A stretch of DNA of 64,000 nucleotides. Origin: an uncultured cyanobacterium (GTDB lineage Bacteria > Cyanobacteriota > Cyanobacteriia > Cyanobacteriales > CAWUOF01). The translations under genes were made by a program, and so were the position numbers. Each line of letters opens with the position of its first letter. Within the stretch, counting starts at the first letter, position 1. This document shows, one piece after another, positions 1-64,000 of the stretch. Location: positions 1,870,831 through 1,934,830 of the forward strand of contig CAVUSO010000001.1 of the NCBI GenBank assembly GCA_963744145.1, read 5' to 3'. Below the pieces are notes generated by a model that worked only from the letters and a program-made list of their open reading frames with translations, ran no database searches and was not told the origin of the DNA.

Positions 1-417
1 GGGAGCAACCGAAAGATAAAAGACGCGGTTTCCTCTGGTTCCTCTTTTACCATCTAGTTCGTTTAAAAATTCTTTGAGTTTCAGATAGCTTTCGGTATTG
101 TCTATATCTCCGGGACAATAATATAAACCTTGGGCAAAATTTTGCCAGAGTTCTTCGTTACCGATTCCATCTGAAAATTCCTCGATTCCTGACCGCATTT
201 GTTCCCGGAAATAGTCGTGCGACCATTCTCGACGTGCTACACCAACAATAGTCATTTCTGCTGGTAAACGTCGATCGCGTTTCATTTGATATATTGCTGG
301 TACTAGTTTCCGTTGGGTCAAGTCTCCTGACGCCCCAAATATTACTAATATCAGCGGTTCCGGTGTTCTTTCTTGTTGTAACCCAACGCGCAGGGGATTT
401 TCTAACAATGTCACCAT
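1..417 (-). CDS. zwf: glucose-6-phosphate 1-dehydrogenase, N-terminal part. The gene runs off the window start; the start codon is at 417.
   Basis: Reverse-strand translation from ATG at 417 gives [52 protein letters not shown]... The [13 protein letters not shown] dinucleotide-binding motif is diagnostic of G6PD. It is absent from the ORF track because no stop codon falls in the window. It lies downstream of tal and fbp, matching the cyanobacterial fbp-tal-zwf cluster. Confidence 0.85.
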
Positions 418-535
418 CTACCTTCTTTCTCCTTCATTTACTGTGGGCGTCTTTTATCCCATTTGCTAGTAATAAGTAATCGAGCGGCTAGATTTTTAGC
501 GATCGCTCATTACTTATTACTGAATTATCCTGAAA

Positions 536-1675
536 TTAGACTAGAGCTAGCTGTTTGGCTTTGGCTTCTAGGGATTTTTTCAAAGAATCGAAGGGTTGAA
601 TAAATTTATCAATTCCTTCTATCAATAATTCCGTCATTACTTCGTCAATATTGATACCTATTTCCGGCAGAGTTTTTGTCAGTTGATAGGCTGCTTCTAG
701 ATCAGTTTCAATCCGACTTGCCACATCACAATGATCGGCACAAGCTTCAATTGTGTTAGGGGGCATCGTATTAACGGTATCCGGTCCAACCAGTTCATCC
801 ACATACAAAACATCACTATATGCTGGGTTTTTGGTACTGGTAGATGCCCATAGTAACCGTTGGACTTTAGCTCCTTTTGCTGCTAGTGCTTTCCAGCGAT
901 CGCTTTGAATGATTTCTTTATATTTCTGGTAAGCCAGTTTCGCATTAGCGATCGCAAATTTACCTTTAAGTTGGCTTAATTTTGCTTGTTCCTGGGGATC
1001 ATTGGTCTGTTTGATCAGTTTGTCTAACTTATCATCGACATTGCTATCAATCCGACTGATAAAGAAACTTGCGACTGAGGCAATATTGCTAATATCCTGA
1101 CCTGCTGCTACCCGTTCTTCTAACCCTTTGATATAAGCCCAAGCTGTTGCTTCATAGCTTTCTAAGGAAAACAAGAGGGTAATATTGACATTAATTCCCG
1201 CAGCGATCGTCGCTGTAACTGCTGGTAATCCTTCCGGAGTCCCAGGGATCTTAATCATCACATTGGGACGATCAATTACTTGATGATAGCGTTGGGCATC
1301 TTTAATTGTGGCTGCGGTATCTCGGGCTAAATCAGGAGTAACTTCAACGCTAACATAACCGTCTAACCCTTTAGACTCTTCGTAAACTGGCAAGAAAATG
1401 TCGCAAGCATCACGAATATCTTTAAATATTAAAGATTCATAAATCTCCAGGATTGATTTCCCATCTTTCACACCTTGGGCAATATCTGTATCATAAATAG
1501 CATTTCCAGCGATCGCTTTTTCAAAAATCGCTGGATTTGATGTGATCCCCACAATCCCCCGACTAGAAATCATCTCTTTCAGTTCACCGGACTGAATAAT
1601 ATTACGGCTTAAGTTATCCATCCAGATACTTTGACCGTATTCTTGCTCAATTTGTAACAGTGGATTATTTGCCAT
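536..1675 (-). CDS. tal: transaldolase. The track ORF begins at 1699; the more likely start is the MANNPLL Met at 1675.
   Basis: 379-387 aa ORF with LLQIEQEYGQSIWMDNLSR and GITSNPAIFEKAI motifs typical of transaldolase. Co-oriented with fbp and zwf. Confidence 0.85.
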   Translation of the reverse strand: MANNPLLQIEQEYGQSIWMDNLSRNIIQSGELKEMISSRGIVGITSNPAIFEKAIAGNAIYDTDIAQGVKDGKSILEIYESLIFKDIRDACDIFLPVYEESKGLDGYVSVEVTPDLARDTAATIKDAQRYHQVIDRPNVMIKIPGTPEGLPAVTATIAAGINVNITLLFSLESYEATAWAYIKGLEERVAAGQDISNIASVASFFISRIDSNVDDKLDKLIKQTNDPQEQAKLSQLKGKFAIANAKLAYQKYKEIIQSDRWKALAAKGAKVQRLLWASTSTKNPAYSDVLYVDELVGPDTVNTMPPNTIEACADHCDVASRIETDLEAAYQLTKTLPEIGINIDEVMTELLIEGIDKFIQPFDSLKKSLEAKAKQLALV

Positions 1676-1784
1676 ATTTTCCTGGTTTAATTTATCCAAG
1701 TTGACTGAATCGATCCTAGCGCCGCGCTAATTAGCTTTAATCATCTAGCATGATGAGCCATTAGCGGTTAAATATAAGCTTAAA

Positions 1785-2891
1785 TTAATGCTTTTCTGAA
1801 GTTGGTGGTTTAAGTTCTTGCTGCTCTCTTGCTCGGTCCCGAATAAAAGACTCAACTAATTCCACATCATCTTTGCTACCAATAATTAGGGGTGTACGAG
1901 CGTGCAGTTTAGTGGGGATCACGTCTAAGATATCTTCTGTGCCGTTACTAGCTCGACCACCAGCTTGTTCAATTAAATAGGCAAGAGGGGCAGATTCATA
2001 GAGCAAACGCAATTTTCCTTCCGGTTTTTTTACCGTACCGGGATATAAAAACACACCACCTTGAAACAAAATGCGGTGAAAGTCCCCAACTAAAGCTCCT
2101 CCATATCGAGCGGTACGTCCTTCATGACGATGGACATAACGAATATAGTCTCGAATCGCTTCGTCCCATTGCCAAAAGTTACCCTCATTGGCACTATAAA
2201 TCGGCCCAGATTCAGGGACACGAATATTTTCATTGGAAAGAATAAACTCACCTAAACTGGGATCAAGAGTAAAACCATGTACTCCTTTACCAATGGAATA
2301 AATCAACATGGTACTTGGTCCATAGAGGACATACCCAGCCGCAATTTGCTTCCGACCAGATTGGAGCAAGTCTTGAGCAGTTCCATCTTCGTCATTACCT
2401 TCTTGTTGACGAATGGAGAAAATCGAACCCACATTGAGATTAATATCTAGATTAGAAGAACCATCAATGGGATCGTAAAGCAGAGTATGGCGACCAATGG
2501 GACAGTTTTCTGGAATATAATAGGGTTTTTCCATTTCCTCTGAAGCCAAGCGACAAACTAAACCACTTTGCTTGAAGACGGAAATAAACACCTCATTCGC
2601 AAAGAGATCCATCTTTTTGACAGATTCTCCCTGAACGTTGACACCACCTGTAAATCCCAATACCCCTTCCATTAATCCAGCTCGACTGAGCCGACGGGCA
2701 ATCAGTTTAGCTGCTAAAGCAATTCGACTCATTAAAGCACTTAAATCCTGAGCATCAGCCGAAAAGCTCTGGAGTTGCTGAAGAACATGACGGGATAAAG
2801 TGGTACAATCCCGATCTAAGGCATGGTCTTGGCCATATTTCTCCATCGTCTCATCGATCGTAGACTCTAGCGGTTGCTGTTCACTGGCCAT
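1785..2891 (-). CDS. fbp: fructose-1,6-bisphosphatase class 1
   Basis: 368 aa; [29 protein letters not shown] ... [15 protein letters not shown] matches cyanobacterial F-I type FBPase, and metal-binding D-P-I-D-G-S-S-N is present. Confidence 0.85.
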
Positions 2892-3019
2892 TATTTTAAT
2901 TTTCCCTTAGTAGTGACTCGAACTTGGAGAAGGGTGATTAGATTGATTTTATATTATTGACACTGCTATAACCGAATATGTACTTATGGTCAATATTTGT
3001 CCACCTATTCAGCGATTAG

Positions 3020-3200
3020 AGATGATCTGACGGTTTCTGACATAAATACCAATAGGTGAAGGTCCAGAAGTATAAGTTTCAAAAAAGACTAAATCTCCTG
3101 GTTCAAGTTTTTTTGGATCTATAATTGATTCCGTCGTTGAGATATTGCATTCTTTTCGATCATCTGAAAGTAAAGTGGATAAATAATTGTTGGTTCCATA
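3020..3200 (-). pseudogene. truncated paralogous fragment of the N-terminus of the hypothetical gene at 3303-3632
   Basis: Reverse strand at 3130-3200 reads MEPTIIYPLYFQMIEKNAISQRRNQL*, near-identical to the first 15 residues of the 3303-3632 product and then terminating. About 40 nt of DNA is almost identical (3145-3195 vs 3585-3632). Confidence 0.4.
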
Positions 3201-3302
3201 TATTTTTCTAGTATCTACTGATAGCGATCGCCGTCAAAATCATCACTGCTGCTCTAATTTTATCAGGTCGGGTTAGTTACAATTAGTGCGATCGCCAGTA
3301 AA

Positions 3303-3632
3303 TTAATCAGGCAAAATAGAATAATCAACAGGGTCTTCCCTACCTACGCCCAACTCTTTAAACTTGGCATTAAGATCCTTTAGCTCCAGCCCACAGTAAT
3401 AGTATTTTTTGGCTCGAAGATTAGCTAAGTAATATCCATCCCGACCGCAGTTAATCCGAAATAGCTCTACTGTTATCTTGGTTTTAATCATCCCAAATAA
3501 GGTTTCTCTGTCTGTTTCAGGGACTGGTTTACCAGTACGGTTATAAAAAACTTCACCATACTCGAAATACCAAGTTTTACCTTTCTTTTCGATAATCTGA
3601 AAGTGAAGTGGGTGAATAATTGTTGGTTCCAT
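3303..3632 (-). CDS. hypothetical protein (109 aa)
   Basis: Clean ORF without recognisable motifs. Its N-terminal segment is duplicated at 3130-3200. Confidence 0.5.
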   Translation of the reverse strand: MEPTIIHPLHFQIIEKKGKTWYFEYGEVFYNRTGKPVPETDRETLFGMIKTKITVELFRINCGRDGYYLANLRAKKYYYCGLELKDLNAKFKELGVGREDPVDYSILPD

Positions 3633-3899
3633 AAATTAGCAATTAGAACAGTTAAATGTCTTGGCTAACCAAGTTGCTATTTTATTGATAGTTGGTTAAC
3701 CAGGGATTAATATGATATAGTAGGGATAAATTTAGAAGTGAAGAAAATGTCAGGTAAACCACGGGATGAGAGATCGGGTCAATGGGTGCCTGAAGGTGAT
3801 GAGCCGTTAGATCGGCGCGTGATTGGGATTAAATTTTTAACGGGTAATGGCTGATCTGCCACCACCCGCTATCAATGGCAAGACATTAAAAACTAGGTT

Positions 3900-4196
3900 T
3901 TAAAATCTGTTTCGTTTATCTCCACCTCGATAGCCGTCACCACCACCACCGCTCTCGCGGGGTTTGGCTTTATTTACCCGCAGTTGACGTCCCATCCATT
4001 CAGCACCATTCAATTCAGCGATGGCTGCTTCTTCATGGGCATCTTCTAACATATCAACAAATGCAAACCCGCGTAAACGACCAGTTTCGCGGTCTGTAGG
4101 TAATACAACTCTTTTTACCGTGCCATACTCTCCAAATACTTCTTTGAGGTCGTCTTCGGTGGCTTGGTAGGACAGGTTTCCAATGTAAATGGTCAT
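3900..4196 (-). CDS. rbp: RRM-type RNA-binding protein with glycine-rich C-terminus (cyanobacterial Rbp family)
   Basis: MTIYIGNLSYQATEDDLKEVF (RNP2), RGFAFVDM (RNP1), and a C-terminal GGGGDGYRGG tail. The start is taken at MTIY (4196) rather than the upstream ATG at 4232. Confidence 0.85.
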   Translation of the reverse strand: MTIYIGNLSYQATEDDLKEVFGEYGTVKRVVLPTDRETGRLRGFAFVDMLEDAHEEAAIAELNGAEWMGRQLRVNKAKPRESGGGGDGYRGGDKRNRF

Positions 4197-4421
4197 GTGG
4201 ATCACTAATCTGAGCGAAAAACTAAAGTTCAACTCGGATACAACAAAGGTGTTGCACTGTCAACGGATCTTTAACTACCTAATCAAGGAAGTAAAGTTTC
4301 GTCTGATTGATCAATGGCTAATCTCAATGGACTCAGCTACCATAAAGGTGGGCTGAGAGGATTGTTCTTAACCCATGATATTGTTGAACTTTTCTAAATT
4401 ATAATAACTAGACCTTCCCCG

Positions 4422-4640
4422 TTAGTCAATCGCGATCGACTGAGGACCATCGCTTTTGCCTTTATTATTCTCACCCGTAGAAAAACTAGAGTCAGGAGAA
4501 CCTCCTTGTTCATTCAGCCAACTTTTAACTGGATCATCGGAGAGATTGAGCCGGAAAATGCCAGAGAAAAACCCACTGAAGAATGCTACTGGTTGTTGGC
4601 TGAGTTCTTTAATAATCGGTGTTAGTTCATCAAAAAACAT
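4422..4640 (-). CDS. small hypothetical protein (72 aa)
   Basis: ORF only; no motif recognised. Confidence 0.25.
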   Translation of the reverse strand: MFFDELTPIIKELSQQPVAFFSGFFSGIFRLNLSDDPVKSWLNEQGGSPDSSFSTGENNKGKSDGPQSIAID

Positions 4641-5019
4641 TTATCCTCTCCTGAAACTAGAAAGTATCCTGAACTTAAACTCAATGCTAAAAGTTATTTT
4701 AGGTTACCCCTCAAAAATAATTAGCAAGATAATCTAATCTTAACTTGCTGTGGTGGTTCTGCCTGCTCAAATTGAAAAATTTTACTGATTTTGGCGCGAA
4801 CTATCTAAACATCTAAATTTCCTAGTCATTACTGATGCAGAAGCTGCTTTTACTTTTCTTGGATCTAGGGCTAATACTAATTAGCTATTGATGCACTTGG
4901 TTGATTAGATTTAAGTTCTAATATGCTTGATTTGGTTTGATATCCAGTCGAAATTAGAATCATCGCACAATCTACAATTTATGGTTTTGAATCTAATTTG
5001 TGCGATCGCGCTCCAAAGC

Positions 5020-5487
5020 TTAAGGTACACCCAAAGCATCACGTAATTGCTGTTCACTAATTCCCAGTTTTTTCGCAGCGGCTCCTAGATTCGGTGGTGG
5101 TGGACCAAGTGCATCATGTAATTGCTGTTCACTAATTCCCAGTTTTTTCGCAGCGATCGCTAAATCAGGATGGGGTGGGGGATAATTACCATTACCACCA
5201 ATCGGAGGATGGTTTTGTCTAGCCCATTGACCTGGGGGCGGTCCGCTAATGGTCATCACATTTTTCCTATTGTATGTACCACGCATACAACCTACACTAT
5301 AGGGGAAATCCCAAGTAGCATGGTAGTGATACATATTGACTTGTTGTCCATCCCAGTCAATGATACCTGTATGTCCATGACATTCATCTAGGTCTGCACT
5401 GGTCAGAATTTTGCCACCTTCCCCATACCGACCATAAATTCCAAATCCATCTAAGCTATAACCTACCAGGCTAGAATGTCGTAGCAT
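5020..5487 (-). CDS. YHYH-motif protein with C-terminal tandem peptide repeats
   Basis: Contains NMYHYHATWDFPY. The C-terminus carries two copies of AAKKLGISEQQL(H/R)DALG, encoded by a near-perfect ~50-nt tandem DNA repeat at 5030-5140. Confidence 0.55.
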   Translation of the reverse strand: MLRHSSLVGYSLDGFGIYGRYGEGGKILTSADLDECHGHTGIIDWDGQQVNMYHYHATWDFPYSVGCMRGTYNRKNVMTISGPPPGQWARQNHPPIGGNGNYPPPHPDLAIAAKKLGISEQQLHDALGPPPPNLGAAAKKLGISEQQLRDALGVP

Positions 5488-5541
5488 CAGATAGCGGAAA
5501 ATCGTAGTATAAAGGAGTAAAGCGTAGTAAAACGATGAGGT

Positions 5542-6099
5542 ATGTACTTAACACCAAAACAAGTGTACGAGAAGTATGGGTATCATCCCAAAACACTAGC
5601 AGACTGGGCTGATGAAGGGAAAATTCCTTGCATCAAATCAGCGGGAGGACATCGCAGATATCCTGTATCAGCGCTGGAGAACATAAAATGTGAAGCTAGA
5701 ATTGCTTTTGCTCAAGTAGTGACTTACGCTCGAGTTTCAACTCCATCCCAAAAAGATGACTTGCAGACACAAATCAATTACCTAGTTTCAAGATATCCTA
5801 ACTGCGAATGCGTTAGTGACATTGGTTCAGGACTGAATTTCAAGCGAAAAAAGTTCTTGAAATTGATGCAGAGAATAGCCAATCAAGAAATCCAAACCTT
5901 AGTAGTGGCACATAAAGATAGGTTATGCAGATTTGGCTTTGATTTCGTTGAGTGGTTCTGCAACCTGAACAACTGCGAAATCGTTGTCCTGAACAATAGC
6001 TATCAATCCCCCCAACAAGAGTTTTTGGAAGACTTCATGGCGATTATGCACTGTTTTAGTGCTGGTAGGGGCGTATTGCTATACGCCCGTACTTTTTGA
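5542..6099 (+). CDS. tnpA: IS607-family transposase TnpA (serine recombinase with N-terminal MerR-like HTH)
   Basis: N-terminal HTH (YLTPKQVYEKYGYHPKTLADWADEGKI). Catalytic YARVSTPSQKDDLQTQ with the Ser nucleophile in the resolvase-like domain. Its C-terminal codons are formed by a copy of the 22-28-bp palindrome GGGGCGTATTGC(T/A)ATACGCCC. Confidence 0.75.
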   Translation: MYLTPKQVYEKYGYHPKTLADWADEGKIPCIKSAGGHRRYPVSALENIKCEARIAFAQVVTYARVSTPSQKDDLQTQINYLVSRYPNCECVSDIGSGLNFKRKKFLKLMQRIANQEIQTLVVAHKDRLCRFGFDFVEWFCNLNNCEIVVLNNSYQSPQQEFLEDFMAIMHCFSAGRGVLLYARTF

Positions 6100-6192
6100 G
6101 GAAATACGAAAAACAGATCACTACCGAGGTTGACAAAACGGAGTGAATCGGAGTATAGTAAAATCTAACACCAACATGAACCAGACCTAATT

Positions 6193-7527
6193 GTGTTAAA
6201 GCCCAAGAAAGGATTTTCAATAGCCACTAAATCGGTCAAAGCCAAGCTTGAGCGAACAGGAGTGGATCTACAAGAAAGTAAAGATGCCTACAACGAAGTG
6301 GTGCATTTCTATTTCTTGCTGATTAGAGAAGATCCTAATGGGTTGACGATTCCATTAGTAAATAATGGGGGATGGCGCTACTACGAAATCAAGACAGTAG
6401 AGAACGAGTTTATCAAGGGATTCCCTGCGCCATTGAAAAGAGCCGCAATTCGTCAAGCGATTGGTGCTTACGAATCCTGGTCTAGCAATTACCAAAAATG
6501 GTTGAAACGTCCTCAGAAAATGAAACACCATAAACCACCAGTACAGCCCAGGAAATTTAACTTTAACCCCCAATATGATTCTGGGATGTGGAAGGAAGAT
6601 AATGGTGCTTCTATATTGTTAAAAGTATTGGTAAACGGCGCATGGAAATGGATTAAACATCAATACCAAAGTCCAGAAATTCAGTCAGACTGGGTAAAAT
6701 GTTCTCCCAGAGTTCAGGTGCAGTCTAATTCTTTTTGGTTAGTGTTCCCCATTGAGAAATATGTACCTGCAACCGGAGGAATTAAAAATATCATGTCAAA
6801 ACCGAAGGGGCGTATTGCAATACGCCCCTTCAGAACTTGCGGGATTGATCTGGATTTAGATCAACACATTGCGATCTGCACTGTGCTAGAAACCAACGAC
6901 AGAGGCGAATCGACAGAAGTTGCTAGATTGTTTATTAATCAGTCACGCCATGTAGCTCGTAGGAAGCGGAATCTAGGACAGATTGCCATCAAGATGAGTC
7001 AAACTGGCATTATTTCCAAGGGCTTTGCTAATCATCAATGGCAGAAGTTATCGAAGCGAGAAATGGAGTTTTCCAGGGATGTGTCAAGGCAGATTGTAGA
7101 ATTTGCTAAATATTGGCAAGTCCAAATTATCAGCTTTGAGCATCTAGGTAATTTGCGTCCCCAAAAAGGAAAATACTCCAAACGCTCTAATCAGAAACGT
7201 GCTTATTGGTTAAAGAGTAAAGTTTACGAGCAAGTGAAAAGAATTGCTTTTCAAGACTACGGAATATTGGTGACAAGAGTTAACCCAAAAAATACTAGCA
7301 AACTCAGTCCCAACGGTTTACCTGTTTGGAGAGGTCATCAATTTCCTAGCTCTATATTGGAGTTTTTAGAATATCAATCAGGAGCAAATTTAGTGGCTAC
7401 GCCTGATGGTTACAGAGCTCATTCTGGACTTAATGCCGCTCGCAATATCGCGCTCAAAGCGATTAAGCGTAATTTACCAGAAGTTACACTTAATCTCAAA
7501 AAAAAGCCCAAAGCAGTAATGCTTTAG
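6193..7527 (+). CDS. tnpB: TnpB (OrfB) RNA-guided-endonuclease-family protein, RuvC-like
   Basis: 444 aa. Central GIDLDLDQHIAICTV (RuvC-I Asp); C-terminal zinc-finger region and the RuvC-III-like ...HSGLNAARNIALKA typical of TnpB/Cas12 ancestors. Follows tnpA with an ~90-nt spacer. Confidence 0.75.
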   Translation: MLKPKKGFSIATKSVKAKLERTGVDLQESKDAYNEVVHFYFLLIREDPNGLTIPLVNNGGWRYYEIKTVENEFIKGFPAPLKRAAIRQAIGAYESWSSNYQKWLKRPQKMKHHKPPVQPRKFNFNPQYDSGMWKEDNGASILLKVLVNGAWKWIKHQYQSPEIQSDWVKCSPRVQVQSNSFWLVFPIEKYVPATGGIKNIMSKPKGRIAIRPFRTCGIDLDLDQHIAICTVLETNDRGESTEVARLFINQSRHVARRKRNLGQIAIKMSQTGIISKGFANHQWQKLSKREMEFSRDVSRQIVEFAKYWQVQIISFEHLGNLRPQKGKYSKRSNQKRAYWLKSKVYEQVKRIAFQDYGILVTRVNPKNTSKLSPNGLPVWRGHQFPSSILEFLEYQSGANLVATPDGYRAHSGLNAARNIALKAIKRNLPEVTLNLKKKPKAVML

Positions 7528-7725
7528 GTGTGCAATCAAACTAGAACGGTCAGCAACGCCACTTTGATTGTACTAGGCTAGGGTAGACTGCCTAATGGAT
7601 TCCTACTAAACTACGCTCTCATCAGTCGGGTCTAGCACCCATTCGGCGAGCGAGAAGCGCCTACAGAGGAGTCTCGGAAAGTGAACTAATTACTACGTTT
7701 AGCTCCGCTTTACTACGTTTTTAGG
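7528..7725 (+). ncRNA. putative TnpB-associated omega (right-end) RNA region
   Basis: Inference only. In IS605/IS607 elements the guide RNA of TnpB is transcribed from the 3' end of tnpB to the element's right end. Here a ~200-nt non-coding stretch separates the tnpB stop from the inferred right end. Confidence 0.25.
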
Positions 7726-8082
7726 CTACTCACCTGCAAGTTTCATCACAAACTTATTTCGCCAAGTGACTGCACCATTGACAATGGGTTTAGCAGTGAA
7801 ATCGTAGGTGCCATCATCTTTAATCCAAGTACCATTCCGAAATGCACCCCCAGCGTTCGGGTCAATTCGACAAGCCCAAATCCACCCTGCTTTTGGTTCA
7901 TTGGCAATTTTACCATCCCCAAGAGGTAAATGGGTCAGATCAATTTGGGGTTGGGATGCTAGAAAGGGAATTGATGGATTGTTTTGGAGTTGGGGAGTGA
8001 AAGCTCTAACAGAGCTGAATGTATGTAATCCGATGATTAGCAGGATGATCGCGATCGCTAATCTCCAAAAATTTTTCCGCAT
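7726..8082 (-). CDS. small secreted hypothetical protein
   Basis: Start taken at MRKNFWRLAIAIILLIIGLHTFSSVRA, a signal-peptide-like N-terminus. The track ORF extends 15 codons further upstream. Confidence 0.45.
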   Translation of the reverse strand: MRKNFWRLAIAIILLIIGLHTFSSVRAFTPQLQNNPSIPFLASQPQIDLTHLPLGDGKIANEPKAGWIWACRIDPNAGGAFRNGTWIKDDGTYDFTAKPIVNGAVTWRNKFVMKLAGE

Positions 8083-8211
8083 AGTTGATGGCTGATCGGG
8101 AAACACAAAAATAACTAGGACAGGCAAGATGCCCGTCCCACCTAATAATTTATTGTAAAAGCTATATTTGGCTTTTAGCCTCTTTCTGATGAAAGAGGAG
8201 ACTTAGCCAAA

Positions 8212-11200
8212 TTAGCCTTTGTAGTCTGGCATCATACATTTGTCGCTATCGCATCCAGCTGGTCCTTCTACCATTGAATATCCCAGATCGTAGCGGCGCA
8301 AAGCTGTATAAAAGTCATTAATTTTTTGTCTGGCTTTCACTTCTTTTTGTAAACGTTTATAAGTATCCTGATCGATTTTCTCAAAGGGTAGTCTTGGGAA
8401 AGGAGCATTAAAACGCGCAAACAAAGCTGCACTAATATACCCTTCATCATTTTGAATGGTTTGGTAAATACGTTGACCAACTACATCAATTTCTGCTTCA
8501 GTTAATTCGATCGTTGCGCTAGTATTATGGGTGGTATAATAACGTTGCACTTGCATATAGAAATCAAACTGAGCTAAAGCAGAAAACTTTTCAATTTCAA
8601 TCTCATCTGCTCCAGGTAAGTTTGTCCAGCATACTTCGGTGGGAATTTCGACGAGCCAAGCAGAGCAACGTGGATCGAAGGGATCATTCAGTAAGTTACC
8701 ATTTTCATCTTTGTCGTCTTGAGATGGTACAACATTATAACCGTAGTCAATACAGGCTAATGCGACTGGATCGTTTTTTGCAAAAGTAATCCGACGTAGA
8801 AAACGCTGGGATTTGGGAGGGTGCCATCCTGGAGAACCTCCAGTCAGAAGTACCTTAGTACCAGAAGGTTGAACTGTAGTACATCGATTTGGTTTATTCA
8901 GATGGTGCCGATCGCAATAATCCCAAACTACCTGATGGGCGATATTTTGCCAATGACTTAAATACTCTTGTTCACGTCGTTTAAATTCTAATCCTAAAGT
9001 TGTTTCTGGTCGTCCTTCTACCCACCAGCGCAACCATTCTACTCCAAAAGCTTTCACAAAGAAATCAAATAAACCCCCAAAAGATACACCAACGATCGGA
9101 TCAATTTCACGAGATTTTTGAAATCTTGATTCTAAAAATCCTCGTTTTAATAAAGCCGCAACTGATAGAGCCGCAGCGGTAAAAGCATCTTCCTGTTCTT
9201 TCCAGTCATTAGGATCAAGCAAATCGAGGTGAACTTGAGATAGATTACAATGAAAATCCGTGCCAATAATTTCACCACAATTATGAGCGACAAAACCATT
9301 CGCATCAAATCTTGATCCACTTGGTACGGTACAATCGTAAACAGGGGCTTCACCAGCGGGAATAATTGCACTTATTTCAACAGTAAATCTTTCTCTGGTT
9401 AGCTCTCCCTCCTCACTTGCTAATGCTAAGGCTAATTGTTGAGATTTTGTTGATTCTTGAAACCCAATTAATTGCTGAAATACAATAATATTGTCGTTGC
9501 TAATGACTAAATTATGATTTGTTTGAGCTAAGTTAGGTTGACGATCAGACAATTTACTGATCTCTTCATGCTGATAATTTTGGTAAATTGTTGCTGCAAT
9601 TCCTAGACGGAGTAACATTCTCTGAATTGCTGCTAAGTTAGATAAATTGCTTTGAGCTAACTGAATGATGATCTCTTTACTTTCAGTAATATTGATATTA
9701 CCATTAGCATCAAATAAGCTTTTTAAAAAACCTCGATAGAATTCATAACTAGCTTTTTCAACTTCGGGAGTAATTTCTTGAAATCCTGGCTCTAATCCGA
9801 ATTTACTTGCTACTTTTTCCCAACTAACAGTAGATGTTATATGCTGGGTGTCAAGTGCTATAATTCTGTTCTTTTTCCTGAACCCTGACAACTGTTTGGT
9901 ATGGCTCCAGAAATTACCAAGTAACCATCCTTCGGCAAAAGTTCCATTTCCATCCCAAGGTTGGAGAGCGCGGTGATTATGAATTAAAATGCGATCGCCC
10001 GGTTTTAAATCTTGAACTTCACACCATTCTGAACACTGTTGTTTTTGAGTTTGAGCTGTGACTTTTAAGACTTGGTGATTTTCGGTTAGTCTTAAGGTAT
10101 AACCTGGTTTAGTGTGGAGTTGAACAACAGGTTTTACTCCAGTAAAGAAAAAGCCTTTAGCAGTTGTACTAAATAACTCTCCATTGACATAAACACTATG
10201 TTGAATACCAATTAATTCTTTGACTTGTCTAGCTCCATACTCAGTATGAATCCAAGTATCTTCAGTAATACAAGGATTCAGAGCATACCGAGCTAAACGA
10301 TGCTCTATCTCATGATCAGAAAGTTGAGGATTAAGTTGTCGTAACCATTGTTCTGCTTGATCCTGCTCATAAGCTCTCAAGAAATCAGTTTTTAATTCAG
10401 GAGTTTTTAGTAAATCGCGATTTGCTCTAGCTACTGCTTCTCCAGCCCATTGAATTGCTCCTTCACCAGAATAATATTGTTGACGTACAGCTTCAAGACA
10501 TTCATCAAAAGTAGGTTTGTGATGGAAAACACGAGTATGATTACTCATTCTCAGCGCGTCTCTTTGTGGATCAATGCGCCATTTTCCTGATTCATCCTGT
10601 TGCCAAAGGTTAGCTTTTGCGTTAGTAAATAGAGGATCGTTACTATCACCTTGACGCATTCCGGCACTTCTTCTAATATTACCTGCAACTACACAAGCAG
10701 CAGCTTCATCAATTAATAAGCAGCATTCTACCGAATTTAGTTTTCTTCCCACCGCTTGATTCAGTACAGCAACGCAACGCTGATACAATTCTGATAACTT
10801 AATCGGATTAGCAACACCACCAAAACCTTGTAGAACTTCTCCAGCAGGACGTACATCACTTAAGTCAATCGATACATTAATTTCTCCAGCAAATCTTTCA
10901 TCACTAGATAATTCTAATAAAGTTTGATAGGACTTAACCCAACCTTCACGACTATCTCCTACATAGATATATACGTGATGATTGTCAATTTTTACTTCTG
11001 TTGTTTGACGACGTAATTCTGGAATTGTCAGTCCAATCTCACCTGGCATATTGATGGTAAGATGATTACGAATTGGTGGAAGTTGGTTAATATATTTTGG
11101 CTCTAATACAGCCCCAGTTCCACAACCCATCATTGCCAATTCCATCATAATTCCAAAGGATTCCCAGTCAGTAATATCGCGACTGGTACAGTTAAATCCT

Positions 11201-11490
11201 CCAGAGAAGTTTTCGGGTTTCTCAAACCATTTTGTACCACCAATCCAGAGGAAACGGGCACCAACTGTAGTTTTTAGTTGACTTTGCATCCGCTCAATGA
11301 TCTGTGCTTCTTGAGGAGTAAGTTCACCGAGTTGGGTTAATCCTTGTAAGGTGCGATCGCACACTTCTTTCCAGGTTTCTCGTCCCGTTTCTTGACGACG
11401 ACTGTAAGTCCTAAAAAATACTGGATTTGCTGCTGGAGCTGTGGATGGGAATTCCCAATTATTACTGATTCTTTCTAGTTCTCGCACCAT
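8212..11490 (-). CDS. nrdJ: adenosylcobalamin-dependent (class II) ribonucleotide reductase interrupted by an intein
   Basis: The 1092-aa ORF has exteins with class II RNR features, including a cysteine-rich C-terminal tail (GPAGCDSDKCMMPDYKG). The ORF is interrupted by a 331-aa insertion beginning C-I-T-E-D-T-W-I-H-T and ending F-V-A-H-N followed by Cys. These are canonical intein block A and block G splice junctions. Confidence 0.8.
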   Translation of the reverse strand: MVRELERISNNWEFPSTAPAANPVFFRTYSRRQETGRETWKEVCDRTLQGLTQLGELTPQEAQIIERMQSQLKTTVGARFLWIGGTKWFEKPENFSGGFNCTSRDITDWESFGIMMELAMMGCGTGAVLEPKYINQLPPIRNHLTINMPGEIGLTIPELRRQTTEVKIDNHHVYIYVGDSREGWVKSYQTLLELSSDERFAGEINVSIDLSDVRPAGEVLQGFGGVANPIKLSELYQRCVAVLNQAVGRKLNSVECCLLIDEAAACVVAGNIRRSAGMRQGDSNDPLFTNAKANLWQQDESGKWRIDPQRDALRMSNHTRVFHHKPTFDECLEAVRQQYYSGEGAIQWAGEAVARANRDLLKTPELKTDFLRAYEQDQAEQWLRQLNPQLSDHEIEHRLARYALNPCITEDTWIHTEYGARQVKELIGIQHSVYVNGELFSTTAKGFFFTGVKPVVQLHTKPGYTLRLTENHQVLKVTAQTQKQQCSEWCEVQDLKPGDRILIHNHRALQPWDGNGTFAEGWLLGNFWSHTKQLSGFRKKNRIIALDTQHITSTVSWEKVASKFGLEPGFQEITPEVEKASYEFYRGFLKSLFDANGNINITESKEIIIQLAQSNLSNLAAIQRMLLRLGIAATIYQNYQHEEISKLSDRQPNLAQTNHNLVISNDNIIVFQQLIGFQESTKSQQLALALASEEGELTRERFTVEISAIIPAGEAPVYDCTVPSGSRFDANGFVAHNCGEIIGTDFHCNLSQVHLDLLDPNDWKEQEDAFTAAALSVAALLKRGFLESRFQKSREIDPIVGVSFGGLFDFFVKAFGVEWLRWWVEGRPETTLGLEFKRREQEYLSHWQNIAHQVVWDYCDRHHLNKPNRCTTVQPSGTKVLLTGGSPGWHPPKSQRFLRRITFAKNDPVALACIDYGYNVVPSQDDKDENGNLLNDPFDPRCSAWLVEIPTEVCWTNLPGADEIEIEKFSALAQFDFYMQVQRYYTTHNTSATIELTEAEIDVVGQRIYQTIQNDEGYISAALFARFNAPFPRLPFEKIDQDTYKRLQKEVKARQKINDFYTALRRYDLGYSMVEGPAGCDSDKCMMPDYKG
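9280..10272 (-). other. intein (331 aa) with LAGLIDADG-type homing endonuclease domain inside nrdJ
   Basis: Boundaries mapped at codon level: Cys407 codon at 10270-10272 and Asn737 codon at 9280-9282, with the +1 Cys at 9277-9279. Internal motifs GWLLGNFWSH and GFLKSLFDANGNIN resemble the two LAGLIDADG blocks. Confidence 0.75.
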
Positions 11491-11892
11491 AATCTATCCT
11501 GTGATGGCATATATAGCGTTTACAAGGTCGCGGACGTTTGATTGTAACACTATAACTAGATATTTGGCAAAACCAGATCCAAAACTGATCGATTGACCCG
11601 TTCCTGATTAGACTCACCAGGTTGGGGCAATCGACTCATGGACGATTGCTAGGGTGAATTGAGCAAGCGATTACATAAGTTACACTACATGAATGCAATT
11701 AGAATGAGAATTAGTGGAGCTCTTCAGTAAATGGGGTGGTGAGAAAGATGAGGGAGCATCCCACTTTTTGACTAAGTAGAAATACTTAGAGCCAAATCAC
11801 CATTCAAGTAAGCACACCTTAGTTTCAACATTTGAGAGACATTTTTTTGTTCCCATTGTGAGCCAGTAATTTTCATCCTCAACCCAATCTGT

Positions 11893-12572
11893 TTAATCAA
11901 AGACTCTACTCCCCCCTACCCAGGTGCAAATTCCTAATTCTTGATATAATTGATAATCTGGTATCCTTGATTGGTGTTTGTTGAGATAATTCTGGAAATT
12001 CCGAGTCTGTTTATTGTCTAATCCGGCAAATTCCTCTTCAGCTTCTTTTACTAATCCTTGCGTAGGGGCGTATTGCAATACGCCCCTACTTGACTTTTTT
12101 TAATCTTTTACTTGACACCTCGACTTTATATAAATTTTCGGTTAAATGATACCAATCCAAAATTTTTCTTCTTTGAGCAGAACTACCAATCTGATTAATT
12201 ATCTTCCAAACTCCATCATGACCATCGTCTAAACGTAGGGGCGTATTGCAATACGCCCGTACTAATATATTACTCAAAGGTTGTTGATTTACCCAAGCGA
12301 TTAATTTTTCATCTTGTTGAAATAATGCTCCTCCTACCCGGTCATGAATCTTGATTGCAATATAATTGTTTCCATTCACTTTTTTCTCCTAATGGTGTTC
12401 TAATTCTGACACTTCCTCCATCTACACTTAATGCTTCTGCTCTTTTAGTGATTTCGGTTAATTCTACTTGATGATTTAATCCTAAACGATGTTGTGTGCT
12501 ATGGGTAGGGGCGCAAGAGCAATACGCCCCTACGATACCTGTTAAAAGTTCCAAATCTCTTTCTACATTCAT
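11893..12572 (-). pseudogene. degraded transposase gene in three ORF fragments, interrupted by palindromic repeat copies
   Basis: Three short consecutive minus-strand ORFs (76, 97 and 61 aa). C-terminal-like transposase motifs are ILDWYHLTENLYKV and RIPDYQLYQELGICTWVGGS. Three copies of GTAGGGGCGTATTGCAATACGCCCCTAC or variants lie at 12065-12086, 12237-12258 and 12507-12530, at or within the fragment boundaries. Confidence 0.5.
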
Positions 12573-13015
12573 AAATGATTCTAAAGCTGATTAAGATTAA
12601 AGAACATTTTCCTAAGATTGGACTTAAACGAGTTTTTTTCTTTAATTTCAGTCTTTCCGCTTGTGAGAGTTGATAATGAGATTTCCCCTACACAACTTTT
12701 AATCGTTCTTAAAGTCACTAAATTCCTCAGTTGGTGTATATTTATATAGAATCGCGGCTACTGCTGCTAAATTTTTTTCAATAATCATTTGTTCTTCTGG
12801 TGTCATTTGTTCTTTCGGTGTGATTTTTTGGTGTCAATTAATTGCTTGTTGTACTTTTCTATTGTCCTGGATTTAATTTTTCATTACAATAAGTATTTTT
12901 ATTTATTGCAGAAGTGGATGCTCCCAGACCTGGGTGACCACGCTCTTTTTGTTCACCCTGATATAAATCAACAATATTGGCATCAATCCGCAATTTACCT
13001 AGGTAATGAAAATTG

Positions 13016-13515
13016 ACAACTCTGTTCTGTCAAGGACTCGCCTTTTGTCTGGGAGTAAGTTAAGCTATATCGGGAGTATTCCCACCAATTAAATTCCGTT
13101 GATGAGAGTGTATAGGAGTGAGGAGTGCGAAAACGGTATCCCCATAAACCAAGTTTATCGGTGGTGTCATCCCAGTCAGCATCTGGTCTAAATTGGACGA
13201 CACCCTCGAATGATCCTAAAAGTAGTGAACCTAATTCTCAAAATAAGCCCCCAAGTCTATCTTTACCCTTTACTAATTTACCCAGAAAGCCGATCGCCCC
13301 GCCAGAACCACCTATTTATTCGGATCACGTTGGTACTCAGTCCCAGGAAAATAGTTTCTCTCCACCTAACTTAGAGACTAGATCCAAAACTCCACCCAGT
13401 CGTTCTCTGAAAGCGAATCCAGGGTTGGGAAGACCGAGTTTGGAGATGGGACAACAATCGATCGCTAATCATCAGCGCGATCGCTCTCGTCGTTCTGGTC
13501 GCTCATCTGATCGAC
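13016..13515 (+). repeat. 500-bp direct repeat, copy 1 (near-identical to 17876-18375)
   Basis: Near-identical to 17876-18375 by direct comparison, apart from a few substitutions. Covers the promoter region and first ~130 codons of the beta-lactamase-like gene. Confidence 0.9.
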
Positions 13516-13607
13516 AGAAAAATACTCTGATAAAACGTTCTGGATCTGGATTTAGAAACTTTGAAAATTTCCGAATAAGATGCCTGTTAAACTGGCATTT
13601 TACTTAG
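13125..13607 (+). pseudogene. truncated 5' duplicate of the class A beta-lactamase-like gene (160-aa ORF; catalytic domain absent)
   Basis: The first 130 residues match those of the 564-aa protein at 17986-19680. Sequence diverges after RSSDR at 13516 and terminates shortly after. Confidence 0.7.
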
Positions 13608-13795
13608 TATTTTAGCATAACAAGTACCGAAGAGCCAAAATTATTTAATTAGGATATAATTTCTACTCAATGAACCGTATAATTACTATATAAATCTAAC
13701 AATAGCCCGTAAAATCAGGATAAAATTATTGAACAATTTCTCAACAAGGTTTACAATCGATATTAGGAAAACTATGGATGTGAGACTTTAAAAAT

Positions 13796-15151
13796 ATGAA
13801 AATTCAGCAAATATCCGTTATGGGTTTATTCGGAATTTTTGACCATGTAATTCCATTGAATATGGATGAGAGAATCACGATTATTCATGGCCCAAATGGT
13901 TTTGGAAAAACAGCAATATTGAGAATGGTGAATGGATTCTTCAACTCTCGATACTCAGTGTTTCGCACTATCCCATTTAGCAAATTTCGAGTTGAGTTTG
14001 ATAATGATAGTTTTGTTGAGGTGATAAAAACTTCTGACAGTTTGGAGAAAACGAAGAAAATAGAGGATATAACTCTTTACTTTCACAGCACTAATGAAAA
14101 AGAAGATCCTTTTGTTTTGAAAGGATCAAATAACCCTTCAGATATTGGCATTCCAGTAGATATTTTGGATGACATAATACCTGAACTTCGCCGAGTAGGG
14201 TCTAAAAATTGGCGGTATATTCCGACTGGTGAAATCCTTTCTTTAATCGAAGTTATAGATCGATTTGAAGACTTTTTGCCTACAAAAACAAAATTGCGAG
14301 AAGAACCTGAGTGGTTAGAAAAATTAAAGCATGATATTAATGTTCGCTTGATAGAATCGCAGCGTTTACTAAACGTTGATTCTAGCTATTCTTCAAGAGA
14401 ATATGCTAGGAAAAATTCAATGTTACCAACTGTTTCTGCCTATTCTAAAGAGCTTGCACAATATATTGAATCTAAACTTGCTGAATATGGTACAACTTCC
14501 CAAGCACTCGATCGCACATTTCCTGCGAGGGTAGTAAAACAACAGCTATCTCCTGATTTAACAGAAGAAAAACTTCGTCATCAGCTAAATCAGCTTGAAG
14601 AAACTCGCTCTCGTCTGATCGAGGTAGGTTTATTAGATAAGGATGAAAATTCAGACTTTCAAATTCAGTCTCAATCAATAGATGAAAGCACCAAAAATAT
14701 CTTATCAGTGTATGTTGATGATGTAGAAAAGAAGCTAAACGTTTTCAGTGAAATTGCCAGCAAGATTGATCTGTTAAGAAGAATTATTAATATTAAATTT
14801 GCTTATTCCTACAAAGAAATGAATTTCAACAAGGAAAAAGGGTTTGTTTTTAAGACAAGTTATAACACTTCTTCTAATACAGATACTATTTCTCCAACAG
14901 ATTTATCATCTGGCGAGCAACATGAGTTAATTCTTCTCTACGAACTACTATTTAAAGTTCAACCTAATTCTCTCGTCTTGATTGATGAACCTGAATTATC
15001 GCTTCATGTAGGATGGCAAAAGCAGTTTCTAAAAGACTTGCAAGAAATCATAAAACTTGCAGATTTAGATATTCTAATGGCTACTCACTCACCAGACATC
15101 ATTCAAGATCGCTGGGATTTAACTGTAGGTCTGAAAGGGATAGAAAAATGA
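13796..15151 (+). CDS. ABC-type (SMC/OLD-like) ATPase, AriA-like component of a PARIS or split-OLD-type defence pair
   Basis: Walker A HGPNGFGKTAIL. ABC signature-like LSSGEQHEL, Walker B SLVLIDEPELSLH and H-loop MATHSPD at the C-terminus, with a long coiled-coil-like insertion between. The stop overlaps the next gene's start (ATGA at 15148-15151). Confidence 0.65.
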   Translation: MKIQQISVMGLFGIFDHVIPLNMDERITIIHGPNGFGKTAILRMVNGFFNSRYSVFRTIPFSKFRVEFDNDSFVEVIKTSDSLEKTKKIEDITLYFHSTNEKEDPFVLKGSNNPSDIGIPVDILDDIIPELRRVGSKNWRYIPTGEILSLIEVIDRFEDFLPTKTKLREEPEWLEKLKHDINVRLIESQRLLNVDSSYSSREYARKNSMLPTVSAYSKELAQYIESKLAEYGTTSQALDRTFPARVVKQQLSPDLTEEKLRHQLNQLEETRSRLIEVGLLDKDENSDFQIQSQSIDESTKNILSVYVDDVEKKLNVFSEIASKIDLLRRIINIKFAYSYKEMNFNKEKGFVFKTSYNTSSNTDTISPTDLSSGEQHELILLYELLFKVQPNSLVLIDEPELSLHVGWQKQFLKDLQEIIKLADLDILMATHSPDIIQDRWDLTVGLKGIEK

Positions 15152-15999
15152 GGGAGGAGCTTACATTTTACCGTTATGCCAATGCCATTCTACTAGAACG
15201 TGAAACATTTATAGGCACTTTTTTATTAGTTGAAGGCGACTTGGATAAGACTTTTTATAAGCGTTTTGTAGTCAGTGAATGTGAATTAAAGAATTATTCA
15301 GGCAAATCAAACGTTATTGAGGTTCTAAATATTTTGGAGAAAGAAAATTTTCCGGGAGTTTTAGCCATTGTTGATGCAGATTTTGACTATCTCGACAGTT
15401 CATCGTACAATAGCCCTAATTTGATTCGTACAGATACTCATGATCTTGAAACTATGCTGCTTAATTCATTTGCGCTAGATAAGGTAATTAATGAGCTTGG
15501 TTCCCAGGAGAAAATTACTAGCTTTGGTCGAGATATAAGAACAGTATTGATTGAATCTGGTCGAGTAGTTGGGTATCTTCGCTGGGTTTCTCAATTGGAT
15601 GGATTAAACTTAACCTTTAATGACATCAAATTTAGTAAGTTTATTGATGAGAACACTATGAAAATTGATGAACTTAAACTAATTCAAGAAGTAAAAAATA
15701 AATCCCAAAAATTGGCATTGAAAAGTGAAGATTTACAACAAAGGATCACAAACCAAAAAAGTAGCAACCATGATCCTTGGCAAGTTTGCTGTGGTCACGA
15801 TTTGGTAGAAATTTTATCCATCGGCTTACGCAAAGCAATTGGCACCAAAGATGCTAACGATGTTAAACCGGAAAATCTTGAGCGTAATTTACGACTTGCT
15901 TATGAAGAAACTTATTTTTGTAAGACACAAATTTACTTTTCTGTTCGCACCTGGGAAAGTAACAATAGACCATTTAGAGTTTTGCGGAATGAAATATAA
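15148..15999 (+). CDS. Toprim-like (DUF4435/OLD-nuclease-like) protein, AriB-like partner
   Basis: 283 aa starting MREELTFY. LLVEGDLDKTFY and later AIVDADFDYLD fit the Toprim E...DxD signature of OLD-family nucleases and PARIS AriB. Translationally coupled to the upstream ATPase. The family assignment is an inference from motifs. Confidence 0.55.
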   Translation: MREELTFYRYANAILLERETFIGTFLLVEGDLDKTFYKRFVVSECELKNYSGKSNVIEVLNILEKENFPGVLAIVDADFDYLDSSSYNSPNLIRTDTHDLETMLLNSFALDKVINELGSQEKITSFGRDIRTVLIESGRVVGYLRWVSQLDGLNLTFNDIKFSKFIDENTMKIDELKLIQEVKNKSQKLALKSEDLQQRITNQKSSNHDPWQVCCGHDLVEILSIGLRKAIGTKDANDVKPENLERNLRLAYEETYFCKTQIYFSVRTWESNNRPFRVLRNEI

Positions 16000-16104
16000 A
16001 TTCTTGTTGTTCGCAGATAACCTCTTACTAGGTTAATACGTTAAGGAGTCGCAATATCGGTTATGCTATATCATGTACTATAACTCACACAATATTGTCA
16101 AATT

Positions 16105-17193
16105 ATGCTGACGACGCTAAAAATTGAAAATTTCCGTTGCTTCAAAACGTTTGAACTTCAGCAGCTTGGTCAATTAAATCTGCTTGTTGGTACTAATAAT
16201 AGTGGTAAGACATCAATCTTAGAAGCTGTTCAACTTCTTACCTCTTCATCTAACCTGGAAACATTATTAGAAGTAATGATTGGGAGAGGTGAGTATATTT
16301 GGAGTGATGAACCTGATAGTCGTTATGATCCAACTCGTGGGGTCGATCTCGATATTCACCATCTTTTTTATGGTCATAAGATTGATCTAGGTAGCAGGTT
16401 TTCAATATTTGGTAACAACCATAACGATAGGAAAGAAATAGCTGTATCTGTAGCAGAAACAGAACAACTTAACTTGTTTAAAGAGCTACGAGAGTTGGTA
16501 TTAGTTATTCAGTGGTTGGGACAGGAAAATATCAAATTACCATTATCCTCTAAAGAAGGTTTACAGTCAGATTACCTAAGACTTGTTCATAGGGATTATA
16601 AAAATTCAAGACTAAGAACAGAATTTGTCACATCTTCTTCATTGACAACTAGGAAAATGATGGAACTTTTTGATAAATTTGTTCTTACACCGGAAGAGGA
16701 TCTTATTACCGAGGCACTCCAGACAATAGAACCCAGAATTGAACGTATTGCTTTAATTGGTTCCGCCAGAAATTATAGTAGATATGCTGGTTCGCGTAGC
16801 GGCTTTGTTGTACGGCTTTCTAATAGCGATCAACGTATACCTATTGGTAGTATGGGAGATGGAATATGGCGAATATTGGGACTAATATTAGCAATTGTTA
16901 ATTCAAGAAATGGTTTTTTGCTAGTTGATGAAATTGACACTGGGTTTCACTTTAGTGCGATGTCTGATATGTGGAAATTAATCTGGAAAACAGCTAAACG
17001 GCTTAATGTTCAAGTTTTTGCTACAACTCATAGTAGCGATTGCTGGACAAGTCTAGCAGCAATTGCAAGTACCGAAACCCCAAGTGAAGAAGGTATTACC
17101 ATTCAAAGGATTGAGAAAGATAAGTCAAGAAGTATTGTCTTTACCGAACGGGAAGTTGTAATCGCTGCTGAACGAGGAATTGAGGTGAGGTAG
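16105..17193 (+). CDS. second ABC-type ATPase (AAA_21-like)
   Basis: Walker A VGTNNSGKTSILEAV. Signature-like GSMGDGIWRIL, Walker B FLLVDEIDTGFH, and H-loop ATTHSSD. Confidence 0.65.
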   Translation: MLTTLKIENFRCFKTFELQQLGQLNLLVGTNNSGKTSILEAVQLLTSSSNLETLLEVMIGRGEYIWSDEPDSRYDPTRGVDLDIHHLFYGHKIDLGSRFSIFGNNHNDRKEIAVSVAETEQLNLFKELRELVLVIQWLGQENIKLPLSSKEGLQSDYLRLVHRDYKNSRLRTEFVTSSSLTTRKMMELFDKFVLTPEEDLITEALQTIEPRIERIALIGSARNYSRYAGSRSGFVVRLSNSDQRIPIGSMGDGIWRILGLILAIVNSRNGFLLVDEIDTGFHFSAMSDMWKLIWKTAKRLNVQVFATTHSSDCWTSLAAIASTETPSEEGITIQRIEKDKSRSIVFTEREVVIAAERGIEVR

Positions 17194-17196
17194 AGA

Positions 17197-17853
17197 ATGT
17201 CTGTGGCTAAAATTCATCCAAAGATTCTTCTTGTAGAGGGAGATGAAGATCGTCGTGTAATACCACAACTAATTGAAGCAAATGGTGTAAATTGGAAATC
17301 AAAATATAACCCAGTTGTATATATTGATGCTTGTGGTGGCTATGAAAAGTTAGTCAAGCCTGATGTAATTCCAACTCAACTAAAAGCATCTGGGCTTTCT
17401 ACTCTTGGCATAATGATTGATGCAGATGATAATCCTTTAGCGCGTTGGCAAAGCATTAGAAATGCCAGTCTGAAAAGTATTCCTGATCTTCCAGATATTC
17501 TACCAGAAGACGGATTGATCCATAGCACTTCTGATGGAATTAAATTTGGAATTTGGATGATGCCTGATAACCAAATGCGTGGGATGTTGGAAACTTTTTT
17601 GACATACATGATTCCCACCGGTAATGAAGCACTTTGGCAGTTTGCTCAAGATACAGTTAAAGAGGCAAAAAAGAAAGGTGCTGTGTTTACAGAACCTCAT
17701 TTTGATAAAGCAAACATTTATACTTGGTTAGCTTGGCAAGATCCTCCAGGACGACAACTACATCAAGCAATTATGCAACGCATCCTCAATCCAAAACACC
17801 CTGATGCTCAAAGGTTTGTGACTTGGTTTAAAAACTTGTATGATTTGACTTAA
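17197..17853 (+). CDS. small Toprim-like protein (possibly DUF4276-like) partner of the second ATPase
   Basis: 218 aa. ILLVEGDEDRRVIPQL near the N-terminus and GIMIDADDNPL later, the same E...DxD arrangement as the AriB-like protein. Starts 3 nt after the ATPase stop. Confidence 0.5.
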   Translation: MSVAKIHPKILLVEGDEDRRVIPQLIEANGVNWKSKYNPVVYIDACGGYEKLVKPDVIPTQLKASGLSTLGIMIDADDNPLARWQSIRNASLKSIPDLPDILPEDGLIHSTSDGIKFGIWMMPDNQMRGMLETFLTYMIPTGNEALWQFAQDTVKEAKKKGAVFTEPHFDKANIYTWLAWQDPPGRQLHQAIMQRILNPKHPDAQRFVTWFKNLYDLT

Positions 17854-17875
17854 GGTGCTGCCGATTACATAGATG

Positions 17876-18375
17876 GAAAACTCTGTTCTGTCAAGGACTC
17901 GCCTTTTGTCTGGGAGTAAGTTAAGCTATATCGGGAGTATTCCCACCAATTAAATTCCGTTGATGAGAGTGTATAGGAGTGAGGAGTGCGAAAACGGTAT
18001 CCCCATAAACCAAGTTTATCGGTGGTGTCATCCCAGTCAGAATCTGGTCTAAATTGGACGACACCCTTGAATGATCCTAAAAGTAGTGAACCTAATTCTC
18101 AAAATAAGCCCCCAAGTCTATCTTTACCCTTTACTAATTTACCCAGAAAGCCGATCGCCCCGCCAGAACCACCTATTTATTCGGATCACGTTGGTACTCA
18201 GTCCCAGGAAAATAGTTTCTCTCCACCTAATTTAGAGACTAAATCCAAAACTCCACCCAGTCGTTCTCTGAAAGCGAATCCAGGGTTGGGAAGACCGAGT
18301 TTGGAGATGGGACAACAATCGATCGCTAATCATCAGCGCGATCGCTCTCGTCGTTCTGGTCGCTCATCTGATCGA
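17876..18375 (+). repeat. 500-bp direct repeat, copy 2 (5' region of the intact beta-lactamase-like gene)
   Basis: Near-identical to 13016-13515. Confidence 0.9.
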
Positions 18376-19680
18376 TCTCCCCAAAATCCTCCAGCAACTC
18401 CTAGCTCAGGACGGACACCGATTCAAGTCCCAAAAGCGGTAAAACCGATCCCCAAAACTACGGTTTCTCAGTCGATCCCACCAACTCAACGACCAAAACC
18501 CTTCGACTCCCCCTTCGACTCCGCTCAGGGCAAGGCTCAGGGCAAGCATCCTCCAGGTAATCCTAAACCTCGTAAACGTTTGCGTCGTCCCCATCCCCAT
18601 CCTTTAGTTTATGGGATTCGGATGATTGTGTTAGGAGTGGGATTAGGTGCGATCGCAGGTACGATCTTATCAATTTGGGACCCTGCTAATCATAGCGCCG
18701 ATCTGCCTCAACCTAAATCTAATAGTCAATTGGTAGAACAACCGATTGAGAGTCAGCCCAAATTAGTCAATTTTGTACAATTAAATAGTGAAATTATTCC
18801 GCTCAAAGAAACTGTAAAATCATTAACATCACAAAATCCGGATTTAACTACTGGTGTGTTTATCTTAGATTTAGATAAAGGAGTTTATTTAGATTTAAAC
18901 GCAGCAGCAGCATTTTCGGCAGCGAGTACAATTAAGTTACCAGTTTTAGTGGCATTCTTTCAAGATGTAGATGCAGGGAAAATTAGTTTAGATGAAACTT
19001 TAATTATGAATCAGCAGGATATTGCTGAAGGTTCTGGAGATATGCAAGATCAACCTCCAGGAACTAAATATACAGCCTTAGAAACAGTGTCGAAAATGAT
19101 TGAAATTAGCGATAATACAGCAACTAATATGCTGATTAAACGCTTAGGTGGAGCCGAAGCTTTAAATCAACGGTTTCAGGACTGGGGTTTGGTACAGACT
19201 AAGATTAGAAATCCCCTCCCAGATTTAGCAGGTACAAATACTACCAGTCCTAGAGATTTAGCTAATATTATGGGATTGTTACATCAAGGGAAATTAGTAT
19301 CTGCCCCCAGTCGCGATCGGATGTTAGCAATTATGCGTCAAACTGTGAATAATTCCTTACTACCTCAAGGATTAGGTGAGGGAGCAACGATCGCGCATAA
19401 AGGTGGAGATATCGGTTCTTTACTCGCAGATGTAGGATTAATTGATTTACCGACAGGTAAATGTTATATTGCCGCAGTTATGGTCAAACGTCCCTACAAT
19501 GACGATCGCGCTTCAGAACTAATTCGTCAAATATCGAGTGCAACTTATAAATATCTTGATCAACCACCTACAACTGCTGATGCTACACCAGATTCAGAAA
19601 CAACTAGCACTCCAAAAGTACCTGATGATGCTATTGATCCACCAGCTTCTGTCAATCAACAAGCCAGGATGGAACAATAA
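17986..19680 (+). CDS. class A beta-lactamase-like serine hydrolase with Pro-rich disordered N-terminal region and one TM segment
   Basis: SxxK motif (ASTIKLPV), SDN motif (ISDNTATN) and KGG (HKGGDIG), following a low-complexity PPEPP/SQNKPPS region and a hydrophobic helix (LVYGIRMIVLGVGLGAIAGTIL). Contains the PFDSPFDSAQGKAQGK peptide, encoded by a motif also found in a MITE at 28836-28890. Confidence 0.7.
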   Translation: MRKRYPHKPSLSVVSSQSESGLNWTTPLNDPKSSEPNSQNKPPSLSLPFTNLPRKPIAPPEPPIYSDHVGTQSQENSFSPPNLETKSKTPPSRSLKANPGLGRPSLEMGQQSIANHQRDRSRRSGRSSDRSPQNPPATPSSGRTPIQVPKAVKPIPKTTVSQSIPPTQRPKPFDSPFDSAQGKAQGKHPPGNPKPRKRLRRPHPHPLVYGIRMIVLGVGLGAIAGTILSIWDPANHSADLPQPKSNSQLVEQPIESQPKLVNFVQLNSEIIPLKETVKSLTSQNPDLTTGVFILDLDKGVYLDLNAAAAFSAASTIKLPVLVAFFQDVDAGKISLDETLIMNQQDIAEGSGDMQDQPPGTKYTALETVSKMIEISDNTATNMLIKRLGGAEALNQRFQDWGLVQTKIRNPLPDLAGTNTTSPRDLANIMGLLHQGKLVSAPSRDRMLAIMRQTVNNSLLPQGLGEGATIAHKGGDIGSLLADVGLIDLPTGKCYIAAVMVKRPYNDDRASELIRQISSATYKYLDQPPTTADATPDSETTSTPKVPDDAIDPPASVNQQARMEQ

Positions 19681-19758
19681 ATTTTCTGGTAGAATCTGAT
19701 CAAACAATTACATCAGAACGACGGATTTTCCCGTTGACAACCGGAACATAAAACCTAA

Positions 19759-20370
19759 TTGTCGGCGATCGCTGGTTATTTTCTCCCATTCAACATTGTT
19801 GATATTAATTATATGATGATCAAACTAGAAGCCATATCTCCGAATCAATCTCAACCCAATAGTCCAGAGTTACGGATTTGGTATGGAATCCATGAAACCC
19901 CTTTTGGAAACTGTCTAATCGCTAGGACAGATCGGGGAATCTGTAATCTTTCTTTCTTCGATTTAATCAATACAGATATAGCTCAAGAGAATTTAGCTAG
20001 AAAATGGGTAAATGCCGAAATTATTTGGGATCAAATAGCAACTCAAGCAATTATAGATCAGATATTCAATCCAGTCGTTGTTAATAGTAATCCATTGATC
20101 GCATTGGTGGATGGTAGTAATTTTCAAATTCAAGTTTGGCAAGAACTGTTAAAAATCCCGTTTGGTAAAATTACCACTTACCAAAGTTTAGCACAAGCGA
20201 TCGCCAACCCTGATGCAGCTAGAGCGGTCGGTAATGCTTTAAGTAAAAATCCCATTGCATACCTAATTCCATGTCATCGAGTCATTAGGACATCGGGGGA
20301 CCTGGGTGGTTATCGCTGGGGATGGGAACGGAAAAGAGCGATGCTGAGTTGGGAAACGAGTCGAAATTAA
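19759..20370 (+). CDS. ogt: methylated-DNA--protein-cysteine methyltransferase
   Basis: C-terminal LIPCHRVIRTSGDLGGYRWG carries the PCHRV active-site motif. The start could alternatively be the MMIKLEAI Met near 19813. Confidence 0.8.
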   Translation: MSAIAGYFLPFNIVDINYMMIKLEAISPNQSQPNSPELRIWYGIHETPFGNCLIARTDRGICNLSFFDLINTDIAQENLARKWVNAEIIWDQIATQAIIDQIFNPVVVNSNPLIALVDGSNFQIQVWQELLKIPFGKITTYQSLAQAIANPDAARAVGNALSKNPIAYLIPCHRVIRTSGDLGGYRWGWERKRAMLSWETSRN

Positions 20371-20597
20371 ACTGGGGAGAGAGTTTTTAGAAATGGCGAT
20401 CGCTTGGACTGAAACAGGTAGCTCATCAAAGGAATTAGTAGATCGCAATCAAGATTACTGAGATTTAGGTAATTTAAGTTTTTTTGAGGAAAAATCAAGC
20501 TAACATCTAAACAATTAACTAAAGTAGAAACCAGACAGCTTTTACTTTAGCAAAAAACCTAACTTGTTGACTATATTCCAATGGAGAAATAGCTTCG

Positions 20598-22152
20598 ATG
20601 GATAAAAAGCATCCAACAATTGGACTGATTGAAGTTCCAGCAACGGGACTATATGATGCCGAAGGCAAAAATTGGACTTCTCTATATAGACATCGTTCCT
20701 TAATTAGCAAGCAAGTTTTAATCTCTGACTTGCAAGCAGGAGGATTTGATGCGCGATTAGTCAACCTCAGAGATGGGGATTATAGTGAAGAATTTGGTCA
20801 GAATCTTCTGGAAAGGGATGACCCTGCGGAAAATCTTCGTAGGGGGCAATATTTTTGCCCTCGATCCTCACGCATTCGATGCTTGGGGAATTACCGTAAA
20901 TTTTTCCCAAGATCGTCAAGTTAGCTGTATGCTGATTGAGCATTTAGCTAAAGGGGGTCGTCCGATTGTCGTTGGTGGCTCGGATGCAGTAGCTGAACCC
21001 CATCACTACTTGCAAGCTGGTGCAGCAGCAGTCGTTCTGGATAAATCTGGGGCAGCTAATTGGCCGATTTTTGACTATGTACTCGGAAAAACCCCAAGAG
21101 AAGAACTCACAGGCGTAATTTTTGCAGATGGCAAACAATATGCTAGGAAGACTAAAGCTAAAAGTCCTGAGGAGTGGGCGTTACCCTCGATCGAAGTGGC
21201 GCGGGAGTGTTTAGGGTTACTCCCCAATGTCCAAGGATTGGTGCCCATCGGTTCATTAGTGGCTGACATTGGTTGCGATCGCACTTGCGATTTTTGTATG
21301 ACACCGACCTACGGCACGGGCTATCGAAGAATGACCCCAGAAACAGCCCTTAAATGGTTGGCGATTCAGAAAGAAGCGGGGGCTATGTCGATTAATATCG
21401 GTTCTGATCAATTCCTCGCCCGTACACTATTTCCCGGAGGACGAGATGAGATCCTCGAAATTACTAATGGTGCGCGGGAGATCGGCATAACTCTCATGTG
21501 GCCAAATGGTTTAGAACTGAGGAAAACCACCCTCGGATCTGGGCGTAACTACGAAAGCACTGACCTTAGACCTGACGAAGAATTGATTGAAGCACTGTTT
21601 GGCTGGGATGGCAAAGTCGGCTGTCCTTTAGCTTATATCCCTGCTGAACGTCCTGTTTTTGGTCGAGAAGCATACAAGAAACTCCTGCCCTGGCAAGAGC
21701 ATTGTACGTTGATGAAATCTGTAGTCAGAACTGGTGTACCTGTCATTGCTTATGGGATTATCATTGGGCTACCCGATGATGACATTGATGACTTTTTACG
21801 TCTTGAGGAAGCAATCTCAGAACTCGTGGATGAACTGGTGGAGATTAACCCTAAAGTCGAATTTCAGATTGCTTGCTATAGCATTGCTCCCTTGCCCGGA
21901 ACCCCACAATCCCATAACTTACGCAAGTTAGGTTTGCTACAGTTTGAAGATTCTTGCGTTTGGGGAGGTGTATGGACACCGACTTGTAATACTCATCATC
22001 TTAGCTATGAGCAGGTTTCTGACTGGCAAATTCGCCTATCTAAGATTCGCAGATCAGCATCTGCATTTACTAACTATAGTGGGGAATATTCAGGATTAGT
22101 TAGTGGAGCTGCTTCCAACGACTCGAAGATTGCACTAGCGAATGTGAGCTAA
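20598..22152 (+). CDS. B12-binding radical SAM protein, apparently frameshifted. The N-terminal B12-domain ORF is 20598-20924; the radical SAM core ORF is 20773-22152.
   Basis: Cx3Cx2C (IGCDRTCDFCMTP) in the downstream ORF. N-terminal B12-domain-like sequence (IGLIEVPATGLYDAEG...) in the upstream ORF, and GGRPIVVGGSDA (the B12-domain GG motif) in the second frame. The two ORFs overlap in different frames around 20800-20850 near a GGGGG run. Confidence 0.6.
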
Positions 22153-22226
22153 ATACCTTTGTAGGGGTGCAAGAGCTTTTGCGCCCCTACTGATCAAATT
22201 ATTATGATGTTGAGGTAACTCCTAAG

Positions 22227-23837
22227 GTGACAATTGCTCCTATCATCCAAAAAACAGTTAACAAAATTTGTTTCTCGGTTGACTCTGTAACACCTTGTCT
22301 AGAACCATTACCTTTGCAAAGTGCCAAGTTGCAGATTGAGAAGGTATATGAAAAACCACTTCTTGCTTTCAGCCACAATGACCTTTTTAAAGTAGTCCAT
22401 GACGAAAGAGGTATTCATCCCTTAGCTTTAGCTGTTCATTATGCTTTTAGTTATCATCGTCCCTTGTTGCTAACTCCTGATATGATTTGGATATTGCTAG
22501 CTCAAGGCTTTGCACAACATATTAATAATTGTGCCGAGGAATTGCGCTACTCCTTTGTTAAACACTCTGGGAAAGAAGAATTAGTTGTAGAAACTAATAA
22601 AAAACCAAGTGAACCATCTGAATATGCTGAATTTGTAGAGCAATTAGTTCTTGTAATTCGAGACTTTGTAGGAGCCGATATATATCGATTGATGGAGTGC
22701 AACTTTAGCACTACTACACCCATAATTCGCACTACTAGTCACATAGTGATGATGGATGCTTTTAAAGAATACTTTAGATATGAATTGAACGGTTTGTGTG
22801 GTATTCCTAATATTACTTTTTTAGGTACAGTCGCAGATTGGCAAAATATCTATGAGCGGGTAAAGTTCATGGGTCATTATAAGTTAAGATGGTGGACAGA
22901 TCGAATATTGCCAATTTGTGAAGAGTTTATTAAAACAGCGGCAGGAAACCCTAATCAGAAGTTTTGGCAATCTATTTATAAACCTGAAAAAATCTATAGC
23001 AATCAGGGTATTACTGGATGGTTAGTCTATCTTTTTCCTTATTTACAAGATGCAGTAACTAAACAGCCTTTACACCAAGTTAAAAATCTTCCTGATGTTA
23101 GAAACCATATCCTAGATATTCCTTTAGAAGAATTGACAGTTGAAGATCACATTAGACTTGCAGATTTGCCATCAGGACTGTCACGGGCTGAATTTAAATA
23201 CAAAGAAGGATTAATTGAGGAGCAACAAGAATTAATTGCTGGATTTATTGGTCTTTGTCAGCATCCAGATACAGGCATTTTATGCCCGGAAATAGGCTGG
23301 GGTGTTCGAGATGGAGATAAATTTTTGCAGGTGCTAAATGACTTGAAAAAAAAGCACCATACCAATCCTCCAATTAATTGGTCTGATGATCTTTTTTATA
23401 GGTACTTTGGCTGTCGTGAAATTCTTCAATTATTAAAATGCTTTGATGGTGCTATACTTTTCGCTAATAGTAAGAATCCCTGGTATATTTTACAGGCAAA
23501 AGATTACAAACGTTGCTATGTTTTTAAAAGTGCTACTAATTTTAATCTTTTTAATATCATTGGTGAATGTACTTCTTTCATAAATTTGAAAGATGGACGG
23601 TGTATTGCTTATGTAGGTCCTGTCTGTTCTGATGGTTTTTTAACTTTGTCGGGGATATTAGTAGGTAAGCCTTTTAAATATCCTTTTGAAGAAGAAGCAA
23701 TTGGATTAAAAGAGACAAAGGTAATTGCTGTAAGTATTTTACAATTTTTTGAACGAGTTTTAGCGTCATCAGGAAAATCCTATTTTGATGAACCTAATTT
23801 TATTCCTGATCAGTCCCTACGGGCATTATATTACTAA
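22227..23837 (+). CDS. hypothetical protein (536 aa)
   Basis: Long clean ORF with coding-like composition; no motif confidently recognised. Confidence 0.5.
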   Translation: MTIAPIIQKTVNKICFSVDSVTPCLEPLPLQSAKLQIEKVYEKPLLAFSHNDLFKVVHDERGIHPLALAVHYAFSYHRPLLLTPDMIWILLAQGFAQHINNCAEELRYSFVKHSGKEELVVETNKKPSEPSEYAEFVEQLVLVIRDFVGADIYRLMECNFSTTTPIIRTTSHIVMMDAFKEYFRYELNGLCGIPNITFLGTVADWQNIYERVKFMGHYKLRWWTDRILPICEEFIKTAAGNPNQKFWQSIYKPEKIYSNQGITGWLVYLFPYLQDAVTKQPLHQVKNLPDVRNHILDIPLEELTVEDHIRLADLPSGLSRAEFKYKEGLIEEQQELIAGFIGLCQHPDTGILCPEIGWGVRDGDKFLQVLNDLKKKHHTNPPINWSDDLFYRYFGCREILQLLKCFDGAILFANSKNPWYILQAKDYKRCYVFKSATNFNLFNIIGECTSFINLKDGRCIAYVGPVCSDGFLTLSGILVGKPFKYPFEEEAIGLKETKVIAVSILQFFERVLASSGKSYFDEPNFIPDQSLRALYY

Positions 23838-24194
23838 TATAGATGTTTTTCATAAGTTAAGATTATTACCTAAGAAAATAAATAATACAAACAATCCTGC
23901 TCAGGGAGTCTTCTTGGCAAAAAGATTGGTGAAAAGCCGAGGAAGATGAAGCATGGCAGAATTTATAAAAGGTGATGGAGGTAAATTCAACATTCAACTT
24001 TCGGTCAATGTACAGAGTTGATAATTACCATTCCGATCGAGGTCAATCTAAACTAATTAATACCTCAATTCAGTGGCACTTCTCTTCCGGTGTAACTGAT
24101 CTGAAATTTTCGTATCTTAAACTACTCTCAATTTACCTCATAGATTTTAAAATATAAAATAGCCGATCGCTATGATGAATAGTCATAAATACTT

Positions 24195-24845
24195 ATGAAT
24201 CACCTCAACCAAGTATTTACTCCTAGCAAAGCAGAAATTTGGCAACAGTTCTGTAGTGAAATCAGCAATGAAATTGTCCATTGCCAAGTATGGCAAGGAG
24301 AAAGAGTTGTGGTAAAAGAGCAACAATGGACAATTAGTTTAGATACCTATAATCGGCGACTTTCCACTAAAAAAGGGATCTTGAACTACACCTATACTAG
24401 GATCAGAGCGCCTTATCTCAATCAGGATAACTTTCAATTCACTATTTATCGGAAAGGAGTATATAGCGATCTAGGGAAATTCTTCGGAATGGAGAATATT
24501 CAGAGCGACGATCCTTGGCTTGACCAAAATTTTATCATCCAAAGCAATAGTCAAGCAAAAGTCAAAGAATTATTAAAAAATCCCCGGATTTATGAGCTGA
24601 TGTCTAGTTACCAGTCTATCAATTTACCAACTGGAGCAGATGAAGGTTGGTTTGGCACCTGTTTTCCCGAAGGACTCGACGAGCTATATTTGCAAATCCA
24701 CGGTATCATTAAAGATATTGACCGACTCAAATGTCTATTTGAGTTATTTGCACAAACTCTCAACTATTTGTGTCAAATGAACTCTTATGACAGCATATCA
24801 CCTAAATTTGTGTTAGACGCAATCGAGAGAAATTCATGGCCATAG
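24195..24845 (+). CDS. hypothetical protein (216 aa)
   Basis: Clean ORF immediately upstream of gatB, overlapping it by 10 nt. Confidence 0.45.
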
Positions 24846-26320
24846 CTACGCCAGTAAAACTAGAATATGAAGCTATCATCGGTCTGGAAACGCACTGTCA
24901 ACTCAGTACCGAATCGAAAATTTTTTGCAACTGCTCCACTAAATTTGGAGCAACTCCCAACCAAAGTGTATGTCCAATTTGTATGGGGATGCCCGGAGTA
25001 TTACCAGTATTAAACCAAAAGGTACTGGAATATGCAGTCAAAACCGGACTAGCTCTGAATTGTGAAATTGCACCCTATAGTAAATTTGACCGGAAGCAAT
25101 ACTTTTACCCCGATTTACCAAAAAATTACCAGATTTCTCAATATGACCTCCCGATCGCGACACAGGGATGGTTAGAAATTGAGTTAGTCGATGAAAAAGG
25201 TGCTTCGACTCGCAAAAAGATCGGGATTACCCGTTTGCACATGGAAGAAGATGCGGGTAAATTAGTCCATGCTGGAAGCGATCGCTTATCTGGTTCAACT
25301 CACTCATTAGTAGATTTCAATCGGACTGGTATACCCCTAGTCGAAATTGTCTCCGAGCCAGATTTGCGTAGTGGTCAAGAAGCAGCAGAATATGCAGAAG
25401 AACTACGTCGGATTCTCCGTTATCTGGGTGTCAGTGACGGGAATATGCAAGAAGGTTCGTTACGTTGTGATGTGAATATTTCCGTTCGACCGGTAGGACA
25501 AAAAGAATTTGGGGTCAAAGTCGAAATCAAAAACATGAATTCTTTTAACGCGATCGCGCGTGCGATCGATTATGAAATTGAGCGACAAATTCAAGCGATC
25601 GCTAATGGAGAGAAAATTAAACAAGAAACCAGACTATGGGAAGAAGGTAGTCAACGCACAATTAGTATGCGGAGTAAAGAAGGTTCTAGTGATTACCGCT
25701 ACTTCCCGGAACCCGATCTAGCACCAATCCAAGTTCCCATCAGTCAAAAACAACGTTGGTACAGTGAATTACCAATCCTACCAGCAGCCAAACGACACCA
25801 TTATGAAACCCAATTAGGTCTTTCGGCTTATGATGCCCGGGTTTTAACCGATGATTGTCAAGTAGCAGAATATTTTGAAGCTACAGTAGCAACTGGTGTG
25901 AACCCTAAACAAGCAGCTAATTGGATTATGGGAGATATCACCGCTTATCTGAATCAGCAAAAACTGGGGATTAATGCGATCGCACTGAAACCTTCAGATT
26001 TAGCCGAATTAGTGGGCTTAATTGAAACTGGCACAATTAGCGGTAAAATCGCCAAAGATATTTTGCCAGAACTATTAGTCACAGGTGGATCACCCCAGCA
26101 CCTCGTAGAACAAAAAGGCTTAGTCCAAATCTCTGATGCGGCTACTCTAGAAAAGATTATTGATCAGATCATCGCGGCTAATCCAAAAGAATTGGAACAA
26201 TACCGGAATGGTAAAACCAAACTCCAAGGGTTCTTTGTTGGTCAAGTCATGAAAAAAACTGAAGGTAGAGCTGATCCTCAGCTCACTAATCAATTACTTG
26301 CCCAAAAATTAAATCCCTAA
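24836..26320 (+). CDS. gatB: aspartyl/glutamyl-tRNA(Asn/Gln) amidotransferase subunit B
   Basis: [24 protein letters not shown] ... [17 protein letters not shown] are characteristic GatB N-terminal motifs, and a C-terminal GatB/YqeY domain is present. Confidence 0.9.
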
Positions 26321-26535
26321 ATCCTTTTCCCCTCATATAACTTTATAATTGAGGGGATTTTTTGGTCAAAAATTTAATTAGGGGGTATTACCCCTCTTGT
26401 CGAAATAGGTTTATTATTGTAGGGAAATGCACCCTGATGGTAGGGAGAGTTACCTTGGTGGCTCTCCTTTTTCTTTTTTTTTCTGAAGCACTTGATATAA
26501 TCGCCTCTGGAACTAAGATTTAGAGGGAAAATATT

Positions 26536-27777
26536 ATGACAGAATGGCAGAAAATTTCTGGTGGGGTGACCGCACCAAGAGGATATAAAGCAGCAGGGAT
26601 CACCGCAGGGTTAAAACCTTCTGGAGCTAAGGATTTAGCATTAATTTGGTCAGAAGTAGATGCGATCGCAGCAGGTGTATTTACTACATCTGTAGTGCGA
26701 GCTGCTTGTGTAGACTATTGTCGTCAGCTATTACAAACTAAACCAATTGCTCGAGCAATTTTATGTAATGCCGGACAAGCGAACGCAGCGACAGGTGCCC
26801 AAGGATTAGCTGATGCTCTGGAAAGTGCTAAATTACTGGGAGAAGCATTAAATATTCCGTCCGAATCAATTTTGCTGACCTCCACAGGAGTAATTGGACA
26901 GCGGATTAAAATGGATATTTTACGCGCAGGAATTCCGAAGTTAGTAGCAGCAGCATCAGAAACGGGAGGAGATGAAGCTGCTCAAGCGATTATTACCACA
27001 GATTTAGTTCCGAAATCGATCGCTTTAGAAACTACTTTTGGCGATCGCACAGTCCGGATCGGGGGAATGTGCAAAGGTTCTGGGATGATTCACCCTAATA
27101 TGGCAACTTTACTAGCATTTGTTACCTGTGATGCTGCCGTATCACCTCCATTATGGCAACAAATGCTGAGTCGTGCTGCGGATAAAAGTTTCAACCAAAT
27201 CACTGTTGATGGAGATACTAGCACCAACGATACCCTCTTAGCCTTAGCTAATGGTCAATCCCGCACTCCTGCAATTACCGAACCAGGACCAGATGCGGAA
27301 AAACTAGAAGCCATGTTAACAGAAGTTTGCATCTATTTAGCCAAGTCGATCGCTCGGGATGGAGAAGGTGCGACTTGTTTAATTGAAGTTCAAGTGAGTG
27401 GTGCTAGTGATGACAAAGCTGCTCGTCAAGTTGCCAAAACGATTGTTGGTTCATCTTTATTTAAGTCAGCAATTTTTGGTCGCGATCCTAACTGGGGTAG
27501 AATTGCTGCGGCAGCGGGTCGAGCGGGTGTATCCTTTGAACAAGAAAACCTCCGGATTCAACTAGGAGATTTCTTACTGATGGAACATGGTCAACCTCTT
27601 CCCTTTGATCGTCCTGCTGCTAGTGCTTACTTAAAAGCCGCCGCCGCAGGTGTATACTTACAATCAGATACCGTGTTAGTATCCGTCAGCATTGGTAATG
27701 GACCAGGTGCAGATAAAGCTTGGGGTTGTGACTTAAGCTACGATTATGTCAAGATTAATGCTGAATATACAACCTAA
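26536..27777 (+). CDS. argJ: bifunctional glutamate N-acetyltransferase / amino-acid acetyltransferase
   Basis: 413 aa. Autoproteolytic site context ATLLAFVTCDA with TSTND, typical of ArgJ. Confidence 0.9.
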   Translation: MTEWQKISGGVTAPRGYKAAGITAGLKPSGAKDLALIWSEVDAIAAGVFTTSVVRAACVDYCRQLLQTKPIARAILCNAGQANAATGAQGLADALESAKLLGEALNIPSESILLTSTGVIGQRIKMDILRAGIPKLVAAASETGGDEAAQAIITTDLVPKSIALETTFGDRTVRIGGMCKGSGMIHPNMATLLAFVTCDAAVSPPLWQQMLSRAADKSFNQITVDGDTSTNDTLLALANGQSRTPAITEPGPDAEKLEAMLTEVCIYLAKSIARDGEGATCLIEVQVSGASDDKAARQVAKTIVGSSLFKSAIFGRDPNWGRIAAAAGRAGVSFEQENLRIQLGDFLLMEHGQPLPFDRPAASAYLKAAAAGVYLQSDTVLVSVSIGNGPGADKAWGCDLSYDYVKINAEYTT

Positions 27778-27828
27778 AAAATAGGGCGTTGCTGATTTAC
27801 AGTATAAAGAAATAATCTGTAGGGGCGT

Positions 27829-27856
27829 ATTGCAATACGCCCCTACGAATAAAAAT
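27829..27856 (+). repeat. 28-bp perfect palindrome GTAGGGGCGTATTGCAATACGCCCCTAC (dispersed family; other copies at 6067-6088, 6807-6828, 12065-12086, 12237-12258, 12507-12530 variant, 22161-22190 variant)
   Basis: Read directly from the sequence. Seven copies within 64 kb. Confidence 0.85.
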
Positions 27857-27895
27857 GGCTGTGACCTTAAATGACTCTTTAATTAAGATAAAAAT

Positions 27896-28723
27896 ATGTT
27901 AGAATTACACTGTCACACTACTTATTCTGACGGTACTTTGACCCCAACCGAACTGGTGATTAGTGCCGTGAAAGCAGGAGTTCGCGCTCTGGCAATTACG
28001 GATCACGATACAATCTCCGGATGGGATGAGGCTTTTGTCGCTACTCAAGCTTATCCCCTAGAAATTGTCCCAGGATTGGAATTAAGTACGGTTCATCATG
28101 ACCGTTCTTTGCATATTCTTGGTTTTTATCCTGATGGTAATAAGTTGCGCGATCCTTTACGGGAACGTCTCGCAGGTAGAAAACGTCGCGCTCAGGAAAT
28201 GTTAGAGAAATTAGCAGCATTAGGATATCCAGTTGAATTACCAAAATTAGGTGAAGGAATGGCACCGGGACGTCCCCATATTGCGATCGCTTTAGTAAAT
28301 GCAGGTTATATTGAATTCCCTCAACAAGCTTTTGACAAATGGTTAGAAGAAGATCGTCCTGCTTATGTACATTATGAAAAATTTTCTAGCTTTGATGGTA
28401 TTGCTTTGTTAAGAAAATGTGGTGCTGTACCAGTCTGGGCTCATCCTTATTTATTTCGAGGTGGAGCAGTTGACCAAGTTTTGCCAGAATTAGTTAATGC
28501 TGGTTTGATGGGAGTAGAAGTTTATCATCCCCATCATACTCCTGGACAAATTGCTCATTTAGAAAAATTATGCGCTCAGTATAATTTACTCATTACTGGT
28601 GGGAGTGATTATCACGGACCGACTCCTGGGAAAAAAAATCCCGAAACCTCCTATTTAAATCAAATGGGTCTACCTTTGCACTTGCTGGAGCCAATTAAAG
28701 AAGCTGCTCATAGTTTAAATTAA
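27896..28723 (+). CDS. PHP-domain phosphoesterase (TrpH/YciV-like)
   Basis: N-terminal LELHCHTTYSDGT and later His/Asp clusters (ITDHDT, WAHPY, GGSDYHG) typical of the PHP family. Confidence 0.8.
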   Translation: MLELHCHTTYSDGTLTPTELVISAVKAGVRALAITDHDTISGWDEAFVATQAYPLEIVPGLELSTVHHDRSLHILGFYPDGNKLRDPLRERLAGRKRRAQEMLEKLAALGYPVELPKLGEGMAPGRPHIAIALVNAGYIEFPQQAFDKWLEEDRPAYVHYEKFSSFDGIALLRKCGAVPVWAHPYLFRGGAVDQVLPELVNAGLMGVEVYHPHHTPGQIAHLEKLCAQYNLLITGGSDYHGPTPGKKNPETSYLNQMGLPLHLLEPIKEAAHSLN

Positions 28724-28789
28724 GAATTGAGATGGCTAAACTGATTTACCCGTAACGGTTCAGTTCAGATTTTTTTTGGGGAATATCTC

Positions 28790-37874: not shown

Positions 37875-39077
37875 CTACTGACGGTCTTTTTGTGACCAAA
37901 CGCGAGTAGGTAAACCCCAAACGTAAATAAAACCTTCAGCAGCTTTATGATCGAATTGGTCTTCAGCTCCGTAGGTAGCTAAATCAAGACTGTAAAGAGA
38001 ATTTTCTGATTTGCGTCCGACAATATTAGCATTGCCTTTAAATAATTTAATCCGCACAGTTCCCGATACTCGCTCTTGAGTTTGTTGGATAAAAGCATCC
38101 AAGGCACCTTTGAGAGGACTATACCACAAGCCATTATAAACTAACTGGCTGTAAGTTTCTTCAATGCCGCGTTTGTAACGGGTAACATCAGCAGTTAGAG
38201 TCAGACTTTCTAAATCCCGGTGAGCATGAATTAAGACTAACATTGCTGGAGATTCGTAGATTTCCCGCGATTTAATCCCCACTAGACGGTTTTCGATCAT
38301 GTCAATCCGTCCGATACCATGATTACCAGCTAATTCATTGAGTTTGCTAATTAAAGCTACTCCCCCCATCCCTTCACCATTTAGCGCGACGGGAATCCCT
38401 TGTTCAAAAGAAATTTCGATATATTCTGGTTCATTGGGAGTATCTTCGATCGCTTTAGTCATCACAAAGACTTCTTCTGGTGGTTCAGTCCAGGGATCTT
38501 CTAATGGTCCAGCTTCGATCGCAATTCCCAGCAAATTCCGGTCAATACTATAGGGAGAGGATTTTTTGACTGGGGAAGGAATACCGAATTTTTCCCCATA
38601 AGCGATCGTTTGTTCGCGACTCATCCCCCATTCCCTAGCTGGTGCTAGGATCTTGAGGTGGGGGTTTAATGCTCCAATGGAAACATCAAAACGGACTTGA
38701 TCATTTCCTTTACCCGTACAACCGTGAGCGATCGCATCAGCACCATATTCTTCAGCTGCTTTAACTAACTCCTTCGCAATCAGCGGACGAGCAAGAGAAG
38801 TAGCGAGAGGATAGCGATTTTCATAGAGAGCATTTGCTTTGATCGCAGGAAACCCATATTCTTGAATAAAGGGTTCTGTTACTTGAGCAATTAGGGATTT
38901 ACTTGCGCCTGATTTCAGGGCTTTTTCACGGATCGGTTCTAGTTCATCACCCTGACCAAGATCTGCTGCTAGGGTAATTACTTCTTCAACGCCCCACTCA
39001 TTCATTAGGTAGGGGATACACACGGAGGTATCGACACCACCAGAATAGGCTAGTACAACTTTTTTAGCGCGACCCAT
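37875..39077 (-). CDS. argG: argininosuccinate synthase
   Basis: AYSGGVDTS (PP-loop) at the N-terminus; 400 aa, typical type I ArgG. Confidence 0.9.
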
Positions 39078-39473
39078 TGATATTTTTATTTACTAAGAGA
39101 ACCAAATTTTTATTATCAACCTATTTTCCCCAATCTTTGTCAAAATTTACTGATATTTTTATTTTTTTGGTCTGAGCATCAAAAATCGCGATCGCAATTG
39201 GCGAGGATTATGGAAAATAATTAAAAATATTTAGGGATGACTTGTTAATAAAATTGTGACAAAATTTTAGAATTTGCTGCACCAATCAGAGTGTAAACTG
39301 TTAGGAGAGACCCATTGATCGGAGGAGTTAGAGGAGAGGTCAAACAATTATCCTGGTATAATAAAACAGTCCTAGGACTCTTCTGGGGTTCTGGGACAGC
39401 TCTAACTAGAGTCCTAGTCCATCTCCAGTTCCCTAAAAATGTCCCGAGTATTATTCATCAAAAACTGCCAACT

Positions 39474-40415
39474 ATGACTTATTTCTTAAATGCTGCATTT
39501 TATAAGTTTGTTGAACTATTAGATTTTAGACAACTCAAAGATCCCCTACTTACCTGCTGTAATAACCATCAAGTAAAAGGTAGTATTTTACTAGCCGAAG
39601 AAGGAATTAATGGCATGATCGCAGGTTCCAGCCAAGATGTGCAAACAGTATTAGCATATCTACGTGATGATCCAAGATTAGCTGATTTAGTCCATAAGGA
39701 ATCTTACTCAGAAAAAATCCCGTTTTATCGCATGAAGGTAAAATTAAAACGGGAAATTGTCACGATGGGAGTACCAGAAATTAATCCTAGTCGCATGGCT
39801 GGTAAATATGTTAAACCGGAAGAATGGAACCAACTAATTGACGATCCGGATGTAATTGTGATTGATGTTCGTAATGATTATGAGGTATCGATCGGTACTT
39901 TTAAAGGCTCAATTAATCCCAAAACAAAAAGCTTTTCTGAATTACCTACCTGGCTTCAACAGCAAGAAACTCTCCACCATAAGCCTAAAGTAGCAATGTT
40001 TTGTACAGGTGGAATTCGCTGTGAAAAATCGACGGCATTTTTACGAAGTAAAGGTTTTGCCGAGGTTTATCATTTAGAAGGTGGCATTTTGAAATATCTG
40101 GAAACAGTACCAGAGTCAGAAAGTCGTTGGGAAGGGGAATGTTTTGTTTTTGATGAGCGCGTTTCTGTTGGTCATGGATTAAAGACAGGTGCATATGAAT
40201 TTTGTCGTGCTTGTCGTCAACCAATTAGTAAGGATGATCAAACTTCAGCATTATTTGTACCAGGAGTGAGTTGTCCTCATTGTTATGGTACTACAACTGA
40301 AGCACAAAAAAAAGCATTCTCTGAGCGGCAACGTCAAGTTGAGCTGGCTAATCTTCGTGACCAAATCCATATTGGTGCCCGTTATCAGGAAAGTTCAAAA
40401 GATGGAAATGGCTAA
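39474..40415 (+). CDS. trhO: rhodanese-domain tRNA uridine(34) hydroxylase (UPF0176/YceA)
   Basis: FYKFVELLDFRQL...EGINGMIAG then rhodanese CTGGIRCEKSTAFL, with a C-terminal Cys-rich tail. Start taken at MTYFLNAAFYKF (39474); the track ORF begins 53 codons upstream. Confidence 0.75.
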   Translation: MTYFLNAAFYKFVELLDFRQLKDPLLTCCNNHQVKGSILLAEEGINGMIAGSSQDVQTVLAYLRDDPRLADLVHKESYSEKIPFYRMKVKLKREIVTMGVPEINPSRMAGKYVKPEEWNQLIDDPDVIVIDVRNDYEVSIGTFKGSINPKTKSFSELPTWLQQQETLHHKPKVAMFCTGGIRCEKSTAFLRSKGFAEVYHLEGGILKYLETVPESESRWEGECFVFDERVSVGHGLKTGAYEFCRACRQPISKDDQTSALFVPGVSCPHCYGTTTEAQKKAFSERQRQVELANLRDQIHIGARYQESSKDGNG

Positions 40416-41103
40416 CTCTACAGTATATCCCATTCTCTATTCCTTCCGTCGTTGTCCCTACGCGATCCGAGCCAGATTAGCTTTGTTGGTGAGCGATCGC
40501 TTGTGTGAATTACGAGAAATTAGCTTGAGTGATAAACCCCAGGAGATGTTAGATGTATCTCCTAAAGGTACAGTTCCAGTATTGATTGACACCAATGGGC
40601 TGGTACTGGATGAAAGTATTGATATCATGTTATGGGCATTGAAACAACATGATCCAGAAAAATGGTTAATGCCTGAAAATGGTTCTTTAGAAACTATGCT
40701 GGAGTTGATCGATCAATTTGATCATGGGTTTAAATATCACCTTGATCGTTACAAGTATTCTAACCGTTACCCAGATGTTGATGCCCAAACTCATCGGACA
40801 GAAGGTTTTATATATCTAGCGAGACTGAATGAACAGTTAAGGAAAACAACTTACTTATTTGGCGATCGCATCGCATTAGCTGATCTGGCGATCGCGCCTT
40901 TTGTGCGTCAATTTGCCCATACTGATCAATCTTGGTTTAATCAACAATCAGTGCCCTATCTCCAGACTTGGTTAACAGGTTTAGTAAACTCAGAAATTTA
41001 TACTCTTGTGATGAAAAAATATCCTTTATGGGAATCTGGCAATACAGGGGTTTTTTTTCCGATTTTGGAGCTAGTCATTAGCCTAAATTTTATTTTTTCA
41101 TAA
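40402..41103 (+). CDS. glutathione S-transferase-family / glutaredoxin-2-like protein
   Basis: Starts MEMANSTVYPILYSFRRCPYAIRARLAL (thioredoxin-like GST N-domain), overlapping the trhO stop. The track's longer upstream extension is rejected. Confidence 0.6.
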   Translation: MEMANSTVYPILYSFRRCPYAIRARLALLVSDRLCELREISLSDKPQEMLDVSPKGTVPVLIDTNGLVLDESIDIMLWALKQHDPEKWLMPENGSLETMLELIDQFDHGFKYHLDRYKYSNRYPDVDAQTHRTEGFIYLARLNEQLRKTTYLFGDRIALADLAIAPFVRQFAHTDQSWFNQQSVPYLQTWLTGLVNSEIYTLVMKKYPLWESGNTGVFFPILELVISLNFIFS

Positions 41104-41330
41104 CTACATAGATGCGTTCAGTCGAACTGACGAGGAAGAGAGAAATTGTCTAGATTTTGCCTAGTCTTAAGAAATATTAAAATTTTAATAAATTTACTAA
41201 AGATGGGGAAGCTTTTACCAAATCTTTATTTTTTCTCCTTAGATTTATACCATTGATGATTAAGCCAGCTTTCCGCATTTTTTTTCGTCATCTTAAAATA
41301 TACCAATTTAAAAAAAAAGAGGTTGTTGCC

Positions 41331-41519
41331 ATGTATTGTCCTTGCTGCTCTGAGCCGATGCTACGTCATATTCGTCAGAATCAGCTATACTGGTTTTGTC
41401 GTCATTGTTGGCAAACATTACCTGTATGTACTCTAAGCGAATTTAGCACAGTCCCATCCGTAAATTTACCGACAGAACTAGGTCTGAAAAAACAACATTC
41501 TTCCTTAAAAGTAAGTTAA
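41331..41519 (+). CDS. small Cys-rich (CxxC...CxxC) zinc-ribbon-like protein
   Basis: MYCPCCSEPMLRHIRQNQLYWFCRHCWQTLP, preceded by a GAGG Shine-Dalgarno-like sequence. Confidence 0.35.
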   Translation: MYCPCCSEPMLRHIRQNQLYWFCRHCWQTLPVCTLSEFSTVPSVNLPTELGLKKQHSSLKVS

Positions 41520-41754
41520 CTATTCAGAACCAAAGCTGCAAAAGTTTAGCTCTGATTTAGCGACTAACTGGTGTTCAGACAAACTTTTTTGGCTTGAATA
41601 GATCTGATGATCAGATTGAGTCCAATCCGGTTTAGTTAGCAGGAGAGGTAATTCATAAAATTACCAAATCAAAAGTAGGATAAAACTGTTAACTAAACTG
41701 GATTTATATTCACCCAATAAATCTCAGAAAAAATTATAAAAAATTTATTATTTT

Positions 41755-44700
41755 ATGGCTATAGCCAACTTTCAAAAAGTTAAAATTTTAGGCCAACAAT
41801 TTATTAAAAAACTGGGACATTTGTTACTAGGGATAGTGTTATCTATGGCGGTTTTAATGGTATCACAACAAATAAATATTAACGAAAAAGTTCAGATTGA
41901 GCAGTTAATTCAGCAAGAAGCCAATGCGATCGGCTTAGAAATTAGTAAAGAACTATCAAACCGGATCATAATTTTAAAGCTAATGGCAAATCGTTGGCAA
42001 GTTAGCGGTGGTACAGCCAAAGAGATTTGGGAAACTGATGCTAAAACGACCATCAACAATTTTGCTGGTGAGCAAGCGATCGCCTGGATTGATCCATCAT
42101 TTCAAGTCCAGTGGGTGGTCCCACAAGCAGGAAATCAGGCATTACAAAACTTAGATTTAAGTCAAAAACATCCACACCAAACCACCTTACAGATTGCTCG
42201 TGATTTCCATCAAATTATGATTTCACATCAGATTTCTCTGGGGCAAGAAGAGAAAAGTTTTCTGATAATTTTTCCTTTATTTGTCGGTAATAAATTTGAT
42301 GGATTTCTGATCGAAAAGGTGCAGTTTAAAAGTCTATTTGATCATATTTTAAAAGTACCATATGGCTACAATATAGAGATATATGATGGCCTAGATTTGA
42401 TCTATACCAAAAAGATTCCAGTTCAAACTTCGCTAGAGAAAACAGTTATTATCAAAGACTATAATGCTGATTGGCGCATTACAGTTTTGCCAACTTTAGA
42501 ATTAATTGCAGCGACAAAATCTCCCTGGTCAATGGTAGTATTAATTGGGGGCTTATTTTTAGTTTGGCTAGTGGTATTAGTCGAACATGGATCTTCAAAA
42601 ATTGCCCGCAATATTGCTGAACGCAAAAAAGTAGAAATTGCCCTCGAAAAAGAACTACTACAGACAAAAACACTCTTCCAAACCTCCCGAGATGGAATTG
42701 TAGTGATGGATCATCAGGGTAAGGTGATCGATGCTAGTCCAAGTTTTGCCAAGATGTTAGGTTATACAGTCGAAGAGACATTAAATCTGAGTATTGGTGA
42801 TTGGAATGTTCAATGGACAAAAGAAAAACTACAAAATATCTTCACCACTGAAGAGATGATCCCACTCCTCCAGACCAGATATCTTCGTAAGGATCGGGCT
42901 GAGTATGATGTGGAAATTAGCTGGAATCGGGTAGAATTAGAAGGTGAAAAAGTGCATTTTTGTATCTGTCGGGATATCAGCGATCGCAAACAGGCAGATG
43001 AAATTTTGCGGCATCAGAAAGAATTATTACAAACAGTAATTGAGCGGATTCCGGTGATGATTGCTTTATTTAACCGGGAAGGTCAAATTGAGTTTATTAA
43101 CCCAGAAATGGAGAGACTTTTAGGTTGGTCGCTGCAAGATTGGCAACAAAAAGATATCTTAGCCAAGTGTTATCCTGACCCCTTAGATTGCCAAAAGGTG
43201 AAAGAAAATATGCGCTTGGCAACTGGACAGTGGCAAGATTTAACCACATACACAGCCACAACACAAAAATTAGAAACATCTTGGGCTAACGTGCAACTTT
43301 CTGGTGGGTATTATTTAGCGATTGGACAAGATATTAGCGATCGCAAACAAGCAGAAGCAGCATTACGGGATGCCATAAAAGCCGCCGAAGCCGCCAATTT
43401 GGCCAAAAGTATCTTTCTCGCCAATATGAGCCATGAATTACGCACTCCCCTCAATGTGATTCTCGGATTTGCCCAAGTAATGGCTTATGATTCCTCCCTA
43501 ACTCCCACTCAACAAGAAGACTTACAAACAATTCGACGCAGTGGTGATCACCTCTTGAATTTGATTAACGATATTTTAGATCTCTCCAAAATTGAATCAG
43601 GACATAGCACCATTGACGAGAGCGGATTTGATCTAATTGCCTTACTCCATTCGCTCCGCAATATGTTTGCCGAACGAGCAAGTTCTAAAGGACTTGATAT
43701 CTGTTTAGAGATTGCGCCGGAAGTGGCGCAGTTTATTATTACTGATGTGCAAAAACTGCGTCAGGTATTACTAAATCTTCTTAGTAATGCCATCAAATTT
43801 ACCGAACAGGGCAGCATTACTTTGCAGGTGAATATTGATGCTAACGATCCGGAAACAGCACCGATCACTCGACTGAAATTTGTAGTTAGTGATACAGGTG
43901 TTGGGATAGCATTGGAAGAATTGAACGCCATCTTCGATGCGTTTGTCCAAGCTCAAGCGGGAAAACGTTTAGCTAGTGGAACTGGATTAGGTCTAACCAT
44001 TAGCCGCAAACTATTACAACTTATGGGTGGAGACATTACTGTCAGTAGCACTTTGGGAGTAGGCACTACTTTTACCTTCACTTTACCAGTCAGATCAACT
44101 GTAGCGATGACGATCGCCGATGAACAATCTGATCCCGTTGTGATCAAACTAGCTCCAGGTCAACTCCAGCGTCGGATTTTGGTAGTTGACGATCGCCCGG
44201 AAAATCGTCTGCTGATGGTAAAAATCATGGCTCAAATCGGGTTAAAAGTGCGAGAAGCTAGCGATGGAGAGGAAGCGATCGCCCTAGCGCAAGAGTGGCA
44301 ACCTGACCTAATTTGGATGGACATTCGGATGCCAGGATTAGATGGATACGAAGCGACTAGGCAAATTCGGCGGCAAAAAGGTGGACAGAAACCCATTATC
44401 ATTGCTATCTCTGCCCAAGTTTCCCAGACCGATCATGCCCGCGCCCTGGCTGCTGGCTGTAATGACTATATTAGTAAACCATTCCAAGAAAAGCTCCTCT
44501 TCCTCAAGATGGCCGAATATTTGGGTTTAGAGTATATTAGTCAGGGTGAAAAAACGCCAACAGGAGAACAGATATCCAATCCTAGTCACCCTCGTTCCTC
44601 GGTTAATTCAGATTTTCTCGATCTCAAATCTCTCAAAACCTTACCTGAAAACTGGCTAGTGCAATTGGAAAATGCCGCAGTATGTGGTAACGACGGTGAA

Positions 44701-44832
44701 ATTGTCGCACTAGCAGCTCAATTACCTCCAGAAATGGCTCGACTTACTAGCTATTTAATTGAGTTGGCGGATAAGTATCAATTTGAACAAATTATTAAAC
44801 TGGTCTCAGTAAATACACTATGGGAAATTTAG
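41755..44832 (+). CDS. hybrid sensor histidine kinase (TM, periplasmic sensor, 2 PAS, HisKA, HATPase, REC, C-terminal domain)
   Basis: H-box [13 protein letters not shown]-boxes TGVGIA...GTGLGL. REC VVDDRPENR...DLIWMDIRMPGLDGYE with KPF. Confidence 0.8.
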   Translation: MAIANFQKVKILGQQFIKKLGHLLLGIVLSMAVLMVSQQININEKVQIEQLIQQEANAIGLEISKELSNRIIILKLMANRWQVSGGTAKEIWETDAKTTINNFAGEQAIAWIDPSFQVQWVVPQAGNQALQNLDLSQKHPHQTTLQIARDFHQIMISHQISLGQEEKSFLIIFPLFVGNKFDGFLIEKVQFKSLFDHILKVPYGYNIEIYDGLDLIYTKKIPVQTSLEKTVIIKDYNADWRITVLPTLELIAATKSPWSMVVLIGGLFLVWLVVLVEHGSSKIARNIAERKKVEIALEKELLQTKTLFQTSRDGIVVMDHQGKVIDASPSFAKMLGYTVEETLNLSIGDWNVQWTKEKLQNIFTTEEMIPLLQTRYLRKDRAEYDVEISWNRVELEGEKVHFCICRDISDRKQADEILRHQKELLQTVIERIPVMIALFNREGQIEFINPEMERLLGWSLQDWQQKDILAKCYPDPLDCQKVKENMRLATGQWQDLTTYTATTQKLETSWANVQLSGGYYLAIGQDISDRKQAEAALRDAIKAAEAANLAKSIFLANMSHELRTPLNVILGFAQVMAYDSSLTPTQQEDLQTIRRSGDHLLNLINDILDLSKIESGHSTIDESGFDLIALLHSLRNMFAERASSKGLDICLEIAPEVAQFIITDVQKLRQVLLNLLSNAIKFTEQGSITLQVNIDANDPETAPITRLKFVVSDTGVGIALEELNAIFDAFVQAQAGKRLASGTGLGLTISRKLLQLMGGDITVSSTLGVGTTFTFTLPVRSTVAMTIADEQSDPVVIKLAPGQLQRRILVVDDRPENRLLMVKIMAQIGLKVREASDGEEAIALAQEWQPDLIWMDIRMPGLDGYEATRQIRRQKGGQKPIIIAISAQVSQTDHARALAAGCNDYISKPFQEKLLFLKMAEYLGLEYISQGEKTPTGEQISNPSHPRSSVNSDFLDLKSLKTLPENWLVQLENAAVCGNDGEIVALAAQLPPEMARLTSYLIELADKYQFEQIIKLVSVNTLWEI

Positions 44833-45024
44833 CGATCGTCAATCAATAGCATTTGAGTTTTTGGGGATGAAGTAATTTTAGTCAATTGCAACGAAATATT
44901 ACAAAAAAAATCCAGAAGAAAATGGTTGATTCAGCCAATAGGCTGATCATAGATCATGTATAATTTTTATATTAAAAGCGTGATACCAATTTAATGTGAA
45001 GTTGCACAAATCTAGATTCCCCTA

Positions 45025-45125
45025 AATCCCCCTTAAAAAGGGGGACTTTAAATTCATGCTCCCCCTTAAAAAGGGGGACTTTAAATTCATGCTCCCCCTT
45101 TTTAAGGGGGTTGGGGGGATCAATT
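45025..45125 (+). repeat. tandem 33-bp repeat containing CCCCCTTAAAAAGGGGG hairpins (two full units plus an inverted partial unit)
   Basis: cccccttaaaaagggggactttaaattcatgct occurs twice consecutively, followed by ccccctttttaaggggg. It lies upstream of the phytochrome gene. A (TTTA)n microsatellite is at 45250-45278. Confidence 0.7.
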
Positions 45126-45286
45126 CTATGCAGTTTCATCAAAAATTGGTATTAGGATCTATGCAAATATTGCATTTAGACGCTATAGGTAGGGGGAAAA
45201 GGCTGTTTGTCCCTAATCAATATAAAGGTTTTGCGTAAATCCTGAGCTTTTATTTATTTATTTATTTATTTTTCATCAATCATTCC

Positions 45287-48200
45287 ATGATCCATCAATT
45301 AACATCTCTTACTCCTTTAGATTTACAAAATTTAGAAGATTGTAGTGAAGAATCTGTCATATATGCCCCGGGTTATATTCAGCAATATGGCATTATTCTA
45401 GTGTTGCAAAAAAATGATTTAAAGATTTTGCAAGTCAGTGAAAATGTGCAAAACTTTTTTGGAATTGCGCCAGAAAAATTGCTGAATCAGCCGTTGCAAT
45501 ACCTATTTTCGCGATCGCAAGTCAAACGAATTGTCAGCTATGTAATTGAAAATAATTTAGAAATTCATAATCCCTTTGATTTAAAAATACGTCGTCAAGG
45601 CAAAAATCAGATTTTTAGAAGCACTCTAATTCAAATTACAGATAGTTTTATTCTTGAACTTGAGCCACTACTTCCCATTGAAAAAAATCATTCAACTCAT
45701 TTTTATAGTTGTCTCCAAACAGCCATATTTAAGCTACGTAATACCAAGAATTTCTCTGATTTAACTCAAACTTTAGCGCAACAAGTAAAAAGCATTACTA
45801 AGTTTGATCGCGTCATGGTCTATCGGTTTGAATCTGATAATAATGGGGTAGTAATTGCTGAAGCAAAAGAACCTAATTTAGAGAGTTATTTAGGATTACA
45901 TTACCCATCGATTGATATTCCCCCAGCAGCTCATGAATTGTTTTATAAGAACTGGGTCCGCCAAATTCCTGATGTTAATTATACTCCAGTTCCCATCATT
46001 CCCACGCACCATCCAGTGACAGATAAACCTGTTGATTTAAGTGCTTGTGTATTACGAGGAGTATTTCCTTATCACGTTGAATATTTGCAGAATATGGGAG
46101 TAGCTGGGACAATGACGATTTCTTTAATTAATGATCAGCGTTTGTGGGGATTAATTGCTTGTCATCATTATCGTCCCAGATTAGTAGATTATGAAACTCG
46201 CAAAACCTGTGAATTTTTAGGACAATTTGCTTCAATTGAACTAGTGCATCAGCAAGAACGGGAATTGTTCGCTTATCGAAAAAATGTGAAAGAGATTCAA
46301 GATAAACTCCAACAGGCATTTCGACGAGAGTCTAATTTTATTGACCAGATATTAATAAGTAATGCCGCCGAATTGCTAGATTTGGTTCATAGTCATGGAG
46401 CCGCAATTCTTCTAGATAGTAATCTGACGTTAATCGGTAAAACTCCATCAGAAACAGAAGTGATTAACCTAGTAGAGTGGTTAGTGCAATCTGATCATAA
46501 ACAACTGTTTGCTACAGCATCTCTAGCGGAATTATATCCGCCAGGAAAGAAGTTTAAAGAGGTCGCTAGTGGAGTTTTAGCAATTTCCATTTTACTCAAT
46601 TATACTAAACAAAAGTCCTACCATATTCTCTGGTTTCGACCAGAGCAAATTCAAACTGTAAATTGGGCTGGTAATCCCCATGATGCGATTACGATCAGTG
46701 AAATTGGGAAAATGCAACTATGTCCCCGTAAGTCTTTTGCTCTGTGGAAAGAGACAGTGCGAGAAAAGTCCCATCCCTGGCAGGTGGTAGAGTTAGAAGC
46801 AGCTAGGGAAATGAGAAATATTTTGATGCTAGCTGTGTTGGAGTTTTCCCAAGCTGCTTTAGAGCAAGCGGCAGAACGGGCGGAAATAGCTAATCGGGCC
46901 AAAAGTCAGTTTCTGGCTAAGATGAGTCATGAATTGAGAACTCCCCTCAATGCAATTCTGGGGTTTACTCAGTTAATGAACCGTAGCCTCAATATTCCCA
47001 CGGAATTTCAAGAACATTTAGGAATTATTAGTCGTAGTGGAGAACATCTACTGACATTGATTGATGATGTTTTGGAAATGTCGAGAATTGAGGCTGGTCA
47101 ATTGGTATTGACCCCCAGTTGTTTTGATTTGCATCGGTTGCTTTTTTCAATTAATGATATGTTTGCGCTCAAGGCTGCTCAGAAAGGTTTACGTTTGATC
47201 AGTGCATGGGATCAGACGGTTAGTTGTTATGTTTGTGGCGATAAAGCTAAACTGCGCCAAATTTTGATTAATTTGTTAGGCAATGCTATTAAATTTACAA
47301 CTACAGGCAGTATTACCCTGCGGGGACGTGCTATTTATGTTGAGCATCAGTTAGTGACAATGGGAGAAGAACATACTCCCCATCAGCATGAGGCCAGGTT
47401 AAAGATTAAGGTGGAATTAGAAATTGAGGATACTGGTTGCGGTATTGCTGAAGTTGATCTAGAACCAATTTTTGAAGCTTTTATGCAAACTGATCGTGGT
47501 CGTCATGATCGGGGCACAGGTTTAGGTCTATCGATTAGTCGTCAATTTGCACGTCTGATGGGAGGAGATATTACAGTTTGCAGTACCTTGAATCAAGGTT
47601 CCATTTTTAGTTGTAATGTGTTTTTGGATCTACCCAATCTGATTGATTTACAAGAACCGGAAACTCACGATCGCATTATCGGATTAGAAGCTGGACAGCC
47701 GCTCTATCGGATTCTGATCGCTGAGGATGCTTGGGAAAATCGGCAATTGCTCATGACTCTATTAGATTCGGTTGGGTTTGAAGTCAGTGCAGTGGAAAAT
47801 GGGCTAGAAGCGATCGTTGCTTGGCAAACATGGCGTCCTCATTTAATTTTAATGGATATTCAAATGCCTGTCATGGATGGTTATGAAGCTACTAAACAGA
47901 TTCGCGCGGTGGAGGCTAAAACTCAGAGTATAATAGATAATGGACAAGATACAGCAATTATTGCCCTAACCGCCTTAGCATTTGCCGGCGATCGCACGGC
48001 TTGTTTGCAAGTTGGTTGTAATGATTACATTAGTAAACCATTTACAGAGGCTACTCTTTTCCATAAAATTGCACTTCAGTTAGGTGTTCGCTATCGCTAT
48101 ACCGAAAAAGTCCCGCGCGATATGGTCATGCCCTTATCAAAAACCTTAACTCCACAGGACTTAAAAACTATGCCAAAGGAATGGATTTTAGAGGTTCACG

Positions 48201-48343
48201 AAGCAGCACTTGATCTGAATGATAGTAAGATTTACGAGCTAATTGGCCAAATTTCCCCGGAAAACCAAGCACTAGTTGAAGCACTCAAATCTCTGGTTGA
48301 TAATTTTCAACTCGAAGCGATCGCTAGTTTGACTAAAATTTAG
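45287..48343 (+). CDS. bacteriophytochrome-type photosensory hybrid histidine kinase (PAS-GAF-PHY-HisKA-HATPase-REC)
   Basis: N-terminal [25 protein letters not shown] aligns with the BphP Cys plus IHxPGxIQPHG block. [19 protein letters not shown]. Canonical Cph1/plant Cys position reads [12 protein letters not shown] (Tyr not Cys). H-box [27 protein letters not shown]...[11 protein letters not shown]. Confidence 0.75.
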
Positions 48344-48353
48344 GAAGAAACAG

Positions 48354-49313
48354 ATGACAACTGCACTTAACCTTGCCGTCGAAACCAATATTTTGATCGT
48401 AGATGATAATCCTGACAATCTGCGGTTATTGACTAAAATCCTTGATTCCCATGGCTATATTGTCCGCAAATCTCTCAACGGGAAAATGGCCATCCAAGGT
48501 ATTCATCGGGCTCCTCCGGATTTAATTATCCTTGATATTAATATGCCGAATATGAATGGATATGAAGTGTGTCAACAGTTGAAAGCAAATGAGCTAACAG
48601 CAGGGATTCCCATTATTTTTATCAGTGCTTTTGATCAATTAGTAGAAAAGTTTCGCTCCTTTGAGCTAGGTGGGGTTGATTATATCACTAAACCCTTTCA
48701 TGAACAGGAAGTTTTGCTCCGAGTAAAAAATCAATTAATTATTCAACAACAAGGTCAACAATTGCAAAAACAGCACCAACTTTTAGAACAGGAAATCCAG
48801 CAACGTATTTGGTTTGAAACTCAAATAAAACAGCTTTGTCTAATTGATGGACTCACCCAATTATATAACCAAAAGGGTTTCTTTTTACTGGTAGAACAAC
48901 AATTAAAAATTGCCCGACGGATGTCAATTCCTTACTGTATTTTATACGCTTATTTAGATGGGTTAAAACCAATTAATGATCCTGGTGGACAGAAAATGAG
49001 AGACCAAATGATTGTTGATGCTGCTCAAATTCTCAAGCAAACCTTTCGTGATGCGGATATTGTGGCTCGAATAGGAGAAGATAGATTTGCTTTATTTCTG
49101 CCATTTTGTTCTGATAAGACCGATGATTTTTATGAGCGACTACAAGGTAATATGGCTAGATTTAATCAACAACATGATCGAGCTTTAATATCAATCAATC
49201 TTACTGTCCAGACTGCTGATTTTATTAATAATATTTCCCTTGAACAATTAGTAGCACAAATGGACAAATACAAGGAGTATCACCAAAACACGAAAACCTA
49301 TTTAAAGCGTTAA
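48354..49313 (+). CDS. response regulator with REC and degenerate GGDEF domain
   Basis: REC ILIVDDNPDNLR...DLIILDINMPNMNGYE...KPF. C-terminal GGDEF-like fold whose signature reads RIGEDRFAL instead of GG(D/E)EF. Confidence 0.7.
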   Translation: MTTALNLAVETNILIVDDNPDNLRLLTKILDSHGYIVRKSLNGKMAIQGIHRAPPDLIILDINMPNMNGYEVCQQLKANELTAGIPIIFISAFDQLVEKFRSFELGGVDYITKPFHEQEVLLRVKNQLIIQQQGQQLQKQHQLLEQEIQQRIWFETQIKQLCLIDGLTQLYNQKGFFLLVEQQLKIARRMSIPYCILYAYLDGLKPINDPGGQKMRDQMIVDAAQILKQTFRDADIVARIGEDRFALFLPFCSDKTDDFYERLQGNMARFNQQHDRALISINLTVQTADFINNISLEQLVAQMDKYKEYHQNTKTYLKR

Positions 49314-49389
49314 CCGGGAGCATTAATCACTCCCGTTCTAGGAAGATCAGTAAGATTAGTAATGTTGGAATTGAATTATATAAAACTCT

Positions 49390-51198
49390 ATGATGTTGAC
49401 TAGACAATCTGCTCCCATCAATATTCTTGTGATTGATGATACCCCAGATAATCTCAGGTTAATCTCCAAGATTATCGAATCAGAAGGATACATTGTCCGC
49501 AAAGCATTGAATGGTAGAATGGCACTCCAATCGGCTCAACGTAACCCACCGGACTTAATCTTATTAGATATCAATATGCCGGAAATGAATGGGTATGAAG
49601 TTTGTCAGCAATTAAAAGCTTCAAAAATCACCGCTCATATTCCGATTATTTTCATCAGTGCCCTGGCACAAATTAATGATAAAGTTAAAGCTTTCGATCT
49701 AGGCGGACAAGACTATATTACTAAACCTTTTCAAGAATTGGAAGTCCTGATCCGGATCAAAAATCAATTATTGATTCAACAACAACAGAAACACCTACTT
49801 GACCAGCAACAACTCCTAGCCCAAAAAAATCACCAACTAGAGCAAGAAGTTCAAGAACGTCAACGGGCAGAAATGGAAGTGAGACGCTTAAATTCTGATT
49901 TAGAACAACGAGTAGAAATCCGGACTTCTGAATTACAACAATCTTTAAATTTTGAAGCAACACTAAAACGGATTTCTGATAAAGTTCGTGATTCTTTAGA
50001 TCAGCATCAAATTCTCGAAACTGCGGTCAAAGAATTAGCTACTGCTTTAGCAGTTTATTGTTGTGATGCGGTGTTATATAGTCCTGACCATAAGTTATCA
50101 ATAATTCGCTACCAATATGTCCCATCTGGCTCAAATCCCAGTCAAGGACAACTTCTTTATCTGTATGATGCTCCGGAAATTTATAGACAATTACAAGATC
50201 AGCGATCGAACTTGGCTTTTTGTCAAATTGAACCTACTTCGATAGGGAATAACTCATCTATTTTAGCCTGTCCGGTTTTTGATGAACAGGTCGAGCAACT
50301 AGGAATTCTTGGTGATCTGTGGTTATTCAAAGACAAGGGTGATTATTTTAGTGATATGGAAATTCACCTAGTTCAACAGGTAGCAAATCAATGTGCGATC
50401 GCTCTGAGACAAGCGCGTCTTTATGAAGCAGCTCAACAACAGGTGCAAGAACTAGCACGCTTAAATCAACTTAAAGACGATTTTCTGAGTACGATTTCCC
50501 ATGAACTCCGGACTCCGATCGCCAACATGAAGATGGCTTTAAAGTTATTATTAAATATGGTTGAGCGGGGGAAAAATAGTGACCCAGAAAATTATAATTT
50601 GGCGCTTTTAAATGATAAAGCGGCTCAATATCTTGGGATTTTACAATCTGAGTGTGAACGAGAATTAAGCTTAATTGAAGACTTACTTAATTTACAACAT
50701 TTAGAGGCTGGAGTCTATCTTTTAAAAAATTCAACTATTCGCTTGGATCACTGGATTTATCATATTTTAGAAGGGTTTGAGATGCGGATGAAAACTCAAA
50801 AACAAACCCTTTCTGTCGAACTTCCGAATCAGACAACTTCCATCACAACTGATATTTCTAGTCTGAATCGGATTCTGATTGAACTGTTAACTAATGCTTG
50901 CAAATACACACCAGCAGGTGAAACGATTACAGTTAAAGCTGTACTAGAAACTGATCAACTAGAACTGCATATTAGTAATACTGGGGTGACCATTCCCCCC
51001 GCAGAATTAGAACGGATTTTTGATAAGTTTTACCGTATCCCCAATCACGATCCTTGGCAACATGATGGGACTGGATTGGGTTTAGCGATCGTCAAAAAAA
51101 TGATTGAGTATATGGGTGGTAATATTATTGCTAAAAGTGCCAACAATGTGACTGAATTTATCGTTTCCTGTCCTCTAGCAACTGATGCCAATGATTAG
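49390..51198 (+). CDS. hybrid response regulator / histidine kinase (REC, coiled coil, GAF, HisKA, HATPase)
   Basis: Its REC domain is a close paralog of the preceding gene's REC. H-box STISHELRTPIANM; G-box DGTGLGLAIV. Confidence 0.75.
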   Translation: MMLTRQSAPINILVIDDTPDNLRLISKIIESEGYIVRKALNGRMALQSAQRNPPDLILLDINMPEMNGYEVCQQLKASKITAHIPIIFISALAQINDKVKAFDLGGQDYITKPFQELEVLIRIKNQLLIQQQQKHLLDQQQLLAQKNHQLEQEVQERQRAEMEVRRLNSDLEQRVEIRTSELQQSLNFEATLKRISDKVRDSLDQHQILETAVKELATALAVYCCDAVLYSPDHKLSIIRYQYVPSGSNPSQGQLLYLYDAPEIYRQLQDQRSNLAFCQIEPTSIGNNSSILACPVFDEQVEQLGILGDLWLFKDKGDYFSDMEIHLVQQVANQCAIALRQARLYEAAQQQVQELARLNQLKDDFLSTISHELRTPIANMKMALKLLLNMVERGKNSDPENYNLALLNDKAAQYLGILQSECERELSLIEDLLNLQHLEAGVYLLKNSTIRLDHWIYHILEGFEMRMKTQKQTLSVELPNQTTSITTDISSLNRILIELLTNACKYTPAGETITVKAVLETDQLELHISNTGVTIPPAELERIFDKFYRIPNHDPWQHDGTGLGLAIVKKMIEYMGGNIIAKSANNVTEFIVSCPLATDAND

Positions 51199-51202
51199 CT
51201 CG

Positions 51203-51335
51203 GATTAGACCTCTTGCAAAAATAAATAGGACAGGCAAGATGCCTGTCCCACCAGAATAAATAACTTTTGTGGGACAGGCATCTTGCCTGTCAATAACAT
51301 AGATTAATAATAGGACAGGCAAGATGCCTGTCGAA
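51203..51335 (+). repeat. composite palindromic repeat (GACAGGCAAGATGCCTGTC x3) downstream of the kinase gene
   Basis: Palindrome copies at 51229-51250, 51272-51292 and 51313-51332, preceded by AGACCTCTTGCAAAA as in the 55537-55668 copy. Confidence 0.7.
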
Positions 51336-51348
51336 CCAAATTATCAAG

Positions 51349-51495
51349 TTATTTATTTTTTATTCCTGATGGACGACTTTTAGTCCTCTTGTCTAGGAGT
51401 TTTTCCTCTTGACGACGTCGGCGATCGCGCCACTCAGCCGCAGTCAAATAGACTACTCCACCAGTGACGAGGATCAGTAGTCCCAAGACTAGCAT
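51349..51495 (-). CDS. small membrane protein (48 aa), hypothetical
   Basis: MLVLGLLILVTGGVVYLTAAEWRDRRRRQEEKLLDKRTKSRPSGIKNK. Hydrophobic helix plus basic tail. Below the ORF-track length cut-off. Confidence 0.3.
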   Translation of the reverse strand: MLVLGLLILVTGGVVYLTAAEWRDRRRRQEEKLLDKRTKSRPSGIKNK

Positions 51496-51531
51496 GGCAA
51501 AAACTGTAACGACTGAATTTTCCACGATTCC

Positions 51532-51621
51532 CTAATAACCGTTACGACCCCAAACTACCATAGACATAGAAAAAGAAAAAACTACGAGTAACCCGACCCA
51601 ACCGAGTGTCAAAATGTCCAT
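51532..51621 (-). CDS. petN: cytochrome b6-f complex subunit VIII (PetN), 29 aa
   Basis: Reverse-strand [32 protein letters not shown] matches the highly conserved PetN sequence pattern (MDI..LGW......F..S.S.VVWGR.G). Missed by the ORF track because of its length. Confidence 0.75.
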
Positions 51622-51724
51622 TTTAGTTTCCACCTGTTGCTAATTAACTAATTTAATTTTCCCAGGGACTGGGGATGTACTCTAAGCATAATTGAATTTG
51701 CACAATATTCAGTAAGATTTTATC

Positions 51725-52195
51725 TTGAACCAATCCTCAGATTTTGATTTGATGACAGAAAAAATAGAATCTCTCAAAGCAGGGATTTGCGGTGGGTTAG
51801 CTCTGTTTTTGGCTTTTGGGGTCTTGACATGGGTCAATCATCTTCTATTGACCCCCTATTTTTCCGTCCTAGCCCGTCTAAATATCGTTCAAATAGACTT
51901 TACCCTGTTGATTAGTGGCGCGATCGCGGCAATTAGCGGTTTTTTATTTGGGATTACTTATCGTTATGTTATCCACCAAGATGACCAAAATACCCATCTC
52001 CAATCTGGTGTAGTGCTAGCATTTGGATTAGTCCGAGGGTTAGCTCAAGTTGATATGGGCCTAAATAACTATTGGCCTGATTTATGGCCATTAGTAGTCC
52101 TAGGATTAGAAAGTATATTTTTATTTGCGATCGCCCGTGTTCAGCTGGACCTAGCCCTCAAAGCCAAATGGATCAAACCTTTTCAATCACGTTAA
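51725..52195 (+). CDS. hypothetical membrane protein
   Basis: Multiple hydrophobic segments (GLALFLAFGVLTWV, LLISGAIAAISGFLFGI, LWPLVVLGLESIFLFAIA). Confidence 0.45.
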   Translation: MNQSSDFDLMTEKIESLKAGICGGLALFLAFGVLTWVNHLLLTPYFSVLARLNIVQIDFTLLISGAIAAISGFLFGITYRYVIHQDDQNTHLQSGVVLAFGLVRGLAQVDMGLNNYWPDLWPLVVLGLESIFLFAIARVQLDLALKAKWIKPFQSR

Positions 52196-52338
52196 ATTAG
52201 GTTGGAGATGTCAATAATTTGACATTTAAGTGGAGATTAAGTATATATGAGGTATTAATAATAACTTGCAAAATATCTAGTTTTACTTTAACCTAACTAA
52301 ACTGATTAACCTTGTAATGCTTCCCCCCGAGGACAAGC

Positions 52339-55197
52339 ATGATTTTGCCAAATCTAAAAGTTTTATTGGTAGAAAATAATTACCAAGATGTCCAGTTATT
52401 TAAGACAATCCTAGCGCGAGTTAGTTCTCATAAATTTTATCTAACTCATGTCACCACTGTAGCCGAAGCAATTGAGAGTCTAGCTTTATCATCATTTGCG
52501 GTGATCATGCTCAACTTGTGGTTACCAGATAGTCAAGGATTAGAAACCCTGAAACAGATCCGTCAAATTGCACCAAAATTACCAATCCTAGTGATCGGTG
52601 AAGGGAAGGACGAAGCGATCGCGATCAAAGTATTACAGGAAGGAGCCCAAGATTATCTAGAGAAAGAAGATCTAGATCACAAGCATTTATTGCGATCTGT
52701 GCTATATGCGATCGAGAGACAACAAATTTGGAATCAAGACCAAAAAACCCAGCAACAATTAGCGCAACAATTGTACCAGCTAGAACGCTCGGTGGCAAAA
52801 CATACCCGACAACTAGCCCAGGAAAAAACCATTCTCACAACTATCCTTGATGCGATCGGTGAAGGAATTTGTGTAAGTTTACCTGGGGGTCAAATTGTCC
52901 TACTGAATCCAGCTGCGGGAAACATTTATGGATTAGAGCCAGTTACTTGTTTACCCCTGAAAAATACTCAACTTCAGACGGAAAATAATCACCTATGTCC
53001 CAACATTTTTGATTATTTTAGCCAGATCAAAATTTGCCATCCTAACGGTAGAGTTTTCAGCCATACTGAACATCCCTTCAGTCGGACTCAAAGAGGAGAA
53101 ATATTTACAGATGAAGAGGTAGTAATTACTTGTGCCAATGGTGAACAAAAATGGTTGAGCATCAGCAGCACAGTGATTCGCGATATTCATGGGCAAATGC
53201 TATTAGGGATCAATACTAGTAGAAATATTACTTTAGCCAAATTAGCATCAGCCACAGTAACTCGAATCACCCAAGCAGTAGAAAGTAGTAGTGATGCGAT
53301 CGGAATTGCGGATTTGAATGGTAAAGCTAATTATCTCAATCAGGGATTTATTCAGCAATATGGGTATAATGTAGATGATCTCAATGAGATCGGTGGTACT
53401 TTAGCAATCTATACTCAAACGGAAATAGCTCAACAGGTTTTTACGGCACTCCACAACTGTAAATCCTGGAGTGGAGAAGTAGAGGTAAAAACTAAAAATG
53501 GTCAAATTGTGCCAACCCTACTTCAAGCTGACTGTATTGTCGATGAATTTGGTAATTGTATCGGGCTAATTAATGTTTTTACTAATATTAGCGATCGTAA
53601 AAAAGCCGAATCAGCATTACGATTAAGTCAATTTTGTTTAGATCGAGCAGCTGATCCAATTTTCTGGATTGGAGACAAGGGGCAATTTTTATACGTCAAT
53701 GATGCTGCTTGTAACCTGCTCAATTATTCTCAGTCTGAACTGTTATCAATGTCTCTAGGTGATCTAGAACCAGAATTATCTGAGGAAATTTTTCAACAAA
53801 CCTGGTTCACCCTCAAACAGTCGGGTTGTTTGATCAGAGAATCTTATATTCTGACTAAAGAGCAGGAATTATTGCCAGTAGAAATCACTGGAAATTATCT
53901 AGAATTCAATGGTAATATATATATCTGTGCCTTCGTGCGAGATATTTCTTCGCGGAAACGGATTGAGACAGAAATGCTGCAAGCTAAGGAAGCAGCAGAA
54001 GCAGGAAGTCGAGCAAAAAGTGAATTTTTAGCAACGATGAGCCATGAATTACGCACACCACTTAATTCGATTCTGGGATTGTCTGAATTATTGCAACAAG
54101 AAATTTTTGGTTTGCTCAGTTCTAAACAAAGAGAATATATTACCTGTATTCATAGTAGTGGCAAACATTTGTTATCGTTAATTAACGATATTCTTGATTT
54201 ATCCAAGGTTGAAGCTGGTAAAGAAGAAATTGTTTTTGTCCCCATTTCTATCCCGGAGTTATGTGAAGATTGTTTGAAGGTGATGAAAGAAAAAGCTAAT
54301 AAAAAAGGCTTAAAATTATTCAGTGAAATAGAACCATCTGCTCAGATTTGTATGGCAAATGAGCGTCGTTTGAAACAGATGCTATTAAATTTGCTGTCTA
54401 ATGCGATTAAATTTACGATCACTGGACAGGTTTCCCTGATCGTTAAAAAACATTCTCAAGGAATATTTTTTGCTGTTAATGATACGGGAATTGGGATTCC
54501 CAGAGAGAAAATACCATTATTATTTCAACCTTTTTATCAATTAGATAGTCGTCTTAGTCGTCAGTATGAAGGAACAGGTTTAGGGTTAGCACTAACTCGT
54601 CAATTAGCTCGTTTACATGGAGGAGATGTAACAGTAGAATCTACGTTAGGAGAAGGTTCTCAATTTACGATTTACTTACCAGAAAATCCGCAAGAGTCCA
54701 TTCATCTCTCCCATCTCCATGAAACTTCTCACCTAAATTCCCAGGAAATAGTCTATAATAAAGGATTTAATTTTGGTTTATCAGCCTCACGCTCTAATTT
54801 TCGTAGCACTATATTGATTGTTGAAGATGACAAGCATAGTGCTTTACTTTTGCAAGACTATTTTCAGGTACTTGGTCATTCCGTCCAGCATTTATTAGAT
54901 GGGAATAATTTTATTCAGCAGGTGAGAAAATGGCAACCAAATCTAATTTTATTAGATGTCTATTTACCAGGAAATTTTACTGGGTTAGAGCTATTAGCAG
55001 CACTGCGATCGGAACCGGATTTGCAGCAGATTATAGTCGTAATATATACCGCATCAGCGATGTCAGGCGATCGGGAACGTTTTTTAGCTGCTGGTGCGAA
55101 TGAATATCTCCGCAAACCAATCGGTATTGCTCACCTAGAGTCGCTGTTGTTAAAATATCTAGACTCTCCGCTAGAAAGTGATTTAAAACTAGGCTGA
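52339..55197 (+). CDS. multi-sensor hybrid histidine kinase (REC, PAS/PAC x3, HisKA, HATPase, REC)
   Basis: N-terminal REC VLLVENNYQD...D. H-box [15 protein letters not shown]-boxes NDTGIGI...GTGLGLAL. C-terminal REC ILIVEDDKHS...DVYLPG. Confidence 0.8.
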   Translation: MILPNLKVLLVENNYQDVQLFKTILARVSSHKFYLTHVTTVAEAIESLALSSFAVIMLNLWLPDSQGLETLKQIRQIAPKLPILVIGEGKDEAIAIKVLQEGAQDYLEKEDLDHKHLLRSVLYAIERQQIWNQDQKTQQQLAQQLYQLERSVAKHTRQLAQEKTILTTILDAIGEGICVSLPGGQIVLLNPAAGNIYGLEPVTCLPLKNTQLQTENNHLCPNIFDYFSQIKICHPNGRVFSHTEHPFSRTQRGEIFTDEEVVITCANGEQKWLSISSTVIRDIHGQMLLGINTSRNITLAKLASATVTRITQAVESSSDAIGIADLNGKANYLNQGFIQQYGYNVDDLNEIGGTLAIYTQTEIAQQVFTALHNCKSWSGEVEVKTKNGQIVPTLLQADCIVDEFGNCIGLINVFTNISDRKKAESALRLSQFCLDRAADPIFWIGDKGQFLYVNDAACNLLNYSQSELLSMSLGDLEPELSEEIFQQTWFTLKQSGCLIRESYILTKEQELLPVEITGNYLEFNGNIYICAFVRDISSRKRIETEMLQAKEAAEAGSRAKSEFLATMSHELRTPLNSILGLSELLQQEIFGLLSSKQREYITCIHSSGKHLLSLINDILDLSKVEAGKEEIVFVPISIPELCEDCLKVMKEKANKKGLKLFSEIEPSAQICMANERRLKQMLLNLLSNAIKFTITGQVSLIVKKHSQGIFFAVNDTGIGIPREKIPLLFQPFYQLDSRLSRQYEGTGLGLALTRQLARLHGGDVTVESTLGEGSQFTIYLPENPQESIHLSHLHETSHLNSQEIVYNKGFNFGLSASRSNFRSTILIVEDDKHSALLLQDYFQVLGHSVQHLLDGNNFIQQVRKWQPNLILLDVYLPGNFTGLELLAALRSEPDLQQIIVVIYTASAMSGDRERFLAAGANEYLRKPIGIAHLESLLLKYLDSPLESDLKLG

Positions 55198-55229
55198 AAA
55201 ACTAGGTTAGAGGATCAGCAAATATTCAG

Positions 55230-55460
55230 CAGATGACCCGTTGATGAAGTACAGTAAGATTGTGTGACAGGCAGCCTGTCCGATAAATTCGTCAGTTAAA
55301 GTCAATTGTGATTGATCTGTGTTGGTTGGGCGGGTTTATGATATTGATCTATTTGTGTCAGAATTAATTGGTGAACCCGCCCCTACAAATCCTGGTTGAT
55401 TGCGATCATAAATTCATCGACAATACATTTTTATGATCTTGATGAACCTTGTGTCGATGT
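55230..55460 (+). repeat. ~200-bp dispersed repeat with internal inverted repeat GGGCGGGTT/AACCCGCCC (copies at 58400-58610 direct and 33335-33410 inverted)
   Basis: Long shared strings such as ttggttgggcgggtttatgat...attggtgaacccgcccctacaaatcctggttgattg(c/t)gatcataaattcat. Confidence 0.7.
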
Positions 55461-55536
55461 TTCGACTACCCTTCGACTACGCTCAGGGCGAAGTCGAAGG
55501 GTAGTCGAGACATACCCCATCTGATCTCACAGACAA

Positions 55537-55668
55537 CACTAGACCTCTTGCAAAAGTCCTTATTGATCTATTTATTGACAGGCAAGATGCCTGTCCCACC
55601 AGAAAAAATCACTTTTGTGGGACAGGCATCTTGCCTGTCCTATTTATTTTTGCAAGAGGTCTACTGCA
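55537..55668 (+). repeat. MITE-like composite palindrome: AGACCTCTTGCAAAA ... GACAGGCAAGATGCCTGTCCCACC ... GGTGGGACAGGCATCTTGCCTGTC ... TTTTGCAAGAGGTCT
   Basis: Terminal inverted repeats and nested hairpins are visible directly. A variant lies at 51203-51335. Confidence 0.65.
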
Positions 55669-55719
55669 ATACTTCATAAATCGGTCATACGCTATAGGAG
55701 TTAACCTATTCATATTTAA

Positions 55720-58251
55720 TTAGCTATTAGTGGTTAATTTGGATAAATTAGCTTTTGTTGCTTGACTATAATTCCAGGCTTTAATTAAATTTCCTTTCAT
55801 CAGAGCTGCTATTCCCTTTAAAGCGAGGATTTCGGGTCGATTTGAATTAATAACAACATTTGAATTAAGCACAGTTTCGGCTGCGGTGGGACGAAAATCA
55901 TACAAATTGACAAAAGCAAGATAAGCATAAGCATAGGGATTTTGAGAATCGAGCTGAACGACTTTCTGTAAAGCTGCGATCGCTGGTTCTATTTTCCGTT
56001 GTAATGCTCTACTTAACGCTAAAGCATAAGTTAATTCTACATTGTCTGGCTCGAAATTTAACCGATATGCTAAGGTCTGCTCGGCTTGAATATAATAATT
56101 TTGATTTGGATCATATTGATTAATTCGAGCCATTTGGGCAAAGATCGGGATTAAACCTGTTAAACCTTGCGGTAAAGCAGCACCCATGGTGCGTAATTGG
56201 GTAACTAAATCTAATTCTAGTGCTGGGACTGGTGGTGCTTGAGGATCGATTTTGATGGTGACTGATGGTACTTTAATGGGATAGCTTTCTCCAGTTATTT
56301 GATTAAAATAAGTTGCTGCTATGGTATAATTACCAGGAATTAAATTAGTTCCTGGTGACATAGCCATTTGTTCAATTACTCGTACTGATTGACTAGGTTG
56401 ATTGGTGAAAGGATGAGGAGTTAAAGTACCTGTACCGATCGCCCGATCGTGCAACCATCGAGATTGATTTTGCTGAGTATGGTGCCAAGTTATTAATACA
56501 AAACCAGATTGTAATTGTTCCCAAGGACCTACCCATTGATAAGTAACGGGAATTGCTGCTCCAGGTGGTGCGATCGCAGGTACATTAACTTGCTCTAATT
56601 TAATTTGAGTGATCGTTTCTTTTAAGGGTTGAACTTGGACTGGTGGAGTCCGACGATGATAAAGTTTTAAGGTACTCTGATCTGGTAGTAACCAGCTTTT
56701 TTGAAGTTGGAATCCTGTTCCTGTTTCTACTGCTTGAGAGATAGTAGTTTGTGGTTCTAGAGGTACTGAACCTTGATTTCCAGTTTTGGTCAGAAACCAA
56801 GGTAAAGAGATAAAATCCTGGGGAACATCTTTTAATTTTACTCCGACTTGTCTGCCAGAAACTTGAAAATTTTGCAAAGCACCATAATAATTAATATTAT
56901 GTTGATTAATTTCTGCCGTTGATGGTAATACTCCGATATTAGAACTCAGATAAGGTTCAGTTTTAATTACTTCTTGAATAACTTCAGCATGGGGGAATGG
57001 TTGACCTAAATAAGCATAGCGTTGTGCTAATGGACTGAGCAATTGGACTAACCAAAAATCACCAATTGACCAGATATTTAGTAACATTAGGAGTAGGGAT
57101 AAACTAATGGTTCCCCAGCGGATTTTTTCTGCCCAACGACCAGTCCAACAAGTTAAACCGAATGCTAATAATAGAGCAATTTCTGGTAAGTAAGGTAATA
57201 CATACCGGGGATCTTTGTTAACATTGAGAGAACTTAAACCATAAGCACTGATGATAAAAACTATTAACCATTTCCAGGAAGTAGAAAAGTTTTCTTTCTG
57301 TTCAGCTTTGACTTGCGATCGCTTCCAACCATAAAAAATTAAACCAACAATGGGAACCAGTAATAAGGGCCAGGAAATTAAATAAGGTAATATTTTCCAG
57401 TAATAAATCCAAGAATTAAGAGTATCAAGTCCCGGTTCTCCTTTCGCGATCGCAGAGTCAATGGTCGCTCTTTTTCCCGAAGTAAGAATGATTAACCAAT
57501 TAATCCGATACCAAGGACCAAACACCAAGACTGATAAACCTAATCCACTGATTAACTGAGCTAAACGTTCCCAATATCGTTGTTGGATTGTGCTAATTAC
57601 TACCCAAGCTAAAGGTACAAATAAAAAGAAGATAAAGGTTTGTTTAACTAGCAATCCTAATCCAAAACATAACCCAAAAATTGCGGCTAATAACCATTCT
57701 TTTGGGCGATTTTTTACCGGAATTCCAGTATTCCACCATAGAGTAAGAATCCAAAAACTCAAGGTAACAATAGTTGTCAGGGGATAATCCAACAGAAAAT
57801 CTAATCTTACTCGAAATAACCCAGGCATTAGTATACATAATCCTGCTGCCCATAAAGCTATTTGTCGATTAAATAATTTGATTCCTAACCCATAAACTGA
57901 GATCAGTAAAATCGCACTAAACAATAGATAGACTAAAGTAGCTTGATCTTCTCCTAAACCAAATAAATTGAGGAAAGGAACAGTTAAGATATAGGTTAAA
58001 GGAGCCATTTTTGAGGATAACATCCAAAAATTAGTCCACCATTCCCCAGAAAACCATTGAGGATGTTGGAGAATTTGCCAATAGGTTAAAGAATTAGTTA
58101 AATGAGCAGCTTGATCCCAAGCAGGAACTGAATGATCAAAAGCAAACCAGATGCGATCGCTGATTGCTGACCCTAACCAAATTATCCCTAAAATTGCTAA
58201 ATCAACCAATTGGATATTTTTCTGATTAATCATTAAGTTTAATTTTGCCAT
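55720..58251 (-). CDS. GT39-family (PMT/ArnT-like) membrane glycosyltransferase with C-terminal TPR repeats
   Basis: 843 aa. N-terminal ~500 aa multi-pass membrane domain starting MAKLNLMINQKNIQLVDLAILGIIWLGSAISDRIWFAFDHSVPAWDQAAHL. C-terminal TPR-like repeats (AYAYLAFVNLYDF..., LALSRALQRKIEPAIAALQKVVQL). Confidence 0.7.
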   Translation of the reverse strand: MAKLNLMINQKNIQLVDLAILGIIWLGSAISDRIWFAFDHSVPAWDQAAHLTNSLTYWQILQHPQWFSGEWWTNFWMLSSKMAPLTYILTVPFLNLFGLGEDQATLVYLLFSAILLISVYGLGIKLFNRQIALWAAGLCILMPGLFRVRLDFLLDYPLTTIVTLSFWILTLWWNTGIPVKNRPKEWLLAAIFGLCFGLGLLVKQTFIFFLFVPLAWVVISTIQQRYWERLAQLISGLGLSVLVFGPWYRINWLIILTSGKRATIDSAIAKGEPGLDTLNSWIYYWKILPYLISWPLLLVPIVGLIFYGWKRSQVKAEQKENFSTSWKWLIVFIISAYGLSSLNVNKDPRYVLPYLPEIALLLAFGLTCWTGRWAEKIRWGTISLSLLLMLLNIWSIGDFWLVQLLSPLAQRYAYLGQPFPHAEVIQEVIKTEPYLSSNIGVLPSTAEINQHNINYYGALQNFQVSGRQVGVKLKDVPQDFISLPWFLTKTGNQGSVPLEPQTTISQAVETGTGFQLQKSWLLPDQSTLKLYHRRTPPVQVQPLKETITQIKLEQVNVPAIAPPGAAIPVTYQWVGPWEQLQSGFVLITWHHTQQNQSRWLHDRAIGTGTLTPHPFTNQPSQSVRVIEQMAMSPGTNLIPGNYTIAATYFNQITGESYPIKVPSVTIKIDPQAPPVPALELDLVTQLRTMGAALPQGLTGLIPIFAQMARINQYDPNQNYYIQAEQTLAYRLNFEPDNVELTYALALSRALQRKIEPAIAALQKVVQLDSQNPYAYAYLAFVNLYDFRPTAAETVLNSNVVINSNRPEILALKGIAALMKGNLIKAWNYSQATKANLSKLTTNS

Positions 58252-58299
58252 GTTTGATCTAAATTGAAATTATGAGGGTTTTTGAGAATAAAGTGATTG

Positions 58300-58610
58300 T
58301 TTTCCTTAATTAAGTCACCTGGACAAACTGTGGGACAGGCATCTTGCCTGTCGCTCGCTGATCAGCCGAACTCTTACTATCATTAGAATGATCCTGATTC
58401 AATGATTACAGCGGATGACCTATTAATGAAGTACAGTAAGATTTGGCATGAATGGTGTGGGACAGGCATCTTGCCTGTCAGAGATTGTGATTGATCGGTG
58501 TTGGTTGGGCGGGTTTATGATGGTGATCTGCTTGGAGCAGAATTGATTGGTGAACCCGCCCCTACAAATCCTGGTTGATTGTGATCATAAATTCATTATC
58601 TTTTTTATAA
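58300..58610 (+). repeat. repeat-rich intergenic block (two GGGACAGGCATCTTGCCTGTC palindromes plus a copy of the ~200-bp repeat)
   Basis: Direct sequence comparison with 55230-55460 and 51203-51335. Confidence 0.7.
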
Positions 58611-58890
58611 AAAATACCAGATCCGAACACATTTATCACCTGTAGGGTTACCGATTAATTACGATACACACAAATAACCCTTGTGCCGAGCGCAGTCGAG
58701 GTATTGATGAACCCGCACAACCTCACAGATCACCAATCATGAACTCACTCGATCTGACATCACAGACTTCATCAATCGGTTATACGCTGTATATACACAC
58801 ATATTGATTAGGTAAGTTGTTGCGATCGGAGTTGACACTTAGGGTGCAGAATCTGGGAAATATAGATAAATATATCAACCAGTAACCGAT

Positions 58891-61032
58891 ATGGGCATCT
58901 GTATTAATCCGGACTGTCTGACTCCCAATTACCCCCATGACCCCGCTCACCGCTACTGTCAAAGTTGTGGTTCTGATTTACTGTTAGTGGGACGTTATCG
59001 CGTGACATCTCTGTTGAGTGATAATAGTGGTTTTGGCACCATCTATGAAGCTGATGAACAGAATATCCCCAAAATTCTCAAAGTTCTCAAAAAACAGCTC
59101 AATCATCAGCCCAAAGCGGTAGAATTATTTCAGCAGGAAGTAGAAGTTTTGCAACAGCTAGATCATCCTGGGATTCCCAAAGTGGATGGTTATTTTCAAT
59201 ATCAGACCAAGCATAATCTATCCCTACATTGTTTTGTGATGGAAAAAATTGATGGTCTCAATCTTGAACAGTGGTTAGAACTACGGCTCAATCAACCTAT
59301 TGATGAAAAAACAGCGATTAAATGGCTTAAGCAAGTCACAGAAATTTTAGATAAAGTTCATCAAAAAGATTATTTTCATCGGGATATTAAACCGTCAAAT
59401 ATCATGGTACGTGGGAATGGACAATTAGTTTTAATTGATTTTGGAACAGCGAGAGAAATTACAGGTACTTACCTAGCAAAAGTCAGTCGAAAAAAAGAAG
59501 AAGTTACAGGAATTATTACGCCAGGTTATACACCTTTAGAACAAGCTAATGGTCAAGCATTACCCCAATCAGATTTTTTTGCGTTAGGACGTACTTGGGT
59601 TTTTTTAGTAACAGGAGAATCGCCAAATTTCATGAAGATAAATCCTCATACAGGAGAATTAATTTGGCAAGATCAAGCTAAACATATATCACCGCAATTG
59701 ATAGATTTGATCAATTATTTAATGGCTCCATTTCCCGGACAACGTCCCAAAAATGCTCAAGAAATTTTATCTAGATTGACAGAAATTGAGCAAAAAAACA
59801 AAACTTTATATCAATCTAAAAGTCTTTCATCTACGAGAATAAATCTTCCTCAAAAACCTAAAAATATTCAACCTAAAACAGTTCCTCCTACTGTGATTCA
59901 AGGCAAGAAAGAATATTATAAATTATCAATTAAATGGTTAATAGGCTCTATATTTATATTAGTTTTAGTATTAATAAATGAAGCAGAATTTTGGCGAATT
60001 CAGTTTGCTTCAATTCTTGTTTTTTTTGATAAAAATTTTTATCATCAATATTTAATTAAACAGATATATGTAGGATATCTGATCACGGATCTAAAAATTA
60101 GTCCAGATGGAAAAGCCTTAGTTGGTAGTAATGGCGATCTAGTTACTATATGGGCTATACCAGATGGGACAATCTTAAATCAACTTCCATTGAGGTGGAA
60201 ATCTAGTAACACTAATAACGATAGTAATAATAATCGAACTAATTTTTTTAGTAAAATCAGCAGTGATGCTAAAATTATTGCTGCCATAGATGATACAATT
60301 ATTAACGCTTATACTACAATAAGAACAATAAAAATTTGGGATGTTTCTACAGGTAAAATAATTAAAACTTTTACAGATAATGTTAAGTTTAATTTTCCCA
60401 TAATCTATTCTCCTCCTAGGGTAGCTTTTGCTATAAGTTCAGATGACAAAATTATTACTTTTGATGTAATGGAAAAAATTAAATTATTAAATATAGATAA
60501 TTGGAAAGAAATAAACACCATTTTCTATAGCGATACTAGTCATTATTATCATGAGCTTAACGGGTTTGCGATTAATCCAGATGGGAAAACTATAATTACT
60601 GGCGGAGATAGCACAATTAAAATTTGGGATATTTCTACAGGAAAGCTCCTCAATATAATTGACAATCATCAGCATGTATCTTTTTCTTTTGCTCTCACCC
60701 CAGACGGTAAAACTTTAGCTGTTGGTAATTACTCTAACCCAACTGTGAGTGATTTTTTTCCAGCAGTTAAGCTATGGGATGTATATACGGGAAAATTATT
60801 AAATACCTTAGAAAGTAATGATCAAATTTATAATATTGCTATTAGTGCTGATGGAAATACGCTTATTGGCTTAAGTCACAGAAAAACTATAAAAGTATGG
60901 AATTTGATTACAAAAAAAATAATGTACTCTATTGAAAATAGGACTTTTCCCTGTGCTGTTGCGATCTCCACCGATGGAAAAACAATTGCTGTTAGCGGTG
61001 AGGACGCCATCAATATATATAGATTACCTTGA
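58891..61032 (+). CDS. Ser/Thr protein kinase with N-terminal zinc-ribbon and C-terminal WD40 repeats
   Basis: NPDCLTPNYPHDPAHRYCQSCG (Zn ribbon). Kinase motifs HRDIKPSNIMV, DFGTARE and GYTPLEQ, followed by a TM-like segment. WD40-like repeats (IKIWDVSTGK, IKIWDISTGK, VKLWDVYTGK, IKVWNLITKK). Confidence 0.8.
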   Translation: MGICINPDCLTPNYPHDPAHRYCQSCGSDLLLVGRYRVTSLLSDNSGFGTIYEADEQNIPKILKVLKKQLNHQPKAVELFQQEVEVLQQLDHPGIPKVDGYFQYQTKHNLSLHCFVMEKIDGLNLEQWLELRLNQPIDEKTAIKWLKQVTEILDKVHQKDYFHRDIKPSNIMVRGNGQLVLIDFGTAREITGTYLAKVSRKKEEVTGIITPGYTPLEQANGQALPQSDFFALGRTWVFLVTGESPNFMKINPHTGELIWQDQAKHISPQLIDLINYLMAPFPGQRPKNAQEILSRLTEIEQKNKTLYQSKSLSSTRINLPQKPKNIQPKTVPPTVIQGKKEYYKLSIKWLIGSIFILVLVLINEAEFWRIQFASILVFFDKNFYHQYLIKQIYVGYLITDLKISPDGKALVGSNGDLVTIWAIPDGTILNQLPLRWKSSNTNNDSNNNRTNFFSKISSDAKIIAAIDDTIINAYTTIRTIKIWDVSTGKIIKTFTDNVKFNFPIIYSPPRVAFAISSDDKIITFDVMEKIKLLNIDNWKEINTIFYSDTSHYYHELNGFAINPDGKTIITGGDSTIKIWDISTGKLLNIIDNHQHVSFSFALTPDGKTLAVGNYSNPTVSDFFPAVKLWDVYTGKLLNTLESNDQIYNIAISADGNTLIGLSHRKTIKVWNLITKKIMYSIENRTFPCAVAISTDGKTIAVSGEDAINIYRLP

Positions 61033-61054
61033 CTAGGATGAGCAAAGCCGACCC

Positions 61055-61345
61055 TTATTTAGCTATTCTGCTCCTGCAATTGGTGCAAAACCTTAAAGCT
61101 AAAGATTTTCTATTATAGTTTCTAAATAGGGCAGGTATATTGCGGCGATCGCCATTAGTTCTGATGGTAATAAAATTGTCAGCGGTGGTGGTGATAAAGC
61201 CAGCTTGATCCCAAGCAGGAACTGAATGATCAAAAGCAAACCAGATGCGATCGCTGATTGCTGACCCTAACCAAATTATCCCTAAAATTGCTAAATCGGC
61301 CAATTGGATATTTTTCTGATTGATCATGAAGTTTAATTTTGCCAT
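61055..61345 (-). pseudogene. mosaic remnant: duplicated first 48 codons of the GT39 gene fused to a WD40-gene fragment
   Basis: Minus-strand ORF begins MAKLNFMINQKNIQLADLAILGIIWLGSAISDRIWFAFDHSVPAWDQA, near-identical to the GT39 N-terminus, then diverges. The plus strand at 61140-61200 encodes a WD40-like fragment AIAISSDGNKIVSGGGDK. 61200-61430 duplicates 58100-58340. Confidence 0.6.
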
Positions 61346-61881
61346 GTTTGATCTAAATTGAAATTATGAGGGTTTTTGAGAATAAAGTGATTGTTTTCCT
61401 TAATTAAGTCACCTGTACAAACTATGGGTAAACGCTCTTGATAAGCTTTGATCGCTAGGATATAATCGTAGTCAGCTAGTTCAGTTTGAATCTTTCTAAG
61501 CTGATCCACAATGATCCCAAATAGGGCAATTTCTCCACTTAGTTTATCAGAATTAGGTGTATATATTTGCATCACAACACCCTGAAGCGTGGTATTAGGA
61601 AGCGAGGTCAGCAGGTCAGCTAATATTTTAATTTGTGAGCGATTTTCAACAATCTCTAGGGTTTGTATGACTTCAAACATTCGCAGAGAAAATCCGCTCA
61701 TTTCTGGTTCGAGAGGTAATAAGATTTCGTATTCTTCACCAACTTCATTTTTGCAAGTCCATATCGATGATTTGTGATCATTATGACTTTGTTTTTTCCA
61801 GCCATTTTGCTGTAAGTATGTCCCGAATTTATTCGGCTCTAAGGTTTTGAGAATATTGGGGTCACGAACGGTTACTATCAT
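61333..61881 (-). CDS. hypothetical protein (182 aa)
   Basis: ORF only. Abuts the upstream 100-aa ORF with a 1-nt overlap; the two may be one frameshifted gene. Confidence 0.35.
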   Translation of the reverse strand: MIVTVRDPNILKTLEPNKFGTYLQQNGWKKQSHNDHKSSIWTCKNEVGEEYEILLPLEPEMSGFSLRMFEVIQTLEIVENRSQIKILADLLTSLPNTTLQGVVMQIYTPNSDKLSGEIALFGIIVDQLRKIQTELADYDYILAIKAYQERLPIVCTGDLIKENNHFILKNPHNFNLDQTWQN

Positions 61882-62183
61882 CAGAATTCTCCTGATTCAA
61901 TGTGCTGCATAATAGTTTTTAAAGCATCTTTATTAAAGATATTTTTACTAGGTATTTGAACTGTAATAGTATTTTGATTTTGGGTAGGCGGTAGCCCCCG
62001 TAGTGATATCCAATAACCACAATGTCTGCGGATTGAATTGGACGCCCCCAAACCTGTAATGATGATATCGACTCCTTCTGCATCTAATGGACGTGGGGCT
62101 ATTTGAAATGAGTATCCAGTGGCTGCTGCTACCGAATATATATAAGCATAGCTAAATTCTTCTTTTTGGGTGTTGATGTCCAT
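61881..62183 (-). CDS. hypothetical protein (100 aa), possibly DUF4365-like N-terminal fragment
   Basis: EEFSYAYIYSVAAATGYSFQ...DAEGVDIIITG. A weak resemblance only. Confidence 0.3.
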   Translation of the reverse strand: MDINTQKEEFSYAYIYSVAAATGYSFQIAPRPLDAEGVDIIITGLGASNSIRRHCGYWISLRGLPPTQNQNTITVQIPSKNIFNKDALKTIMQHIESGEF

Positions 62184-62530
62184 CGATTTTTGAGAAAAAG
62201 TGATTGTTGATCTTGATGATGGAAGTTTTCATAGTAGATTCATCATTTTATTGGAATCCAAATACTTTAGGGGTTTCCATCTTAACAATGTATTGACAAG
62301 GTACGTTGCTGCGATCGCATTTCTCAGAGTGAGCAATCCCCACCCTGATTGAGATACTGGATCTAAAATATCCCGGATTCCGCACCCTCAAATTAGAGTT
62401 TTTGCATCTGTATTGCATTTATTTGGTGAGGATAATTGCTAAAAACCTTACTCATAAAAGAATTAAGATGTGTGACACTTAGGGTGCGGAATCTGGGAAA
62501 TATAGATAGATATATCAACCAGTAACCGAT

Positions 62531-64000
62531 ATGGGTATCTGTATTAACCCGGACTGTCTGACTCCCAATTACCCACATGACCCCGCTCACCGCTACTGTC
62601 AAAGTTGCGGTTCTGATTTACTGTTAGTGGGACGTTATCGCGTGACATCTCTGTTGAGTGATAATAGTGGTTTTGGCACCATCTATGAAGCTGATGAACA
62701 GAATATCCCCAAAATTCTCAAAGTTCTCAAAAAACAGCTCAATCATCAGCCCAAAGCGGTAGAATTATTTCAGCAGGAAGTAGAAGTTTTGCAACAGCTA
62801 GATCATCCTGGGATTCCCAAAGTGGATGGTTATTTTCAGTATCAGACCAAGCATAATCTATCCCTACATTGTTTTGTGATGGAAAAAATTGATGGTCTCA
62901 ATCTTGAACAGTGGTTAGAACTACGGCTAAATCAACCTATTGATGAAAAAACAGCGATTAAATGGCTCAAGCAAGTTACAGAAATTTTAGATAAAGTTCA
63001 TCAAAAAGATTATTTTCACCGGGATATTAAACCATCAAATATCATGGTACGTGGGAATGGACAATTAGTTTTAATTGATTTTGGAACAGCCAGAGAAATT
63101 ACAGGTACTTACCTAGCAAAAGTCAGTCGAAAAAAAGAAGAAGTTACAGGAATTATTACGCCAGGTTATACACCTTTAGAACAAGCTAATGGTCAAGCAT
63201 TACCCCAATCAGATTTTTTTGCGTTAGGACGTACTTGGGTTTTTTTAGTAACAGGAGAATCGCCAAATTTCATGAAGATAAATCCTCATACAGGAGAATT
63301 AATTTGGCAAGATCAAGCTAAACATATATCACCGCAATTGATAGATTTGATCAATTATTTAATGGCTCCATTTCCCGGACAACGTCCCAAAAATGCTCAA
63401 GAAATTTTATCTCGATTGACAGAAATTGAGCTAAAAAACAAAACTTTATATCAATCTCAAAATCTTTCATCTAAAAAAATAAATCTTTCTCAAAAACATA
63501 AAAATATTCAACATCAAGCAGTTCCCCCTACTCTAATCCAAGGGAAAAAATCTACTCATGGATATAAAGGAGGGTTAGGTAGTTTTTTCACGTTAATGTC
63601 ATTTTTCACGTTCATAAAATACGCATTTTTAGTATTCCAAGACTCATGGATTAAGCCTGTTGATCCATCTCAAGTACCTGATAAATTTTTAATTAAACAG
63701 ATAAATGTAGAAGAACAAGTCTATTCTCTAGGTATTAGTCCAGATGGAAAAACTCTAGTTAGTAGCCATCCTAAAAGAGTCATTATGCGGGATATAAACA
63801 CAGGAAGGATGTTAAATCAGATTCAGGTTACTTGGGAATCTAATACGCCTAGGAATCGCTTTAATTTAGTTAGCTCTATTGCCATAAGCCAGGATAGTAA
63901 AACTATAGTTTGTAGCTGTGGTGATCATAAAATTAAAGTCTGGAATTTTGTCACAGGTAATTTAATAAAAACTTTTCCAGGAGGAGATAATACTCCCTTG
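62531..64000 (+). CDS. second Ser/Thr kinase / WD40 paralog; the 3' end lies beyond the window
   Basis: 62420-63140 is near-identical to 58780-59500, including the upstream region and the start MGICINPDCLTPNYPHDPAHRYCQSCG. The sequence diverges after the kinase domain (...SKKINLSQKHKNIQHQAVPPT), with WD40-like IKVWNFVTGN near the end. Open through position 64000. Confidence 0.75.
   Translation, partial: MGICINPDCLTPNYPHDPAHRYCQSCGSDLLLVGRYRVTSLLSDNSGFGTIYEADEQNIPKILKVLKKQLNHQPKAVELFQQEVEVLQQLDHPGIPKVDGYFQYQTKHNLSLHCFVMEKIDGLNLEQWLELRLNQPIDEKTAIKWLKQVTEILDKVHQKDYFHRDIKPSNIMVRGNGQLVLIDFGTAREITGTYLAKVSRKKEEVTGIITPGYTPLEQANGQALPQSDFFALGRTWVFLVTGESPNFMKINPHTGELIWQDQAKHISPQLIDLINYLMAPFPGQRPKNAQEILSRLTEIELKNKTLYQSQNLSSKKINLSQKHKNIQHQAVPPTLIQGKKSTHGYKGGLGSFFTLMSFFTFIKYAFLVFQDSWIKPVDPSQVPDKFLIKQINVEEQVYSLGISPDGKTLVSSHPKRVIMRDINTGRMLNQIQVTWESNTPRNRFNLVSSIAISQDSKTIVCSCGDHKIKVWNFVTGNLIKTFPGGDNTPL

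Follow-up and report, generated by a model that had tools for sequence, protein, structure and literature searches.

A palindromic 28-mer in two insertion sequences of a cyanobacterial contig, its probable identity as a double-foot REP and its presence in genomes of many phyla

Double-foot REPs and other short hairpin repeats

Canonical REPs, as known from E. coli, Pseudomonas and Stenotrophomonas (REP, BIME and REPIN-RAYT systems), occur dispersed, mostly outside genes, and are served by a Y1 HUH enzyme, which picks its sites between C and T via GTAG pairing, and usually one RAYT gene is present per REP family (PMC2817692, PMC3116915, PMC3479197, PMC8266576). According to Corneloup et al. 2021 (PMC8266576), TnpA_REP cleaves between C and T (or C and A) at a site chosen by pairing with the GTAG guide. 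Another group of these enzymes was described by Quentin et al. 2018 (PMC6006769) as TnpA_Y1 subclass 2.4, equivalent to Bertels group 4, with the signatures NH[IFV]H, WQ and YIxNNP and with hosts among Cyanobacteria, Bacteroidetes and scattered phyla. The REPs of this subclass are either "canonical long" or "double foot", i.e. with a 5' GT[AG]G and a 3' C[TC]AC, and in-frame REPs inside tnpAREP, between the HUH motif and the Tyr, are unique to it. The supplement of the same paper includes 28-mers such as GTAGGGGCGAAAAATTTTTCGCCCCTAC plus a GAAG...CTTC variant, and a single double-foot unit was proposed to derive possibly from central deletion of a REP doublet. The biochemistry that we found in the literature concerned RAYT groups 2 and 3, and none was found on enzymes of subclass 2.4.

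The element analysed here is the palindromic 28-mer GTAGGGGCGTATTGCAATACGCCCCTAC, which occurs in seven copies or variants in 64 kb of DNA from a cyanobacterial contig (the window, i.e. the whole stretch analysed). It is very probably a double-foot REP of RAYT/TnpA_REP subclass 2.4 (Bertels group 4). It was inserted secondarily into two decaying insertion sequences, where it is probably tolerated, not targeted. It has every sequence feature of a double-foot REP: it shares with those of subclass 2.4 the feet, the three G-C base pairs, the perfect palindrome of 28 nt, the in-frame RAYT copies, the RAYT motifs and the patchy distribution over many phyla. It differs in that its inner sequence TATTGCAATA is absent from the table of Quentin et al. 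(PMC6006769), and in that the window copies reside in the genes of other transposons, with no RAYT in the window. We regard it as an unremarkable representative of a class already described, and the additions made here are modest, namely the identity of the 28-mer across phyla and the junctions of filled and empty sites.

Other described systems resemble it in part. The GTAG guide at the foot is common to the element and the canonical REPs cited above. However, the latter have one foot, often a bulged stem, are usually arranged in inverted doublets and are largely species- or genus-specific, whereas the window element is single, fully symmetric and identical across phyla. Di Nocera et al. 2013 (PMC3733652) described GTAG-12/15/16 stem-loop REPs of Anabaena, Nostoc and Cyanothece, and also reported intragenic REPs and REPs embedded in longer palindromes; by their description, a difference is that the GTAG tag is unpaired and at one end. 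As for the subterminal hairpins of IS200/IS605, these also combine a hairpin with a 5' guide tetranucleotide that picks the cleavage and target sites, operate on single-stranded DNA and leave no target duplication, but they flank the transposase gene and the whole IS moves, while here a lone hairpin is dispersed. The SDRs of Nostoc punctiforme, attributed to Elhai et al. 2008, are reportedly units of 21-27 nt that form hairpins and occur nested within other repeats and minitransposons, and are said to be confined to one cyanobacterial subgroup and to have no associated enzyme; they are similarly small hairpin-forming units, in contrast to which the present element is found in about 20 phyla and is associated with RAYTs. 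Finally, a physical association of REPs and IS is also known from REP-targeting IS (e.g. ISPpu9, PMC8450116), but there the IS enters the REP, whereas here intact REPs lie in IS genes.

Hairpins of the window and their insertion sites

When the window was scanned for GTAGGGGCGTATTGCAATACGCCCCTAC with up to 3 mismatches, two perfect copies (0 mismatches; 12062 and 27819), one copy with 1 mismatch (12235) and two copies with 2 mismatches (6065 and 6804) were detected (Table 1). Zero matches were obtained with the same scan in 100 dinucleotide-preserving shuffles, and no copies are expected in the window by chance. Two more hairpins are loop variants, in which the outer GTAGGGG...CCCCTAC is kept and the inside is different (GTAGGGGCGCAAGAGCAATACGCCCCTAC at 12505 and GTAGGGGTGCAAGAGCTTTTGCGCCCCTAC at 22161). 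An earlier note on this DNA had correctly counted seven palindromes or close variants and had placed them in IS607-type tnpA and tnpB genes, in a fragmented transposase and in two intergenic sites; its sites were right, while its positions were 2-3 nt off (10 nt for the copy given as 27829), which is immaterial.

Folded as single-stranded DNA, each of the seven copies gives a hairpin with a free energy of -10.4 to -13.9 kcal/mol (z = -4.0 to -6.6 versus shuffled sequences) and three G-C pairs at the base of the stem (GGG/CCC right after the foot). Canonical GTAG...CTAC feet are present in the 12062 and 27819 copies and in both loop variants. The feet of the other three are altered: GAAG/CTTC in the 6804 copy, and GTAC at the 3' end of the 6065 and 12235 copies. 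The unit is a single perfect palindrome, and a REPIN (REP doublet) was rejected, as no half-sites paired at a distance were present in the window. Likewise, palindrome halves flanking a cargo (the "four-helix-bundle / 23S IVS" genes) were considered, and no distant lone half-sites of such a pattern were seen. An Rfam search of the whole window returned zero families at gathering score.

The GC content of the window is 38.7%, and the HIP1 octamer GCGATCGC is present 54 times against about one expected, which confirms the cyanobacterial origin of the window. The palindrome differs in sequence from HIP1, which occurs separately from it, so that the suggestion of a HIP-like element was abandoned. 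A second REP family, canonical and single-foot (GT[AG]G-GACAGGCA-TCT-TGCCTGTC), is also represented by nine copies in the window, eight of them with the foot. All nine lie outside ORFs of at least 90 aa, and two inverted REPIN-like pairs with feet inward are formed (51230/51274 and 55577/55621). This indicates that the source genome hosts REP systems. In addition, a 19-nt palindrome, TCCCCCTTAAAAAGGGGGA, occurs twice at 45027-45100, with the copies 33 nt apart and followed by a third, partial copy, and may constitute a short tandem array. Two genes of the window were observed besides: a full-length homologue of Major Vault Protein of 877 aa (30684-33317, plus strand; Pfam matches Vault repeats 2.6e-63, Vault_2/3/4 and MVP_shoulder 2.5e-52), and a B12-dependent (class II) ribonucleotide reductase (8212-11490, minus strand), into which an intein carrying a LAGLIDADG endonuclease domain is inserted.

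Table 1. Hairpin copies, their host insertion sequences and a second REP family in the 64-kb window
Feature	Position	Strand	Remarks
IS607-type element, host of two REPs	5542..7527	+	tnpA 5542-6099, truncated by REP; tnpB 6193-7527
REP copy GTAGGGGCGTATTGCTATACGCCCGTAC	6065..6092		3' end of IS607-type tnpA; 2 mismatches; -11 kcal/mol
REP copy, GAAG/CTTC feet	6804..6831		in frame inside tnpB; +7 aa GRIAIRP; 2 mismatches
ISKra4-family transposase pseudogene, three REPs inside	11700..12806	-	three-frame reading; blastn
Perfect REP copy	12062..12089		ISKra4 pseudogene; absent from L124; net +16 nt, ~13 native nt replaced
REP copy, one GTAC foot	12235..12262		1 mismatch; absent from L124; net +24 nt, 4 native nt replaced
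29-nt REP variant	12505..12533		ISKra4 pseudogene; absent from L124; net +21 nt, ~9 native nt overwritten
30-nt double-foot REP, second subfamily, GTAGGGGTGCAAGAGCTTTTGCGCCCCTAC	22161..22190		intergenic; -11.9 kcal/mol
Perfect REP copy	27819..27846		intergenic; 42 nt after argJ, 50 nt before PHP-domain gene
Second REP family, nine copies	33425, 33489, 51230, 51274, 51314, 55577, 55621, 58334, 58461		window

The IS607-type element encodes a serine recombinase TnpA (Pfam Resolvase and HTH_17/MerR) and a TnpB (Pfam Cas12f1-like_TNB, a weak match; its TnpB homologues carry PF27142). At the tnpA site, three orthologues have AGTGC(C/A)AAGCT(G/C)TA(C/T), i.e. S-A-K-L-Y, without the palindrome, and encode S-A-K-L-Y-F-L-R-K-Y across it. 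The 6065 copy represents a net gain of 20 nt, with GGTAG in place of AAGCT and with a right foot GTAC that contains a native G. It shifts the frame of tnpA, with the stop of TnpA three codons further on; about 17 conserved C-terminal residues are lost, and the tail (YFLRKYEKQITTEV...) is still readable in another frame. The copy in tnpB is in frame, and its translation agrees with the KGRIAIRPF given for it earlier. In ten TnpB orthologues (70-85% identity) PK is directly followed by FRTCG, while the window protein has PK-GRIAIRP-FRTCG; the insert ends four residues upstream of a conserved GID motif, which we take to be the RuvC-I region. In the DNA of two tnpB orthologues, CCnAAG directly precedes TTTAGA; in the window, exactly 21 nt (GGGCGTATTGCAATACGCCCC) are added at this point. 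From this, it follows that the outer foot bases GAAG/CTTC of the 6804 copy are native, and with native feet the frame that would normally hold TAG stays open. Among 120 clusters of TnpB homologues, a REP-type peptide was found in the window's own protein only. The exact TnpB of the window (P0001) forms a one-member cluster on one contig, which indicates that the REP-bearing IS has not multiplied. Of its homologues with a named source, the closest belongs to Floridanema aerugineum (84% identity).

Three-frame reading of the ISKra4-family remnant revealed several frameshifts and stops, and its blastn matches were annotated ISKra4 transposases. As an empty-site reference we used the orthologue L124, whose mean column identity with it is 82% over the whole alignment with gaps counted. 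Compared with L124, the remnant has, besides the REPs, a 103-nt deletion near its 5' end and single-base frameshifts. The change of frame between ...RLKKVK and QGLVKEAEEEF is due to the 12062 copy, and hairpins of the double-foot type explain frameshifts in such IS pseudogenes. The 12235 copy is read in frame as VRAYCNTPL. The 12505 copy folds into a 9-bp stem with an 11-nt loop; it appears to be a hybrid, whose left arm, GTAGGGGCGCAAGAGC, agrees with the subfamily of the 22161 copy and right arm, AATACGCCCCTAC, with the main family, which suggests recombination or overwriting between REP subfamilies. A REP peptide was found, as a doubtful match, in one of 120 ISKra4 clusters. Genes for AAA_15/AAA_21 (AbiEii-like) ATPases and a DUF3226 gene are located at 13796-15151 and nearby; these neighbours of the ISKra4 remnant may have a role in defence.

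The comparison with palindrome-free orthologous transposases, which the earlier note had put forward as a check, could be made at all five IS sites, and such orthologues, with 79-88% identity, exist for each; the alignments show that all five IS-borne copies are secondary insertions, in accordance with the suggestion of a small palindromic mobile element. That the palindrome is instead a conserved coding feature of transposases is practically out of the question: three copies are indeed read through in frame, but orthologues with 70-88% identity lack the residues at every one of the five sites, which refutes it. In the comparison of filled and empty sites, the net gains were 16-24 nt, 4-13 native bases were overwritten and no target-site duplication was seen at the five IS sites. 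The flanking GTA/TAC, once considered a possible target-site duplication, is part of the GTAG/CTAC feet that belong to the element itself and are 85-95% conserved in 124 copies whose surroundings are unrelated. A MITE, for which we would expect terminal inverted repeats of a parent IS, a target-site duplication and usually more than 70 bp, does not fit a unit of 28 bp with unrelated flanks, no target duplication and net gains of 16-24 nt. In the five pairs of filled and empty sites, less DNA was gained than the repeat contains, and part of the target was overwritten; these junctions constrain models of REP spread.

The 28-mer and RAYT genes in other genomes

When 185,579 species genomes were searched for the 20-nt core of the element, at least 115 stretches matched. 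The matches listed came from about 80 assemblies (counted by accession prefix) of about 20 phyla, including Cyanobacteria, Planctomycetota (anammox bacteria among them), Omnitrophota, Atribacterota, Patescibacteria, Chloroflexota, Nitrospirota and Bacteroidota, as well as Ignavibacteria, Zixibacteria, Sumerlaeota, Desulfobacterota, Bacillota, Acidobacteriota and Deinococcota, and the GC content of their loci ranged from 31 to 73%. The literature usually presents REPs as peculiar to one species or one RAYT, whereas here one exact 28-mer recurs in many phyla. No match was found among PLSDB plasmids in near or distant mode, and 9 matches to the palindrome were found in 2.9 million viral contigs, which gives no hint of a phage as vector. 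A literature search with the exact 28-mer and the three peptides GVLQYAPT, GAYCNTPL and GRIAIRP(Y/F) gave no relevant paper.

In the 124 copies listed, the GTAG/CTAC feet are 85-95% conserved per position on both sides of the core (5' foot: G 111, T 113, A 115, G 105; 3' foot: C 104, T 115, A 118, C 117), and conservation drops to background just outside them, from which it can be concluded that the unit is the full GTAG...CTAC 28-mer. The flanks of the listed copies are unrelated to each other, with a T-rich lean upstream and an A-rich one downstream. The palindrome extends into the flanks by at least 1 bp in 19 of 75 copies, about as expected by chance, and by at least 3 bp in 6 of 75, a small excess. 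Related 28-mers are present in the loci, with constant GTAGGGGC/GCCCCTAC and with inner 12 nt that vary yet remain palindromic, which demonstrates selection on the hairpin. A superfamily of 28-29-nt double-foot REPs could be recognized in the loci (L007-L113), sharing the constant GTAGGGGC/GCCCCTAC and differing in their palindromic inner part (e.g. ...GTATGGCCATAC..., ...AATTCATGAATT... and ...GAAAAATTTTTC...); several of these types may coexist in a genome.

In two cyanobacterial MAGs (L021:4100-4200, L023, L044, L046 and L075), the 28-mer constitutes the centre of a composite repeat of about 110 nt with terminal inverted repeats GACATCTCCrGAAA...TTTCTGGAGATGTC. A search for copies of this composite repeat that lack the REP, which would represent an exact empty site, found none. 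Together with the cyanobacterial origin of the window and its 54 HIP1 sites, this nesting would be in line with a lineage-specific cyanobacterial short repeat or MITE (Nezha-, SDR- or HIP-like) unrelated to RAYTs. We nevertheless regard such a repeat as highly improbable, since the identical 28-mer, among the matches listed, comes from about 80 genomes and about 20 phyla, has neither a target duplication nor terminal repeats of its own, and sits inside RAYT genes; the spread over about 20 phyla also rules out an SDR.

To find genes that accompany the palindrome, we took the ORFs (80 aa or longer) of the 115 loci listed and clustered them all against all. One family recurred at or beside the palindrome, and this was Pfam Y1_Tnp (PF01797; Y1/HUH, IS200-like, RAYT/TnpA_REP), with members of about 190-240 aa and the motifs MPNH[IL]H, WQRNYYEHIIR and YIxNNP. 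In five loci (L001, L014, L080, L092 and L093) the 28-mer lies inside the RAYT ORF, in frame and just past the HUH motif (RGVLQYAPT); these five and L110 are the loci where a RAYT is flanked by or contains the REP. In other genomes, the association of the element with RAYTs was therefore observed directly. A database search with the cyanobacterial RAYT of L110 gave more than 7,700 homologues, some of them named "REP element-mobilizing transposase RayT" by JGI. Among the best 120 RAYT clusters, 48 contained exact GVLQYAPT, mostly 7-19 aa past the HUH motif, and 82 contained some REP-like peptide, e.g. RGTARCAPT or VGATGRSPL. The mutual identity of the 48 GVLQYAPT-bearing RAYTs was 39-96% (median 59%); conservation of the protein is far below that of the DNA hairpin it hosts. 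In the 64-kb window, no RAYT gene was found either by tblastn or with an HMM of 120 RAYTs, and the cognate RAYT is presumably encoded elsewhere in the source genome.

Mode of spread and presence in transposon genes

A model of the spread of the element can be drawn by analogy with REP/RAYT and IS200/IS605 systems. During a single-stranded stage of DNA the hairpin would form, and a Y1 HUH enzyme, the product of a gene elsewhere in the genome, would bind the stem-loop and the GTAG. As the element is symmetric, the guide foot GTAG would be available at the 5' end on both strands (CTAC at 3'). Cleavage would occur at a CT dinucleotide picked by guide pairing, on each strand between CCCC and TAC at the 3' foot, and subsequent strand transfer would spread copies in small numbers. 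The earlier proposal that the palindrome is the target of a nicking enzyme is supported by this class membership, by analogy with which the element would be a substrate of a nicking and strand-transfer enzyme. According to the model, copies would persist only at sites of low harm, i.e. in short intergenic spacers (22161 and 27819), in surface loops of proteins if the net insert is divisible by three (tnpB, +21 nt), and in DNA free of selection (the ISKra4 pseudogene).

The gains of 16-24 nt, the overwritten bases and the lack of duplication are a poor fit to clean HUH cut-and-paste of a 28-nt unit. The partly native feet and the net gains suggest that junctions lie inside the feet, and new copies may arise by copy-in or replacement joined within the feet instead of clean cut-and-paste, which would fit the gains, the 4-13 overwritten bases and the mixed native and element feet. 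Later decay may account for some of the base loss in the ISKra4 pseudogene. Furthermore, a RAYT with its own in-frame REP may act as a self-contained seed, whose master hairpin is carried along in horizontal transfer; this would explain how about 80 genomes from about 20 phyla come to share one exact 28-mer, although the RAYTs that host it have a mutual identity of only about 59%. The joint reading, transfer of seed RAYTs combined with copy-in or replacement inside the feet, is put forward tentatively, as a possibility that we rather doubt than expect to hold as a whole.

Both intergenic copies are located in short spacers 3' of co-directional genes, the 22161 copy 9 nt past the stop of a radical-SAM gene, with 37 nt between it and the next one. 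This position, 9 and 42 nt past stops, together with reports that REPs stabilise mRNA and bind gyrase and IHF (PMC6006769), could speak for an RNA or DNA structure selected by the host (3'-end mRNA stabiliser, terminator or protein-binding site), with mobility being incidental. As a general explanation this is unlikely, because no T-run follows the hairpin, no Rfam match was found and the five IS-borne copies are left unexplained; for the two intergenic copies it can coexist with the explanation by a mobile double-foot REP. An intrinsic terminator in particular was rejected, positions +5 to +9 past the element being A-rich without a T-run.

Finally, we examined whether the REPs favour transposon genes. 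Of the seven copies per 64 kb, five are in IS-derived ORFs; the IS-derived DNA amounts to about 3.1 kb, or about 5% of the window, which under a uniform model gives p ~5e-6 by our own arithmetic. ORFs of at least 90 aa make up 78.8% of the window, and if the tolerant space is taken as non-ORF plus IS DNA, p is ~0.004 by the same arithmetic, so that the number of copies in IS DNA exceeds a simple tolerance model if copies are independent. However, they are not, because REPs cluster, and when counted as four clusters (IS607, ISKra4 and two intergenic), two of four are in IS DNA (p ~0.17), which is unremarkable.

It could be proposed that the REP/RAYT system, or the host through it, actively inserts hairpins into mobile elements and disables them. 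The local excess, the truncation of the recombinase by the tnpA copy and the end of the tnpB insert just ahead of the GID motif would all agree with this. Such targeting is nonetheless quite improbable: besides the clustering known for REPs, the ISKra4 copy is damaged independently (the 103-nt deletion and frameshifts), and the REP peptide was absent from the other TnpB clusters of 120 and doubtful in the one ISKra4 cluster of 120 that matched, although many of the clusters are cyanobacterial. The same clusters leave the idea of a host silencing signature, raised in the earlier note, with no supporting evidence.

As for other genomes, only 39% of 128 listed copies were spanned by an ORF (stop to stop, at least 150 aa), compared with 79% of random positions. 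Among the 32 ORFs with an internal copy in the matches listed, RAYT (four members) was the sole transposase family, and no DDE transposase or TnpB was present; as the compared genomes are mostly MAGs, which under-represent repeated IS copies, this test is indicative, not final. Other hosts were single instances, such as PFK, a chorismate-binding (PabB-like) protein, CbiD, Lgt, TilS, a Mur ligase, ProRS, an Eco57I-type enzyme, TonB, radical SAM and others. Elsewhere the element is mostly intergenic and its in-frame hosts are mostly housekeeping enzymes, and the preference for mobile-element ORFs which the earlier note had supposed found no support: enrichment in transposon genes is unsupported beyond the window. 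We infer that two decaying IS copies (with a broken tnpA and an ISKra4 pseudogene, respectively) tolerate the insertions, and that this, combined with the clustering of REPs, best accounts for the local excess.

In-frame 28-mers were also observed in housekeeping and restriction-modification genes of other phyla, whose products are ProRS (L076:768), TilS (L073:371), a PabB-like protein (L070:4685), CbiD (L088:4114) and an Eco57I-type enzyme (L065:5797), and the peptide added was GAYCNTPL or GVLQYAPT. For annotation, GVLQYAPT, GAYCNTPL or GRIAIRP(Y/F) in predicted proteins can be taken as a mark of an inserted REP, and not of a real domain.

Follow-up and report, generated by a model that had tools for sequence, protein, structure and literature searches.

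In Escherichia coli, the PARIS defence system forms an AriA6–AriB3 complex from which AriB is freed on sensing of a phage protein, leading to tRNA cleavage and phage protection (PMC11464382, PMC10802264). Cyanobacterial AriB proteins, from Nostoc and Caldora, appear in published alignments (PMC10802264). In AbiL/RloAB, the model of the small Toprim protein superimposes on 6NJV (PMC13064643). PADLOC includes a set of 145 phage defence candidates, the PDC systems, and PDC-M38 is one of them; it was nominated on the grounds that members of the family lie within BREX, DISARM or type I restriction-modification (RM) loci. No mention of DUF3226 or PDC-M38 was found in the literature searched. In defence islands, defence systems normally adjoin one another.

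Here we describe a block of genes at 13.0–18.4 kb of the window, that is, of the whole 64,000-nucleotide stretch of DNA analysed. With a probability of roughly 70%, the block is a small chromosomal defence islet of a filamentous cyanobacterium, which carries two unrelated modules next to each other, PARIS and PDC-M38, and arose by a duplicative insertion that combined a homologous exchange with an illegitimate join.

Results

The block is flanked by an RNR gene, which is transcribed divergently, and by a conserved beta-lactamase-like gene; its four genes are all on the plus strand (Table 1). The ORFs have the layout given in the original prediction, namely four co-oriented genes with an ATGA overlap in the first pair and a 3-nt gap in the second, and the Walker A, signature, Walker B, H-loop and LLVEGD...DADxD strings that it listed are all present in the translations. 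It had taken both large proteins to be defence-type ABC ATPases (AAA_15/AAA_21) and not transporter subunits, which agrees with the Pfam profiles, and both small proteins to be of Toprim type, which agrees with structure models giving an AriB fold for pair 1 and an OLD-like fold for pair 2. Assignment as an ABC transporter subunit was rejected, with ABC_tran scoring 22.5 bits for the AriA-like protein, below the 25-bit cut-off and over the P-loop only, and giving no match for M38A; the ORFs of the block include no membrane-protein gene.

Table 1. Features in and around the four-gene block, with positions in the window.
Feature	Position	Strand	Remarks
ISKra4-family insertion sequence, decayed and carrying small palindromic insertions	11752..12925	-	Between RNR gene and upstream repeat
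Direct repeat, copy 1	13012..13514	+	110 bp of upstream region and codons 1-130 of beta-lactamase-like gene
Truncated beta-lactamase-like ORF, pseudogene fragment	13125..13607	+	In-frame fusion to last 29 codons of ISL3 transposase
3' terminal remnant of ISL3-family insertion sequence, ~122 bp	13515..13636	+	Ends in terminal inverted repeat ...GTACCGAAGAGCC
ariA-like ABC ATPase, 451 aa (PARIS sensor/scaffold)	13796..15151	+	Pfam AAA_15 2e-21
ariB-like DUF4435 Toprim nuclease, 283 aa (PARIS effector)	15148..15999	+	ATG overlaps ariA stop (ATGA)
PDC-M38A, AbiLi-like ABC ATPase, 362 aa	16105..17193	+	PADLOC PDC-M38A 1.6e-93
PDC-M38B, DUF3226 protein with OLD-like Toprim fold, 218 aa	17197..17853	+	Starts 3 nt after M38A
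Direct repeat, copy 2	17873..18375	+	5' part of intact beta-lactamase-like gene
Class-A beta-lactamase-related serine hydrolase gene, intact, 564 aa	17986..19680	+	Pfam Beta-lactamase2 8.4e-69

The detection rule of Rousset et al. 2022 (PMC9122126) calls PARIS where an ATPase scoring at least 32 bits with AAA_15 or at least 27 bits with AAA_21 adjoins a protein scoring at least 27 bits with DUF4435. Both proteins of pair 1 score above these thresholds. The AriA-like protein scored 77.5 bits with AAA_15, over its full length, and 58.4 bits with AAA_21, and the AriB-like protein scored 58.3 bits with DUF4435 (1.3e-15). The PADLOC profiles gave 1.2e-24 and 3.8e-21 for AriA and 7.5e-25 for AriB, and the top PDB sequence matches of the AriA-like protein were AriA structures (8ux9/8v45, E=3e-13). 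In a phmmer search the AriB-like protein had no sequence-level match to solved AriB, and the link is through profiles and fold. Its AF2 model (pLDDT 80.9) has confident PDB matches only to AriB, 8ux9_A (E=4e-4, prob 1.0, TM 0.50) and 8v46_D. The acidic residues expected of the AriB Toprim fold are conserved over 62 homologues: E29 in at least 90%, and D76 and D78 in all. By the published operational definition, pair 1 is a canonical type I PARIS system, as was anticipated when it was called PARIS-like (DUF4435/AriB). The module is 63–72% identical across many cyanobacteria.

In pair 2, the PDC-M38A profile spans the ATPase over its full length (residues 1–362 against 1–383 of 383). The AbiLi profile of PADLOC also covers it (1.7e-49, 1–362 against 1–340 of 340), and Pfam gave AAA_15 at 8.9e-27 and AAA_21 at 1.7e-16. 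M38B matched DUF3226 in Pfam (E=1.9e-72) and PDC-M38B in PADLOC (1.4e-78, residues 6–216 against 11–219 of 220). Its predicted fold is nearest to the Toprim C-terminal regions of OLD nucleases (6nk8, 6njv), with TM-scores to OLD of ~0.43 and a low-confidence C-terminal half, and the E...DxD metal-binding residues are kept. The original prediction had suggested for this pair the combination of AAA_21 and DUF4276, which is MADS3-4-like. That assignment is ruled out: the only Pfam matches of M38B at E≤10 are DUF3226 and OLD-like_TOPRIM, and the NCBIfam MADS3 match of M38A is limited to residues 1–49. Since adjacent, co-oriented genes match the M38A and M38B profiles, pair 2 is, as judged from its sequence, the phage defence candidate already catalogued by PADLOC as PDC-M38.

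An ATPase gene lies directly upstream of M38B in 53 of the 54 metagenomic loci that have enough upstream DNA, and the 3-nt gap recurs in other genomes. In other genomes, M38 modules are mostly flanked by housekeeping genes and not by defence islands, and a search for M38B on viral contigs found none. A distant pair of an ATP-binding protein and a DUF3226 protein (23–31% identity) is nearly the sole cargo of a 6.4-kb MOBQ plasmid. Pair 2 might instead have no immune role, being a toxin–antitoxin or addiction module, or an ATPase–nuclease pair of the DNA-repair type, that adjoins PARIS by chance. This is consistent with the solitary M38 modules of other cyanobacteria, which have mutS, transketolase and other housekeeping genes around them, and with the status of PDC-M38 as a defence candidate only. 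Distant relatives that are the only cargo of small plasmids, and that adjoin BrnTA, would fit plasmid addiction. However, M38A belongs to the AAA_15/21 defence clade (its best defence-profile matches in PADLOC are AbiLi, AriA, PtuA and GajA), the family includes members embedded in BREX, DISARM and type I RM loci, and the M38A gene starts 105 bp from the PARIS system here. PARIS itself acts as a toxin–antitoxin pair yet is a defence system (PMC10802264), so that the addiction and immune readings of pair 2 are not exclusive. A role outside immunity is rather improbable, and we infer anti-phage activity for both pairs.

The base composition of the block differs modestly from its surroundings. 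The original prediction of an AT-rich cassette holds in that GC content is 35.5% against 38.7% for the window, but the anomaly is weak: the block is at the 4th percentile among windows of the same size (SD 1.8%), and the GC3 and Karlin codon-bias distance of its genes fall inside the spread seen for other genes of comparable length. The PARIS pair has 34.4% GC and the second pair 37.5%. To the eye the contrast seems sharper, owing to the high GC content of the repeats (45–46%). Composition gives little support for a recent foreign origin.

The two repeat copies were predicted to be near-identical and about 500 bp long, and blastn self-comparison gave 503 bp at 98.8% identity, a match far above chance expectation. 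The solid core is 13019–13514, with four internal mismatches at 13180, 13207, 13370 and 13381, three of them nonsynonymous and one synonymous. A contig from independent short reads (Logan ERR11571142) is 100% identical to 16211–18375 and ends exactly at 18375, which would be the expected branch point if reads support two continuations past the repeat. The downstream beta-lactamase-like copy is intact, with its Beta-lactamase2 domain, and the upstream copy is truncated, again as foreseen. For the product of the intact gene, over 2,500 homologues were found, most of them annotated as serine hydrolase in cyanobacteria. The gene is of the housekeeping type and conserved in cyanobacteria.

Insertion sequence (IS) remnants adjoin the upstream repeat. 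The fusion ORF of the truncated copy ends in ...KNTLIKRSGSGFRNFENFRIRCLLNWHFT, which is 76% identical to residues 379–407 of an ISL3 transposase with 407 aa (tblastn). At the DNA level the ISL3 remnant is 84–86% identical to the 3' ends of such elements on plasmids of Nostoc and Anabaena, and was also aligned to Anabaena cylindrica ISL3; its left edge, where it is joined to the repeat, falls inside the element (uncertain by ~4 bp). The ISKra4 remnant matches ISKra4 transposase genes on cyanobacterial plasmids (blastn) and both ends of a Dolichospermum element. Its tblastn fragments are interrupted by stop codons, and terminal inverted repeats GGGAGCATCC lie at 11752–11761 and 12916–12925. A resolvase-type IS is also found upstream of the block. 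When the ISKra4 remnant and the block were removed in silico, ~457 bp were left between the start codons of the RNR and beta-lactamase-like genes, and this spacer is a plausible candidate for the empty site.

We infer the route of insertion from these sequence features. The fusion of the truncated repeat to internal ISL3 sequence indicates that the block arose by one homologous exchange and one illegitimate join. The exchange would have fallen in the initial ~500 bp of the beta-lactamase-like locus, and the illegitimate join would have linked position ~500 of this locus to an internal site of an ISL3 element formerly present upstream of ariA. Such a topology could be produced if a circle of 4.86 kb integrated by the Campbell route, or if a linear fragment integrated with the help of homology on one side.

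The original prediction took the arrangement of repeat, cassette, repeat and remaining gene as the signature of Campbell-type integration. The arrangement is compatible with that route but not unique to it; the illegitimate join in ISL3 had gone unnoticed, and linear or IS-linked routes give the same product. In the strict form, a non-replicating circle carrying the beta-lactamase-like segment, the ISL3 remnant, PARIS and M38 would have recombined once with the chromosomal segment and thereby duplicated it. The topology itself, the 99% identity of the repeats and the intact downstream gene are in keeping with this. The left edge of copy 2 (17873) is 9 bp past 17864, where DNA homology to other M38 modules stops, which fits a donor cassette that already abutted the segment. 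Against this, the circle itself would have had to acquire an illegitimate junction between gene position ~500 and the ISL3 interior, and no replication, integrase or transfer functions were found among the ORFs and Pfam domains of the block. An identical product results when a linear fragment integrates through a homologous joint at one end and an illegitimate joint at the other, so the architecture cannot discriminate between the routes. Exact sequence look-ups for an empty site or a free circle returned nothing or only the same strain, and the nearest homologue of the flanking gene has 62% amino-acid identity, relatives in the genome scan reaching only 54–60%. Campbell-type integration of a circle is one among several equally parsimonious routes, and in its strict form we regard it as a tentative proposal.

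A history of several IS-driven steps within one lineage is a further possibility. The cassette and a complete ISL3 element would have disrupted the beta-lactamase-like gene or adjoined a second copy of it, an intact copy would have been retained or later regained, and a deletion from the interior of the gene to that of ISL3 would have created the left junction, leaving the repeats as leftovers and not as the footprint of a single integration. The locus is a hotspot of IS (the ISKra4 and ISL3 remnants and the upstream resolvase-type IS), a junction inside an IS is as expected for a deletion endpoint, and the four substitutions between the copies, three of them nonsynonymous, suggest that the duplication is not very recent. 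But this history needs at least three events, compared with two for the other routes, and in the blastn self-comparison neither a second IS copy nor a target-site duplication remains, and the DNA left of the ISKra4 remnant has no homology to the cassette. We consider it unlikely, and favour duplicative insertion by one homologous exchange and one illegitimate join.

Discussion

The original prediction also held that the tandem is not a described arrangement of a defence island. The pairing of PARIS and PDC-M38 is unusual, being found only at the present locus and in none of 92 other loci inspected, but the statement was too strong since both modules are catalogued. Each pair occurs alone, in differing housekeeping contexts, across many other cyanobacteria, and DNA homology of the block to other cyanobacteria is confined to 13751–15998 and 16034–17864. 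On these sequence comparisons, the two pairs are self-contained, independent modules. The block is made of ordinary components with a mildly interesting junction architecture and is not a new kind of system. The 500-bp duplication is of interest as a record of the arrival of the block, and RecA-mediated recombination between the two 99%-identical repeats could excise the whole block, leaving an intact single-copy locus again.

By analogy with E. coli, an AriA hexamer of pair 1 may keep AriB inactive. Binding of a phage protein, for example an anti-restriction DNA mimic, to AriA would cause ATP-dependent release of AriB, and the freed AriB would dimerise and cut host tRNA, so that translation stops and the infection is aborted. 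Pair 2 may work in a PARIS-like manner, with an ATPase that senses infection and licenses the Toprim nuclease.

As in Campbell-type integration of suicide plasmids and integrative circles, the block is flanked by direct repeats of a homology segment, and of the two target copies one is truncated and the other intact. The block differs in having no vector, integrase or replication functions, and in that one junction is illegitimate and lies inside an IS remnant. [quoted passage not shown] Unlike OLD and GajA, which hold both domains in one polypeptide, each pair has them on two separate ORFs, which are translationally linked and each have a start codon. AbiL (AbiLi and AbiLii of Lactococcus)/RloAB resembles pair 2 in combining an ABC ATPase with a small OLD-like Toprim protein. 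The ATPase of pair 2 is of the AbiLi type, but its partner is not an AbiLii (RloB-like) protein, as M38B had no match to AbiLii at E≤0.01 among the PADLOC profiles. No feature, gene order and orientation included, distinguishes pair 2 from the PDC-M38 family of PADLOC. The sequences of pair 1 are only distantly related to those of PARIS of E. coli B185 (OLD-like class 4), and pair 1 is chromosomal and outside the P4/P2 hotspot, but both are two-gene operons with overlapping stop and start codons, encoding an ABC ATPase (AAA_15, ~450 aa) and a Toprim protein (DUF4435, ~285 aa).

Organisation of the locus and reality of the direct repeats

The four co-oriented genes between the two direct repeats are arranged as originally predicted: an ATGA overlap joins the two genes of pair 1 (stop codon at 15149-15151, ATG at 15148), and a 3-nt gap separates those of pair 2 (17193 to 17197). 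Comparison of 11.5-18.4 kb with the whole window revealed a single long direct repeat of 503 bp with 98.8% identity between the copies. There are two mismatches within its first 7 bases, and the copies of the core (13019-13514) differ at only four sites, 13180, 13207, 13370 and 13381; in the frame read from 13125 or 17986, three of these alter an amino acid and one is synonymous. The final 133 bp are identical. An independent short-read assembly (Logan ERR11571142) contains a contig of 2,165 bp, L003, that is 100% identical to 16211-18375; its left end lies inside M38A and its right end is exactly the right edge of repeat copy 2. A de Bruijn assembler halts where the reads hold two different continuations. 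The stop of L003 at 18375 fits such a graph branch after the repeat, so that the duplication is unlikely to be an assembly artefact; that explanation was rejected on this evidence together with the four internal differences. The repeats are therefore real. Other fragments of the cassette or a full ISL3 copy were found nowhere else in the window.

Features of the defence cassette and the neighbouring mobile DNA
Feature	Position	Strand	Assignment
Serine-recombinase gene	5542-6099	+	Pfam Resolvase, HTH_17
444-aa ORF	6193-7527	+	No Pfam match; follows serine-recombinase gene
Class II (B12-dependent) ribonucleotide reductase (RNR) gene, intein-interrupted	8212-11490	-	Pfam RNR-II_ins_dom, Intein_splicing, LAGLIDADG_3
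Decayed ISKra4 element	11752-12925		Recognisable terminal repeats
Palindrome copies	6065-6094, 6803-6829, 12061-12090, 12234-12263, 27819-27851		CGTAGGGGCGTATTGCAATACGCCCCTAC
Repeat copy 1	13012-13514		5' part of truncated beta-lactamase-like gene
Chimeric ORF	13125-13607		Truncated beta-lactamase-like gene and ISL3 transposase end
ISL3 remnant	13515-13636		3' end of ISL3-family insertion sequence
AriA-like ATPase gene	13796-15151	+	Pair 1
AriB-like gene	15148-15999	+	Pair 1, DUF4435
M38A ATPase gene	16105-17193	+	Pair 2
M38B gene	17197-17853	+	Pair 2, DUF3226
Repeat copy 2	17873-18375		5' part of intact beta-lactamase-like gene
Beta-lactamase-like gene, intact	17986-19680		Serine hydrolase

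The cassette had been described by eye as AT-richer than its surroundings, which is weakly true: its GC content is 35.5% compared with a window mean of 38.7%, at the 4th percentile of same-size windows (SD 1.8%). The low value is driven by pair 1 (34.4%), whereas pair 2 is ordinary (37.5%). An equally low GC content is seen in several of the window's housekeeping genes, and for the four cassette genes GC3 and the Karlin codon-bias distance lie among the values of other genes of similar length. The contrast seen by eye arises largely because the repeats are GC-rich (45-46%). Strong compositional foreignness is thus unsupported by windowed GC, GC3 or codon bias. Promoter and terminator scans gave counts no greater than in shuffled sequence.

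Junctions and neighbouring mobile DNA

Repeat copy 1 is followed directly by the remnant of an ISL3-family insertion sequence, its last ~122 bp, which the original prediction had missed. This remnant shares 84-86% identity with ISL3 3' ends from Nostoc and Anabaena plasmids, and its terminus is a typical terminal repeat, ...GTACCGAAGAGCC, at 13636. In frame with the truncated beta-lactamase-like gene, it codes for the C-terminal 29 residues of the transposase, which match residues 379-407 of a 407-aa transposase at 76% identity. Since the remnant is joined at a point inside the IS and not at an IS end, the left junction is an illegitimate join, neither transposase-made nor homologous. The decayed ISKra4 element was considered as the maker of the left repeat boundary and rejected, because its end lies 86 bp off the repeat. 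The truncated gene and the 29 transposase codons together make up a chimeric ORF of 160 aa, which is probably a pseudogene and whose in-frame fusion may be due to chance.

Other mobile DNA is found in the neighbourhood. The serine-recombinase gene and the ORF after it resemble an IS607-type element in layout, a further sign of a region rich in mobile DNA. A perfect palindrome of ~30 nt occurs in at least five copies in the window, two of them inside the ISKra4 element, and has the look of a short hairpin repeat that is dispersed, or of a MITE-like element. The intein of the RNR gene carries a LAGLIDADG homing endonuclease domain.

Pair 1 is a PARIS system

The operational rule for PARIS is an adjacent AAA_15 (at least 32 bits) or AAA_21 (at least 27) gene and DUF4435 (at least 27) gene (PMC9122126). 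By its domain scores pair 1 falls under this rule, and the PARIS-like reading originally proposed for it holds. The 451-aa AriA-like protein aligns with Pfam AAA_15 from one end to the other (77.5 bits) and also matches the PADLOC AriA profiles (1.2e-24 and 3.8e-21); among solved structures it comes closest to the AriA chains 8ux9 and 8v45 (E=3e-13), which are nearly equal to it in length. The 283-aa AriB-like protein matches DUF4435 (58.3 bits) and PADLOC AriB (7.5e-25). Searched as a single sequence or as a profile, the AriB-like protein gave no sequence-level match to solved AriB in the PDB and M38B gave none to any PDB entry, so a fold search was needed. The AlphaFold2 model of the AriB-like protein, built on 62 homologues (pLDDT 80.9), has as its only confident PDB matches the AriB of two PARIS cryo-EM entries, 8ux9_A (E=4e-4, prob 1.0, TM 0.50) and 8v46_D. 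Among its Toprim acidic residues, E29 is present in at least 90% of sequences, and D76 and D78 are invariant.

In E. coli PARIS, AriB is sequestered by an AriA hexamer, is released when a phage protein such as Ocr binds, with ATP, and then forms dimers that cut the host's lysine tRNA, so that translation is blocked (PMC11464382; PMC10802264). Pair 1 has the domain content, motifs and fold of PARIS, and by analogy it would follow the same route: an AriA hexamer would hold AriB until a phage protein frees it to cut tRNA, thereby protecting the cell. PARIS in cyanobacteria is not new, since Nostoc and Caldora sequences are present in the published AriB alignment (PMC10802264), and PARIS has been reported in 5.2% of genomes (PMC9122126). 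Pair 1 is an ordinary PARIS system.

Pair 2 belongs to the candidate family PDC-M38

Pair 2 is a member of the already catalogued candidate family PDC-M38. For the 362-aa ATPase the best PADLOC profile is PDC-M38A, matched along the whole length (1.6e-93), with AbiLi next at 1.7e-49, and the 218-aa M38B matches PDC-M38B (1.4e-78) and Pfam DUF3226 (1.9e-72). An AAA_21 + DUF4276 pairing had been suggested as a possibility for pair 2. This is not borne out: there is no DUF4276 match even at E<=10, where the only Pfam match besides DUF3226 is a sub-threshold one to OLD-like_TOPRIM, which recurs in 60 of 61 members of the M38B family. A DUF4276/MADS identity of pair 2 is therefore ruled out. Pairs 1 and 2 are not recent duplicates of each other either, as BLASTP shows motif-level similarity alone.

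The AlphaFold2 model of M38B (pLDDT 75.9) has an N-terminal alpha/beta domain at 80-93 and weaker C-terminal helices. In Foldseek its sole confident match is the C-terminal region of Xanthomonas OLD (6njv, prob 1.0); after the OLD C-terminal regions 6nk8 and 6njv, its neighbours are Thermus OLD, retron Eco2, DnaG primase and GajA. Across 61 homologues, E14, D75 and D77 do not vary. The OLD-like fold and the invariant acidic residues support the predicted Toprim nature of M38B, and "split OLD-like" is a fair label.

The PDC label covers 145 untested "phage defence candidates", which were put forward on the grounds that members lie within BREX, DISARM or type I RM loci (bioRxiv 10.1101/2024.01.29.577857). 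Within the literature library searched, neither DUF3226 nor PDC-M38 is mentioned in any paper. Pair 2 would work by the same logic as pair 1, with an ATPase sensor licensing a Toprim nuclease. We infer this from the combination of an AbiLi/AriA-type ATPase with an OLD-like Toprim fold and intact metal ligands, from the strict gene pairing with translational linkage, from carriage as plasmid cargo, and from the location 105 bp from PARIS. Less probably, pair 2 could be a pure addiction module, although PARIS itself behaves as a toxin-antitoxin pair.

The modules occur separately elsewhere

The AriB-like protein and M38B both have close homologues in many cyanobacterial genera, at 63-72% and 65-78% identity respectively. 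The PARIS pair of Planktothrix, Aerosakkonema and Nostoc keeps the 4-nt overlap and stands alone amid unrelated housekeeping genes. The M38 pair, examined in three further cyanobacterial genomes, keeps the 3-nt gap and likewise stands alone, near mutS, transketolase and other genes. DNA similarity to these loci is restricted to 13751-15998 and 16034-17864, close around the coding regions. The M38B profile recovered 80 metagenomic loci. Genes of the AriB-like or beta-lactamase-like kind are absent from the surrounding 6 kb in all of them, and an ATPase lies directly upstream of M38B in 53 of the 54 loci with sufficient upstream sequence. In the exception, L031 (metagenome contig Ga0209208_10002628), an M38A homologue was not detectable there, which could reflect divergence, a frameshift or a true orphan. 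Given this count and the shared overlap and gap, pairing within each module is obligate. The juxtaposition of PARIS and M38, by contrast, is peculiar to this genome when set against the 92 other loci inspected. The tandem had been called an undescribed arrangement, which goes too far: it is the particular combination that is unusual, and adjacency is the normal state of systems in defence islands.

The M38B family comprises ~2,190 clusters at 50% identity, all of stand-alone proteins of roughly 215-230 aa, and none was found on viral contigs. Distant relatives (23-31% identity) and an ATP-binding protein are essentially the sole cargo of small MOBQ plasmids of Citrobacter and Acinetobacter. 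The pair is the main or only cargo of the mobilisable plasmids pRHBSTW-00398_4 (Citrobacter, 6.4 kb; L098) and pAHTJR2 (Acinetobacter; L099); in the latter the ATPase is split and the pair adjoins a BrnT/BrnA toxin-antitoxin pair. The best non-self matches of the defence modules reach 72-78% amino-acid and 72-79% DNA identity, against 62% at best for the adjacent serine hydrolase. This better conservation across cyanobacterial orders suggests horizontal spread of both modules among cyanobacteria.

Origin and fate of the block

Without ISKra4 and the block, ~457 bp would be left between the divergent RNR and beta-lactamase-like starts, a plausible ancestral "empty" arrangement. A genome-contig scan with the beta-lactamase-like protein found only two relatives (54-60% identity), and its best homologue in the protein database is 62% identical. 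No entry identical to the intact or the truncated product came up, and exact-sequence look-ups overall led to the same strain only.

A minimal history would take two events: a homologous exchange inside the ~500-bp segment, and an illegitimate join that linked gene position ~500 to the ISL3 interior; this is as far as we commit ourselves on the route. The cassette would already have adjoined the upstream side of the segment in the donor, given that the repeat begins 9 bp past the end of M38 homology. The original prediction of circularisation followed by Campbell integration fits the topology of the duplication and is plausible rather than demonstrated; we rate it as less likely than not. The two events could equally be drawn as integration of a linear fragment, by a downstream homologous crossover and an illegitimate join where its left end had broken, and the product would be identical. 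A longer history driven by insertion sequences, with disruption, regain and deletion, also fits this IS-rich locus. By any route, the block would be deletable through homologous recombination between the 99%-identical repeats, restoring a single intact gene.

Significance and comparison with known systems

As genome archaeology, the duplication with its IS-internal junction is neat but of small scale. Its anatomy documents in concrete form how small defence modules free of mobility genes can enter a chromosome, and how they could potentially be lost from it. The locus is a compact cyanobacterial example of two ABC-ATPase/Toprim modules, clonable jointly or singly; pair 1 may be used to find a PARIS trigger in cyanobacteria, and pair 2 to ask whether PDC-M38 defends. 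We give a chance of roughly one in five that PDC-M38 is a genuine, mechanistically distinct split OLD-like branch of immunity, with a trigger and a nucleic-acid target of its own, and that here it was co-mobilised with PARIS, the two forming a 4.9-kb block able to pop out and re-insert via the captured 500-bp host-gene segment. If so, defence cassettes would move between cyanobacterial strains by homology, with no integrase.

Current understanding is unchanged by this locus, which adds one member and one testable candidate. The member is a PARIS pair. The candidate is missing from the published OLD-like classifications: in the AAA15/21 defence-ATPase tree the partners are DUF4435, RloB, DUF4276 and Toprim-Old, with DUF3226 absent (PMC11464382), whereas the partner in PDC-M38 is DUF3226.
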